From: a virus | Taxonomy: Duplodnaviria > Caudoviricetes | IMG/VR virus record: IMGVR_UViG_3300019872_000003 | Location: 1 to 56,999 of that record | Direction: 5' to 3' (one strand) | Length of the DNA: 56,999 bases | Shown: piece by piece, positions 1 through 56,999 of the stretch | Position numbering within the stretch: position 1 is the stretch's first letter | Layout of the letters: every line of letters begins with the position of its first letter | Made by a program: the position numbers and the translations under genes | The notes under the pieces: model-generated | What the model was told of the DNA's origin: nothing | Seen by the model: the letters and a program-made list of their open reading frames with translations, nothing else | The model's database searches: none

Positions 1-139
1 CGGAGGGAGCATGAAGGTAACGAACGCTCAAGCGGTCGTGCGGATCCGATCCTGGGTCGGAAGCAACACCATCCCGCCCGATAACATCTCGGCGCTGCAC
101 CACTGCATCGGGATCGCACGTCGTCTGTTCACGAACCTC
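1..139. repeat. Terminal direct repeat, copy 1 (circular assembly overlap or terminal redundancy)
   Basis: 14-139 is identical to 56874-56999. 1-13 differs from 56861-56873 at 3 positions (6, 9, 13). Confidence 0.95.
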
Positions 140-673
140 ACGGGCAAGTCGTACGCCACGGCGAACGACGCTGCACGTGCGGTTGGTGCAGCGGGTCACC
201 TCAAGAGTGGGCAGCCGCCGGCGGGATCGCTTCGCTGGTGGCTGTCTGCTGATGCGGGACACGTCGCCACTCAGGACAACGACGATGACTATGTCGTCTG
301 CAACGTCGGGACACGCGTGCAGCGCGTGAAGGCGTCAGTGTACGACAACCTGCGGTACGTCGGATGGTCGTACTCGTGGGAGGTGCCGGGATGGGGCAAG
401 ATGACCGACGCCTATCCGGCTGGTGGTGGAGGTGGAACTTCCGCTCCCCCGCCTCGCCCCAAGCCCAAGAGCGGGCGCACGACGATCGTGCGTGGGACCT
501 ACGCTCGTGAGCGTCCCGACAAGAACAGTCCGAAGGTCGGGAAGATGAAGCAAGTCGGGAAGCCGCTCGACTACGTGTCAGTCCACCCGGCGACGGTCAA
601 GGGAACGAACACCTTCCTCGAGACGCCGCAGGGCAACTGGGTGCTGGCATACAAGACGGCTCGAGGCGCGTAG
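11..673 (+). CDS. Endolysin: CHAP/NlpC-like Cys-His peptidase, Gly/Pro linker, SH3b-like cell-wall-binding domain. True start is probably GTG at 56865 across the junction.
   Basis: HHCIG...PPAGSLRWW...GHVA pattern, GGGGTSAPPPRPKP linker, position directly after the holin-like gene on the circle. Confidence 0.7.
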   Translation: MKVTNAQAVVRIRSWVGSNTIPPDNISALHHCIGIARRLFTNLTGKSYATANDAARAVGAAGHLKSGQPPAGSLRWWLSADAGHVATQDNDDDYVVCNVGTRVQRVKASVYDNLRYVGWSYSWEVPGWGKMTDAYPAGGGGGTSAPPPRPKPKSGRTTIVRGTYARERPDKNSPKVGKMKQVGKPLDYVSVHPATVKGTNTFLETPQGNWVLAYKTARGA

Positions 674-709
674 CCTCTTCGGAGGACTTTCCGCCCGCGA
701 TACGTCATA

Positions 710-752
710 CGAACGGCCTTGGCTGGACAATCTACCCAGCCAAGGCCGTTCG
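710..752. terminator. Probable bidirectional terminator between the convergent late and early arms
   Basis: Perfect 17-bp inverted repeat CGAACGGCCTTGGCTGG-9nt-CCAGCCAAGGCCGTTCG. A small CCTC-TTCG-GAGG hairpin lies at 674-685. Confidence 0.75.
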
Positions 753-839
753 GACGTTCAGGAGGCGCTCAGCGCCATAGCCACGGGCGAGCTGGCGTCT
801 GAGCAAGGCATTCCATGAACCAGGCCAGCGATCGCGCGA

Positions 840-1067
840 TCATGATGCGATCACCAGCCCGAGGACGATCCCCAGCAGGAAGGCCAGGGCGATGACCAGT
901 GCGACCGAAACGTGACGGACGGAAGACGTCACGAAGGCGCGCGGGTCTGGCCACTGCTGAGGATCGTCCGGCATGTGTGTCCGCTGGGAGCGCTCGTCGG
1001 GTGACATCCGACGTCGTCCCTTGACGGGGTTCTTCGCGGAGCGTCCCGCGGACTCGGCTTCCCACAT
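840..1067 (-). CDS. Small membrane protein (start uncertain)
   Basis: C-terminal hydrophobic helix VSVALVIALAFLLGIVLGLVI. Confidence 0.5.
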   Translation of the reverse strand: MWEAESAGRSAKNPVKGRRRMSPDERSQRTHMPDDPQQWPDPRAFVTSSVRHVSVALVIALAFLLGIVLGLVIAS

Positions 1068-1069
1068 GT

Positions 1070-1525
1070 TCAGCGGACCACGATGTGATGGATGATCCGA
1101 CGGTTGTAGACAGCGCCGTTCTGCAGGTACGACACCCGCATCACAGCATTGTACCGACCGGGTCCGAGCTCGGCTACGTAGTCCATCGAGATACGCTTGT
1201 GATTCTTGTAGACCGAGATGAATCCCATCGTGACATCGGCGCTACTAGGTGCGAGGTCGAGGATCTCGCTTCCGATCGCCGCCTTCTTGCGCCCATTGCG
1301 GTAGTAGGTGAAGGGCGGCAGCTTGTCCATCGCGGCGATGGCACGGTCGCTTTTGAGCCGATCCTTCTGGAACTTGAGCAGCGCCTTTGTCTCGGTTGTG
1401 ACGGTGTAGCCGATGTCGGCATAGTCCGAGGCGTAGATCTGCCCCGGTGTGTAAGCGTGCGCGGGTGCGGCTGCAAGCAGTGGAAGCGCGAGCGCTCCGA
1501 TCAGTGCAGCGATGAGCTTCTTCAT
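1070..1525 (-). CDS. Secreted hypothetical protein
   Basis: Sec signal MKKLIAALIGALALPLLAAAPAHA|Y, GGAG-type RBS upstream. Confidence 0.7.
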   Translation of the reverse strand: MKKLIAALIGALALPLLAAAPAHAYTPGQIYASDYADIGYTVTTETKALLKFQKDRLKSDRAIAAMDKLPPFTYYRNGRKKAAIGSEILDLAPSSADVTMGFISVYKNHKRISMDYVAELGPGRYNAVMRVSYLQNGAVYNRRIIHHIVVR

Positions 1526-1526
1526 G

Positions 1527-1730
1527 TCAGTTCCATCTCCATTGAAGACGAGCCTGCGAGTGCAGGATCGTAGTGGTGTCGAGCAGGTCGGTGTACAGTG
1601 CACACCCAGGGTGGATCAGGTGGATGCATTCACATCCCTTGCACAGAAGGCTGGCAGGCATGCCAGGTCCGAGGGCTTCACGGCACCAGATGCACGGGAA
1701 GTCATCAGGCACGCCTGCCAGCTTCGTCAT
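1527..1730 (-). CDS. Small Cys-rich (Zn-finger-like) protein
   Basis: CxxC...CxxC...HxxC; ATGA overlap with the upstream gene. Confidence 0.55.
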   Translation of the reverse strand: MTKLAGVPDDFPCIWCREALGPGMPASLLCKGCECIHLIHPGCALYTDLLDTTTILHSQARLQWRWN

Positions 1731-1945
1731 GCCGTGACCTCCGACAGGAACAGCATCAGCTCGAGCGCCTCGAGCTGCGACAGGTTGAACGATGTCCCAT
1801 GAGGGCCATTCACTGTGTGAATCGTAGCACCGCCGGTGGTCTCGTTCTCAATGACGGTCATGGTAGTTGCGTCGTCGTGCACGACCTGCATGACCTTGTC
1901 CTTGCCGCCGTCCGGCCGGGGGAAGGTGGTGCGTGAGATTGCCAT
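1727..1945 (-). CDS. Hypothetical protein
   Basis: GAAAGGA RBS, phage-like codon usage. Confidence 0.6.
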   Translation of the reverse strand: MAISRTTFPRPDGGKDKVMQVVHDDATTMTVIENETTGGATIHTVNGPHGTSFNLSQLEALELMLFLSEVTA

Positions 1946-2053
1946 GATGCTCGGTTCCTTTCATGGGGGCTGGGCGCCGGCCGGGTTGACCGGCGGTTCA
2001 TCGGACTCACCTCCTCTCAATCGTCTCAGAGCCTACGGCCTTGCGGGTTGGGT

Positions 2054-2191
2054 CTACCGTTCGGGGAAGTCGATCCGGCACTGCTGCGGGTTGCTGGTCC
2101 CGTCGCAGATGTCCCCCTGGAGGAGCAGCCCGCCGACGGCGATCAGCAGGGCGATCGCCAGGGCGAGAACGATGCCGCCTCGACGGGTCAT
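2054..2191 (-). CDS. Small membrane/secreted protein
   Basis: MTRRGGIVLALAIALLIAVGGLL hydrophobic N-terminus; ATGA overlap. Confidence 0.5.
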   Translation of the reverse strand: MTRRGGIVLALAIALLIAVGGLLLQGDICDGTSNPQQCRIDFPER

Positions 2192-2310
2192 GATGTTGCC
2201 TCCTTGACGAGCCACATGAAGAACAGGACGACGGCGAACCAGAACACGAGGGTGAGGGCGACCAGGATGAGCCACGCGATGGCCGCCTCCCACTCGCGAC
2301 GGCTGGTCAT
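2188..2310 (-). CDS. 40-aa single-TM protein (not in the ORF track)
   Basis: MTSRREWEAAIAWLILVALTLVFWFAVVLFFMWLVKEATS; ATGA overlaps at both ends. Confidence 0.55.
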   Translation of the reverse strand: MTSRREWEAAIAWLILVALTLVFWFAVVLFFMWLVKEATS

Positions 2311-3059
2311 GCTCCGAGCCCGCGGCGCGAGCCGACGGCGTTGCCGCCCGTGTTGGCGTTGAGGCCAGCGGTGCGACCAGCGTGGTGGCCGGTCGACCCG
2401 CCCTTGATGCCGCCCCGCGCCTCGCCGAGGCGGAGGTTCTGGTTGACGTAAGCCTCGACCAGCGCGCCGCGGTCCCGTAGCACGATGTCGGTGCCGGTGC
2501 TGGACTCGGCGACGACCTTGCGCTTCATGTTCCGGATGCGGACGCCGGCGCCTTCGCCGAAGGACACGATGAACTGACGCCGCGACCGCCAGGCCTCAGA
2601 TGCGTTCATCCAGCCCTTGTCCTCGGACGTTGCCCACCACGTCTTCATGGCGGCCATCGCCTGCAGCTGCAGCGAGGACAGCAGGATCATCGCCTGCTGC
2701 ACATCGGACTCGAAGCCGACGACCGAGATCTTCGTGGACTTCTTGCCCGTGACCGGGTCGATGCGGTTTTTGCTGAGGTACACCTTCATGGAGCCGAGGC
2801 TCGTAACGACGTGGTTGAACACGTACGGCCAGGCTGCCTCGTAGGAGCCGTAGACGTAGCAGGAGGCGGTGACGATGTTCTCCACCTTGCCGCCAGCGGC
2901 GAGACGCTTGGCGTCGATCATCGCCTGGTCGATGGAGTACTTCACCATCAGTTCCTCGGCGCGAGCGGTGAGCGCCTCGGCCTCGGCTGCGGAGTCGGTT
3001 GACTCGGCCTTGGCGAGGAGCGCCTGGATCTTGTCGGCGTACTTGTCCACAGGAGACAT
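2307..3059 (-). CDS. DUF2786-like protein
   Basis: N-terminal KIQALLAKAEST...EAEAL.ARAEELMVKYSID signature. Confidence 0.75.
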   Translation of the reverse strand: MSPVDKYADKIQALLAKAESTDSAAEAEALTARAEELMVKYSIDQAMIDAKRLAAGGKVENIVTASCYVYGSYEAAWPYVFNHVVTSLGSMKVYLSKNRIDPVTGKKSTKISVVGFESDVQQAMILLSSLQLQAMAAMKTWWATSEDKGWMNASEAWRSRRQFIVSFGEGAGVRIRNMKRKVVAESSTGTDIVLRDRGALVEAYVNQNLRLGEARGGIKGGSTGHHAGRTAGLNANTGGNAVGSRRGLGA

Positions 3060-3111
3060 GATGCTGTCCTTCCGTCGTTTGACCAGCCGCCCGGCCGGTC
3101 CTTATGAGTAG

Positions 3112-3166
3112 AACTTAGTAGGCGGCGGGTCACGTGTCAATAGGTTTCCTCAAGATTCTTTAGAGA
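3112..3166 (-). promoter_or_regulatory. SigA-type promoter with conserved upstream box (copy 1)
   Basis: TTGACA(3140-3135)-17nt-TAAGTT(3117-3112). Upstream TCTCTAAAGAATCTTG is shared with 9210-9264. Confidence 0.8.
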
Positions 3167-3306
3167 GACCTATCGAACAGCTGTACATTGACGGACGGCG
3201 GGCCAGATCGACCTTGGGTGTCATCATGTCCTGGTTCACCACGGGCAGGCCGTCGTTCGCCCGGTCGAAAGTTCCGGGTCAGGCGCGCCGCCGTCCATCA
3301 GTGCGC

Positions 3307-3531
3307 TTATACGGTCGTCGTAGGACGACCGCCTCGGTGCGGGACGTAGGCTCGACGCCAGGCCCGTACCTCGCTCATGTCGAACACAGGCCAGCTGCGC
3401 TTGCCTCGTGTTCGTATCGCCCTGGGTTCTGGGAAGCCCAGCCCCGGCGTGGTGTGCCACCTGTGCACGGCCTGGCGTGTCACGCCGAGCGCAAAGGCGA
3501 TGTCTGCTTGCGTCACCAGTGTCGAGGTCAT
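3307..3531 (-). CDS. Small HTH DNA-binding protein (AlpA/excisionase-like)
   Basis: LVTQADIAFALGVTRQAVHRW...FPEP; ATGA overlap with the primase stop. Confidence 0.75.
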   Translation of the reverse strand: MTSTLVTQADIAFALGVTRQAVHRWHTTPGLGFPEPRAIRTRGKRSWPVFDMSEVRAWRRAYVPHRGGRPTTTV

Positions 3532-5738
3532 GACCACATCATACCATTCTCGGTCGGTGTCATGGACTTGAGTTTCACACCTACGAAGTACCGCTGCCCA
3601 TCTGACTCTTGCCTGATGGTGTGGATCCCGCGCGCCTTCATCGCCGACGTGAACTGCGGAACACGGAGCTTGATCTCGTTCGTGACGTCGCACCACATGT
3701 TGTACGTCGTGTAGGCGTCACGTACGCTGACGAGTGTCTCCTCGCCCGTTGCCAGCATCGTCTCGTTCAAGAACTGACGGAAGCGGTCTTGACCCTGGCG
3801 GTAGTCCTCGACGGCTGCAGTGACGGTCAGCGGCTCATCGAGCTTCATGCGGTACCAGTCGATGGCCCCCTGCACGGCCCAGGCAAGAACGGCCTTCCCG
3901 CCGACGTCAGGATCACGCAGCAGCGACTTGAGGTCGGGGTTGCGTTCGTTCACGGGTATGGTGCGACCGAACGAGATCTTCTTGATGCGTCGCCACATGG
4001 CGTCATCACGTGCATCGGGATCGTGGTTCGTTCCGATCCAGAGCTTCAGCTGCGGTCGGAACTCGAAGGTGTCACGGTACAAGAATCGTGCCGTGACCTT
4101 GTCACCTCCTGTGAACTGCTTGATGAGCGCCTCGCTGAACATCTCGCCTTCACGAACCTCGGACAGCGACACGAGGCGCATGCCGGCAAGACGAGCGAGC
4201 TCATCCTTCGGCGTCTGCTGGTTGCGTCGATACATGAAGGTGTCGGACTGCGTGGTGGTGCCGTACTGACCTGTGGCTGCGTGCAGCGCATCGAGGTACG
4301 TCGACTTGCCTGACGCCGGCGGCCCGCTGATGATGAAGAAGCACTCCTCCGCATTGCTGCCCGTCAGTGTGTAGCCGGCTGCACGCTGCAAGTACTCCGC
4401 GAGATCGATGTCACCCTCGGTCGACGTCGAGATGAACGCCTCCCACTCAGGCAGCGTGTAGCCCTTCTCATAGACGACGTTCGTGTTCTTGGTGACGAGG
4501 TCATCGCGTGTGATGTCGCGCAGCTCGCCGTTCCGCAAGTCGACGATGCCGTTCCTGCAGGCGATGACGTGATCGTCGCGGTCGAACTCAGCGACGTCCC
4601 GTCGAATCCTGCTGTCGTCGCGTGCCAGCTTCTCGATGGAAGCGAGGTGCCCAGCAGACTCCGACGCCCGCGCCCACTTTACAAGAACGGACGAGACGGT
4701 CGGGTTGTCGTTCGCAAGCGAGCGCGCTTCGGTCTTCACGATGTCCGGCACCGAACGCGCCATCTCGTTGATGTCCTCGGTGCCGCACCTCACCCAGCCG
4801 ATGTCTGTCCATCGAAGCCAGCCCCACTGAGGTACGTACCGCACCGTGTCGATGTACCGATCCACGAATCGCTTCGAGTTGCCGAGGTCGGTGGGTGCGT
4901 GGATCGCATCGCCACCTCCTGTGATGAAGCCCCACTCGAACGAGCCGTCATCATGGTTTTGCTTGAACGCCTGGTCGACCTTGCGCAGCGCTTCATCGTC
5001 TGGGAACGGAGGCTTCGCTTGTCGTGCCGCTTCGAGCACCAGGATCTCGACGGCCTTGCGGTTGTCCTTCAACTGGCGACGCAGCTGGCACGCCCACCGG
5101 AACAGTGTCTCGTCGCGTGAGCCTTCAGGAATCCCCTCAAGGATCGTAGCGGCGTCGGGCAGCTCGTCGCGTGTTGACCCTCCCGCCGTGTTCCGCACCG
5201 CCGCTAGAAGGTCCAGAGGCATCGGAACCGGGGTCGTGCCCCAGTTGAGCCAGGAGTATGTACCACCACTGATGTGCGACCCAGGTGTCAGGATGACGTA
5301 CCCGCCGTCGCTCTTCACATCGACACCACGGAGCCAGCCGTTGCGGTTGCCGATCGGAACACCGTCGTTCGGATACTCGAAGATGAGGTGACGCCCACCG
5401 CCTCCTGTGAGAGCGATGAGCGTCTGAGGCAGTGCGTCCTGGCGTTCGGTCTCGAACTCCTCGAGGCTGGCGAACCCGCTGTGCCGAGGGTCGATGTCGA
5501 TCACGACGACGTTGGATGCTGCGCCGCACGCAAGACCGATGTTCGAGTTCGGCCACGTGGTCCACCACAGGTCGATCGTCTCGATGCTGCGGGTCGCGTC
5601 CTTCACGCCGTTCGCTGTGCGGGGGTGCTTGCCTGGTGATCCACAGGCTGCACCCTTGCCGCATGTGCACTGCCCACGCTCGATGCTGTGACACGGGAAG
5701 ATGTGCCAACCCATTGCCGCATACTCTCGAGGTGTCAC
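3528..5738 (-). CDS. Bifunctional primase-polymerase fused to D5/SF3 helicase
   Basis: N-terminal GWHIFP..GKHP..NIGLACG..VIDID..TGGGGRH; C-terminal GPPASGKST Walker A, TGGD, TNH. Confidence 0.92.
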   Translation of the reverse strand: MTPREYAAMGWHIFPCHSIERGQCTCGKGAACGSPGKHPRTANGVKDATRSIETIDLWWTTWPNSNIGLACGAASNVVVIDIDPRHSGFASLEEFETERQDALPQTLIALTGGGGRHLIFEYPNDGVPIGNRNGWLRGVDVKSDGGYVILTPGSHISGGTYSWLNWGTTPVPMPLDLLAAVRNTAGGSTRDELPDAATILEGIPEGSRDETLFRWACQLRRQLKDNRKAVEILVLEAARQAKPPFPDDEALRKVDQAFKQNHDDGSFEWGFITGGGDAIHAPTDLGNSKRFVDRYIDTVRYVPQWGWLRWTDIGWVRCGTEDINEMARSVPDIVKTEARSLANDNPTVSSVLVKWARASESAGHLASIEKLARDDSRIRRDVAEFDRDDHVIACRNGIVDLRNGELRDITRDDLVTKNTNVVYEKGYTLPEWEAFISTSTEGDIDLAEYLQRAAGYTLTGSNAEECFFIISGPPASGKSTYLDALHAATGQYGTTTQSDTFMYRRNQQTPKDELARLAGMRLVSLSEVREGEMFSEALIKQFTGGDKVTARFLYRDTFEFRPQLKLWIGTNHDPDARDDAMWRRIKKISFGRTIPVNERNPDLKSLLRDPDVGGKAVLAWAVQGAIDWYRMKLDEPLTVTAAVEDYRQGQDRFRQFLNETMLATGEETLVSVRDAYTTYNMWCDVTNEIKLRVPQFTSAMKARGIHTIRQESDGQRYFVGVKLKSMTPTENGMMWS

Positions 5739-5830
5739 TGTGGTCCTTTCACGAGGTCTCCCGCACAGGGAGTCAGAAGAGCTATCCTAGTCGAATGATC
5801 GGCCGATGCTGGCACGATCAGCGTTCCTAC

Positions 5831-6098
5831 TTAGTGCGCACGACGGACCGCATCGATCTGACACGACATGACGGACTCGTACCCGCGCTTGCCGCCCCAC
5901 ATCTCGATCCACTCACTGCCTGTTGTCATGTTCTTCGCGTGACACAGGAACTCATAGCGCATCTTGTGGAAGTCCGCATACCGATCACCGATGATGACTA
6001 CCCGATCTCCCTTGACGATCGGACCGAAGTACTCACGGCGTACGATGACACCACGAGCGCGGGTTATCGGCTCTGTCGCTTCGGGGAGGCTGTCCCAC
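5831..6098 (-). pseudogene. Unannotated coding-like segment with no in-frame start (possible 1-nt frameshift)
   Basis: Open frame ...FGPIVKGDRVVIIGDRYADFHKMRYEFLCHAKNMTTGSEWIEMWGGKRGYESV...AH* ends at 5831. A GTG with GAGG RBS at 6098 is one base out of frame. Confidence 0.4.
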
Positions 6099-6102
6099 CC
6101 GT

Positions 6103-6147
6103 CCTCAGACGGACCAGTCGGGTAGTCCCGTGCTGGTCCGTCCGAGG
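6103..6147. terminator. Long stem-loop (terminator or RNA-processing site)
   Basis: CCTCAGACGGACCAG / CTGGTCCGTCCGAGG arms with an inner CGGG-TAGT-CCCG stem. Confidence 0.55.
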
Positions 6148-6162
6148 GTTCTGGACGAGGGG

Positions 6163-6822
6163 CTACGCGGGGTCCGATGCAGCCTCGAGCGACTCCAGTG
6201 CCGAGGTGACGTTGGCCGTCTCCTCATCGGTGGTCCGAGAGCCACCCTTCTCGATGCGGTACACCTGGGCGACGGTGATACCCGCAGCCTCGGCAACCTG
6301 TGCTCGGCTGAACTTGCCGGTGGTGCGACGCTCGAGCAGCGGACCCGCTGCGTCGTCCGTCTTGGCGGGCTTGGCTGCAGCTGGCTTCGCAGCGGCGGGT
6401 GCCTTCTTGGCTGTCATGTCGTCGTGGCCTCCGGTCACGTCTTCATCTGCGGAGCTTCCGCCGATGTCTTGCACGGCGGCGGCGTCTTGTGCCGCTGCCG
6501 ATTCTCCGATGTACGCCCACACGCGAGCTTCAGCGCCGGTCTTGGCCGACACGATGATCTCGGGTGTCCACTTGTACTGCTGGACTGGGACGTCCTTGGC
6601 GGCTGGGTCAAGGAGAAGGAACTTCGTCTCGTAGGCCAGCGAGTCAGCTGGTCCACCTCGGAAGTAGTTCAGCACGGTCTCTCCTTGTGCAAGCAGCCAG
6701 GCTGCGGTCGGCTTCCTGCAGTGGGCGCATACCCACCACTCGTACGTGGGCGGTCCGATGTTCGTGAACCCAGCCTCGGCGCGCGTGACGCCGGACAGGT
6801 GGCCTGCACAGACGATGCTCAC
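6163..6822 (-). CDS. Zn-binding N-terminus plus C-terminal XRE-type HTH regulator (possible internal start at 6417)
   Basis: CxxC motif; FSRAQVAEAAGITVAQVYRIEKG HTH; GGAGG upstream of the internal ATG. Confidence 0.65.
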   Translation of the reverse strand: MSIVCAGHLSGVTRAEAGFTNIGPPTYEWWVCAHCRKPTAAWLLAQGETVLNYFRGGPADSLAYETKFLLLDPAAKDVPVQQYKWTPEIIVSAKTGAEARVWAYIGESAAAQDAAAVQDIGGSSADEDVTGGHDDMTAKKAPAAAKPAAAKPAKTDDAAGPLLERRTTGKFSRAQVAEAAGITVAQVYRIEKGGSRTTDEETANVTSALESLEAASDPA

Positions 6823-7235
6823 GTCCGACCACCGAGGAGCTCAAGCCGATGTCCTGTCGCCATCATGGTGACCTCGACCCAGCGGGACCGCGGGATTGCC
6901 GCGGGCCAGATGTACCAGTGCTCTGCAGCCGCCAGACCTCCTCCGGACTCGACCAGGGCGTCGCGCTCGAACTGGCGCATCGTTGCGGTCCACGCCCAGT
7001 CCAGCCAGCGGATCGCCGGCACGTTGACCTCGATGCGGACGGCGGTCTTGTCGATGTCGTCGGTGCGTACGAGCCCGTGCGGGTAGTCCGTTGCGGTCGG
7101 TGTGTCGAGGAGCCAGACGACGTCTGGTCCAGCATGCTCGATGTCGTGCCGGACGTTCGACTCCACGGGCAGGATCTCGCCCGTCATGTCGATGCTCGGC
7201 GTGTGCCACCGGCTGGTGAAGTGGTAGAAACTCAT
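6819..7235 (-). CDS. Hypothetical protein, possible ADP-ribosyltransferase-like fold
   Basis: FYHFTS...I..TG.I...VVWL pattern; GACGGAAGGA RBS. Confidence 0.5.
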   Translation of the reverse strand: MSFYHFTSRWHTPSIDMTGEILPVESNVRHDIEHAGPDVVWLLDTPTATDYPHGLVRTDDIDKTAVRIEVNVPAIRWLDWAWTATMRQFERDALVESGGGLAAAEHWYIWPAAIPRSRWVEVTMMATGHRLELLGGRT

Positions 7236-7266
7236 GATGTGTCCTTCCGTCTGACCTGTCAGGTTG

Positions 7267-7295
7267 ACTGTAAACGGCGAGCCCCCGAAGGGCAA
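7267..7295 (-). promoter_or_regulatory. Putative SigA-type promoter
   Basis: TTGCCC-17nt-TACAGT upstream of the GACGGAAGGA RBS. Confidence 0.5.
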
Positions 7296-7299
7296 GGAC

Positions 7300-7881
7300 T
7301 CAGAGGTCCTTGCCCTTCTTCTTTGAAGACGGACGGACGGCGGCGATCTTGGTGTCCGACGGCTTCATGAGCTTACGGCAGTCGGTGCAGAACGCCGGCC
7401 ACGAGTTGTGATGCCAGGCGTCGAGGATGAAGTCCGATCCAACGATCTGCTTGTGGTCGTTGCAGACCGTGACCCACTTACTGCCGTCGTAGCCGATGTC
7501 GTCGAGCGTGAAGTCGACTGCGTCGTACCACTCGTCACCTCCGGCCAGCACCTCTTCGGCGTTGCGGACCGTCAGGACGGCACGGGTGATCCGATTCTTG
7601 CGGACCTCACGGATCGGCTTCGGGTTCTTCTTGTACTTCTTCTTGCCTGACGCCGTGACCTTGTCGTCCTCCACAGGCGCCGACTTCAGCATCCACGCGT
7701 TACCGGACCGCAGGACGAGTCCGGCATCGACCAGCTCCTTCAGAGCCTTGCGAGCGGTGGTCTCGGACTTCTTGAGAACGTGGATGGCAGCCTCGAGCGT
7801 AACGGCTCGGAGTGCGGTGCCGTTCATGTAGGTGACGAGTGCGATCTGGTTGGCGTTGAGGTCGGGCGTCGTGGTGGTCAT
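7300..7881 (-). CDS. Winged-HTH protein with C-terminal Cys/His metal-binding domain
   Basis: KSETTARKALKELVDAGLV; CNDH...CTDC; GAAGGAG RBS. Confidence 0.65.
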   Translation of the reverse strand: MTTTTPDLNANQIALVTYMNGTALRAVTLEAAIHVLKKSETTARKALKELVDAGLVLRSGNAWMLKSAPVEDDKVTASGKKKYKKNPKPIREVRKNRITRAVLTVRNAEEVLAGGDEWYDAVDFTLDDIGYDGSKWVTVCNDHKQIVGSDFILDAWHHNSWPAFCTDCRKLMKPSDTKIAAVRPSSKKKGKDL

Positions 7882-8136
7882 GACTGACTCCTTCGGTGGG
7901 GCTGGGCGGGGCCGGTTGGCCCCGCCCGGGCGTGCGGGGTTCAGATCTCCTTCGCGAGATCGATGTGCTCCATCGCCGCGACGATGTCGCCGTGCCAAGT
8001 GGTTAACCAGGAAGGCCATGAGGGCGTCGTAGGAGCCGCTGATCAGGACGGTCCCGTTGTTGCGGGCCGAGCCACGTGAATCCGAGGGTGATGGCTGCTG
8101 CGCCGATCAGCGCGACGCAGCAGCCGGACAGGAGCT

Positions 8137-8703
8137 TCATAGACGGCCTTCGCAGATCGGACCGATGCCACGCTCGATGCTGGTCTCATCGGTCAGCGTC
8201 CGACCGCATACGATGCATCGACCGTACAGCTTGCCGTAGTGCGCGGCCTCCTTGACGCTGAGCTTCATCGAGGGCTGCACCTTGCGGATCGCACCGGCCT
8301 CGTACTCGAAGCGACCGGTCTTGAAGTCGAGCACCTTTGCGTACTGCCCGCCGGTGGCATGCACGGCGTGTTGGACCTTGTACACCCGACCTCCGACCAG
8401 GTAGTACCCGTCCTCGACCTCGATGCGTCCGCTAACGGCGTCCAACCGAACGGGCGTCTCCTTGATGGTCTTGATCATACCGATGAGCCGGTCTATCCGA
8501 CGGCTCGCCTCCTGCATGTCGAGGTTCTCATGGAAGTCTATCTCCATTTGTTGGACAGCATCGGCGTCGACCGACTTGCCTTCGTGCCTGAGTTTCGCGA
8601 CCTGCAGCGCTTGATACTCGTCCTGCAGCTTTTTCATGAAGGCGACCTGCTTCTCCGAAGCGGTTTTATGCTGGCGCGGGGTGTACCCGTGGTAGGTGCT
8701 CAT
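8137..8703 (-). CDS. DUF6011-type Zn-ribbon protein
   Basis: C-terminal CIVCGRTLTDETSIERGIGPIC; N-terminal ASEKQVAF motif. Confidence 0.75.
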   Translation of the reverse strand: MSTYHGYTPRQHKTASEKQVAFMKKLQDEYQALQVAKLRHEGKSVDADAVQQMEIDFHENLDMQEASRRIDRLIGMIKTIKETPVRLDAVSGRIEVEDGYYLVGGRVYKVQHAVHATGGQYAKVLDFKTGRFEYEAGAIRKVQPSMKLSVKEAAHYGKLYGRCIVCGRTLTDETSIERGIGPICEGRL

Positions 8704-8957
8704 CACTCCCACCACATCGAGGTGACCTCGTAGTCGCACTCGTCGACGTCGTCGCCGAGGAGGTACACGATCACGAAGGCAACGGCCGGAAAGGGAACAC
8801 CCGTCATGCACAGGCCCATCACCTTGCCGTGCCAGTTCGGCTCTTCTACCCACTCCACGATCTTGTCCTCGAGGAGTGAGGCGATCCGATCCTTCGTCTC
8901 GCCGTCGGCCTGACGCTCGATGACCGCCTGCGCGCGCTCCGCCAGGGTCGCCATCAC
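8703..8957 (-). CDS. Hypothetical protein
   Basis: Tight overlaps with neighbours, phage-like codon usage. Confidence 0.55.
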   Translation of the reverse strand: MMATLAERAQAVIERQADGETKDRIASLLEDKIVEWVEEPNWHGKVMGLCMTGVPFPAVAFVIVYLLGDDVDECDYEVTSMWWE

Positions 8958-9175
8958 GCACCAGCCTTACGGGCGCAAGGTGCAACCTCGAACCAATCGT
9001 CCGGGTGCACGCCGGCCATGTGCTCGCTGGTGTCGAACGGGTGAACATTGTCCAGCTTCGCTTCGTGGCCGCAGCCCGCCTTGTGAATCGCCGTCGCACC
9101 TGTCCGCCTGTCGTAGCCGAGGGTGATCGACGCAGCCTTCACCTCGTGGGCGAAACACTGGCTCCATGCCTTCAT
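8954..9175 (-). CDS. Hypothetical protein (HxxxCxH...PC)
   Basis: First gene after the 9210-9264 promoter; GACGGAAGGA RBS. Confidence 0.6.
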   Translation of the reverse strand: MKAWSQCFAHEVKAASITLGYDRRTGATAIHKAGCGHEAKLDNVHPFDTSEHMAGVHPDDWFEVAPCARKAGA

Positions 9176-9209
9176 CGTTCTGTCCTTCCGTCGTTGTGCT
9201 GATGAGAAG

Positions 9210-9264
9210 AATCTACAAGGCGACGGGAGGCGTGTCAATAGGTTCTTTCAAGATTCTTTAGAGA
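9210..9264 (-). promoter_or_regulatory. SigA-type promoter with conserved upstream box (copy 2)
   Basis: TTGACA(9238-9233)-17nt-TAGATT(9215-9210), with the same TCTCTAAAGAATCTTG box. Confidence 0.8.
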
Positions 9265-9282
9265 ATCGAAAGCTACGTTCGA

Positions 9283-10719
9283 TTACTTCAAGATCGCGAC
9301 GTAATCGTTCGTGACGTCTACTACGTACTCGCGCGGGTGCTCGCCGTACTTGATCCCGAGTTTCTTGTTGTGCACGGCCAGCGGAACCCCGGTCAACGGA
9401 CCAGGCTTGCCCTCGACTGATCGCTTCGCCCAGTGCGCGATCCAACGTCCAGCCTGGACGGGCACGCCCTTGCCCCAGCCAGTGCCTAGGTCGCCGGCGT
9501 CGCGCACAGGCCAGATCTTCCAGGCATCGGGGAAGCCCTGCACCCGAGCGACTTCACGCTGCGTCAGTGTGCGACCGAGGTGCGGGTGCAGCACGAGGTG
9601 CACACCTCCGCCTGTGACGACACGGGCAGGACGATCCCAGTACCATCTGCTGATCTGATTGTGACCCATGGCGAAGTTAGTATCGCGCAGGCGCTGCCAC
9701 TTCGGCAGACCGCGCATCAGTGGCTTCTGATTCCCGTGACGATCGAGGTTGTCCGTCATCACAGGCTCGCCGTTGTCGTCGTATACGGCCTCCTGTGTTT
9801 CGTAATCCCAACCGGGCGGGAGCTTGTTGTACTTCTCGTAGTGACGACGCAGGACGGTGCCGATGCTGTCTCCTTCAGGCCAGTCCCCATCCATCGCTAG
9901 GATCAGCTCCTGAGCTCGGTCGAGCGATGGTGAACGGCAGACCTCGTGTCCGTCGACGATACCCGTACCGTCGTGGATCGTCTCACGGCACCACCGGCTG
10001 CTGTTCATCACCGTGATGAGACCGCGCTCCGAGCACTTGCACTCCCACGTCTCCGTCGACGTGAACGGCTCCGGACGGCAGGGATGCGTGACGGATCTGT
10101 ACGGCTGCGCCAGCATCGTGAGACCGAGCGGCTCGAGATCACGCAGTGCGTCGCCGAACGTTGGCACGTAGTCGAGCTTGTGGTGGTCGACGCCAAACGG
10201 GATGCGGGCGCAGACGAAGAAGAAGCGCTTGCGGATTGACACTCCTCCGACCGATGCGTTGTTGTGCAGCACGTGGTAGATGGTGTAGGTCTCTCCGGCC
10301 AGTTCCTCCAGGAGAGCGTGCAGCTTCCGCATGAGCGGGATCCCCTGCGTGAACGCCTGCTGGACGGACTCGAAGATCACGAGCTCAGGACCCACCTTGC
10401 CGGCATATCGGATGAGCTCCCACATGTAGTCATTGATCTTCGAATCCGTACCGCGGAACGCCTTGGGGGACAGCGTGCTGAACCCACTGCACGGCGGGTT
10501 GCCGAACACCAGCTGCGCCTTGCCGCCTTCAAGCTGGTCCCAGTCCTGCGTCGCTGCTGTGATGCTGTCCCAGTTCTCGCCGAGGAGAGGACGGTTCGCC
10601 AGTGTGTTGAGCACGCCGAACCCAACCTCACGTGACACCTTCTTCTCGAGCTCCCAACCCGCCTGCACAGCGCCGAGTGTGAAGCCACCCCCGAACCCAT
10701 GCACATCGATCGCTTTCAC
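9283..10719 (-). CDS. C5-cytosine DNA methyltransferase homologue with altered cofactor pocket (candidate carboxymethyltransferase)
   Basis: Motif I VHGFGGG, IV GNPPCSGFS, VI FESV, VIII IRKRFF, IX RTLTQREVARVQGFPD, X GKGVP. Confidence 0.88.
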   Translation of the reverse strand: MKAIDVHGFGGGFTLGAVQAGWELEKKVSREVGFGVLNTLANRPLLGENWDSITAATQDWDQLEGGKAQLVFGNPPCSGFSTLSPKAFRGTDSKINDYMWELIRYAGKVGPELVIFESVQQAFTQGIPLMRKLHALLEELAGETYTIYHVLHNNASVGGVSIRKRFFFVCARIPFGVDHHKLDYVPTFGDALRDLEPLGLTMLAQPYRSVTHPCRPEPFTSTETWECKCSERGLITVMNSSRWCRETIHDGTGIVDGHEVCRSPSLDRAQELILAMDGDWPEGDSIGTVLRRHYEKYNKLPPGWDYETQEAVYDDNGEPVMTDNLDRHGNQKPLMRGLPKWQRLRDTNFAMGHNQISRWYWDRPARVVTGGGVHLVLHPHLGRTLTQREVARVQGFPDAWKIWPVRDAGDLGTGWGKGVPVQAGRWIAHWAKRSVEGKPGPLTGVPLAVHNKKLGIKYGEHPREYVVDVTNDYVAILK

Positions 10720-11210
10720 GATGGGACCGTGATGTTGAAGTCGCCGTTTTCCATGCAGTTGCCGCGGTGTGAGATCGGCACGTCATCTGCGTAGATGGTG
10801 AAGTAGGCGCACCCAGTGCCGTCGTCGTCGAGTGCACGATGGCATGACGGGCACTTGTCCGTCACACCGTCGTAACCGTCCGCCTGGCGCTTCGCGTTCT
10901 TGGCCCACTTGGCTGCGTAGCGTTCCGTCAGCTCGATGCCATCCATACCTGCGACGATGCAGAGGTTCATGAAGAAGTGGAAAGCGTCGATGAGCTCGCC
11001 CTTGAATGCATCCTCGTTCACGTGACGGCTAGTCGCCCACGGCTTCCATCCCGTCTCAGCCAACGCCTCGTGCAGCTCGTCCTCGAGCGCCAAGACGTTC
11101 CACCTGATGAACTCGATGCGCGCCTCACCCTCGAGGTCGGCAGGCGATAGCTTGTACGATGCGACCTGCAGTGCGTTCTGCATCTTGATGAGATCAGAGA
11201 TGTCAGCCAT
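10716..11210 (-). CDS. Dimeric all-alpha dUTPase/dCTPase (T4 gp56-like) with C-terminal Cys cluster
   Basis: EDELHEAL..WKPW..ELIDAFHFF..K..KN..RQ..GY. Confidence 0.85.
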   Translation of the reverse strand: MADISDLIKMQNALQVASYKLSPADLEGEARIEFIRWNVLALEDELHEALAETGWKPWATSRHVNEDAFKGELIDAFHFFMNLCIVAGMDGIELTERYAAKWAKNAKRQADGYDGVTDKCPSCHRALDDDGTGCAYFTIYADDVPISHRGNCMENGDFNITVPS

Positions 11211-11763
11211 ACAGTGTTCCTCCTAGGTGGTACGACTTGAGTTCGTCGCGTGAGCGGGTGTCTGCAATGTCACAGGTGATGAGGCTGAGCCATGCGAGTT
11301 GCGCAGCCATCGACGCAGACGGGATTGTACCGTGCATCGAGCCGTCGTTTGCCACGTACGTCAGCGTCATCGCTGTCGCTTTCGTCAGCGAGTTGCCAGC
11401 CCTGCCGGCGGTGATGGCAAGCTTGAACACCTTCTGATGAGAAGCTGCGACAGCCATGAGAGTCTCATGCGTTTCGCCTGAGTGCGAGATGGCGATGAGC
11501 GTCGACCCGTGGAAGAGCGTCGGACCGAACATGCCTCCGTCGCCGTGCAGCATGTCGGTTGCGTGAATGGCATGCGCGGCAATCCCGACTGACCTGAGTA
11601 GCGCTGCTCCGTCGCGTGCGACCTCATACGACTTGCCGACTCCGGTCAGAGCGACCGCGTGCGCGTCCCTCAGCTCTCGCTGAAGCACCTGGCGAACGGT
11701 CGGGTTGGCTCGGGCACGGACGGACTCGACCGCGTTGACAATGTCCTGTAGCACGTCATCCAT
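11203..11763 (-). CDS. Single-SIS-domain sugar-phosphate isomerase, KdsD/GutQ (arabinose-5-phosphate isomerase)-like
   Basis: TGVGKS, DMLHGDGG (cf. EAxHGDLG), ISHSGET, C-terminal HLGGTL (cf. HPGGxL). Confidence 0.85.
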   Translation of the reverse strand: MDDVLQDIVNAVESVRARANPTVRQVLQRELRDAHAVALTGVGKSYEVARDGAALLRSVGIAAHAIHATDMLHGDGGMFGPTLFHGSTLIAISHSGETHETLMAVAASHQKVFKLAITAGRAGNSLTKATAMTLTYVANDGSMHGTIPSASMAAQLAWLSLITCDIADTRSRDELKSYHLGGTLYG

Positions 11764-13226
11764 CAGAGATCCATGAGCATGTCGTTGGCTACGAAGAACA
11801 TCGCCTTCGCCTGCCGATCGTCGTGCATCGGGCAGGCGGCTAAGAGCGTGAGCGCAACGGCTGCACTTAGACGACGATCGCTGATGTACGTGCGCAGGAC
11901 CGACCACACAGCTTCGATCTCCGCTGGACGGTACGGCAGGATGTGGTTGACGCCAGCGAACAGGTCGTGCGTGATGGCGGAGAAGATGGGACTGTACGCC
12001 AGCTTCGCATACTCATACGACTGCGGAACGATGCCACCTCGAGGATCGATGAGTGTGCATGCGTTCGTGTTCAGTGAGTACAAGATGTTGTTGAAGTTCA
12101 GGTCACCGTGCCCGTTGACCCACAGGTCGTCGCCGATGATGTCGCCCGCCTTCTCGATGCGGTCCGTCAGGATCGGCGTGAGGAGCGAAGCGTCCCACTT
12201 GCGGATGCGGGCCAACGCCTTGCCGACATAGAACTCCCACACCAGCTCGGGCTCGCTTGTCGTTTCCGTCGTCCACAGGTCTCGTTGCACACGATCGACA
12301 ACCGACTGCACGATCCCAGCCCACGTGTTAGGACGTCCAGGCCAGTACAGCCAGAGCTCAGCGAGACTCGGTAGGTCGACGTACTGCATCGTGTAGGAGT
12401 CGTCAGTGAAGTCATACACCTGGGGGAACAGCGAAACCCTGCCACGTGCACCGTACAGCGTCGCCATGTACGCGAGCTCATCCGTTGACACGCCAGACTT
12501 CGTGATCGTGCCGTCATCATTGAGCGTCAGCGTGTGGTGCGCACGTGCGATGAACTTGTCACGACGCGCTCTGCCTAGTGCGAGGACATCGCCGACGTCC
12601 TGCCACGTGTTGAAGAAGTACTGCATCCGCGTGCCGTATGCGTTCAAGAACGGCGCCATGCCGATCTCAATGTCCTGCCTGCTCCGACCCGCCCACAGCG
12701 CTGTCGATGCAGCGGCATGCACCTTGTCGATGTCGTTGAAGTGGTAGATGCCGATGGTGACGCGATCGTCAGGACCGGGTATGCCGTCTACGTACTTGAG
12801 GACGTTCGCATCGTAGAAACACCATGACCTTGCGACGTCAGGCGTACGACCGACACCAACCCACTCGTCCTCGGTGCCGAACTCCTCGTTGATGACGGTG
12901 TCCGACATCAGTACGACGAGTCCCTTCTCACCATCACGAGGCAGTTCGTTCAGACCAGTCAGCAGTGCATCCACTGGGCCAGCTGGCGTCGCTTGTACGG
13001 CCAGGCCGACGTTGTGCAGTCCAGCTCGACGGATGACGTCACCAACCTGTCGGTGTGTCTCAGGACTCGTCACGACAACAATGTCCTCGCACCCCGCTCG
13101 TTCGAGAGCGAAGCACTGGTTGATGACCTGCGGTCGTGATCCGACAGACACGAGTGCCTTCGAGATCTGTGCGGCCAACGGACCGAGGCGTGTGCCTCGA
13201 CCGCCGGCCAGGATAATGCCCTTCAC
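11763..13226 (-). CDS. Sugar-1-phosphate nucleotidyltransferase fused to an APH/choline-kinase-like kinase
   Basis: IILAGGRGTRL..SKAL..WQDVG at the N-terminus; HGDLNFNNIL..LIDPRG at the C-terminus; GTG start overlaps the upstream stop. Confidence 0.85.
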   Translation of the reverse strand: MKGIILAGGRGTRLGPLAAQISKALVSVGSRPQVINQCFALERAGCEDIVVVTSPETHRQVGDVIRRAGLHNVGLAVQATPAGPVDALLTGLNELPRDGEKGLVVLMSDTVINEEFGTEDEWVGVGRTPDVARSWCFYDANVLKYVDGIPGPDDRVTIGIYHFNDIDKVHAAASTALWAGRSRQDIEIGMAPFLNAYGTRMQYFFNTWQDVGDVLALGRARRDKFIARAHHTLTLNDDGTITKSGVSTDELAYMATLYGARGRVSLFPQVYDFTDDSYTMQYVDLPSLAELWLYWPGRPNTWAGIVQSVVDRVQRDLWTTETTSEPELVWEFYVGKALARIRKWDASLLTPILTDRIEKAGDIIGDDLWVNGHGDLNFNNILYSLNTNACTLIDPRGGIVPQSYEYAKLAYSPIFSAITHDLFAGVNHILPYRPAEIEAVWSVLRTYISDRRLSAAVALTLLAACPMHDDRQAKAMFFVANDMLMDL

Positions 13227-14527
13227 AGTCCTAGCCTCTTCTCGATGGTGGTGATGCACCGCTGCTTGTGAAGCTCGTCCTTGAGCAGATTTGTCTGTGC
13301 TTGCTGCAGTGCCATGAAGGTGTCGCGATCCTCGTTCAGGAGGTCCACCCTCTGCTTCAGTTCTTCAGGAGTCCGAACGCGAAGCCATGCGGCCAGCCAT
13401 CCATCTTCCGTGTTGGGATCGTGCTCACCGAGCTTCGGAACGATGTGCCCTTGGGTGTCGTACAGTGGGTGGAAGAAACAGATGGTACCAGCGGCGAACG
13501 ACTCCCATGGCTTCGCTGTTGCCCAGCCCGATCCAGACGACGGCGTGGTGAAGGTCGACTTCACCGTGGAGACCTTGCCGTTCAGCTGGTCGTACGCGAG
13601 CGGACGAATGTCCATCTCGAGCTTCGCAAGCGAGTCCTTGCTCCACGTACCGTACACCCACGACGGATCGAGTGGTTTGATGTAACGCTGCATGGCGTCG
13701 AGCCTTGTGAGCTCGGGCTTCATGCCGTAGCCGCGTGCCTCGTTGATGATGACCCCGAACTTGTCGCGGTCCTCCCAACTGAGCCAGTCATCGTCCGACT
13801 CTTCGATGCCGACCAGCTCGAGACCTGATGCGATGTACCTATCCTTCGAGACCCACAGCCCGTCCTTCACGACCAGGTCGCCGAAGCCTGTCTCCTGCGG
13901 AGTGCGCGTGTCGCCGTATCGTTCGCACGACTGCACACGCTCCCAGTCGAACTGACTCAGGATCGGGTGCCGCCTCGGCCACTTGAAGTCCCGCGCCTTG
14001 ATGTAGTTGCGGACGTCCGGGTCGAGCCAGATCTCTTCACGGTTCACGGGATCGTTGCGCCGCCAGAAGTTGACGCCGCGCACGAGGTGCGACCCGTAGT
14101 GCACCTGGGAGATCTGGCTCTTCGTGTAGACGCTCCGGTCGCTGACTTTTGGGATCGGAGAGTTGCTCGTCCCGTGCTGTCCGCACCAGACGATCATGCC
14201 GTCGATCGTGTCGTACGACTTCATGATGAGGTCGTCGTAGAACGACACGGACCAGTAGTAGGTCTCAATGGACTGATCCTCAACACGGTACAAGCGCTGG
14301 GCGTGCTCACGGATGTACGGGATCCACTCTTGCCAGGGGTTCTCGATGTTCGGCAGAGGAGGCACCCAGCCCGAGTTGCGACCGAGCACGACCCACATAA
14401 CATCGGGGTGTCGCCTGGCGAGAGTGAGGAGGAGAGCGGGCGGCTCATTGTCGCCGCCCGACTCTCCCCACTTCGCCGGGTCAACCTCGATCACTCGACC
14501 GATCTTGCCGTACCCGACGCGCCGCAT
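13223..14527 (-). CDS. GT-B glycosyltransferase, T4 beta-glucosyltransferase-like (candidate DNA glycosyltransferase)
   Basis: The C-terminal ATAKPWESFAAGTICFFHPLYDTQGHI...VRTPEELKQRVDLL segment parallels the T4 BGT C-terminus as I recall it. Start ATG at 14527. Confidence 0.7.
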   Translation of the reverse strand: MRRVGYGKIGRVIEVDPAKWGESGGDNEPPALLLTLARRHPDVMWVVLGRNSGWVPPLPNIENPWQEWIPYIREHAQRLYRVEDQSIETYYWSVSFYDDLIMKSYDTIDGMIVWCGQHGTSNSPIPKVSDRSVYTKSQISQVHYGSHLVRGVNFWRRNDPVNREEIWLDPDVRNYIKARDFKWPRRHPILSQFDWERVQSCERYGDTRTPQETGFGDLVVKDGLWVSKDRYIASGLELVGIEESDDDWLSWEDRDKFGVIINEARGYGMKPELTRLDAMQRYIKPLDPSWVYGTWSKDSLAKLEMDIRPLAYDQLNGKVSTVKSTFTTPSSGSGWATAKPWESFAAGTICFFHPLYDTQGHIVPKLGEHDPNTEDGWLAAWLRVRTPEELKQRVDLLNEDRDTFMALQQAQTNLLKDELHKQRCITTIEKRLGL

Positions 14528-14528
14528 C

Positions 14529-15323
14529 TTAGAAGGGAGACGCGGGAGGGAGCGGAACACCAGCCGGGGCGGCGGGTGCAGGAGGCGCCTCGACGGGCGC
14601 GACGGGGGCAGCAGCGAGTGCCGCCTGCTGAGCCTGCCACGCAGCGAACTGCGCGGCCTGGTCGTCAGGAATCGCAGGCGCTGCGGCCGGAACCAGCGGA
14701 GTCGGATCCTGAACCGGCGGTGCGGGCGGAATCGGAGGTGCGACAGGGGGCGCTGGCGGTGCAGCAACGGGCGGCGCTGGTGGTACTACCGGGGCTGCAG
14801 GAGCAACCGGCGGCGCTGCCTGGGGAACCACGGAGGGAGCGGGAGGAACCGCGCCGGGGCCAGGGATCGACGGAGCGGCGCCGATACCGGCGACAGCGCC
14901 CGCGATGACGCCAGCACCGGCCGGCGAGAGCGACTTGACGTTCTCCCGCATCTGACCCTGGTACGCACGGTGGTCGATCGCCACGTGGCAGGTCTTGCCC
15001 ACGAGCGACTGTGCCACCAGCTGCGGTGCGGGGTTGGACGCGAAGAAGGTCTCGTCGAGACCCATCGCCTTCATGTTCAAGAAGAACATGCGGAGGGTGT
15101 TGGCGTTGTCTGCCGTGAGGACGATGTTGTTGTAGATCGTGCGTCCGTGCTGCGGACCGCCACTGATCTTGTACTTCACCTTCCACATCGGCTTGCCGGT
15201 CGAGGACGGCTTGTACTCCGCGGTCTCGACGAACACGTCGTAGTCACCGACCGGAACCGGCTCGAACGACAACGAGCCGACACCCTGAAGGAGTGACCCG
15301 AAGTTGACTGGCTGCTCTGACAT
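14529..15323 (-). CDS. ssDNA-binding protein (DUF669-like) with Pro/Ala-rich tail
   Basis: FEPVPVGDY..SSTGKPM; C-terminal PF; sits next to a Sak4-like ATPase. Confidence 0.8.
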   Translation of the reverse strand: MSEQPVNFGSLLQGVGSLSFEPVPVGDYDVFVETAEYKPSSTGKPMWKVKYKISGGPQHGRTIYNNIVLTADNANTLRMFFLNMKAMGLDETFFASNPAPQLVAQSLVGKTCHVAIDHRAYQGQMRENVKSLSPAGAGVIAGAVAGIGAAPSIPGPGAVPPAPSVVPQAAPPVAPAAPVVPPAPPVAAPPAPPVAPPIPPAPPVQDPTPLVPAAAPAIPDDQAAQFAAWQAQQAALAAAPVAPVEAPPAPAAPAGVPLPPASPF

Positions 15324-15337
15324 GTGTGCGTCCCTTT

Positions 15338-16069
15338 CTAGGACTCTGGACCGAAGACTGCTGTGAGCATGCCCGGTACCGATGGGTCGATCACGACGTC
15401 GCCGAGGCGACCTTGCACTCGTTCACCAGCCTCGAACTGAGGGTGAGGTACGACGAGCATCTTGCGTGACACGATCGGCTGCGCCGTCGGGTCGTCCTGC
15501 ACTACGGCTTCCACGTACAGGTAGCCGATGACGTCCAGGAAGTAGGGGAGCTTCGTCATCAGTGCGCCCTGCACGTACGGGCGCCACTTGCCATCACGCA
15601 TGACGGTCATGGCCGTGATGACGATCGCTTCGATCGGATGGATGGGGTGCTCGGTCAGATCACGGAACCCTCGGATGAGACGCTCCATGTGAACGAGCAA
15701 CTCGCCCCAACGCTGCTGCGTCATCTCGATGTCCATGCCCGTAATCTGATCCTTGCACTTGACCTGCAGCTCGGTGATGCTGTCGATCACGACAGACCTA
15801 AACGGATGCTGCCCGCTCGCAAGCCACTCATACGCCCGCAGCATCACGGAGTAGTCACGGACAAGAACGACGCACGTCTCCCACGATCCGTCGTAGGTCG
15901 GAGGCGCCTCTTTCATCGGGTCCCAGAAGACCTTGACGCCAGGCAGGAACCGATATGCAGCCTCGACGTCCAGCAGGAGTCGAGGTGCGGGCGTGGTGTT
16001 GCCGAAGGTCGACTTGCCGACCTTTGTGTCCGCATGCACCAGGATGGAGAGTGCCCGGCACTGAGCCAT
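15338..16069 (-). CDS. AAA_24 / Sak4-like ATPase (single-strand annealing)
   Basis: HADTKVGKST Walker A, VVIDSITE Walker B. Confidence 0.8.
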   Translation of the reverse strand: MAQCRALSILVHADTKVGKSTFGNTTPAPRLLLDVEAAYRFLPGVKVFWDPMKEAPPTYDGSWETCVVLVRDYSVMLRAYEWLASGQHPFRSVVIDSITELQVKCKDQITGMDIEMTQQRWGELLVHMERLIRGFRDLTEHPIHPIEAIVITAMTVMRDGKWRPYVQGALMTKLPYFLDVIGYLYVEAVVQDDPTAQPIVSRKMLVVPHPQFEAGERVQGRLGDVVIDPSVPGMLTAVFGPES

Positions 16070-16410
16070 CAGATGCTGCTCACAGCACTGATGCGGTGCG
16101 TGTCGATGCGGACGTTCTCCGGGGCGATGCCGAACTTGGTCGCGAGCATCGACTCGGCGTCATCGGCGTTCGCGCCCTTGGCGTGATAGCTCAGGTCGAG
16201 CTCCAGCCAGCTGGCACCACGTGCGGTGACGACGACGTTCCAGCGCTTGTTCCGCTTGATGTCGTCGACGTATGTCAGCGGGTCGAGCTTGTCGCTGAAT
16301 GGAACGACAGCCGCGCCTTCCCACATCTGGTCGATCTTCACGCGCTTCTTACCCTGCGACTCCGCCTCGAGCTCGGCGATGTACGCAGGCAGATCATCAT
16401 GACGGGTCAT
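16069..16410 (-). CDS. Hypothetical protein
   Basis: ATGA overlap with the upstream exonuclease; starts MTRHDDLPAY. Confidence 0.6.
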   Translation of the reverse strand: MTRHDDLPAYIAELEAESQGKKRVKIDQMWEGAAVVPFSDKLDPLTYVDDIKRNKRWNVVVTARGASWLELDLSYHAKGANADDAESMLATKFGIAPENVRIDTHRISAVSSI

Positions 16411-17387
16411 GACGCTTCCACCTTTCCTTCGTCCTCTTCGTGATACCGCTCGTGGGGATCCACGTGCGTGTAGTACTCGTTGAGCAGTCCCTCCCAATCG
16501 CTTCCATCGTCCATCATCGAGCACATGGCGAAGAAGTCGCAGGACCACGTGCAGTCCCGTGAAGGTCGGGGCGGGCAGACGTACTGGTGATCTGCACCGA
16601 CGTCGAGACCCTGTCGGGTCTCCACGATCTCCTCGAGGATCTTGTGCACGCGTACCCACATGTTTTGGATCTCGGTGCGGTTGTGTCGGACCTCGAGACG
16701 TCCGTAGAACGGTGGCTTGGCGGCCGCTGTACGCTTCACCTTGCGGAGCATGTTGTACAGCCCGCCGTCAGTGTGCCACGGTGGCTCGTCGTTGCCCGTC
16801 TGATACAGCGAGTCCAGTCGTTCGAGCAGGTGGTAGAACTTCATCTGCTCGTCCATGGGCAGGATCTTGGCGGGCTCGGTCAGCGATGCAACAGTCTTGT
16901 GATCCAAGAAGAGTCGAGCGTTGTCCGACTTACGAACGACGCGCTGGTCGAGCTTGCCGCGCATCCGCACACCCTCGACCTTGGACGGAACATCGATGAC
17001 GGTCTCGACTGCCACCACTTCGATGCCCTCGTCCGAGCCTGTCTCTTCGAGCCAGTCGGTGTAGCCTTCGAGCATGGCGACCGCCATGAGCTGTTCCTTC
17101 CGCAGCTCCACGATGTCTGCGGCTCGTCCCTCAGCCTCGAGTGCGTCGGCGTCGAGCTGGTACACGTTGTTCACAACGTCCACCGGATTGAGACCCTCGC
17201 CGTACATGGCCTGCAGTGCGATGTGCACACGAGTCCCGAGCTCTCGTGCGCCGGTTGCACGTGCACCCGAACGCTTGAGACCCTTCTCTCGGTAGTAGGC
17301 GAGGTACCACTTGCGTCGGCAACTCTTGAACGTCTGGATCTCGCTGTTGCTGACCGTGAGCGGCTGACCTAGCCAGATGGCTGTCAC
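16407..17387 (-). CDS. PD-(D/E)XK RecB/Cas4-like exonuclease
   Basis: SNSEIQTFKSCRRKW, GTRVH, GKLD..LDHKT, C-terminal C..SC...C (4-Cys cluster). Confidence 0.85.
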   Translation of the reverse strand: MTAIWLGQPLTVSNSEIQTFKSCRRKWYLAYYREKGLKRSGARATGARELGTRVHIALQAMYGEGLNPVDVVNNVYQLDADALEAEGRAADIVELRKEQLMAVAMLEGYTDWLEETGSDEGIEVVAVETVIDVPSKVEGVRMRGKLDQRVVRKSDNARLFLDHKTVASLTEPAKILPMDEQMKFYHLLERLDSLYQTGNDEPPWHTDGGLYNMLRKVKRTAAAKPPFYGRLEVRHNRTEIQNMWVRVHKILEEIVETRQGLDVGADHQYVCPPRPSRDCTWSCDFFAMCSMMDDGSDWEGLLNEYYTHVDPHERYHEEDEGKVEAS

Positions 17388-25927: not shown

Positions 25928-26292
25928 TCGATCGTCACGCCCTTCTTGAAGGCGAGGCGCAGAGCTTCATCCTTGTCCATCGCCTTGTACAGGCACATGC
26001 GGTCAGTGTACCGCATCGTCCAGACGCCATCGGGATCCTTGAAGTAGAAGCACTCGATGAGTCCCTGCGGCTTCTCTGAGATCTGCGCGGAGAAGCGGTC
26101 TTCCTCGTTGGGAAGCTTGGTGCGTCCGACCTTGTGCAGGACGTACGATCCAGCCTCGGTGATGTAGATCTTCGTCTCGGTCCAGCGATCCTTGCTGGGC
26201 GTGAAGCTCGAGTGCTCGGCCAGCAGCGTCCCGCGGAAGTTCACCGCGCCGCCTGGTCCGTCAGTGAGAGTGAACTCGTCCATGTCAGTCAT
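25924..26292 (-). CDS. Hypothetical protein
   Basis: F.G.LL...S....RWTE..IY.T..G.YVL pattern; GACGGAAGGA upstream. Confidence 0.65.
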   Translation of the reverse strand: MTDMDEFTLTDGPGGAVNFRGTLLAEHSSFTPSKDRWTETKIYITEAGSYVLHKVGRTKLPNEEDRFSAQISEKPQGLIECFYFKDPDGVWTMRYTDRMCLYKAMDKDEALRLAFKKGVTIE

Positions 26293-26382
26293 CGTCCTTC
26301 CGTCCTCGTGTGTCGCTTCCTTGTGCGGTCGACAGTAGCCTACGGCGTACTGAGATGACCACGTAGATGACCAGCGACCACA

Positions 26383-26613
26383 CTAGAGTTCAGCGTCTAT
26401 CAGCAGGATCTGCACTTCACGGAGTGCGTCGTTGTATCCTGCGCTGTAGTCGCCTGTGTGCGGCTTCATGCGAATCGCAAGAACGTGACGTATCGCTTTC
26501 ACCAGCGCTCGCTCGCGCTTCTTCGCGAGTCCCAGCTTGAACGAGCGCTGCTGTCGTGTGTAGGTGATGACGCGGTTCACGTCCACCTCGTTCAGTTTCT
26601 CGAGTGCCATCAC
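26383..26613 (-). CDS. Hypothetical protein
   Basis: YSAGYNDAL motif; overlap with the upstream stop. Confidence 0.55.
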   Translation of the reverse strand: MMALEKLNEVDVNRVITYTRQQRSFKLGLAKKRERALVKAIRHVLAIRMKPHTGDYSAGYNDALREVQILLIDAEL

Positions 26614-26771
26614 AGCCACCATGGTCCGTAGTCAGCGTGCATGTCGTTGATCATTGCGTCGTAGATCGGCGTCGGTTCCCGTTGCCGTTCTTCCTCTCTC
26701 ATCTGTGCGACCACCTTCATCACAGCGATCTCTGCGATGAGTCGATCCGTTGGGGAGTGGTGCTCCTGCAT
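26610..26771 (-). CDS. Hypothetical protein
   Basis: GGGAGG RBS upstream. Confidence 0.5.
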   Translation of the reverse strand: MQEHHSPTDRLIAEIAVMKVVAQMREEERQREPTPIYDAMINDMHADYGPWWL

Positions 26772-26993
26772 GTTCACGTGAGTCCCTCCCGTGGGACAGA
26801 CGACGTCCTCACGGGTGACACCGCGAGTGTGTACTTGACCTTCACTGGTGCTGTGGTCATACCGCCCACGTCTCCCCGCACTCGCATCGAAACAACCAAC
26901 CCCGAGATGAATCACCGAGGGGGATCGTGATGCCTCGATTCACCGTGATGGAGTGGCCCTGTCGGTACAGGTGCCACCAGCGGGTGCGACGCA

Positions 26994-27350
26994 TCACGAC
27001 TCCCCCTTGAGGAACGCGAGGACGGCATCAGTGACGGCGGCGGTGCGGCAGTGGACCGTTACGGGCCCTTCGATGTCGTGGACCTCTCGGGCCGTGATGT
27101 TGGCACGGATGACGTCGTGGAGGGCGTCCCGGTCGGGTAGCGGCACCAGGGTTACGCGACCTTCGATGTCGTCCAGCATCCTTTGCGCTGAACCGGCTAT
27201 GGTCGTCAGCCGCTCTACCTCGTCCACCGTTTCGGTGTGCTCCGCGATCAGATCCGCCAGGGCACCGATCGCTGACTCGTGCTGCATCCGCCAGTACGCA
27301 GCACGACCGGCCTCGGACTTCATCCCGCCCTGTGGATTCCCGTCCATCAC
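26994..27350 (-). CDS. Hypothetical protein (partial paralogue of 27347-27862)
   Basis: Shares DEVER, VPLPDRDAL and LAFLxGES blocks with its neighbour. Confidence 0.6.
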   Translation of the reverse strand: MMDGNPQGGMKSEAGRAAYWRMQHESAIGALADLIAEHTETVDEVERLTTIAGSAQRMLDDIEGRVTLVPLPDRDALHDVIRANITAREVHDIEGPVTVHCRTAAVTDAVLAFLKGES

Positions 27351-27862
27351 TGACCACTCTCCCCTCGGAGGAACGCGAGGATCTCGGTAGTAACGGCGCT
27401 GTAGAAGTTGTAATCCTGGCTGTACCAGTTGATGACGACGCCGTCACGCTGCGCCGTATCCCATATCCGATTCACCAGTGCGTCGCGGTCGGGTAGCGGC
27501 ACCCGGCGGACAGGAGATTCCCCGGCGATCTTCGACAGTGGCCCGTCCATGCGTGTCGGGTCCTCGGCCCACGCGGTGAGGACACGGGCACCCTCGGTGT
27601 ACGCGTAGTGGACCCGGGGGCTGTAGTCCGGTCCCGTCTCGGCGTCCCACTGGTCGGCGTTGCGCTGGAACACGGCGGCGCAGTCAGCGATGACCGATGC
27701 CCGCTCCTCCGTCAGTCGTTCGATCTCCGACCGTTGCCGCTCTACCTCGTCCAGTGCAGCAGACCAGCGGCGGAGGTTCTCCGTCCACGCACGGGTGACC
27801 CGCACACACTCCACGATGGACGCTCGGTCTGCTGCGATCTGCTCAGGTGTGAACCCGCTCAT
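27347..27862 (-). CDS. Hypothetical protein
   Basis: ATGA overlap; short coiled coil. Confidence 0.6.
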   Translation of the reverse strand: MSGFTPEQIAADRASIVECVRVTRAWTENLRRWSAALDEVERQRSEIERLTEERASVIADCAAVFQRNADQWDAETGPDYSPRVHYAYTEGARVLTAWAEDPTRMDGPLSKIAGESPVRRVPLPDRDALVNRIWDTAQRDGVVINWYSQDYNFYSAVTTEILAFLRGESGQ

Positions 27863-28161
27863 GACTCCCTCACTCCCGTGAGGCGGGTGAACGAGGCGGG
27901 CGCGTCGAGCGGCATCAGGGTGCCGTTGTAGACATGCACGACGACCGGACGGTCCTCCGGCCACTCGTCGTGATGTATGCCGCGATCCAACGCAAGGGAC
28001 CACTCGCACTCGCGCAGATCGATCTCGGAGTCCTTGCACCGCTGCGAGTGCAGGATGTAGACCGTCTGCTCGTCGGACACAGCGCGGGCCAGGTGGTGGT
28101 GCGGGTGTCGATGCGCTCCGACGATGCGCTCGATCTCCTCGGCAGGTACCAAATCGCTCAT
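27859..28161 (-). CDS. Hypothetical protein
   Basis: IERIVGA.RH..HH.ARAVS.EQTVYILHS..C....LREC..SLALDRGI; overlaps at both ends. Confidence 0.65.
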   Translation of the reverse strand: MSDLVPAEEIERIVGAHRHPHHHLARAVSDEQTVYILHSQRCKDSEIDLRECEWSLALDRGIHHDEWPEDRPVVVHVYNGTLMPLDAPASFTRLTGVRES

Positions 28162-28400
28162 GACGGCTTCACCTCTTTCGTCTCTGTGTCGACCCCGTCC
28201 TTCAGTGCCTGTGTGGCGATCTGAGGTCCGAGCTTGTCGGTGTCCGTCTCGAAGGCGTACGTCGTCAAGGCGTGGCGGTAGATGTCGCGCTCGGCCAGCA
28301 GACGATTGATGCTGGCGATCTGGCGCTCAACCTGCGCTTGCCGGCGTGCGTCTTGGTCAGCCGCACGCTGCATTGCCTCTTCGTAGAGAGCCTGGTTCAT
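28158..28400 (-). CDS. Hypothetical coiled-coil protein
   Basis: ATGA overlaps. Confidence 0.55.
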   Translation of the reverse strand: MNQALYEEAMQRAADQDARRQAQVERQIASINRLLAERDIYRHALTTYAFETDTDKLGPQIATQALKDGVDTETKEVKPS

Positions 28401-28594
28401 GCGAGCTCCGCCAGTCGTGTGTGGATGTTGGCCTCGGCGAGTAGCATCGTGTGCTGCGCGAAGAGGGTGGGCTGGTACGTCCGATGCTTGCCTTCCCACT
28501 CGAGCCGCACATCGGCGGCGCGACGAAGAAGCACTTTGGCGTTGTGGATCTGCGCCCGTCGTTCGGCGGGGTCGTACGGTTCGTTGAGTGGCAT
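28397..28594 (-). CDS. Hypothetical protein
   Basis: GAGGAG RBS. Confidence 0.55.
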   Translation of the reverse strand: MPLNEPYDPAERRAQIHNAKVLLRRAADVRLEWEGKHRTYQPTLFAQHTMLLAEANIHTRLAELA

Positions 28595-28597
28595 GGC

Positions 28598-28771
28598 CTA
28601 CGGCTCCTCGCCTACGATGTCGGTCAAAGCGAGAAGAGCGTGTGCGATCGCCAGTTGAGTGTACTGAGCGGCAGCCGCATCCTGACCCTTGGTGGAGCGA
28701 TGTTTGGCTGCGACCAGGAACTCCTCGGCTGCGTACTTGTGCTGAGCCTGGGTGTATTGCTTCTTCATCAT
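28598..28771 (-). CDS. Hypothetical protein
   Basis: AIAHALLALT motif; GACGGGAAGGA RBS. Confidence 0.55.
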   Translation of the reverse strand: MMKKQYTQAQHKYAAEEFLVAAKHRSTKGQDAAAAQYTQLAIAHALLALTDIVGEEP

Positions 28772-28793
28772 GGCTTGCTGCGTCCTTCCCGTC

Positions 28794-29621
28794 TTAGAAG
28801 CTGGTCGGGAATCCCTTGTCGTTCTTGGTGACCTGAACGATCTTCTCTTCCTTCTCACCTCCGAACGCAACCGCATTCGCTGACTTGTTGGGTCCGCGCT
28901 TGACGATGCCCTTCGGCAGGGACTTCTCGAGTGGTTCGAGGCTAGGGTCCCAGTCGTACTTGGGAAACCGAGCCTTGCGGGGCGCTCCGTCGTCCGTAGG
29001 CTGGGCGTATGGGTTGTACGGGTCTATCCCCACAGGCCACCGTCCGCGTCCTGTCGGATGCTCGGTGAACTCCCAGAGACATCCGGTGATCTTGTTGCGG
29101 TACGGTCCGAACCAGATGACCTCACCGGCGTTGTTCTGCCGGTTGAACGCCACCTGCTTGCGAGGGAACGTGATGTCCTCGATGGAGCTGAAGCGGTAAC
29201 GTCTGGTCCCAGTCGGATGGACCGCTGTGACATCACAGACGAAGACGATGCCGGGCATGCTCATCTTGTCCACGTATCGGATGCTGCGCACGGTCTGGTG
29301 CGCTGTGAAGTCGTCATCGCCAACGAGGTGACCGGTCGGCGATGGAAGCTTGTCGCCCACGAACAGCTCGTGAAGCTTGGGAGGCGTCGCAGCCGTCCGC
29401 CAGTCGAAGGAGGCGTACGGCTCGCGACGTGGTAGGAAGACGGGATCCCACGGTCCGAAGGAGTGCACCTCTTCATCGGCGCCGCTGGTATGCGTGACGG
29501 TAACGACGATGAGACCGCTGGCTGCGTCTGTGGCAATGCTCGACACGATTGCGAACGGGTAACGGCTGGTGGGGATCCGATCACCTGTGCGAAGGTCGAT
29601 TGCTTGACGTGGTTCGGTCAT
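28794..29621 (-). CDS. Hypothetical protein with two tandem small beta-domains
   Basis: AIDLRTGDRIP / LHELFVGDKLP repeat starts; first gene of the left arm. Confidence 0.6.
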   Translation of the reverse strand: MTEPRQAIDLRTGDRIPTSRYPFAIVSSIATDAASGLIVVTVTHTSGADEEVHSFGPWDPVFLPRREPYASFDWRTAATPPKLHELFVGDKLPSPTGHLVGDDDFTAHQTVRSIRYVDKMSMPGIVFVCDVTAVHPTGTRRYRFSSIEDITFPRKQVAFNRQNNAGEVIWFGPYRNKITGCLWEFTEHPTGRGRWPVGIDPYNPYAQPTDDGAPRKARFPKYDWDPSLEPLEKSLPKGIVKRGPNKSANAVAFGGEKEEKIVQVTKNDKGFPTSF

Positions 29622-29702
29622 ACGGACAACCTAGCACCAAAGTTGGCCCGCAGGACACAAAGGCTGTTCTTTCTTAGTCCCAATAGGTCTCGATCGTGAC
29701 AG

Positions 29703-29790
29703 ACGCGCGTACGCGCAGACGCACGCGCGTATACGCGCGCGTTACTCGCTCGTGACTTATCCCTATCTTATTATCTTAGTCTTCCTTGTC
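29703..29790. other. Alternating purine-pyrimidine palindromic tract plus AT-rich segment in the divergent intergenic region
   Basis: GCGCGTACGCGC (29705-16) and CGCGCGTATACGCGCG (29724-39), followed by TTATCCCTATCTTATTATCTTAG. Confidence 0.6.
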
Positions 29791-30061
29791 TAAACTGGAC
29801 TACGCAAAAGCGCGATACAAGGAGTTTGCAAGAGGACAGCAAAGATCATAATGTTGGGATAAGAGGAGATTCATGGGTTGACGGGGGTGGTACGGTTGTG
29901 GCATGGCGAATCGGGAGACAGAGTTCGGCGGGATGGATGGGCTGCTGCAGCCCGTGGAGAAAGGTGCGGTGCGGACACCGAGCGAACTGCTGGGGATGTC
30001 GCACCGGTCCGATCCGGAAGATGCAACGTCGGGGACCGGCACTGGTGGGTCCGCAGCGTAA

Positions 30062-30586
30062 GTGAACAACCCGGAGGGTTGGGACGTGGAAGAGAGTGAA
30101 GAGGCGAAGGTGGAGTCCGCCTTCCCCACGCAGTACACGCTGCCTGACGGCTCCGTCATCCCAAGGAAGTGGCAGTTCGTAGTCAGTGGTGACATCCCAC
30201 TTGAAGAGCTGGATGACGTCGAGTTGTCACGTATGCAGCTCCGTGACAAGCGTGGATCCTTCAGTGGCGCTGCTCCTCGTCTCGTGCCGCGTGACATCGC
30301 CGAGGCGCATGGGCGTGAGCTGCTGGCGCGGAACGATCGCATCCTGCGCGAGGTGCTGCTCCCGGCGACAGAGGTGTTCGTCGCGGTGATGCTGAACGAG
30401 CGTGCCAAGGACGCCGATCGCATGAAGGCTGCGGAGTACCTGCACACCCGCTTCATGGGCAAGGTGCCGGACAAGCTGGAGGTCACCGCCGAGCTCAAGC
30501 CGTGGGAAGGTCTGGTGGCGGAGGTTGTCGTCATCACCGAGGAGGCGGAGCCGGGGCTACGCCTCATACAGGGCGAGGTCGGGTAG
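30062..30586 (+). CDS. Terminase small subunit (probable)
   Basis: Upstream of TerL; RDKRGSFSG..P and DRMKAAEYL..RFMGK pattern. Confidence 0.65.
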   Translation: MNNPEGWDVEESEEAKVESAFPTQYTLPDGSVIPRKWQFVVSGDIPLEELDDVELSRMQLRDKRGSFSGAAPRLVPRDIAEAHGRELLARNDRILREVLLPATEVFVAVMLNERAKDADRMKAAEYLHTRFMGKVPDKLEVTAELKPWEGLVAEVVVITEEAEPGLRLIQGEVG

Positions 30587-30628
30587 GCTACCGTACTGGT
30601 CACCGGTAACGTCCTACAGGAGGCTCCA

Positions 30629-30811
30629 GTGGCACCCCTCGTCAACAAGCTCGTGTTCCCCGTCAAGAACGGACGCGACAAGGAGCAGACCGCTCTGCTC
30701 AAGCGTGCAAGCAAGGGGAAGCCTCGCGCTCCTCTGACGTCAAGCAACGGCGTGTCCCAGCAGGGACGCAAGGTCGCCGGCGGAGCGGACATCTCCGGTG
30801 GCACTGTCTGA
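30629..30811 (+). CDS. Hypothetical basic protein
   Basis: AGGAGG RBS, GTG start. Confidence 0.5.
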   Translation: MAPLVNKLVFPVKNGRDKEQTALLKRASKGKPRAPLTSSNGVSQQGRKVAGGADISGGTV

Positions 30812-32210
30812 GGTTGCTCCTCGGACTGGCAATCGGCTCGTCGTCTCGCAGCCTGAACTCTTCAGGCGTATCGGGTTCGTCCCGCACGCCGGGCAAGAGG
30901 ACATCCTGCGAGACACGTCCCGCTTTCAGGCAGTGGCCGCTGGCCGTCGGTTCGGGAAGTCCGAGATCGGCGGCCATCGGCTTGTCACAGAGGCGTTCAA
31001 AGCGTACTACCGCCGCGCTGAGCTCGAAGACATGGGCAAGCGTGCAGAGTTCTGGATCGTCGGGCCAGAGTACAGCGATGCAGAGAAAGAGTTCCGCATC
31101 CTGTGGAACGAGCTGCAGAAGCTGCAGGTTCCGTTCGATCGGCCTGGGTCGTACAACGATCCCATCAGCGGCATGCTGCACATCTCCCTGTGGAAGGGCC
31201 GCTTCCAAGTGCATGGGAAGTCAGCCAAGCACCCTGAGACGTTGGTCGGTGAAGGCCTGCACGGAGCGATCGGTGCAGAGGCAGCGAAGCTGAAGGAGCG
31301 AGTGTGGACGAAGTACGTGCGTCCCACGCTGAACGACTTCCATGGCTGGGCGCTGCTGACCTCAACGCCTGAAGGCAAGAACTGGTTCTACGAGGCGTGG
31401 CAGAAGGGGCAGGATCCCGACGATCCCGCATGGGCATCGTGGCGACGTCCTGCGTGGAGTAACCCGTACGTGTACCCAGGCGGTGAGCTCGACTCTGAGA
31501 TCCTGCAGCTGAGGCGTGACCTCAGCGGGCCGATGTTCAACCAAGAGATCGGTGCACTCTTCACGGAGTACGTCGGCCGCGTCTTCCAGGACTTCGATGA
31601 AGAGGAGCACGTGGGAGACCTGTCGTACGATCCCACGTGGAGCACGTACGCCGCGGTGGACTACGGCTTCACCAACCCCAGCGTCTGGCTGCTGATCCAG
31701 GTAGACCCGTTCGGGCAGCGCATCAACATCCTCGGTGAGTGCTACGAGCGAGGCATGTCACCCGATGAGTTCGCTGAGGAAGTGATGCGGCGGAAGCTCT
31801 GTCCCAACAGCCTCATCACCTTCTACCCGGAACCCGCATCGCCGGGAGACACCCGCATCCTCGAGGCGAAGCTGAAGAAGCGAGCGACGGGTGGCACGGG
31901 CGGTGAGCTGAAGTACCGGCTCGAGGCGATCCGCCAGGCGTTGCGTCCCCTCATGCCGCACCTCGACTACGACCACCCAGAGTGGCGGCCACGTCTGATG
32001 GTCGACCGCAAGTGCACGGAGTTCATCCGTGAGTTCAACGACTACCGCTACCCTGACCGCAAGGACGAGCAAGACAAGAACGCTCCTGAGCTACCGATGA
32101 AGAAGGACGACCACACGCCAGAGGCGTTGGGCCGGTTCTTCGCGGGACACTTCGGGCGGGCTGCGCTGAAGAGCCGTAGGACGGCTGTGCGCGGTAGCAC
32201 GATGTCATAG
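30798..32210 (+). CDS. terL: Terminase large subunit
   Basis: PHAGQ, AGRRFGKS, STPEGKNWFY, VDYGFTNP, DDHTPEALG. Confidence 0.92.
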   Translation: MALSEVAPRTGNRLVVSQPELFRRIGFVPHAGQEDILRDTSRFQAVAAGRRFGKSEIGGHRLVTEAFKAYYRRAELEDMGKRAEFWIVGPEYSDAEKEFRILWNELQKLQVPFDRPGSYNDPISGMLHISLWKGRFQVHGKSAKHPETLVGEGLHGAIGAEAAKLKERVWTKYVRPTLNDFHGWALLTSTPEGKNWFYEAWQKGQDPDDPAWASWRRPAWSNPYVYPGGELDSEILQLRRDLSGPMFNQEIGALFTEYVGRVFQDFDEEEHVGDLSYDPTWSTYAAVDYGFTNPSVWLLIQVDPFGQRINILGECYERGMSPDEFAEEVMRRKLCPNSLITFYPEPASPGDTRILEAKLKKRATGGTGGELKYRLEAIRQALRPLMPHLDYDHPEWRPRLMVDRKCTEFIREFNDYRYPDRKDEQDKNAPELPMKKDDHTPEALGRFFAGHFGRAALKSRRTAVRGSTMS

Positions 32211-32246
32211 GGCAGAGCCCACCCACCACTGCACTAGGAGCGCAGG

Positions 32247-33761
32247 ATGGCAACGACGAGTACCCCGTACTCGACAGTCAGACCACTAATGGGAGCTGCA
32301 CCCACGTGGCTAGGCGCGGCCGATGCAGAACGCATCGAGTCGTACCGCATCTACGAAGACATGTATTGGAACGCTCCCGAGACCTTTGTGCTGATGCAGC
32401 GTGGCTCGGAGAGCAACCCCATCTACATCCCCAGCGCGAAGGTCATCATCGAGGCGACGAACCGTTACCTCGGCGTTGGGTTCGACTACCTGGTGGATCC
32501 GCGTGTCGGCACTCCCGCCGACCAGCTCGTTGCACAGGGGCAGCTCGAGCGCCTCTTCAAGCGCGAGATGTTGTGGACGAAGTTCTCAACACAGAAGCGG
32601 TTCGGCCTCATCAGAGGCGATGCGATTTGGCACATCATCGGCGATGCAGCGAAGTTGCCGGGAAGCCGCATCAGCATCTACGAGGTTGACCCGGCATCGT
32701 ACTTCCCCATCTACGAGGACGACAACCTCGACCGACTGGTCGGTGTGCACCTCGTAGACCAGGTGGAGTACGAGAAGAAGGTGGTGGTGCGTCGGCAGAC
32801 GTACCGCAAGGTGCCGGGTACCACCACCATCACCACAGAGCTGGCGTTGTTCGAGGCGGGCAAGTGGGACGACCGCGACTCGACGCCATACGGCGAGGGA
32901 AGTACGGGCAAGCAAAGCGAGGAGCTCAAGCTCGTCAAGCAGCTCGTTCCCGTCACTCCCCTCGACGTGAAGATCACGGCACTCCCTGTGTACCAGGTGT
33001 GCAACATGCGAACGCCGTCCTCACCGTTCGGCTCAAGCGAGCTACGGGGCCTCGAGCGAATCTCTGCTGCCGTGAACCAGGGCATCAGCGATCAGGAGTT
33101 GGCCCTTGCACTTGACGGCATCGGCCTCTATGCGACGACCAGTGGTCCTCCCACAGATGTCGATGGGAATGAAGTCAACTGGATCCTCGGTCCAGGCCGG
33201 GTGGTCGAGATCGACCCCGAGACTGACTTCAAGCGGGTGGCGGGTGTCTCGTCACTGCCGGCTCTCGAGCATGTGAAGTTCCTCCTGGAGGAGCAGCGCC
33301 GTGCGGCGGGCGTACCCGACATCGCTGCAGGCATGGTGGACGTCACCGTCGCAGAGTCGGGTATTGCCTTGTCGCTTCAGCTCTCTCCCCTCCTCGCCAA
33401 GAATGCGGAGAAGGAGCAAGAGATGCTGGGCGTGTACGACCACATGCTGTACGACATCGTGCAGATGTGGCTGCCCACGTACGAGGGCGTATCGCCTGGC
33501 CTCGAGGTGGAGGTCGCCAGCATCGTGCAGGACGCGATGCCGGTCAACAGGGAAGCCCGTGTCGCGGAGTTGCTGGCCTTGCTCGCAGCAAAGGTCATCA
33601 GCGCAGAGTACGCACGGGAAGAGCTCACGAAGTACGGCTACGACTTCCCCGCCGAGATGGGCGAGGCGATCGTCGCAGAGACAACCGCACTCACGGCGGC
33701 GACAGGATACGATCCGTTCGCGAGCAGAGTTTCATCGGAGCTTGAGGAGAGCACACTATGA
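32247..33761 (+). CDS. Portal protein
   Basis: Follows TerL, ~500 aa, FGSSEL..E, ESGIAL motifs. Confidence 0.85.
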   Translation: MATTSTPYSTVRPLMGAAPTWLGAADAERIESYRIYEDMYWNAPETFVLMQRGSESNPIYIPSAKVIIEATNRYLGVGFDYLVDPRVGTPADQLVAQGQLERLFKREMLWTKFSTQKRFGLIRGDAIWHIIGDAAKLPGSRISIYEVDPASYFPIYEDDNLDRLVGVHLVDQVEYEKKVVVRRQTYRKVPGTTTITTELALFEAGKWDDRDSTPYGEGSTGKQSEELKLVKQLVPVTPLDVKITALPVYQVCNMRTPSSPFGSSELRGLERISAAVNQGISDQELALALDGIGLYATTSGPPTDVDGNEVNWILGPGRVVEIDPETDFKRVAGVSSLPALEHVKFLLEEQRRAAGVPDIAAGMVDVTVAESGIALSLQLSPLLAKNAEKEQEMLGVYDHMLYDIVQMWLPTYEGVSPGLEVEVASIVQDAMPVNREARVAELLALLAAKVISAEYAREELTKYGYDFPAEMGEAIVAETTALTAATGYDPFASRVSSELEESTL

Positions 33762-34081
33762 CCGTGTACAACAAGTTCGTTCCCAGCGTGGGTGGTGGCA
33801 CCGCCCCGGTGTTTGCTGCTGCGGCTGCGAGCGACCAGGTGCAGAACCCCACAGGTGGTGTCCTCGTCATCCGATGTGGCGCCACCGGCACGACCGCGAC
33901 GCTCGTCACGCCGGGCAACCTGCCCAACGGCGATGCGTACCCGGACAAGGCGATCGTCGTTCCTGCGAACCAGGAGCGGTGGGTCATCCTCGGGCCGGAG
34001 TATAGCGACGGGAACAACCAGCTGAGCGTGAACTGGTCGTCCACGGTGACTACCACGTGGGCCTGCGTCTCGATGAGCTGA
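33758..34081 (+). CDS. Hypothetical (possibly virion) protein
   Basis: ATGA overlap, beta-rich. Confidence 0.6.
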   Translation: MTVYNKFVPSVGGGTAPVFAAAAASDQVQNPTGGVLVIRCGATGTTATLVTPGNLPNGDAYPDKAIVVPANQERWVILGPEYSDGNNQLSVNWSSTVTTTWACVSMS

Positions 34082-34311
34082 TGAGCGAAGACAACACGGT
34101 CTTCGGGCTTCCCATCGAGACTGGGTTGCCCGAAGGCTGGCTTCCACTTGAGGCCGTCGTCCTCGTGAAGTGCATTGATGCAGACGGCGACTCCTGTTGG
34201 ATCAACCGCAAGACCGAGAACCTGAACTCGATGGAGCAGCTAGGCATGCTGAACGCAGCACTGCTCATGGCACAGCAAGACATCGTAGGACGGACAGAGA
34301 ATGCCGACTGA
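34081..34311 (+). CDS. Hypothetical protein
   Basis: LPEGWLPLEAVVLVKCIDADG..W......EQLGML. Confidence 0.6.
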   Translation: MSEDNTVFGLPIETGLPEGWLPLEAVVLVKCIDADGDSCWINRKTENLNSMEQLGMLNAALLMAQQDIVGRTENAD

Positions 34312-34591
34312 AGTCGTTAGGACCATGGGCAATGATCTCGTTGCCGTGTGGTGCCCAGCGTGTGACGACGCGGTGGTGCTGGGCGTCAACACGCCGCACG
34401 GCTGGACGTTCGATGGCAACATGGAGAAGCCAACGTTCGAGCCCAGCATCAAGGTGATGGGCAACACCGGCACGAAGGACACCGTCTGCCACTCGTTTTT
34501 GAGGGCCGGGGTGTGGCAGTTCCTGGATGACTGCACACACGCGATGCGCGGCATGATGCCTGTCGTTCCGTTCCCGGAGTACTGGGGATGA
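34301..34591 (+). CDS. DUF6527-like Zn-binding protein
   Basis: WCPAC..WTFDGNMEKPTFEPSI..CHSF..G.WQFLDDCTH. Confidence 0.65.
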   Translation: MPTEVVRTMGNDLVAVWCPACDDAVVLGVNTPHGWTFDGNMEKPTFEPSIKVMGNTGTKDTVCHSFLRAGVWQFLDDCTHAMRGMMPVVPFPEYWG

Positions 34592-35514
34592 CTGACCGCC
34601 GACCTCTCCTCTCCTACCTCCGTGTTCAGCGGGGGTGGGAGAGGGAGGTCCTCTTCATCTTGAAGCGTGCAGCCGCACAGGCTGATGCAGACCTCCGCCG
34701 ACTTGACAAGCGAAGTGGGCCGGGTGCGCAGCTGAAGAGGGACCAGTTGCAGCTGGTCCGCCGCCGCCTCCTGAAGGACCAGGCGGACATGTGGCGACGG
34801 ATCGGTATGACCGTCCAGGCCGCTCGTGTTGAGGCCGCTGCCGCCGCGATAGAGACATCCTTCGTCTACGAGCGGCCACTCCTTCGAGCCGTGAAGATCC
34901 CGAAGGCCGACCAGGACGTCCTCCTCAGGTCCCAGGTCGCGCAGGCAGAGCGCAACGTCGCCAACGTCGTGACGAGGCACACCCTCTCGAAGATCCCGCT
35001 GAGCGAGCGGGTGTACAAGACGCAGGCGTTGAGCAACGGATGGCTCGACCGCGCCATCAACGACGCACTCGCGGCGGGCACGTCTGCTCGAGGGCTCGCC
35101 AAGAACGTGATGCAGTTCATCAGTCCCGACACACCGGGAGGCGCATCGTACGCAGCGATGCGGCTCGGACGCACCGAGCTGAACAACGCCTTCCATGCCA
35201 CGTCCGTGCAGCACTACAACGAGGTCCCGTGGATCGAAGGAGTGCAGTGGAGTTTGAGTGGGAGTCACCCGAGGCCCGACGAATGCAACGAATACGCAGA
35301 GAGCGAACACTTCCGTGGTGGCGACGCCGGCGTATTCAAGCCAGGCGACGTGCCAAGCAAGCCGCATCCCAACTGTCTCTGCTACATCTCCCCTGTCGAC
35401 CTGGGGGAAGACGAGTTCGTGAAGAACTTCGGCGCCGGCAAGTACGATGATCACCTCGATGAGGTCATGAGGAAGAGCGGCTACACCGAGGACTTCATCC
35501 GCGCCTCCCGATGA
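34588..35514 (+). CDS. MuF-like head morphogenesis / minor capsid protein
   Basis: RLGRTELNNA, W.LS.SH...DEC, PHPNCLC. Confidence 0.85.
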   Translation: MTDRRPLLSYLRVQRGWEREVLFILKRAAAQADADLRRLDKRSGPGAQLKRDQLQLVRRRLLKDQADMWRRIGMTVQAARVEAAAAAIETSFVYERPLLRAVKIPKADQDVLLRSQVAQAERNVANVVTRHTLSKIPLSERVYKTQALSNGWLDRAINDALAAGTSARGLAKNVMQFISPDTPGGASYAAMRLGRTELNNAFHATSVQHYNEVPWIEGVQWSLSGSHPRPDECNEYAESEHFRGGDAGVFKPGDVPSKPHPNCLCYISPVDLGEDEFVKNFGAGKYDDHLDEVMRKSGYTEDFIRASR

Positions 35515-35576
35515 TGTGATCCGGTTCTTTGATACCGTCTGCTCTTGAAGGTGTCCATCTGACCGGAGGTCAACAC

Positions 35577-36284
35577 ATGAGGCAGAGCCTCTCTCGCAAG
35601 TTCCACCCTAAGACGGGTGCACGCTTGCACCCCATCTACACCGACAAGCACGGTCGCCACCGCTGGCCCATTCTTGGCGCTAGCGAGGACGACGACAGCA
35701 ACGACGGTGACGATGGTGACGGTACCGACGACTCGTCCGAGGACGACGGTGCTGACGACCAGGACGACAAGGACAAGCACAAGGGCAAGGACCCGCGTGT
35801 CAAGGAACTGTCGGACGAAGCCGCAGCGCGCCGCGTGGCGAACAAGAAGCTCCAGACGGAGCTCGATGAAGCCAAGAAGGCGCTGAAGGAGATCGAAGAC
35901 AAGGACAAGACGGAGGTCGAGCGATTGACCGCCGAGAACGTGGAGCTGAAGGCCAAGCTGGGTGAGAAGGACTCGTCCCTTCGCCAGCGGACGCTCGACA
36001 ACGCGTTCCTCGCAAGCGACAAGCACTCTTGGGCCAACCCCGAGACTGCGCTCAAGCTTGCGGATCTGTCCGAGGTCGAGATCGATGAGGACGGGAAGGT
36101 CACCGGCCTCGACAAGGCACTCGACAAGCTCGCGAAGTCTGACCCGTACCTTCTCAAGAAGGATGACGGGAACAACGGAGGCGGGGCAGGTTCTTCCGGT
36201 GGCGCTGTTGGCAGCGGCAAGGAGAAGGACAAGGGTGCGTTGGATCGGGAGAAGCTACAGCGTAAGTACCGCGTGCTGCGTTAG
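35577..36284 (+). CDS. Capsid scaffolding protein
   Basis: Acidic tract, EAAARRV coiled coil, PYL; GGAGG RBS; upstream of capsid genes. Confidence 0.85.
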   Translation: MRQSLSRKFHPKTGARLHPIYTDKHGRHRWPILGASEDDDSNDGDDGDGTDDSSEDDGADDQDDKDKHKGKDPRVKELSDEAAARRVANKKLQTELDEAKKALKEIEDKDKTEVERLTAENVELKAKLGEKDSSLRQRTLDNAFLASDKHSWANPETALKLADLSEVEIDEDGKVTGLDKALDKLAKSDPYLLKKDDGNNGGGAGSSGGAVGSGKEKDKGALDREKLQRKYRVLR

Positions 36285-36321
36285 CACGCGACTACACACA
36301 CAGAAGAGGTGAACCTCCCAG

Positions 36322-36717
36322 ATGTCACGTTACGACAAGTACGGCCCGAAGACCGGGGGTTTCCGTGCAGCCACTTCGATCGCATGGACGTCAGCTGACT
36401 TCGGCAAGATCTTCGGAGTCGGACTGAATGCGTCCGGGCAGATCGTCAAGGGTGCAGGGAACTCCGGGATCCTCGGAGTCTGCATCGTGACCGAGGCCAA
36501 GGCCATCGGCGCGATCCTGGACGTCATGACGGGTGGTGAGATCGTGGAGGCAACGCTGTCTGATGGCACCACCGCGATCGCTGCTGGCACGGCCGTGTAC
36601 TCGGTCCCTGCTGACGGCACGCTCACCGTCACCGCGACAGCGAACAAGAAGATCGGCTTCACGGTCGAGGCCACGCGCCTCGTCGTCCGTGTCGCCGGCT
36701 CCGGATTGGCGGCGTGA
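36322..36717 (+). CDS. Capsid decoration/cement protein
   Basis: Small Gly/Ala/Thr-rich protein between scaffold and MCP. Confidence 0.7.
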   Translation: MSRYDKYGPKTGGFRAATSIAWTSADFGKIFGVGLNASGQIVKGAGNSGILGVCIVTEAKAIGAILDVMTGGEIVEATLSDGTTAIAAGTAVYSVPADGTLTVTATANKKIGFTVEATRLVVRVAGSGLAA

Positions 36718-37964
36718 TGAGTACTCGCATCCGCAAGTCCCCGTTCGAGCTGCGGCTCGCATTCGCGCCCAACGCCTTCTCGATGAAGGCGATGCCGGGC
36801 CATGAGCTGGTGGACCTCAAGTCCCTCGGCCTCATCCTGCCGATGCAGGGTGGTGCGCTCGGCTACAACGATCAGGGCGGCGTCATCACGAAGACGTCGG
36901 ATGGTCGCGACATCAGCGGACTCTGGGATGAGTTCCAGAGCGTCGTTGCGATCTACAACGAGCGCCGCCAGAAGCTGGTGGATCTGCTGACGTACTCCGT
37001 CACGCAGAACATCGAGGACGTCCCGCAGCTTGCGTCGGACGACTTCGAGGAGGCATCGGAGTTCGGTGAGCCCAAGGGCATCCGCGCTGCGCTGACGTAC
37101 TTCTCGATGGCGTACGACTTCAAGTGGTACGACCTCGCCGCTCGCTTCACCTGGAAGTTCCTGGCCGAGGCCAGCGCTTCGCAGGTCGAGGCGATCCACC
37201 AGTCCGCTCTCGAGGCGGACTCCCGGCTGGTGTTCAAGAAGGTCATGTCGTCGATCTTCAACAACGTCACGCGCGGCGCGACCATCAACGGCCAGAACTA
37301 CAACGTGTACCCGCTGTACAACAACGACGGGACCATCCCGCCGCCGTACAAGGGCACGGTCTTCGACGGCACCCACACGCACTACCTGTCGAGCGGCGCT
37401 GCGCTGATCGACTCGGGTGACCTCGAGACGATGTACGGCCACCTCAAGCACCACGGCTACTCCATCGAGAACGGCACCACCGTTGTGGCGATGCTGAACT
37501 CGGTCGATGCCACCGAGGTGAAGAAGTTCCGCGCGAACGTCGTGAACAACAACTCCACGACCGCCGTGTACGACTTCGTCCCCGCCGTCGGGCAGCCCGG
37601 CCTCATCGTCCCCAACGTGAACGGCCTGCTGGGCAGCCAGCCGGCCAACACGTTCCAGGGATTCACGGTCATTGGTTCCTACGGGAACATCCTGATCGTG
37701 GAAGAGGACTACATCCCGGCTGGGTACGTCCTCATGTTCGGCTCGGGTGGTGACGGTGACCTCCAGAACGTGGTGGGCATCCGTGAGCACGCGAACCCCG
37801 AGCTCCGTGGCCTCCGTCTCATCGGCGGCGACAAGCAGGGTTACCCGCTGATCGACTCGTACTACAACCGTGGGTTCGGCACTGGCATCCGCCAGCGCGG
37901 TGCTGCGGTCGTGATGCGGATCTCGGCCAGCGCGTACGCCGTTCCCGCGGCATACAACGCCTGA
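36714..37964 (+). CDS. Major capsid protein
   Basis: Position, size, strong codon bias, FEEASEFGEP motif. Confidence 0.88.
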   Translation: MMSTRIRKSPFELRLAFAPNAFSMKAMPGHELVDLKSLGLILPMQGGALGYNDQGGVITKTSDGRDISGLWDEFQSVVAIYNERRQKLVDLLTYSVTQNIEDVPQLASDDFEEASEFGEPKGIRAALTYFSMAYDFKWYDLAARFTWKFLAEASASQVEAIHQSALEADSRLVFKKVMSSIFNNVTRGATINGQNYNVYPLYNNDGTIPPPYKGTVFDGTHTHYLSSGAALIDSGDLETMYGHLKHHGYSIENGTTVVAMLNSVDATEVKKFRANVVNNNSTTAVYDFVPAVGQPGLIVPNVNGLLGSQPANTFQGFTVIGSYGNILIVEEDYIPAGYVLMFGSGGDGDLQNVVGIREHANPELRGLRLIGGDKQGYPLIDSYYNRGFGTGIRQRGAAVVMRISASAYAVPAAYNA

Positions 37965-37978
37965 GGAGGCTGATCCAC

Positions 37979-38290
37979 ATGTCACGACAGATCGACCTCA
38001 CGGTCGAACTCTCGGACGAGGACCGCAAGTTCCTCGAGGAGCGTGCGGACTACGCCGCACTGCACCTCAACCGAGCACATCTCGAGGGTGCGGACTTCGC
38101 CGAGGGCACTGTCCTCGACGATGACCTGCACAAGGCCAATGGCGCACCGCCGGCGGACGACTCGGACCACCCGCCCAAGTCGGCTCTCAAGCCGGAGTGG
38201 GTGGAGTACGCGGTGTCCCAGGGCATGGATCCGCTCGACGCGGACAACATGACCAAGGACGAGCTCGTCGCCAAGTACACCGAGGCCTGA
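37979..38290 (+). CDS. Hypothetical protein with C-terminal HeH/LEM-like motif
   Basis: KPEWVEYAVSQG...MTKDELVAKY; GAGGAGG RBS. Confidence 0.65.
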   Translation: MSRQIDLTVELSDEDRKFLEERADYAALHLNRAHLEGADFAEGTVLDDDLHKANGAPPADDSDHPPKSALKPEWVEYAVSQGMDPLDADNMTKDELVAKYTEA

Positions 38291-38299
38291 CCCACGACG

Positions 38300-38345
38300 A
38301 GGCGGGCGCTGAAGAGGAGAAGGCTTCAGCGCCCGCCTTCCTTTC
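38300..38345 (+). terminator. Intrinsic terminator after the capsid genes
   Basis: AGGCGGGCGCTGAAG-9nt-CTTCAGCGCCCGCCT followed by TCCTTTC. Confidence 0.7.
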
Positions 38346-38360
38346 AAGAAGGAGCACAGT

Positions 38361-38687
38361 ATGGCAAAGGAGAATCGTCCTCTCCGCGCCTGTGACGTCT
38401 GCGGTCAGATCGATGATCACCCTCGTCACAGCTTCATCAGCGGGCCTGACGACCCGCTGCCCGTCGTCCACGATGACTTCCTCGAGGCAGTTCTTGCCAA
38501 CGAGGACATGACGCCCAAGGAACGGCGTGCAGCGTACGAAGTGCTGAACGACCGCGCCTGGCAGATGCGTCACATGGACTGCTGCCGTGCAGAAGGTTGC
38601 CCCACGGGTGACTGTGATCGTCTGCCCGATGGTCCGACCGGGAACGCCCTGCTCGCCATCATCCAGAAGGAGGGACCGTCCTCATGA
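38361..38687 (+). CDS. Cys/His-rich hypothetical protein
   Basis: CDVCGQIDDHPRH...RHMDCC..GC...C. Confidence 0.65.
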   Translation: MAKENRPLRACDVCGQIDDHPRHSFISGPDDPLPVVHDDFLEAVLANEDMTPKERRAAYEVLNDRAWQMRHMDCCRAEGCPTGDCDRLPDGPTGNALLAIIQKEGPSS

Positions 38688-39082
38688 CCTTCGACCAGAC
38701 AAACGTCATGCAGCCCACCCTCACCTGGGTGCACGGTGGTGCAGGTACGACCGCCTTCACGACGCCGATCAAGATGCGGCTGATGACAGCGGTCGGTTCC
38801 TCGACCTCGAACGGCACCGAGCTCGCGACGTCCGGTTCGTACGTCGCGCTGACCGGCATCACACCCACCTCGTGGGCCGCTGTGTCGGGCAACTCGCAGG
38901 CAACGAACACGGTGCTCTCCCAGACCAACATGCCGGCCACGACCATCACCGGCATCGAGCTGTGGGACAGCAACGGTACGCCCAAGCGCGTCGAGCTCGG
39001 CACGCTGACAGCATCACGCACGACCAGCTCGGGCGACACGCTGTCGTTCGCCTCTGGTGCCATCACGTCGTCGATGACGTAA
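38684..39082 (+). CDS. Virion appendage/fibre-base-like protein
   Basis: GTEL..SGSY...T.T.I.LWD...G......G.LTASRT...GDTLSF..GAI pattern. Confidence 0.6.
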   Translation: MTFDQTNVMQPTLTWVHGGAGTTAFTTPIKMRLMTAVGSSTSNGTELATSGSYVALTGITPTSWAAVSGNSQATNTVLSQTNMPATTITGIELWDSNGTPKRVELGTLTASRTTSSGDTLSFASGAITSSMT

Positions 39083-39094
39083 GACACCACAGAC

Positions 39095-39144
39095 GGGTGG
39101 TGGGTAGCCTTTCATCCCCCAAAGGTTACCCACCACTCTCTCTC
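39095..39144 (+). terminator. Stem-loop/terminator
   Basis: GTGGTGGGTAGCCTTT-8nt-AAAGGTTACCCACCAC followed by TCTCTCTC. Confidence 0.6.
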
Positions 39145-39162
39145 TCAGCTTGAGGAGGCGAT

Positions 39163-40437
39163 ATGTCGTCTTGGGTCAACCACGTCACCATCGCGATGCC
39201 TCGCAACGGCACCGTCAACAACACAGTCAACCCCGCATCAAGCGGGACTGTCGTCAACGGTTCGTACTTCACTCCGACCGCAGGGAACTTCCTGGTCTGC
39301 GTCGTTGAGGGAGGTGTCACGGCGACCACGCCCGCTGGATGGACGCTTAACACGAACTGCTCGGCCATCAACTTGACCGGCCTGTACGCCTTCATGAAGA
39401 CAGCGGCAGGATCAGACACACTCGTCACCGTGCACAACGGTTCCAACTACCCCGTGGTGTTCGACTTCTACGAGTACGCCGCTGGCACCACCTTCATCAA
39501 GGCCGCCACTGTCACTGGCGCGAACGTCGGAAGCGCGGCTCCCGGACTTGCCACACTGAGCGGTACGAACGTCTGCGTGATGAGTGCAGTCGGTGGTGCA
39601 CAAGGATCGGGCATCGGCGCCAACACGACAGTGTGGACCGGCCCGACCGAACAGGTCGACACCAACGCTCTCTTCTCGAGTACTGACGGCTACACGTACT
39701 CCGCTGCGTACCAGGACTCCTTCGGTTCGGCCACATGGTCTGGCAGCTCGGTAACCTCCGGTTCGTCTGCGGTACCGAGCATGGAGAAGCTCACATGGGC
39801 GCTCGATGTTGTCGTGGGTGTTCCCAACGGACCGGCCGTCAGCACGCTGACCGATGACTTCGTCTCGGGGATCGACGCGCTGAAGTGGAGCACGCCTCCC
39901 TCGTACATCACCGCACCGAGCGGGAAGCTCCTCGTGCAGGGCGACAGCAGCAACCCCCTGCTCTCGACGCTTACGGTGTACAACCTGCAGAACGACTCCT
40001 TCACTGTCGAGCTGAACCACGCATCGACGGACGCTGAGTCGTACCTGCGTTCGTTCTTCACTGCGAGCACGTCGTGGCAGGCCGAAGGCATGGACATGAT
40101 CGTCACCACGAGCGGTACCAACCTGCTGTGCAGGTACGGCACGGGCGTGGCGAATCCCTACTCCGATGTGAACATGCCGTTCAACCCGAACACCATGCGA
40201 TTCTTCCGCATCAGTGAGAAGGCGGGCAACCTGCTGTGGGAGACCTCACCTGATGGCAAGGCCTGGACCGTGCAGCGCGTGCAGCCCTGGGGACTCAAGC
40301 CGAACAGTGTCACTTTCGCCTTCATGGGGTACAAGGCGACGACAGCGACGGACATCACCGCATGGGACAACGTGAACCTGCCTGTCTTCGTTCCTCCTAT
40401 GGCAGTATCGACTCCGAACCGACACCGACGACCGTGA
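39163..40437 (+). CDS. Virion structural protein with lectin/beta-sandwich-like domains
   Basis: Thr/Ser/Gly-rich; TLTDDF...W, FFRISE..GNLLWETSPDG..W, WDNVN. Confidence 0.6.
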   Translation: MSSWVNHVTIAMPRNGTVNNTVNPASSGTVVNGSYFTPTAGNFLVCVVEGGVTATTPAGWTLNTNCSAINLTGLYAFMKTAAGSDTLVTVHNGSNYPVVFDFYEYAAGTTFIKAATVTGANVGSAAPGLATLSGTNVCVMSAVGGAQGSGIGANTTVWTGPTEQVDTNALFSSTDGYTYSAAYQDSFGSATWSGSSVTSGSSAVPSMEKLTWALDVVVGVPNGPAVSTLTDDFVSGIDALKWSTPPSYITAPSGKLLVQGDSSNPLLSTLTVYNLQNDSFTVELNHASTDAESYLRSFFTASTSWQAEGMDMIVTTSGTNLLCRYGTGVANPYSDVNMPFNPNTMRFFRISEKAGNLLWETSPDGKAWTVQRVQPWGLKPNSVTFAFMGYKATTATDITAWDNVNLPVFVPPMAVSTPNRHRRP

Positions 40438-40444
40438 GGCAACC

Positions 40445-41773
40445 ATGATCATCCTGACCGGGACCACTGACGTGCTCCGCATCGTCACTGCCGTCGCCGC
40501 TGACCTTGACGTTCACGTGTCGTGGCTTGACAACGTGGCAGGCGCGGTCACGCCGGGACGCACCAACACGATCATCACCACAGCGACCACCACGACGATC
40601 ACGGCTGCACCCGGTTCGAGCAATCAGCGGAACGTGAAGACGATCAACATCCGCAACGACCACGCCTCGCTCAACCAAACGCTCACTGCGCAGTTCTACG
40701 ATGGCACGACGGCCTACAACTTGATGATGGTGGTGCTGGCCCCAGGCGAGGCGCTCACCTTCGACGACACGGGCTGGCGTCGGTTCAACGCAGCCGGCGT
40801 CGAGATCGCTGGTGCGAACACCGGTGCCTCTGATGTGCAGGTCTTCGCCGCTTCGGGAACGTGGACGAAGCCGACGCAGTTCGTCCCCAAAGTCGTCCGC
40901 TCAGAAATCACCGGTGGAGGAGGAGGCGGTGGCGGTGGAGCTTCCCTCGCCACGGCTGTCGTCGCCAAGGGTGGCGGCTCAGGCGGAGGCGGTGCGTTCT
41001 CGGCAGCCTTGTACGTTGCGTCAGATCTCACAGCCACCGTCGCTGTCACGGTAGGTGCAGGCGGGTCCGCTGGCTCGGGTGGTACTGCAGGTGCAGCTGG
41101 TGGTGCGGGTGGCATCGGCGGTGTCTCGTCCTTCGGATCATACGCCAGCGCAGGTGGTGGTGGTGGCGGAGCGGGTGGTGCGATCTCAGCCGCCATCACG
41201 GGAGGTGGCGGAGGCGGATCGCCTCAGGCGAGCGGGACGTCAGGCTCAACATCTGCTGGTGCGGGCGGCAACCCCGCCGTTGCATCCGCAGCACTGGCGA
41301 TTCAAGGCGTCGGCGGAAGCGTCGCTGTCAGCACGATCCAGAACGCTGACTTCGGTGGCGGTGGTGGTGCAGGAATCGCCGCCACTCCGGTCGCTGGTTC
41401 CTCGGGAGGCGGATCGTCAAAGGGTGGCGGTGGCGGTGGCGCTGGAGGCTCGCACTCCGCGACTCCTGCCATCATCGCTGGCGGTGCAGGTGGAGCATCT
41501 GGTGCGTACGCTTCAGGTGGCGGTGGTGCGGTCGGTACTGACGGTGCAGCACCAACCGCTGGTGCAGCTGGCGCTGCGGGCAGCAGCACGCGAGGCGGAG
41601 CGGGCGGAGGCGGTGGTGGTACAACCATCACGGCCTCGACTGCGGGCGGCGCTGGAGGCGCTGGAGGCGCGGTCGGAGGAGGCGGTGGTGGTGGTGGTGT
41701 CGGCATGAACCCCGGCATCGGTGGTGCAGGTGGCGCTGGTGGCGCTGGCCTCGTTGTTGTGTACACCTGGTAG
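40445..41773 (+). CDS. Glycine-rich virion fibre-like protein
   Basis: QVFAASGTWTKP then extensive GGGGG/GGAG repeats, ending GLVVVYTW. Confidence 0.7.
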   Translation: MIILTGTTDVLRIVTAVAADLDVHVSWLDNVAGAVTPGRTNTIITTATTTTITAAPGSSNQRNVKTINIRNDHASLNQTLTAQFYDGTTAYNLMMVVLAPGEALTFDDTGWRRFNAAGVEIAGANTGASDVQVFAASGTWTKPTQFVPKVVRSEITGGGGGGGGGASLATAVVAKGGGSGGGGAFSAALYVASDLTATVAVTVGAGGSAGSGGTAGAAGGAGGIGGVSSFGSYASAGGGGGGAGGAISAAITGGGGGGSPQASGTSGSTSAGAGGNPAVASAALAIQGVGGSVAVSTIQNADFGGGGGAGIAATPVAGSSGGGSSKGGGGGGAGGSHSATPAIIAGGAGGASGAYASGGGGAVGTDGAAPTAGAAGAAGSSTRGGAGGGGGGTTITASTAGGAGGAGGAVGGGGGGGGVGMNPGIGGAGGAGGAGLVVVYTW

Positions 41774-41779
41774 GACTGA

Positions 41780-43333
41780 ATGACCCTCCGTCTGATCGGC
41801 GATCACGACCTGCTCATCGCAGGTTGGTTCGACGCTGCCTTCAAGACGGAGGGATGGTTCGACGAGAGCCTCGCACCAACCGCGGGTGGCGGTCCTGCCA
41901 CACTGAACGGTGCGGTCGCTGCAACGACGACCACAACACTCACCGTCGCCGGCACCACGGTCCGACCAGCCGCGGTCGGGATGTCGTCTGGCACTTCACT
42001 GGTCGTCGCTGGTGTCGCGGAGCGTGTCGCTGCCGTTGCGATGTCGACCACGACAGTTCTTGCGGCAGCCGCAGTCGTCTCGAAGGTGGCCGCGGTCGCC
42101 GCGTCGACAACGACGACACTGACGGTGGCGGGAGTCATCGAGAAGCAGGGTGCAGTCGCCGCCTCGACCGTCACGACCTTGACCGTTGCCGGCGTGCGCA
42201 CGACGGACGCGGTTGTCGCGTGCGCTACGGTGACAACCCTGACGGTTGCGGCTACCGTTACGGGCAGCTCGGCCGCCGCATCTGCGATGACGACAGCGAC
42301 ATCCCTGACGATCGCCGGCTTCGTCGCTGCAGCGGCTGCTGCAGGGATGACCACCACGACCAACCTGGTGATCGCAGGCGTTGTGGAGAAGGTCGGCGCG
42401 TCGGCCATGTCGACGGTGACGACGTTGACCGTTGCTGGGGTCGCTGTACTTCCAGCTGCAGTGGCTGCGACGACTGCAACGGCGCTGACAGTCGCTGGAG
42501 TCGCTGTTCGGGTCGCTGTAGTCACTGCAGTCACTGGAACGGCGCTGACAGTGGCTGGATACGTGGAACGGTTCGCCGCAGTTGCTGCGACCACACTGTC
42601 CACCCTCACAGTGGCTGGAGTGACGACTCGAGTGGCTGCAGTCGCTGCAGTCACTGGAACCGCACTTACAGTCGCTGCAGTCACGACCAGCAACGCGGCG
42701 GTCTCGGCATCCACGGTGACCATCCTGACCGTCGCTGGGATCGTCACGACGCCCGGATCTGATTCTTCCGCTATGACAACCACCACGACGCTTGTCATCG
42801 CGGGTGCCACGACACGTGTCGCAGTCGTTGCAGCCACCACAGTGACGACTCTGACTGTGGCGGGCGTTGCATCGAAGATCGGTGCGGTGGCGATGACGAC
42901 CGTCACCACCCTGACATCTGCTGTAACGGTGCTGAAGATCGGTGCATCGTCGATGACGACGAACACCGTCCTCACAGTCGCTGCGACAGTGACTGGTACC
43001 TCGGTGCAAGGCGCGGTAGCAGCGTCGACCAGCACCGCACTCACGGTCGCCGGGATCGTGTCACGCATCGGTGCAGCATCGATGACGACACAGACCGTGT
43101 TGACGGTCGGTGCGTTCGTCACTCGACGTGCAACCGTGACGATGAACACCGACACGGTGCTGTACGTCTCGTCTTCGATCGGATCCATGCCCATCGTCAC
43201 GAACGGAACGACACGATCGACCGGTGGCTACCCGGGAGCGACACTGACGGTGGGTGGACCGAGCCGCACGTCGTCCACACGTCGAGGAACGACACGGTCT
43301 TCCTATGGGCCGGCTACTGTAGTCATCGACTGA
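41780..43333 (+). CDS. Thr/Ala/Val-rich tandem-repeat fibre protein (~20-aa period, ~21 copies)
   Basis: Repeated xAVAAxTxTTLTVAGVxxxx. Confidence 0.7.
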   Translation: MTLRLIGDHDLLIAGWFDAAFKTEGWFDESLAPTAGGGPATLNGAVAATTTTTLTVAGTTVRPAAVGMSSGTSLVVAGVAERVAAVAMSTTTVLAAAAVVSKVAAVAASTTTTLTVAGVIEKQGAVAASTVTTLTVAGVRTTDAVVACATVTTLTVAATVTGSSAAASAMTTATSLTIAGFVAAAAAAGMTTTTNLVIAGVVEKVGASAMSTVTTLTVAGVAVLPAAVAATTATALTVAGVAVRVAVVTAVTGTALTVAGYVERFAAVAATTLSTLTVAGVTTRVAAVAAVTGTALTVAAVTTSNAAVSASTVTILTVAGIVTTPGSDSSAMTTTTTLVIAGATTRVAVVAATTVTTLTVAGVASKIGAVAMTTVTTLTSAVTVLKIGASSMTTNTVLTVAATVTGTSVQGAVAASTSTALTVAGIVSRIGAASMTTQTVLTVGAFVTRRATVTMNTDTVLYVSSSIGSMPIVTNGTTRSTGGYPGATLTVGGPSRTSSTRRGTTRSSYGPATVVID

Positions 43334-43344
43334 GGGAGTACACC

Positions 43345-44007
43345 GTGGACCGGTTCTGGATCAAGCGAGGCGATACGCGCCCCGTGCTGCGCTCGCTGCT
43401 GCTCGATGGCGACGGCAACGTGGTGAGCCTCGTCAACGCAACATCCGCACGACTGATCGCACGTGGCGAGAACGGGCAGCTCAAGACGCTCACGGGAACG
43501 ACGACGATCGAGCCTCCTGCGTCAGGCGGACACGTCGTCTACACATGGGGTGCGGGCGACACTGCGACACCTGGCGAGTTCTTCGCCGAGTTCGAGGTCA
43601 CGTGGTCCGATGCAGGTGTGCAGACGTTCCCCACTGCGGGTTACATCGAGCTGACGATCGCTGGTGACCTCGACAGCGCACTGCCCTTCACCATCGATGA
43701 CGTGGTGGAGCTGCGGCGCTTCTCTGGCGAGTACGGACGCACCTCCTTCTCCGACGCGGAGATGCAGTCATTCTTGCTTGGGCGCACGGGCGACTCGTAC
43801 GCTGCAGCGTTCGACATCTGGACGATGAAGGCAGCCGATGCCGCGCACTACGTCAACGTGTCGGAGGCTGGCGCCTCGAGGAGTCTCGGCGACCTGCAGG
43901 ATCATTTCCTCAAGATGGCGAAGTTCTACGAGAGCCGTAGCCCAACACTCATCACCGCAACGTCTGCCACTCGCGGTAGTCGGACACGTCCGATCGAGCG
44001 CCCATGA
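43345..44007 (+). CDS. BppU-like N-terminal domain fused to a head-to-tail adaptor
   Basis: IKRGDTRP...Y.W..GDT..PG.F.AEFEVTW.D...QTFPT; then ELRRFSGE...FSDAEMQ..L...AA..IW..KAA....VSEAGASRSL. Confidence 0.7.
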   Translation: MDRFWIKRGDTRPVLRSLLLDGDGNVVSLVNATSARLIARGENGQLKTLTGTTTIEPPASGGHVVYTWGAGDTATPGEFFAEFEVTWSDAGVQTFPTAGYIELTIAGDLDSALPFTIDDVVELRRFSGEYGRTSFSDAEMQSFLLGRTGDSYAAAFDIWTMKAADAAHYVNVSEAGASRSLGDLQDHFLKMAKFYESRSPTLITATSATRGSRTRPIERP

Positions 44008-44351
44008 GCGACTTGGAGGCACGTGCACTCGAAGGCTTCGTCGAGTACGATGCGGAGACGATCGTCCTCACGCCGTATGTGACAGCGAAGACAGTCACCG
44101 GTGGGTACGCATTGACCGTCGGCACTCCTCGGACAGGTCAGGTCTGCACCGTCATTCCGACGACACTGCGTGATCGACCTGTCGTTGCGATCGACGGGAA
44201 GAATCGTGACATCGAGCTGCACCTCGTCGCTCTCGAGCTGGACGTCGCTGTGCACGATCGCTTCACACGAGGAGGCATCACCTTCGAGGTGGTGAACGTC
44301 GTTCCTGACATCATGGGCGGCGTGCGAGCACTGGCGGCACGGCATGGCTAG
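44004..44351 (+). CDS. Head-to-tail stopper (probable)
   Basis: Position; DVAVHDRFT..G..FEVV. Confidence 0.6.
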   Translation: MSDLEARALEGFVEYDAETIVLTPYVTAKTVTGGYALTVGTPRTGQVCTVIPTTLRDRPVVAIDGKNRDIELHLVALELDVAVHDRFTRGGITFEVVNVVPDIMGGVRALAARHG

Positions 44352-44745
44352 TGGACACCACGTTGGGAAGCAGAAGAGCGGGTTCTACTGGAAGAGCGAC
44401 ACGCTCTCTGGTCCGCTGCGTACGTTCCCAGCCAAGGTGGAGCGAGCGATCGTCGCTGCAGTCGAGTACCACGCCACGAGAGCGGAGCGTTACGCCCGAA
44501 CGAACGCACCGTGGACGGACCGAACGAGCAATGCACGTAACGGTCTGTTCGTCGTTACAGAGCACGTGCCGTTCAAGACGCACAAGCTCACCCTCGCCCA
44601 CACCGTCGAGTACGGGATCTGGCTCGAGGTCAAGCAGGCGGGCAAGTACGCGATAATCCTGCCCACCATCGAGAAGACGGGACCTGAAGTGATGCAGACG
44701 TTGAGCAAACTCTTCAGCTCTCCCGGGATCAGGTTGTTCAAGTGA
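44344..44745 (+). CDS. HK97 gp10-like neck protein
   Basis: YARTNAPWTDRTSNARNGL, HTVEYGIWLE. Confidence 0.75.
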   Translation: MASGHHVGKQKSGFYWKSDTLSGPLRTFPAKVERAIVAAVEYHATRAERYARTNAPWTDRTSNARNGLFVVTEHVPFKTHKLTLAHTVEYGIWLEVKQAGKYAIILPTIEKTGPEVMQTLSKLFSSPGIRLFK

Positions 44746-45143
44746 GCCGCGCTGCTGTGTACAACATTCTTGCGACCGACGTCACGATGCAGACGTACAT
44801 CCCGGCAGGCGGGTGGTATGCATTCCAGTCGGTCGACACGCCGCCGACCGATCAGTTCGGCATCATCAAGTGGGATGAAGAGCAACCGGGAGTGGTGAGG
44901 ACTCGTGGCATACAGCGTGTCACGCTCTGGGTGTACGACGTGGCAGGCGACTACACCCGCATCGATCAGGCCATCCTTCGTGCGAAGACTCTCCTCACGT
45001 CTGCCGTACACGTCGCTGGTGCAGACGGGCGAACGCTCACGCAGGCTGACTGGCGCGGTGACTCGCAGGATCTCTTCGATGATGCGTGGGAGCGCATCGT
45101 TCGCACGTCTAGCTTCGATATCGTCTCACGACCGAGCCCGTGA
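44742..45143 (+). CDS. Tail terminator (probable)
   Basis: Position; LWVYD...DYTRID. Confidence 0.65.
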   Translation: MSRAAVYNILATDVTMQTYIPAGGWYAFQSVDTPPTDQFGIIKWDEEQPGVVRTRGIQRVTLWVYDVAGDYTRIDQAILRAKTLLTSAVHVAGADGRTLTQADWRGDSQDLFDDAWERIVRTSSFDIVSRPSP

Positions 45144-45188
45144 ACAAGTCAGATACACTACCGACCAGGAACCCCGAAGGAGAAGAAC

Positions 45189-45455
45189 ATGACCACCGCA
45201 AAGCAGAAGACCGAGAAGGTCATCCGGTACGTCGGTGACCAGCACTACCGCGGGTTCAGCGTCGCGGACTTCGAGCAGAACGACATCACGAGCCAGCACA
45301 AGGACGTCATGTTCGACGCGAGCAACGGTCGCACCCTCCTGGTGTCCGACCTCAGCGCCGCGGCACGTGACTTCCTGCTGGAGAACGAGGGCGACGACTT
45401 CGTCCTCGACGAGCGTCCGGTCGTTGACGAGACGGCCGACGAGGTCACAGGCTGA
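45189..45455 (+). CDS. Hypothetical protein
   Basis: AAGGAG RBS, phage-like codon usage. Confidence 0.6.
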   Translation: MTTAKQKTEKVIRYVGDQHYRGFSVADFEQNDITSQHKDVMFDASNGRTLLVSDLSAAARDFLLENEGDDFVLDERPVVDETADEVTG

Positions 45456-45459
45456 GTCT

Positions 45460-45699
45460 GTGGCTACCGACATCCGGTGCGCAAAGAAGAAGCATGCAGT
45501 CCTGAGAGACTCAGGTCTGCTCGAGATCAAGTGTGACTCACGCTTCTGCGGTGCACGTCCGGGTGTGGTCGTACTGCATGTGTTCAGAGTGGACACCGGA
45601 GAGCTCGTGCAGACCGACTACTTCAAGGACCCATTCATGAAGAGAGGTGAACCGAGCGATGCCGCTCAACACAATCCCGCTTCCGTACGGACTCCGTGA
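45460..45699 (+). CDS. Small Zn-ribbon-like protein
   Basis: DIRC..KKH...LEIKC..RFCG....VVVLH.F...TGEL..T..FKDP. Confidence 0.55.
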   Translation: MATDIRCAKKKHAVLRDSGLLEIKCDSRFCGARPGVVVLHVFRVDTGELVQTDYFKDPFMKRGEPSDAAQHNPASVRTP

Positions 45700-46213
45700 C
45701 ATCAAGCTGACCGCCTACACGGATGCGTCGGGAACCACACTGGCCGGCTCGTCGATCGACTTGCCGTACGGTCGCACGATGTCGTTCTCCGAGGCGGAGG
45801 ACTTCGAAGAGCTTCGCGGCGACGACAAGACGATCACCACACGAGGCAAGGGTGCGGCGGTCGACTGGGAGCTCGAGTCCGGGGGAATCTCGTACGAGGC
45901 CGTCGCCATCATGTACGGCGGAACCGTCGGGACCACGGGCACGACTCCCAACCAGGTCAAGACCTTCCAGAAGAAGGTCACTGATGTCCGTCCCTACTTC
46001 AAGATCGAGGGACAGTCCATCTCCGACTCCGGCGGCGACGTCCACTGCATCCTGTACAAGTGCAGGAGCACGGGCGAGCTCTCCGGCGAACTCGGCGACG
46101 GACAGTTCTTCCTCACAGGTGCCTCAGGCACCGCACTGCCGGCCACCCTGGCCGGTAAGACCGACGTGATCTACGAGTTCGTGCAGAACGAGACGACCAC
46201 GGCGACCCCGTAA
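45659..46213 (+). CDS. Major tail protein
   Basis: YGLRDIK, EELRGDD, RPYFKIEGQ; upstream of chaperone and tape measure. Confidence 0.85.
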   Translation: MPLNTIPLPYGLRDIKLTAYTDASGTTLAGSSIDLPYGRTMSFSEAEDFEELRGDDKTITTRGKGAAVDWELESGGISYEAVAIMYGGTVGTTGTTPNQVKTFQKKVTDVRPYFKIEGQSISDSGGDVHCILYKCRSTGELSGELGDGQFFLTGASGTALPATLAGKTDVIYEFVQNETTTATP

Positions 46214-46240
46214 CAACCGCACAGGGAATGGAGCACTAGG

Positions 46241-46843
46241 ATGCCTCCCACCGGAGTACCGCAAGACCGCAAGGCACCTCGTAAGACGAAGGCCAAGACG
46301 CAGCCCGTTCAGCCCGTCGTACCTGGCGAGGACCCCTACTCACCGAAGCAGTGGGGTAGCAGCGCTGGTCCGGGCGTGGAGGATCTCACCTGCCCGTCCG
46401 GCCAGCGTGCGCTCGTTCGCAGGCCAGGCGTTGCCGGCCTCATCGCAGCCGGAGTGCTGCACGACATCGACACTCTCTCGCAGATCGTTGATGAGAAGCA
46501 CGTGAAGCGCGTCGCCGGTCAGCCCGTAGTCGACAAGGACACGCTGGCAGCTGATCCCGATGCACTCGCGAACGTCATGCACGTCGTCGACCGTGTCACC
46601 GCATACGTCGTGCTTCGCCCGCCAGTCAAGATGGCGCCGAACGACCCGACGTCGCGAGAGGACGGCGTGATCTACACGGACATGGTGGACCTCGAGGACC
46701 GCATGTTCATCTTCAACTTCGCGGTGGGTGGCACGCGCGACCTCGAGAAGTTTCGTAGAGAATCCGGCGTGGCTCTGGGAAACGTGGACGACGAGCAAGG
46801 ATCTGTCGTGCAGGCCGAGCCAGCTGCTCAGTCTGCAGGATGA
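46241..46843 (+). CDS. Tail assembly chaperone (G)
   Basis: Between major tail and tape measure genes. Confidence 0.8.
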   Translation: MPPTGVPQDRKAPRKTKAKTQPVQPVVPGEDPYSPKQWGSSAGPGVEDLTCPSGQRALVRRPGVAGLIAAGVLHDIDTLSQIVDEKHVKRVAGQPVVDKDTLAADPDALANVMHVVDRVTAYVVLRPPVKMAPNDPTSREDGVIYTDMVDLEDRMFIFNFAVGGTRDLEKFRRESGVALGNVDDEQGSVVQAEPAAQSAG

Positions 46844-47033
46844 AATAGCCGCATGGTGTCTCGACCGAGCCGTGCGGATGTTCGGGGTTCTCGTAGAGGC
46901 TGACATCTCGTCAGCCGTCGACAACGCGAAGAATCAGAAGGCGGCCAACACCGCAGCCCAGCGGGCCCTGATGAAATGGATACGAGAGCCTGGTGACACC
47001 ACCGGACTCTTCAGGGACCCGATGAGAGGGTGA
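46752..47033 (+). CDS. Tail assembly chaperone frameshift extension (T), +1 frame
   Basis: FVENPAWLWETW...RPSQLLSLQDEIAAWCLDRAV..FG; no RBS-linked start; ends immediately before the tape measure gene. Confidence 0.65.
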   Translation, partial: FVENPAWLWETWTTSKDLSCRPSQLLSLQDEIAAWCLDRAVRMFGVLVEADISSAVDNAKNQKAANTAAQRALMKWIREPGDTTGLFRDPMRG

Positions 47034-47034
47034 C

Positions 47035-50000
47035 ATGGCGGAGTATGATCTCGGCACAGCCCGAGGTGAAGTCGTCATTGGCTCTGACACATCGGGTCTG
47101 GGCGATGCGGAGAAGGCGCTAGGCGGAGTCGAGAAGAAGGCCGGCTCCTCCGGTAAGGCCATCGGCAAGGCAGGCACGATCGCCCTCGTTGCGGGTGGAG
47201 CGATCGCAGCCGGGCTGGGCCTCGCAGTCAAGTCAGCCGCTGACTTCGAGGTCCAGCTCTCCGCCATCAAGGCGGTGTCTGGCAACACCGCAGCCGAGAT
47301 GGAGCTCGTCCGTCAGAAGGCGTTGCAGATCGGCAAGGACACGGCCTTCTCGGCCAGCGACGCTGCTGGTGCGATGGAGGAACTCGCCAAGGCAGGTGTG
47401 GCCACCAAGGACATCCTGAACGGTGCAGCCGATGCGACCGTAGCGTTGGCCGCGGCGGGTGGTGTTGACCTCCCCTTCGCCGCTGGTATCGCCTCGAACG
47501 CGATGAACCAGTTCAGCCTCAAGGCCAAGGACCTTGTCGGTGTCGCCGACACGATCGCTGGTGCGGCCAACGCCTCCGCGATCGACGTGAAGGAGTTCGG
47601 CTACTCGCTCAGTCAGGTCGGCGCCGTTGCGAACCTCGCTGGCCTGTCGTTCGCTGACACGGCGGTTGCGATCGCCGAGCTCGGGAACGCCGGCATCAAG
47701 GGCAGCGATGCTGGTACATCGCTCAAGTCCTTCCTCAGCAACCTGCAGCCCACGACGAAGAAGACGTCGAACCTGATGAAGGAACTCGGCATCGTCACGA
47801 AGGATGGGACGAACCGTTTCTACGACCAGGCTGGTCGACTCAAGTCGCTCGACCGTGTGCAGCAGATCCTGCAGAACTCCCTCAAGGGAATGACGAAGCA
47901 GCAGAAGCAGGCGACACTGCGAACGCTCTTCGGTTCTGACGCGATCCGAGCCGCTGCCATCCTTGCTAAGAACGGGGCGAAGGGCTACGACTCCCTCAAT
48001 AAGGCGATCAAGAAGACGTCGGCCGCTGACGTTGCGAAGACCCGCATGGACAACTTCGCTGGATCGCTCGAGCAGCTCAAGGGCTCGGTCGAGACGCTTG
48101 GGATTCAGCTCGGCACCGTGCTACTTCCCGCAGTGCGCCAGGTGGTGGACTTCGTTGCATCGGGTGTGAACGCCTTCATCGGTCTGAGTGATGGGATGAA
48201 GAAGGGCATCGTGATCGCAGCGTCGATCGCAGCCGGACTTCTGCTGATCGTCGGTGGTGCGCTCAAGCTCGTGCAGGGCATCATCGCCGTCAACGCTGCG
48301 TTCACCTTCCTCGCTGCGAACCCCGTGGTCGCCATCATCATCGGTGTGACACTGGCTGTCGTCGCGCTCGTGGCCGGCCTCATCTACGCCTACAAGAACT
48401 TCACGACCTTCCGTATGATCGTCGATACGGCCATCAAGGGCGTCGTCACAGCGTTCAACTGGCTGCTGGCGCAAGCGAAGATCGTGTGGCCGTACATCCA
48501 GGCTGCCATCGCTGCATTCGTGCAGTGGTTCATGACGACTGCGTGGCCGATCATCAAGACGGTGATCGGCTACATCATCGGCTACTACACGACGCTGTGG
48601 AACATCGCCAAGGTGGTGTTCGCCGGGATCCTTGCAGCGGTGCAAACCTTCATCACGTGGTTCATGGGTAGCGCGCTGCCTGTTATCAAGACTGTCGTAG
48701 GCTACATCGTTGGATTCTTCCAGACTCTGTTCCGCATCGCTCGCATCATCTTCGTCGGTGTCTCGAAGGTCGTGGCCATCTGGTTCAACGATCTGAAGAC
48801 GAAGTTCAACCTGGTCAAGGGTGTCGTCACAGCGGTCATCGGATTCTTCGGTAAGCTCATCGGTGGCGTGAAGGAGAAGATCCAGCCTGTCATCGACTTC
48901 GTAGGCGGGATCGGTGGGAAGATCCTCACCGCGATCGGTGACCTTGGCTCGCTGCTGATCGAGACGGGCAAGCAGGTCATTGCAGGTCTCGTCAGCGGCA
49001 TCACCGGTGCAGTCGGCGACCTGCTCTCGACGGTCGGGTCGATCGGACAGAGTGTGCTGGGCGCGTTTGAAGGTGCATTCGACATCGGGTCGCCCTCGAA
49101 GAAGGCCAAGAAGATCGGCCTCTTCGTCATGGAGGGTCTCTCCATCGGACTCAAGTCCGGCGGAAAGCTGGCGGAGACTGAAGTCGCTCACATTGCCAAC
49201 CAGATCGCCGCGATGTTCAAGGGCAAGAAGACGCAGGCCGCCGTGAAGAAGGCCGTCGTCGGCATCATTGATAGCGCATCCGTTGCGCTCAACAAGCAGC
49301 AGCTCAAACTCACGGGACTGCAGGCGTCGCTGAAGACGGCGAAGTCACAGCTGCTTGATGCGCAGAAGGCGCAGCAAGACTACGCCAAGTCAGTCGCTGA
49401 TGGTGTGCGCGCCGCTGGCTCGTTCGTGAACCTGTGGAATGCACAAGCACAGGGTGGCAACGTACCGACCGTCGCAGCGTTCAAGGCTCAGCTCGACCAG
49501 ATGACCGCAGATGCAACCGCCTTCCTCGACAACGTGACGAAGCTGAAAAGTCGAGGCGTGAACGGCGATCTGCTGCAGCAGCTCGTTGAGCAGGGGTATG
49601 GCGATGCAGGCCAGGTCGCTGCGATGCTGGCGAACTCGACTGACGAGGAGCTGAAGGGCATCCTCGCTTCGCAGGCGAAGCTCGACACCATCGCGAAGAA
49701 GACCGGCTCGTTCGCAGCGAAGAGCTTCATGAGTGTCGGGGTCGCCACTGCGCAAGGGATCGTGGATGGTCTCGACAGCCAGGTGAAGGCGATGGAGAAG
49801 TCCATCGCGAACCTCGTGAAGAAGCTCGTCGCCGCTGTGAAGAAGGAGCTGAAGATCAAGTCTCCGAGCAAGGTGACGGCCTACCTCGGCAAGATGACGG
49901 GGGTCGGCTTCATCGAGGGCATCGAGGACCAGCTTGGTCGACTGAAGAAGGTCGCCGCGATGACGGCTGACGCCTCGCTGAGCCCGCTCGAGTCGCGTTC

Positions 50001-50166
50001 CGCTACGGCTGGCCGGTCTGGATCGTTTATCGCACCAGCGACGACGACAGGTACTGAGCCACGGCAGCTGCACGTGGAGGTCAACACGTACAACCCGGTG
50101 GCTGAAGCAACGTCGATCACCGTGAAGAACCAGATGACCCGTCTCTCTGCCCTCGGAGTTGTGTGA
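47035..50166 (+). CDS. Tape measure protein (TP901-type core)
   Basis: AADFE..LS.IKAVSG, GIKGSDAGTSLK, LFGSDA, amphipathic repeats, IKSPSK. Confidence 0.93.
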   Translation: MAEYDLGTARGEVVIGSDTSGLGDAEKALGGVEKKAGSSGKAIGKAGTIALVAGGAIAAGLGLAVKSAADFEVQLSAIKAVSGNTAAEMELVRQKALQIGKDTAFSASDAAGAMEELAKAGVATKDILNGAADATVALAAAGGVDLPFAAGIASNAMNQFSLKAKDLVGVADTIAGAANASAIDVKEFGYSLSQVGAVANLAGLSFADTAVAIAELGNAGIKGSDAGTSLKSFLSNLQPTTKKTSNLMKELGIVTKDGTNRFYDQAGRLKSLDRVQQILQNSLKGMTKQQKQATLRTLFGSDAIRAAAILAKNGAKGYDSLNKAIKKTSAADVAKTRMDNFAGSLEQLKGSVETLGIQLGTVLLPAVRQVVDFVASGVNAFIGLSDGMKKGIVIAASIAAGLLLIVGGALKLVQGIIAVNAAFTFLAANPVVAIIIGVTLAVVALVAGLIYAYKNFTTFRMIVDTAIKGVVTAFNWLLAQAKIVWPYIQAAIAAFVQWFMTTAWPIIKTVIGYIIGYYTTLWNIAKVVFAGILAAVQTFITWFMGSALPVIKTVVGYIVGFFQTLFRIARIIFVGVSKVVAIWFNDLKTKFNLVKGVVTAVIGFFGKLIGGVKEKIQPVIDFVGGIGGKILTAIGDLGSLLIETGKQVIAGLVSGITGAVGDLLSTVGSIGQSVLGAFEGAFDIGSPSKKAKKIGLFVMEGLSIGLKSGGKLAETEVAHIANQIAAMFKGKKTQAAVKKAVVGIIDSASVALNKQQLKLTGLQASLKTAKSQLLDAQKAQQDYAKSVADGVRAAGSFVNLWNAQAQGGNVPTVAAFKAQLDQMTADATAFLDNVTKLKSRGVNGDLLQQLVEQGYGDAGQVAAMLANSTDEELKGILASQAKLDTIAKKTGSFAAKSFMSVGVATAQGIVDGLDSQVKAMEKSIANLVKKLVAAVKKELKIKSPSKVTAYLGKMTGVGFIEGIEDQLGRLKKVAAMTADASLSPLESRSATAGRSGSFIAPATTTGTEPRQLHVEVNTYNPVAEATSITVKNQMTRLSALGVV

Positions 50167-51056
50167 TGACGACCACCAGTGCAATCCCGATCACCGTCGA
50201 TGGTGTCCGACTGGACACCTACGCGTGGAACATCGAGACGAAGAACGGTCGGTTCTACGTTCCCGGTGTTCGAGGATCCAACGCTCAGGTGCCTGGGCGA
50301 CACGGATCGCTCTTCGTTCCCAGCAAGAAGTTCGACGACGGTCGCTTCATCCTCAGCATGTGGGCGCAGGGAACCGACGTCAACGGCGCTGCTCCTGGGT
50401 CGGGTACAGAGTACAACCAGTTCCGCAAGAACATGGACCAGCTGATGTCGCTCTTCACCAAGCGACCATTCTTGATGGATGTGCAGAAGGACGACGGCAG
50501 TGGCACGATGCGGCAGGCGTTCTGTGAAGTCATCCAGGCGATCGACCCTGACGTGTTCGGCGTCAACCCGACGGGGAAGTTCACGGTCGAGCTGGACATC
50601 CCCGGCGTGTTCTGGCAGGACACCGCGGACCAGAACTACTCGAGCCTCACGGGCGTCACCACATCGTTCTCCTTCTCGCTGGCAGCCTTTGCTGGTGCTA
50701 CCGCTCCGATGGAGGATCTCTACCTCGTGGTGGATGGGCCCATCGCAAACCCGCGCATCATCGATGCTGCCACAGGCCACTACATCCAGTACAACGGCAC
50801 GGTTGCTGGTGGCAACCAGTGGGTGGTGAACACCACGCTGTGGACGAGCAAGGTAGGCGCCGGCATCGCATTCACGCAGTCCGGGACGGACGTCACCAAC
50901 CTCACGGTGTTCACCGGTGCGCACGCTCCGCGGTACCTCGCTCTTACACCCAAGAACGGCGACCTCACGACGGCGCCGACGATGCAGTTGACGAACACGG
51001 GTAGCAGCTCAGGTGCTACCCAGATGCGTGTTCGCGGACGGAGGAAGTTCTTGTGA
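50163..51056 (+). CDS. Distal tail protein (Dit-like)
   Basis: Follows TMP; RGSNAQVPGRHG, VVDGPIANPRI. Confidence 0.75.
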   Translation: MMTTTSAIPITVDGVRLDTYAWNIETKNGRFYVPGVRGSNAQVPGRHGSLFVPSKKFDDGRFILSMWAQGTDVNGAAPGSGTEYNQFRKNMDQLMSLFTKRPFLMDVQKDDGSGTMRQAFCEVIQAIDPDVFGVNPTGKFTVELDIPGVFWQDTADQNYSSLTGVTTSFSFSLAAFAGATAPMEDLYLVVDGPIANPRIIDAATGHYIQYNGTVAGGNQWVVNTTLWTSKVGAGIAFTQSGTDVTNLTVFTGAHAPRYLALTPKNGDLTTAPTMQLTNTGSSSGATQMRVRGRRKFL

Positions 51057-54000
51057 GTCGCTTCGGTCTTCGTGGCATCGACGGGTCGGGACAGTTCGAA
51101 CTTCCCGACTGGGCGGGTGCCACCGCGAGCTTCGAGTTCAGCGACGTTGGTGGCATCGTCATCGACTACCCGAAGGTGGGGATCAACGCCGGGCGGGTAG
51201 TCGACAACATCCAGGTCTTCCTGACGCTCGATGGCGTCGAGGTCGACAACTCCCGATGCCTCGTGCAGGGTCTTGCAGGCAACGACGCTGAGGAAGGTGC
51301 GACCAACCTCAGCGTGTCGGCCCGATCGCTGCTCGCTGTGTTCGATGGTGCTAAGACGTTGGGTCCGACACCGACCGCACCGACGCCTGTCGCCTTCGTT
51401 GCGAAGAGCCCGGGCGAGATCATCCGTTCGTTGCTGACGCAAGCACAGGCGCGAGGTACGGCGACCGGTATCACGTTTGCTTCGTTCTCGAACACGACGG
51501 ACTCGAGCGGCACCACGTGGCCGACGACGCTCACGCAGACGTGGGACGTTGGTGTATCGCTGCTGGATGTCATCAAGGACATGGTGGCGCGCCGCTTCAT
51601 CGACGTGCGCTTCGTAGGTGCCGACTTCCGCGTGTACATCGTCGACACCATCGCATCCGACCTGTCTGCTCTCTCCACTCCCGTGCACCTGCGTGCTGGA
51701 CTCGACTTCACCGAGGCTCCGTACCAGCGCACGACAGACACGTACGCATCAGACGTCATCGCGCAAGGCGACAACGGCAGTGTGGTGCGGGTGCAACGAT
51801 CCAGCGCCAACCCGTTCGGCCGGGTGGAGACGATGGTGTCGCAGAGCGGCACAGCAGACACGGGCCTGCTCACCATCGTGGCGAACGCTGAACTCGACGC
51901 GCGCAACCGCACGCGGGTCGACAAGACGCACGGTCTCATCTTCACTGCAGAGACGCAGTGGTTCCCCGTCATCTCCTACAAGGTGGGTGACTGGATCTTC
52001 CGTAGCGTCGGTGACGGCAACGTCCCGGAACGGCTGCGCATCAGGTCGATGAGCGTGGTGCTCGACTCGGGTGGCATCGTCACTGCCTCCATCACGCTGA
52101 ACGATAAGTTCGTAGAGGCAGACATCCGTGCTGCCGCCAAGATCTCCGCTCTCATGGGCGGGTCCAACACCACGAACCCGAACGGTCCCGGATCGTACAT
52201 CGACGTCACGGTACCCAACGCACCGACGATCGCTGGCATCGCCTCGGGCAACTACACGCAGTACGACGGAACGCCTGCAGCTGTCGTCACCGCGACGTTG
52301 ACGACACCATCCACCAACACCGATGGCACACCGTGCACCGATGTGCAGTGGTACGTGGTGCGCTGGCGGTACCAGGATGCGCTCGTCCCGCCGAACCCTG
52401 GTGCATGGAACTACGTCACTGGCGAGACCGACCCTGTCGTCACTTTCAGCGGCGTAAGGAACGGCGTCACGATTGCCGTACAAGGCGGCGTGATCGACTC
52501 GTCTAACCACGTCTCAGCATGGTCCGCCAGCACCACGCACTCGGTGGCGATCGACACCACACCACCGAACCAGCCCAGCACGCCGGGCGTGTCGACGCGC
52601 AAGGGCGTCCTCATCATCACGTGGGACGGCAAGGACTCGGCGGCCGCTGCGTACGGGATCAACCTTGGGCGTGTCGACGTGCACGTGTCGACCACGACCG
52701 GCTTCACGCCGAGTGCGGCGACGCTTCGAGGATCGTTCCCCAACGGCGCAGACACGCTCGTTCTCGATGACCTGCCGTACGGTACGACGCAGTTCGTTCG
52801 CTTCGTCGCCTACTCCAAGAATGGGTACGCATCGACGGTCAGCGTGCAGGCAAGCGCCACACCGAACTTCATCGTCACAGCGGATGTCGCCTTCAAGGAT
52901 GACGGTAACCTGCTGCAGGACGGATCCTTCGAGTCACAGGCCGTTCGCGCATCGCTCGTGCTGCCCGCCTCTGTGACGTACGACTCAACCGTCGCTTGGA
53001 AGATTCACGGCGACTACTCGCTGCTGTGGGGCACGCTGACCGGCACGCGCACGATGACGCTCGAGAAGAACATCATCGCCAAGGCTGGGTCGAAGTTCTG
53101 GTGCCGGTGCATGTGCTTCAGATCGACGGGCTACACAGCGACATCCATCAAGATCATCGCTCGATGCACGCTGCAGAACGGTACATTCTCCGATGCTGTG
53201 CTGCTCGACATTGGCGCACGAAGCGCCATCGGAACGGTGCCGTCGTGGGGCGAGCTGCAGACGCCGGTCGACGGTGCAGGCAACTGGACACCGACGGTGC
53301 TGCCGGCGAACACAGTGAAGTTCGACATCGTCATCGAGTCGGTAGGCAACACGGCCGGTCAGTGCTTCATCGACCAGATCGAGATTCGGCAGATCACGAG
53401 TACTGCACTCATCGAGGACGCAGCGATCACCAATGCTAAGATCGTGTCGCTCACTGGTGCCAAGATCGACGCTGGCTCAATCACAACAGAGAAGCTCCGC
53501 GTCGGGTCAACGAACAACAACATGATGGGACCCATCCACAACCCGTCATTCGACGGCGGTGGCACTGGACTGACGGATGGTGGCCCTGGCGACCGAGGTG
53601 ACGCCTTCGGCAACCGTGACGTATCCATCGTTCCCGACATCGGATGGACATTCGACGGTGGCAGCGGTTTCGCTCAGCTCAAGTGCGGGCAAGCTGGCGG
53701 CGCAACGAATGGTGTCGGTCGCTCACTGTACATTCGCAATCAGGCGGGCAACGCTGCGTCGAGCGCGACGTGTACGGCCTTCATGCCTTGTGTCGCCGGT
53801 GTGTCGTACACTTTCGGTTGTCACGCGTTGCAGTTCAACGGCACAAACGGTAAGACTTACTTCCGCCTTGCCTTCTACAACGCATCTTTCACGGTAACCG
53901 GATACGCGGACTGTGCTGGACTCTTTGGTGCGTCTGGTCCTGTGTTCTTGGAGTGTGCTGCAGTTTCTGCTACAGCACCAGCTACTTCAGTGATGATGCG

Positions 54001-54940
54001 AGTTCAGTGCTTCGTCCTCGGCGCAGCCAACGGCGGAAGCGCAGGCATGTCCGACTTCCTCTTCACGGGCATGTTCGTGCAAGAGACCGGCATCGGCACA
54101 ATCGACATCCAGCCTGGCGGCATCAAGATGTTCAACGCCTCGGGCACCAAGACGATCGACCTGAACGGCATCTCTGGACTCATCCGAGGTGTGACCATCC
54201 TAGGTAGCGTCCTTCAGAGCGACAGCGGTGGCGGTCTGGTCACGACCATTCAGAACGGATCCATCGTGGTCGATGCGATCGCAGCTGGAGCGATGCGAAC
54301 CATTATCGATGCGGCGGGTTGGTACTTCCAAGACTCAGGAGGCTACTCTCGAGGCGCTGGATTCCCAACGAGCAACCAGATGTGGATCACGTCTCCCGCC
54401 CTCGCAGCAACTCCATTCTCTTCGAAGATCATCATGACGCCGGGAACCTCTGCTGGTGCTGCGACGATCCAGCTGTTTGGCTCGGTCGATACCCCGTACG
54501 ACATGACTGTGACGGGCAACACCTATCTCACAGGTGCGTATGGGCTGACTACGGCTCTGGCGGCGAACATGTACTTCGCTTCACCCGGGAGAGTCTTTCG
54601 CTCGACCTCGTCCAGGAAGTACAAGAAGAACATCACCGATCTTCTTCTCGACACCGATACAGTCTTGAAGATTCGTCCGGTGCGATTCCAGTCAAAGGAA
54701 GAGATCGAAGGGGTCGACTCGAGTCTGTGGCATATCGGCTTCATCGCCGAGGAGATACACGACCTCGGCCTCAAGGAGTTCGTGCACTACGACTCTGATG
54801 GCAACCCCGAAGGTCTGCAGTATGAGCGGTTCACTGCAGCGCTCTTGCTCGTCGCCCGTGAACAAGAGGCTAGGATACAGGTACTAGAGAATCTGCTGGA
54901 CGTCATGGATCCCGAGGAGGACGACGAAGATGCAAGTTAG
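51053..54940 (+). CDS. Tail tip/central fibre protein: Tal-like N-terminus, FN3/CBM-like domains, C-terminal intramolecular chaperone (S74-like)
   Basis: DTTPPNQP FN3-like, NLLQDGSFES and NPSFD CBM-like starts, AKIVSL..AKI, TSSRKYKKNI...IRPVRF...GFIAEE. Confidence 0.8.
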   Translation: MSRFGLRGIDGSGQFELPDWAGATASFEFSDVGGIVIDYPKVGINAGRVVDNIQVFLTLDGVEVDNSRCLVQGLAGNDAEEGATNLSVSARSLLAVFDGAKTLGPTPTAPTPVAFVAKSPGEIIRSLLTQAQARGTATGITFASFSNTTDSSGTTWPTTLTQTWDVGVSLLDVIKDMVARRFIDVRFVGADFRVYIVDTIASDLSALSTPVHLRAGLDFTEAPYQRTTDTYASDVIAQGDNGSVVRVQRSSANPFGRVETMVSQSGTADTGLLTIVANAELDARNRTRVDKTHGLIFTAETQWFPVISYKVGDWIFRSVGDGNVPERLRIRSMSVVLDSGGIVTASITLNDKFVEADIRAAAKISALMGGSNTTNPNGPGSYIDVTVPNAPTIAGIASGNYTQYDGTPAAVVTATLTTPSTNTDGTPCTDVQWYVVRWRYQDALVPPNPGAWNYVTGETDPVVTFSGVRNGVTIAVQGGVIDSSNHVSAWSASTTHSVAIDTTPPNQPSTPGVSTRKGVLIITWDGKDSAAAAYGINLGRVDVHVSTTTGFTPSAATLRGSFPNGADTLVLDDLPYGTTQFVRFVAYSKNGYASTVSVQASATPNFIVTADVAFKDDGNLLQDGSFESQAVRASLVLPASVTYDSTVAWKIHGDYSLLWGTLTGTRTMTLEKNIIAKAGSKFWCRCMCFRSTGYTATSIKIIARCTLQNGTFSDAVLLDIGARSAIGTVPSWGELQTPVDGAGNWTPTVLPANTVKFDIVIESVGNTAGQCFIDQIEIRQITSTALIEDAAITNAKIVSLTGAKIDAGSITTEKLRVGSTNNNMMGPIHNPSFDGGGTGLTDGGPGDRGDAFGNRDVSIVPDIGWTFDGGSGFAQLKCGQAGGATNGVGRSLYIRNQAGNAASSATCTAFMPCVAGVSYTFGCHALQFNGTNGKTYFRLAFYNASFTVTGYADCAGLFGASGPVFLECAAVSATAPATSVMMRVQCFVLGAANGGSAGMSDFLFTGMFVQETGIGTIDIQPGGIKMFNASGTKTIDLNGISGLIRGVTILGSVLQSDSGGGLVTTIQNGSIVVDAIAAGAMRTIIDAAGWYFQDSGGYSRGAGFPTSNQMWITSPALAATPFSSKIIMTPGTSAGAATIQLFGSVDTPYDMTVTGNTYLTGAYGLTTALAANMYFASPGRVFRSTSSRKYKKNITDLLLDTDTVLKIRPVRFQSKEEIEGVDSSLWHIGFIAEEIHDLGLKEFVHYDSDGNPEGLQYERFTAALLLVAREQEARIQVLENLLDVMDPEEDDEDAS

Positions 54941-55082
54941 TGCAGAGGACGTTATCGCCAAGCTGAACGGATACATCGGGCAACTGGTGTACGAGAAGGC
55001 GCTACAAGAAACTCGAGCGGATTCGCTCGAGACCGAGCTGACGGAGGCGCGAGCTGAGCTCGCGAAGCTCACGACGAGCTAA
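54930..55082 (+). CDS. 50-aa coiled-coil protein (not in the ORF track)
   Basis: GAGGAGG RBS; MQVSAEDVIAKLNGYIGQLVYEKAL... Confidence 0.55.
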   Translation: MQVSAEDVIAKLNGYIGQLVYEKALQETRADSLETELTEARAELAKLTTS

Positions 55083-55107
55083 GGACCTACCGTGTGAGGC
55101 GAAGGGT

Positions 55108-55515
55108 ATGACGCACAGAGTGGAGATCAAGACGATCGCCCGCTACATGCTGGCGATAGACACAGCTCGACATCTCGCAATGGGCGGGTTCCTGTTCTTC
55201 CTGTCCGATCTGTTCAACATTGCCTCGTACGAAACGACACGACAGATCGCTCCTCTCAAGGTGTGGGGACTGGCCTTCATGGCGGTCGGTCTCTTCTGCC
55301 TCTTCGCTCTTGTGCGAAGGTCGAGCGCGGATCTTGTACGATACGGATTCATGGCCTCAGCCATCATGACTGGGATCTGGACAAGTGTGTTCATCTCGAG
55401 CATCTTCTTCTACGGTCTGGGTGGAATACGACTGGTCATTCCGAACCTCGGATGGCTGATGGTCGACCTCCTGTTCGTCAGGGTGTCGCTGCTTTCGAGA
55501 GGACATCGAGAATGA
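55108..55515 (+). CDS. Multi-pass membrane protein (lysis cassette)
   Basis: About 4 hydrophobic segments. Confidence 0.65.
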   Translation: MTHRVEIKTIARYMLAIDTARHLAMGGFLFFLSDLFNIASYETTRQIAPLKVWGLAFMAVGLFCLFALVRRSSADLVRYGFMASAIMTGIWTSVFISSIFFYGLGGIRLVIPNLGWLMVDLLFVRVSLLSRGHRE

Positions 55516-55757
55516 CGATTGATCCGACGCTTCTCACTGCGGTACTTTCGCTTGCGGTTGCGTTGTTCGCCGCGATCATCGGTTCCCGCGGGAAGCGAGC
55601 GGAGATCCGCTCCAACGACTTGAACAACATGGCGACACGCCAGGAAGCAGAGATTGCTCGGAAGGACGTCGAGATCGTCAACCTACGTCGCGAACGAGAT
55701 GAGCTCGAACGCAAGTACGATGACCTGCAGGAACTGATGCGTGGGAGGCTCCGATGA
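55512..55757 (+). CDS. Single-TM coiled-coil protein (lysis cassette)
   Basis: TLLTAVLSLAVALFAAIIG then coiled coil; ATGA overlaps. Confidence 0.65.
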   Translation: MTIDPTLLTAVLSLAVALFAAIIGSRGKRAEIRSNDLNNMATRQEAEIARKDVEIVNLRRERDELERKYDDLQELMRGRLR

Positions 55758-56446
55758 GCCAGCACGGTCTGCTCAACGACATCGATGTCGAACCGACAAC
55801 GAAGGTAGGACGGTTCGGCAAGAGGAACTGGCGACTGCTCTATGCGTTCGCCATCATCATCAGTATCTTGTCCATCGGGTACCTCCTGTCGCAGTCGTTC
55901 GCGCAGCGTGATCAGCTGACCCTCTCCGACGCTCAGCGACAGGCGTTGGCCTCGCAGGTCAACGCACTGCGCGACCAGGTGCAAGGCCTCGGCGAGGAAC
56001 CGGTCGTTGGCCCCGCCGGCGAGAGTGGCGAACCAGGACCACCAGGGGCCATTGGAGCCACTGGTCCGCAGGGTCCGCAGGGATTGCAAGGTATGCCCGG
56101 TCTCAACGGCTCTGCGGGCGCTGACGGGCTGAACGGCCTGACAGGACCGAAGGGCGGAGACGGAACATCCGGTACATCGGGAACGAACGGCGTCGACGGC
56201 AAGAACGGCGTCGATGGTGCCACAGGCGCGAAGGGTGAGACAGGGGCTCAGGGTCCTGCTGGCGTAGCGGGATCGCCTGGACCAGCTGGCGCCCAAGGTC
56301 CCGCTGGTGATCCGGGACCACAAGGACCTCAAGGACCACAGGGTCCACAAGGGGATCAGGGCAGCGCGCCTGCCCAGATCTACTGCACACCATCAGTGGA
56401 TCATCCACTGATGTTCGTCTGCACGGCGACACCACCGCCGAGCTAG
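55754..56446 (+). CDS. Membrane-anchored collagen-like protein
   Basis: TM helix, coiled coil, ~40 Gly-X-Y triplets, C-terminal Cys pair. Confidence 0.75.
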   Translation: MSQHGLLNDIDVEPTTKVGRFGKRNWRLLYAFAIIISILSIGYLLSQSFAQRDQLTLSDAQRQALASQVNALRDQVQGLGEEPVVGPAGESGEPGPPGAIGATGPQGPQGLQGMPGLNGSAGADGLNGLTGPKGGDGTSGTSGTNGVDGKNGVDGATGAKGETGAQGPAGVAGSPGPAGAQGPAGDPGPQGPQGPQGPQGDQGSAPAQIYCTPSVDHPLMFVCTATPPPS

Positions 56447-56457
56447 GAAGGAACGAT

Positions 56458-56868
56458 ATGTCAAGCACCACGCTCGCGGTCACGGCTGCGAAGGAAGAGG
56501 CGAAGGGTGAAGGTATCCTTCACTACCTCAGTCTCTTCGAGCCCGTGCGTCTCCGTGCGGCCTATGTTGCGCTCCTCGCGCTGCTGGCCGTCTTCGGCGT
56601 CAGCATCCCTGCAGACTGGGACAGCGAAGTCATCAGTCTGCTTGCTGCACTCGCCGTCATCCTGCCGGCCATCCAGGCCGTCATCACGCGGCGTGCCGTC
56701 ACTCCTCCTGGAACGCAGGCTGTCCTCGAGGACCAGGCGCTCAACACCGCACCTCCTGGACCCGTCGTGACTCCTTGGGATGACCCGTCCCCGCTTCCCT
56801 CGACCATCGATGGTCCGCTCGAGGACCAGGACAACGACACGGTGGTCGAGGACGAGGTGCCGGAGTGA
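56458..56868 (+). CDS. Holin-like two-TM protein
   Basis: EPVRLRA + TM1, TM2 + RRAVTP; acidic tail; directly before the endolysin. Confidence 0.7.
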   Translation: MSSTTLAVTAAKEEAKGEGILHYLSLFEPVRLRAAYVALLALLAVFGVSIPADWDSEVISLLAALAVILPAIQAVITRRAVTPPGTQAVLEDQALNTAPPGPVVTPWDDPSPLPSTIDGPLEDQDNDTVVEDEVPE

Positions 56869-56999
56869 CCATCAAGGTAACGAACGCTCAAGCGGTCGTG
56901 CGGATCCGATCCTGGGTCGGAAGCAACACCATCCCGCCCGATAACATCTCGGCGCTGCACCACTGCATCGGGATCGCACGTCGTCTGTTCACGAACCTC
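56861..56999. repeat. Terminal direct repeat, copy 2 (contains the endolysin 5' end, GTG at 56865)
   Basis: Matches 1-139; GTGA start/stop overlap with the holin. Confidence 0.95.

What the first reader, a model, noticed from the sequence alone, without database searches (positions are those of the whole stretch)
9283..10719. C5-MTase homologue naturally carries the motif X Asn-to-Lys change that makes a carboxymethyltransferase
Seen: motif X reads GKGVP (Lys417, codon 9471-9469) instead of GN[AS]VP. Motif I has His for Phe (VHGFGGG) and motif VI is ESV rather than ENV, while the catalytic PC, Glu and RxR are kept. Known: engineered M.MpeI N374K and Dcm N436K, at this motif X Asn, use carboxy-SAM to make 5-carboxymethylcytosine. 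I also recall a natural phage carboxymethyltransferase with a basic residue in this pocket. Inference: the enzyme may transfer a carboxymethyl or other anionic group instead of methyl. No CmoA-like CxSAM synthase is visible here, so the host would have to supply the cofactor.
Basis: partly seen in the sequence, partly recalled or inferred. Interest (0 to 1): 0.85.

Follow-up and report, generated by a model that had tools for sequence, protein, structure and literature searches.

The report
Lysine-pocket cytosine enzyme of hydroxymethylcytosine phages
A phage gene that looks like a DNA cytosine methyltransferase carries a conserved lysine in its transfer pocket and always travels with the genes that make hydroxymethylcytosine DNA, so it probably does something other than plain methylation, though not the carboxymethyl transfer first proposed.

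Summary
ORF 9283-10719(-) is a 478-aa C5-cytosine methyltransferase-fold protein. Lys417 (AAG, 9471-9469) aligns with the motif X Asn. It is not an error: Lys is present in 120/120 close homologues, 81/81 full-length related phage loci and 139/144 distant representatives, never Asn. ESV (for ENV) and PPC-Ser (for PPC-Gln) are equally fixed.

The carboxy-SAM reading is weakly supported. CmoA is absent from the window and from 0/50 related phage records (0/28 near-complete). Only 3/301 sampled Actinomycetes genomes have even a weak CmoA-like match. The CmoY-type ligase is absent in 0/51. The same search finds CmoA in Synechococcus phage S-B43 and Streptomyces phage TurkishDelight, which carry true Arg-type CmoX.

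Instead the clade is phage-only and bound to a T4-like 5-hydroxymethylcytosine module:
- a dCMP-hydroxymethylase-type thymidylate synthase homologue in 28/28 near-complete genomes;
- a MazG-like pyrophosphohydrolase directly upstream in 74/83 loci;
- a T4 beta-glucosyltransferase-like enzyme in 18/28, plus sugar-nucleotide genes.

Some relatives are fused to O-methyltransferase-like or 5-hmdU-kinase helical domains.

Best reading (about 0.4): a Cys-dependent hypermodification enzyme acting within 5hmC DNA. Plain methylation, carboxymethylation and another anionic alkyl transfer remain rivals. I found no description of this clade in the paper library.

The parts
9283..10719 (-). C5-cytosine methyltransferase-fold gene (P0001, 478 aa), member of the phage-only 'S/S/K' clade
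   Evidence: ORF and translation. PF00145 E 5.7e-18. AF2 pLDDT 91.7. Foldseek matches to DNMT1, MET1, ZMET2, 3g7u and HaeIII.
10681..10707 (-). Motif I, D5-V-H-G-F-G-G-G-F13. The canonical Phe position is His7, and the first Gly of the loop is Phe9.
   Evidence: HMM alignment to HaeIII 'ISLFSGAGGL'. The His7 position varies in the clade: H 87 of 116 in close homologues; Q 64, H 17, Y 10, E 9, N 9, M 7 in representatives.
10477..10500 (-). Motif IV, N74-P-P-C77-S78-G-F-S81. Catalytic Cys77; Ser78 replaces the canonical Gln.
   Evidence: C77 in 118/118 and 131/132. Position 78 is S 111 / A 7. Of 25 cellular relatives, 23 have PPCQ and 1 has PPCE; the 25th, L083, is a member of this clade and has PPCS. 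CmoX has SPPCS.
10363..10371 (-). Motif VI, E117-S118-V119 (canonical ENV)
   Evidence: ESV in 119/119 and 82/82. S118 in 140/145. CmoX and TurkishDelight gp123 keep ENV.
10225..10233 (-). Motif VIII, R163-K-R165
   Evidence: R163 and R165 in 120/120 and 82/82.
9460..9474 (-). Motif X, G416-K417-G-V-P420. Lys417 codon AAG at 9471-9469.
   Evidence: Conservation.
10716..11210 (-). MazG-like / dUTPase_2 nucleoside triphosphate pyrophosphohydrolase, translationally coupled to the MTase-like gene (GTGA overlap)
   Evidence: PF08761 E 6.1e-11. phrog_18650 E 2.3e-45. Homologue in 74 of 83 loci, median 118 bp upstream of the MTase-like gene. Substrate not determined; there is no significant PDB sequence match.
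11203..11907 (-). SIS-domain sugar-phosphate isomerase, arabinose-5-phosphate isomerase-like. The true start is probably the ATG at 11763.
   Evidence: PF01380 E 2.8e-9. phrog_5670 'arabinose 5-phosphate isomerase' E 4.4e-13, matching from residue 51. The start is inferred from the overlap with the upstream ORF.
11763..13259 (-). Nucleotidyltransferase (N-terminal) fused to an APH-like kinase (C-terminal): sugar activation
   Evidence: PF00483 E 9.6e-18. A homologue shows NTP_transf_3 plus APH. RB69 and DLP3 have the same architecture in Table 1 of PMC13326640.
13223..14767 (-). GT-B glycosyltransferase resembling T4 DNA beta-glucosyltransferase. The first ~76 residues of the longest ORF are probably not part of the protein.
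   Evidence: AF2 pLDDT 82.6, with residues 1-76 below 50. Foldseek ranks 1-6 are T4 BGT (best E 8.7e-9); T4 AGT is at ranks 19, 22 and 47; phage HY126 GT is at rank 44. The profile match spans 13226-14527.
22652..23611 (-). Thymidylate synthase homologue with the dCMP hydroxymethylase signature (D143, C146, D169, D177 in E. coli ThyA numbering)
   Evidence: PF00303 E 4.6e-20. Best PDB match is MilA CMP 5-hydroxymethylase, E 3.4e-25. Signature residues, read with the criteria in PMC13326640 sections 24 and 28.
23604..24458 (-). P-loop kinase next to the TS homologue, a probable (hydroxymethyl)dNMP kinase
   Evidence: Weak Thymidylate_kin match, E 2.5e-4. phrog_761 E 2e-15. Not related to HMUDK_hel proteins. 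The function is inferred.

Best explanation
The gene encodes an intact cytosine-C5 DNA-modifying enzyme with the C5-methyltransferase fold.

It belongs to a deep, phage-only clade. The clade is defined by three fixed changes around the place where the transferred group or the 5-substituent of the flipped base sits:
- motif IV PC-Gln becomes PC-Ser/Ala;
- motif VI ENV becomes ESV;
- motif X Gly-Asn becomes Gly-Lys.

The clade is a constant component of a T4-like 5-hydroxymethylcytosine (5hmC) module. That module has a dCMP-hydroxymethylase-type thymidylate synthase homologue, a nucleotide kinase and a MazG-type pyrophosphohydrolase directly upstream. Most genomes also carry a T4-beta-glucosyltransferase-like enzyme with genes for an activated sugar.

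My best reading is that it is a hypermodification enzyme working on the phage's own 5hmC-containing DNA. I do not read it as a carboxy-SAM carboxymethyltransferase or an ordinary restriction-modification methylase.

Proposed mechanism:
- The base is flipped out.
- Cys77 adds to C6, while Glu117, Arg163 and Arg165 hold the cytosine ring.
- The widened pocket (Ser78, Ser118) with Lys417 accommodates and activates an oxygen-bearing or anionic 5-substituent. This could be 5-CH2OH or a derivative.
- The substituent is then exchanged or further derivatised.

Shown here: the fold, the motifs, their conservation, the restriction to phages, the gene neighbourhoods and co-occurrences, and the absence of CmoA, CmoY and TET.

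Inferred: that the phage DNA carries 5hmC, that this enzyme's substrate is 5hmC rather than cytosine, the role of Lys417, and the nature of any co-substrate.
For: (1) Catalytic apparatus kept. C77 is in 118/118, E117 in 119/119, R163 and R165 in 120/120. The same holds in 82 loci and 150 representatives.

(2) Pocket triad fixed.
- K417: 120/120, 81/81, 139/144.
- S118: 119/119, 82/82, 140/145.
- Position 78: S 111 / A 7.
- Cellular relatives are Q/N/N: 23 of 25 have PPCQ and 21 of 23 have Asn at motif X.

(3) The adenosine-contact positions are not fixed, whereas HaeIII, 3g7u and CmoX keep them.
- Motif I Phe position: Q 64, H 17, Y 10, E 9, N 9, M 7.
- Motif II Glu position: E 91, S 14, G 12, A 7, T 4. 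It is Ser29 in the window.

(4) Phage-only. In one genome each of 185,579 species, only one close relative was found, on a 17.6-kb MAG contig. The nearest Atlas clusters are 97-100% viral.

(5) Strict co-occurrence with a cytosine-specific TS homologue.
- PF00303 is in 46 of 51 records and 28 of 28 at least 90% complete. It is also in Kurnik and Sixama.
- C146 and D177 are present in 15 of 15 copies within reach.
- D143/D169/D177 are seen in the window, Sixama and Kurnik.
- The reverse does not hold. 362 phage records have such a TS homologue, but only 15 have the MTase-like gene.

(6) The MazG-like gene is in 74 of 83 loci, median 118 bp upstream. In the window the two genes are translationally coupled.

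(7) Enzymes that decorate hydroxyl groups lie beside it or are fused to it.
- T4-BGT-like GT in 42/83 loci and 18/28 complete genomes.
- RGP/STELLO-type GT in 23 loci, epimerase in 23, NTP-transferase+kinase in 14.
- UDP-galactopyranose mutase and UDP-glucose dehydrogenase in relatives.
- Among 21 of 22 long representatives scanned: FkbM-type methyltransferase domains 7, Methyltransf_23 3, HMUDK_hel 1.
- A stand-alone HMUDK_hel protein directly upstream in one record.

(8) Small complete phages (32-36 kb) have the TS homologue, kinase, dCMP deaminase, MazG and this gene. No GT was seen in the stretches I scanned.

(9) Precedent. An ordinary C5-methyltransferase forms covalent complexes with 5hmC DNA and appears to remove the hydroxymethyl group as formaldehyde (PMC11347137, passages).
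Against: - No experiment and no chemistry was tested. That the virion DNA contains 5hmC is inferred from gene content only.
- T4 manages 5hmC without such an enzyme, so no required role is defined.
- The Gly-rich loop of motif I is well conserved, and Glu is still the commonest motif II residue: 91 of 131 in representatives, 65 of 79 in loci. A SAM-type cofactor may therefore still bind. That would favour alkyl transfer to an unsubstituted C5.
- The two changes shared with CmoX (loss of the motif IV Gln, basic residue in motif X) point to an anionic transferable group rather than to a 5hmC substrate.
- Co-occurrence with the TS homologue could partly reflect common descent of the replication module. 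The related loci share SNF2 helicase, PD-(D/E)XK, AAA_24 and DUF669 genes, so they are not independent.
- The fused methyltransferase domains could simply be second, unrelated methyltransferases.
- The TET/JBP search had no positive control.
Confidence: 0.4

Rival explanations
1. It is an ordinary SAM-dependent 5-methylcytosine methyltransferase. It methylates cytosines that escape hydroxymethylation, or a short motif, and the S/S/K pocket is a lineage peculiarity.
For: PF00145 membership, a full catalytic set and a conserved Gly-rich loop. Glu is the commonest motif II residue in the wider clade. Engineered N-to-K enzymes still methylate with SAM: M.MedI N377K >99% protection, M.MpeI N374K 28% (PMC12015181). 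SAM is available in any host.
Against: Lys, Ser118 and Ser/Ala78 are invariant over a clade that reaches about 30% identity. Cellular relatives are almost uniformly N/N/Q. This argues for selection on something other than methyl transfer. The Phe of motif I is never kept. A plain anti-restriction methylase has no reason to occur only in genomes with a dCMP hydroxymethylase homologue (28/28). Nor is there a reason for it to be absent from bacterial genomes.
Confidence: 0.2
2. This is the first reader's proposal: a natural Lys-type carboxymethyltransferase that uses carboxy-SAM to make 5-carboxymethylcytosine.
For: Lys sits at the position where engineered Lys (M.MpeI N374K, M.MedI N377K) and natural Arg (CmoX R350) bind the Cx-SAM carboxylate. 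The clade shares with CmoX the loss of the motif IV Gln. Yang et al. selected candidates by Arg only, so a Lys type would have been filtered out (section 13). Three of 10 fused long representatives carry a Methyltransf_23/11-type domain, which could methyl-esterify a carboxylate; that function is my inference.
Against: No CmoA in the window. None in 0/50 related records, 0/28 near-complete. The same search scores S-B43 CmoA at E 2.5e-34 and TurkishDelight at 1.3e-26. Among 301 sampled Actinomycetes-class genomes, only 3 have a match at E<=1e-10 and none passes the cut-off. An actinophage that does have a CmoX (Arg, 37% identical to SpCmoX) carries CmoA and the ligase beside it. Asn_synthase-type ligase is in 0/51. 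No fused domain matches CmoA. The clade is only remotely related to CmoX: 8yf3 E 8.3e-5 against HaeIII 1.9e-17.
Confidence: 0.1
3. It transfers another carboxylate-bearing group from a SAM-type cofactor that needs no extra synthase. The candidate is the 3-amino-3-carboxypropyl group of SAM itself. The acceptor would be unmodified cytosine, either left-over C in phage DNA or host DNA, and Lys417 would bind the carboxylate.
For: The pocket is wider than in CmoX: ESV as well as PC-Ser. The part of motif I that normally lines the methionine end of SAM is rebuilt (Phe to His/Gln, first Gly to Phe9) while the Gly-rich loop is kept. The cofactor would be available in any host, which fits the absence of CmoA. 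C-C bond formation by aminocarboxypropyl transfer is known from wybutosine synthesis (TYW2; recalled, not checked here).
Against: There is no direct evidence, and no such DNA base is known. If cytosine is fully replaced by 5hmC, phage DNA offers no free C5. The motif II Glu is not fixed.
Confidence: 0.1
4. It is a weapon against host DNA. It modifies or damages ordinary cytosine in the host chromosome, while phage DNA is immune because its C5 is occupied. This would be comparable in logic to T4 functions that discriminate cytosine DNA (recalled).
For: It explains the one-way dependence on the dCMP hydroxymethylase homologue (28/28; 362 against 15 records). It explains the tight link to a MazG-like enzyme that could remove dCTP. 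It also explains the absence from bacterial genomes and prophages.
Against: The gene lies in the replication and modification operon with the glycosyltransferase, not among early genes. Fusions to hydroxyl-decorating or 5-hm-pyrimidine-associated domains fit action on phage DNA better. There is no evidence of toxicity.
Confidence: 0.1

Closest known systems
CmoX, DNA cytosine C5-carboxymethyltransferase of Synechococcus phage S-B43 (PDB 8YF3; Yang et al. 2025, PMC12783734)
   Same: Phage-encoded C5-MTase fold. A basic residue replaces the motix X Asn: Arg350 in 'VGRMVPP' against Lys417 in 'WGKGVPV'. The motif IV Gln is replaced by Ser (SPPCS against NPPCS). Cys, Glu and RxR are kept.
   Different: CmoX keeps canonical motif I (F25), motif II (E47), motif III (D69) and ENV. 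It sits beside CmoA and the CmoY ligase. The window's clade has none of these partners and has ESV and a rebuilt motif I. It is only remotely similar: profile E 8.3e-5; hhalign 91% probability over 70 columns only. It travels with a 5hmC pathway instead.
Engineered carboxymethyltransferases M.MpeI N374K and M.MedI N377K
   Same: Lys at the same motif X position. It is proposed to form a salt bridge with the carboxylate of carboxy-SAM (PMC12015181 passages).
   Different: These are single or double mutants of CG-specific bacterial enzymes with otherwise canonical motifs. They still methylate with SAM. The cofactor is supplied by E. coli CmoA or added in vitro.
T4-type 5-hydroxymethylcytosine systems and the RB69/DLP3 arabosylation clusters (Lee et al. 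2026, PMC13326640)
   Same: The window has the same set of helper genes:
- a TS homologue with N177D and L143D;
- a nucleotide kinase;
- a MazG/dCTPase-like enzyme;
- a GT-B DNA glycosyltransferase;
- an arabinose-5-phosphate isomerase-like SIS protein;
- a nucleotidyltransferase fused to an APH-like kinase.
   Different: Those systems contain no C5-methyltransferase homologue; the word 'methyltransferase' occurs 0 times in the main text. The window's TS homologue keeps D169, so by the paper's D169N criterion it is a hydroxymethylase, not a 5-hydroxy-dCMP synthase. The hosts are Actinobacteria.
Phage methyltransferase + TET/JBP dioxygenase + glycosyltransferase pathways (Burke et al. 2021, PMC8256090; bioRxiv 10.1101/2023.12.21.572611; abstracts seen in a search listing only)
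   Same: A phage-specific C5-methyltransferase clade next to DNA glycosyltransferases.
   Different: No Tet_JBP family member in the window or in 0 of 50 related records (no positive control rang). Here 5hmC would come from the nucleotide pool through the TS homologue.
M.HaeIII and the prophage CP-933R methyltransferase 3g7u (closest solved structures by sequence)
   Same: Best PDB sequence and profile matches: 1dct E 1.9e-17, 3g7u E 6.4e-15. Same fold, with TM-score normalised to target 0.73 and 0.71.
   Different: They have F in motif I, E in motif II, PPCQ, ENV and GNAVP. The window has H, S, PPCS, ESV and GKGVP, and a much larger target-recognition region of about 190 residues.

Membership tests
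C5-cytosine DNA methyltransferase superfamily (PF00145) | Class I Rossmann-like catalytic domain with an inserted target-recognition domain | tested here: met
   PF00145 E 5.7e-18. AF2 pLDDT 91.7. Foldseek probability 1.00 to DNMT1, MET1, ZMET2, 3g7u and HaeIII.
C5-cytosine DNA methyltransferase superfamily (PF00145) | Motif IV Pro-Cys nucleophile, motif VI Glu, motif VIII Arg-x-Arg | tested here: met
   PPC77, E117 and R163/R165 are present and invariant.
C5-cytosine DNA methyltransferase superfamily (PF00145) | Canonical cofactor-side residues: motif I Phe, motif IV Gln after Cys, motif VI Asn (ENV), motif X Asn (GN) | tested here: not met
   The window has His7, Ser78, Ser118 and Lys417. 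The consensus is recalled, and is seen in HaeIII and 3g7u and in 23/25 and 21/23 cellular relatives.
C5-cytosine DNA methyltransferase superfamily (PF00145) | SAM-dependent methyl transfer to C5 | not testable with these tools
   Needs an assay. The motif II Glu is Ser29 in the window and varies in the clade.
CmoX-type carboxy-SAM DNA carboxymethyltransferases | Arg at the M.HhaI Asn304 position binding the Cx-SAM carboxylate (R350) | tested here: inconclusive
   The position is basic but Lys, not Arg. In 144 representatives it is K 139 and R 2.
CmoX-type carboxy-SAM DNA carboxymethyltransferases | 'SPPC' motif used by Yang et al. to select members | tested here: not met
   The window has NPPC. 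N74 is in 118/118 close homologues and position 74 is N 63 / T 14 in loci. The criterion is in section 13 of PMC12783734.
CmoX-type carboxy-SAM DNA carboxymethyltransferases | A Cx-SAM synthase (CmoA) encoded by the phage or available in the host | tested here: not met
   0 in the window. 0/50 records, 0/28 near-complete. 0/301 over the cut-off and 3/301 at E<=1e-10 in sampled Actinomycetes-class genomes. Positive controls S-B43 and TurkishDelight were found. The host of the window's phage is not known; it is inferred from relatives on Micrococcus and Gordonia.
CmoX-type carboxy-SAM DNA carboxymethyltransferases | Neighbouring AMP-forming amide ligase (CmoY, asparagine-synthase-like) in many members | tested here: not met
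   PF00733 in 0 of 51 records, with controls ringing in 11 of 14 genomes.
CmoX-type carboxy-SAM DNA carboxymethyltransferases | Sequence kinship with SpCmoX | tested here: not met
   8yf3 ranks 41st in the profile search, E 8.3e-5. It is not among the 40 single-sequence hits. TurkishDelight gp123, by contrast, is 37% identical to SpCmoX, E 3.9e-74.
T4-like 5-hydroxymethylcytosine DNA module (genomic context, not the protein itself) | TS homologue with N177D (cytosine) and L143D/E (hydroxymethylation) and without D169N | tested here: met
   D143, C146, D169 and D177. Criteria from PMC13326640 sections 24 and 28. Best PDB match is MilA.
T4-like 5-hydroxymethylcytosine DNA module (genomic context, not the protein itself) | DNA glycosyltransferase of the T4 BGT/AGT type | tested here: met
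   Foldseek ranks 1-6 are T4 BGT, and AGT is also matched. The activity itself was not tested.
T4-like 5-hydroxymethylcytosine DNA module (genomic context, not the protein itself) | 5hmC actually present in virion DNA | not testable with these tools
   Needs nucleoside LC-MS of a cultured relative.

The most novel reading that the evidence does not exclude
The clade is a new kind of DNA hypermodification enzyme. A C5-methyltransferase scaffold has given up methyl transfer and uses its Cys-C6 covalent chemistry on 5-hydroxymethylcytosine in phage DNA. Lys417 would activate or bind the oxygen-bearing 5-substituent, so that it can be exchanged for another group. A variant is that the enzyme installs the hydroxymethyl-type handle on left-over cytosines after replication. 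Either way it would be the cytosine counterpart of the kinase/pyrophosphorylase route known for 5-hydroxymethyluracil.
Probability: 0.3. Interest if true: 0.85.

Novelty: new variant of a known kind. Interest (0 to 1): 0.68.

Why it matters
A single Asn-to-Lys change is what turns laboratory methyltransferases into carboxymethyltransferases, and the only natural example known so far uses Arg together with its own cofactor synthase.

Here nature has fixed Lys, with two further pocket changes. The clade is large: at least 223 clusters at 50% identity with E<=1e-30, and 182 loci in IMG/VR. It is confined to phages and always accompanies a hydroxymethylcytosine pathway, without the cofactor synthase.

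Whatever it does, each candidate activity would be informative:
- a new C5 adduct;
- processing of 5hmC;
- a safeguard for stray cytosines.

Any of these would add a step to the known logic of T4-like DNA modification.

It could also give a new enzyme for DNA labelling or sequencing chemistry. It is directly testable, because cultured relatives exist on non-pathogenic Gordonia and Micrococcus hosts.

The work also corrects an attractive but probably wrong reading: a basic residue at this position is not enough to infer carboxy-SAM use.

Tried and rejected
Sequence error at codon 417. Rejected, because Lys is conserved.

Restriction-modification or prophage methylase. Rejected. The scan of one genome per 185,579 species gave a single close relative, on a MAG contig. 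The other 66 hits are canonical or partial methyltransferases.

MT + TET + GT pathway. No Tet_JBP in the window or in 50 relatives. No control genome rang, so this negative is weak.

5-hydroxycytosine (RB69-type) instead of 5hmC. Rejected by the D169 criterion.

The window's P-loop kinase as a 5-hmdU-type DNA kinase. No similarity to the HMUDK_hel proteins. Those proteins and the fused domain of P0258 themselves lack a Walker A motif, so 'kinase' should not be read into them.

S-B43 'pyrophosphatase' as a relative of the window's MazG-like protein. No similarity, E 9.1.

MazG-like protein against PDB sequences. Nothing significant, so dCTPase against dUTPase stays open.

Literature.
- MetaGPA paper PMC8670742: 0 occurrences of methylase, MazG or dUTPase terms.
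- Searches for a description of this clade or of 5hmC in actinophages found none. That covers only the library searched.
- Supplements are closed, so I could not check whether Lys-type sequences appear among the hits of Yang et al., or see their Supplementary Figs 5 and 8.

A regex control for motifs I and II in cellular relatives failed to parse most sequences and was dropped. The statement that canonical enzymes keep Phe and Glu rests on HaeIII, 3g7u, CmoX and TurkishDelight (motif I only), seen, and on recall.

Megablast of the gene against phage records: no match.

No residue-level structural superposition, docking or pocket analysis was possible, because model coordinates are not returned.

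Complex prediction, the look-up of sequencing runs, read laying and the RNA tools were not used, since nothing in the question called for them.

Caveats on counts.
- The 825 homologues come from only the 8000 best word-sharing candidates.
- The 80 IMG/VR loci are the best of 182.
- 50 of those 80 were taken for whole-record searches. I chose the longer contigs.
- The loci are related phages, not independent samples.

Full report
**What is there.** The window (56,999 bases, 61.7% G+C) is an IMG/VR virus record, 84% complete by CheckV.
- Its left half runs on the minus strand and encodes replication and nucleotide metabolism.
- Its right half encodes virion proteins.

ORF 9283..10719(-) gives a 478-aa protein, P0001. 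Its GTG start overlaps the stop codon of the upstream gene as GTGA. It matches Pfam PF00145 at E 5.7e-18. An AlphaFold2 model built on 57 homologues is confident, with mean pLDDT 91.7 and pTM 0.91. Foldseek matches it with probability 1.00 to DNMT1, MET1, ZMET2, the prophage enzyme 3g7u and M.HaeIII.

**The observation.** Codon 9471-9469 is AAG, Lys417, within G-W-G-K-G-V-P-V.
- HMMER aligns GKGVPV to the GNAVPV of M.HaeIII in three runs.
- Twenty-three cellular C5-methyltransferase ORFs were aligned to the family profile at this motif. Of these, 21 have Asn, one Glu and one Gln.
- Yang et al. equate M.HhaI Asn304 with Arg350 of CmoX (PMC12783734, section 10). In the S-B43 sequence that residue lies in V-G-R-M-V-P-P, the same G-x-x-V-P frame.

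I could not make a residue-level 3-D superposition, because coordinates are not returned.

**Conservation.** A word-indexed search found 825 homologues at E<=1e-5 among the 8000 candidates scored. In the best 120:
- Lys417 is present in 120/120;
- E-S-V in 119/119;
- P-P-C in 118/118;
- both Arg of motif VIII in 120/120;
- Ser78 in 111, with Ala in 7.

In 82 phage loci reaching about 30% identity, Lys is in 81/81 (one ORF is truncated) and ESV in 82/82.

A full profile search of 1.84 billion representatives gave 223 clusters at E<=1e-30. In the best 150 the motif X column is K 139, R 2, Q 1, M 1, S 1 with 6 gaps, and never Asn. Ser118 is in 140/145.

By contrast, of the 25 nearest ORFs from cellular genomes, 23 have PPCQ and one has PPCE. 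Only one has the Ser/Ser/Lys triad, on a 17.6-kb MAG contig. The change is therefore an old, selected feature of a distinct clade.

The two positions that contact the adenosine of SAM in canonical enzymes are not fixed.
- The motif I Phe position is H, Q, Y, E, N or M.
- The motif II Glu position is E 91, S 14, G 12, A 7, T 4 in representatives, and Ser29 in the window.

**Is it a carboxy-SAM enzyme?** The precedent is real.
- M.MpeI N374K and M.MedI N377K gain carboxymethyl transfer (passages of PMC12015181).
- Natural CmoX uses Arg350 and depends on a phage CmoA (abstract and sections 10, 13, 14 of PMC12783734).
- The clade also shares with CmoX the replacement of the motif IV Gln.

But every other element of that system is missing.
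- The NCBIfam CmoA model finds nothing in the window.
- It finds nothing in 50 related virus records, 28 of them at least 90% complete.
- The same search scores the validated S-B43 CmoA at E 2.5e-34 and a Streptomyces phage CmoA-like gene at 1.3e-26.
- tblastn with E. coli CmoA finds 82 phage records. The organism tally names 10 genera and leaves 2 unnamed. No Gordonia or Micrococcus phage appears among those named or in the rows listed.
- The nearest cultured relatives infect Micrococcus and Gordonia. In 301 sampled genomes of the class of a Rothia genome, none passes the CmoA cut-off and three have weaker matches.
- Streptomyces phage TurkishDelight shows what an actinophage CmoX system looks like. 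It has ParB-like genes, a CmoX 37% identical to SpCmoX with Arg in I-G-R-A-V-P-P, a glutamine-amidotransferase ligase and CmoA side by side.
- The asparagine-synthase-type ligase family is absent from 51 of 51 records of the Lys clade.
- The clade is only remotely similar to CmoX: 8yf3 at E 8.3e-5 against 1.9e-17 for HaeIII; hhalign aligns 70 columns only.
- N-to-K mutants still methylate with SAM.

I put the carboxy-SAM reading at about 0.1.

**What the surroundings say.** Upstream of the gene lie, in order of increasing distance:
- a MazG-like/dUTPase_2 pyrophosphohydrolase;
- a SIS sugar-phosphate isomerase, closest PHROG 'arabinose 5-phosphate isomerase';
- a nucleotidyltransferase fused to an APH-like kinase;
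- a 514-aa protein without Pfam match.

I folded the 514-aa protein with 26 homologues (pLDDT 82.6). Foldseek ranks 1-6 are T4 DNA beta-glucosyltransferase, with T4 alpha-glucosyltransferase and the phage HY126 glycosyltransferase further down.

Further upstream are a family A DNA polymerase, a thymidylate synthase homologue and a P-loop kinase. The TS homologue's best solved relative is MilA, a CMP 5-hydroxymethylase, at E 3.4e-25. In E. coli ThyA numbering it has D143, C146, D169 and D177. Lee et al. (PMC13326640, sections 24 and 28) give criteria for these positions:
- N177D marks cytosine nucleotides;
- L143D/E marks hydroxymethylation;
- D169N marks 5-hydroxy-dCMP synthases.

This one therefore reads as a dCMP hydroxymethylase. 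The helper set matches their Table 1 for RB69 and DLP3. Those phages have no methyltransferase homologue.

**Across the clade.** I clustered ORFs within 8 kb of the gene in 83 loci: 80 from IMG/VR, plus Kurnik, Sixama and the window.

| Neighbouring family | Loci of 83 |
|---|---|
| MazG-like gene (median 118 bp upstream) | 74 |
| BGT-like glycosyltransferase | 42 |
| RGP/STELLO-type glycosyltransferase | 23 |
| NAD-dependent epimerase | 23 |
| Nucleotidyltransferase + kinase | 14 |

Relatives also carry UDP-galactopyranose mutase and UDP-glucose dehydrogenase.

Over whole records:
- The TS homologue is present in 46 of 51, and in 28 of 28 at least 90% complete. It is also in Kurnik and Sixama.
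- All 15 copies within reach have C146 and D177. Sixama and Kurnik also have D143 and D169.
- The BGT-like enzyme is in 32 of 51 and 18 of 28.

Small complete phages of 32-36 kb have the TS homologue, a kinase, a dCMP deaminase, MazG and this gene. No glycosyltransferase was seen in the stretches I scanned.

The dependence is one-way. 362 phage records carry a similar TS homologue, but only 15 carry the methyltransferase-like gene.

**Fusions.** Of 22 representatives of 540 aa or more, 21 were scanned.

| Extra domain | Count |
|---|---|
| FkbM-type methyltransferase | 7 |
| Methyltransf_23/UbiG-like | 3 |
| HMUDK_hel (Pfam's '5-hmdU DNA kinase helical domain') | 1 |
| Intein | 1 |
| Winged helix | 1 |
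| No recognised extra domain | 8 |

None matches CmoA. A stand-alone HMUDK_hel protein lies directly upstream of the gene in one record and about 10 kb away in another: 2 of 51 records. These proteins lack a Walker A motif.

No Tet_JBP member was found, though that search had no positive control.

**Reading.** The clade has several distinctive properties.
- It keeps everything needed to attack C6 of a flipped cytosine.
- It has rebuilt the space next to C5 and is relaxed at the adenosine contacts.
- It exists only in phages, and only in phages that appear to make 5hm-dCMP.
- It sits next to, or is fused to, enzymes that decorate hydroxyl groups.

The explanation that covers most of this is an enzyme acting on the phage's 5hmC DNA. 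Lys417 and the two Ser residues would accommodate and activate the 5-substituent. Ordinary C5-methyltransferases already show weak chemistry of this kind on 5hmC (PMC11347137 passages). I give this 0.4.

It is not shown. The conserved Gly-rich loop, the frequent motif II Glu and the convergence with CmoX keep alive transfer of an anionic group from a SAM-type cofactor to free cytosine:
- carboxymethyl, 0.1;
- another group such as aminocarboxypropyl, 0.1.

Plain methylation stands at 0.2 and an anti-host role at 0.1.

**Comparison and novelty.**
- The protein is a member of the C5-methyltransferase superfamily by fold and catalytic motifs. It fails the canonical cofactor-side motifs.
- It works like CmoX only in having a basic residue and a small residue in the transfer pocket. 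It fails the CmoX membership tests for SPPC, CmoA, CmoY and kinship.
- Its context is a T4-like 5hmC/glycosylation module, apparently undescribed for actinophages in the library I searched.

I class it as a new variant of a known kind.

**Limits.**
- The host is inferred, not known.
- The related loci are not independent.
- Supplements of the key papers were closed.

Noticed in passing
window 11203-14767 and 22652-24458: The phage carries a near-complete T4/RB69-like cytosine hypermodification set:
- a dCMP-hydroxymethylase-type TS homologue;
- a P-loop kinase;
- a MazG-like enzyme;
- a T4-BGT-like glycosyltransferase;
- an arabinose-5-phosphate-isomerase-like SIS protein;
- a nucleotidyltransferase+APH kinase.

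This predicts glycosylated, possibly pentosylated, 5hmC in an actinophage. I found no description of that in the paper library.
   Followed up: partly
window 17384-19178 (-): The SNF2-family helicase is split into two overlapping ORFs: 18000-19178 (N-terminal SNF2 domain) and 17384-18037 (Helicase_C). Homologues in related loci are single ORFs of about 600 aa (cluster median 609). Possible explanations are a frameshift, an assembly error or a real split.
   Followed up: no
protein P0258; L015 about 8562-9527 (record G010); L154 (record G041): HMUDK_hel ('5-hmdU DNA kinase helical domain') occurs without any Walker A motif. It is fused to the C-terminus of a clade member, and it stands alone directly upstream of the clade gene in one record. 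It may be a 5-hydroxymethylpyrimidine-DNA binding or processing module rather than a kinase.
   Followed up: partly
protein P0224: One clade member is interrupted by an intein (Hint, LAGLIDADG and intein-splicing domains) ahead of the C-terminal methyltransferase part.
   Followed up: no
L156 (Streptomyces phage TurkishDelight, record 89500-93518): A complete CmoX-type cluster lies at the right genome end of a Streptomyces phage. It comprises two ParB-like genes, an Arg-type CmoX (37% identical to SpCmoX), a glutamine-amidotransferase ligase and a CmoA-like gene. All are annotated only as 'methyltransferase' or by domain names.
   Followed up: partly
L061 11383-12495; L015 6491-7675: Relatives carry UDP-galactopyranose mutase or UDP-glucose dehydrogenase next to the clade gene. 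This suggests different sugars, furanose or uronic acid, in different phages.
   Followed up: no
window 13223-14767 and 11203-11907: The longest ORFs overstate two genes. The first ~76 residues of the glycosyltransferase ORF have pLDDT below 50 and overlap the DUF669 gene. The SIS ORF probably starts at the ATG at 11763, which abuts the end of the upstream ORF (11763-13259).
   Followed up: partly
L067 12020-12895 (record G041, 128 kb): A phage-integrase-family gene lies about 800 bp downstream of the clade gene in one large record. Yet the clade was essentially absent from bacterial genomes.
   Followed up: no
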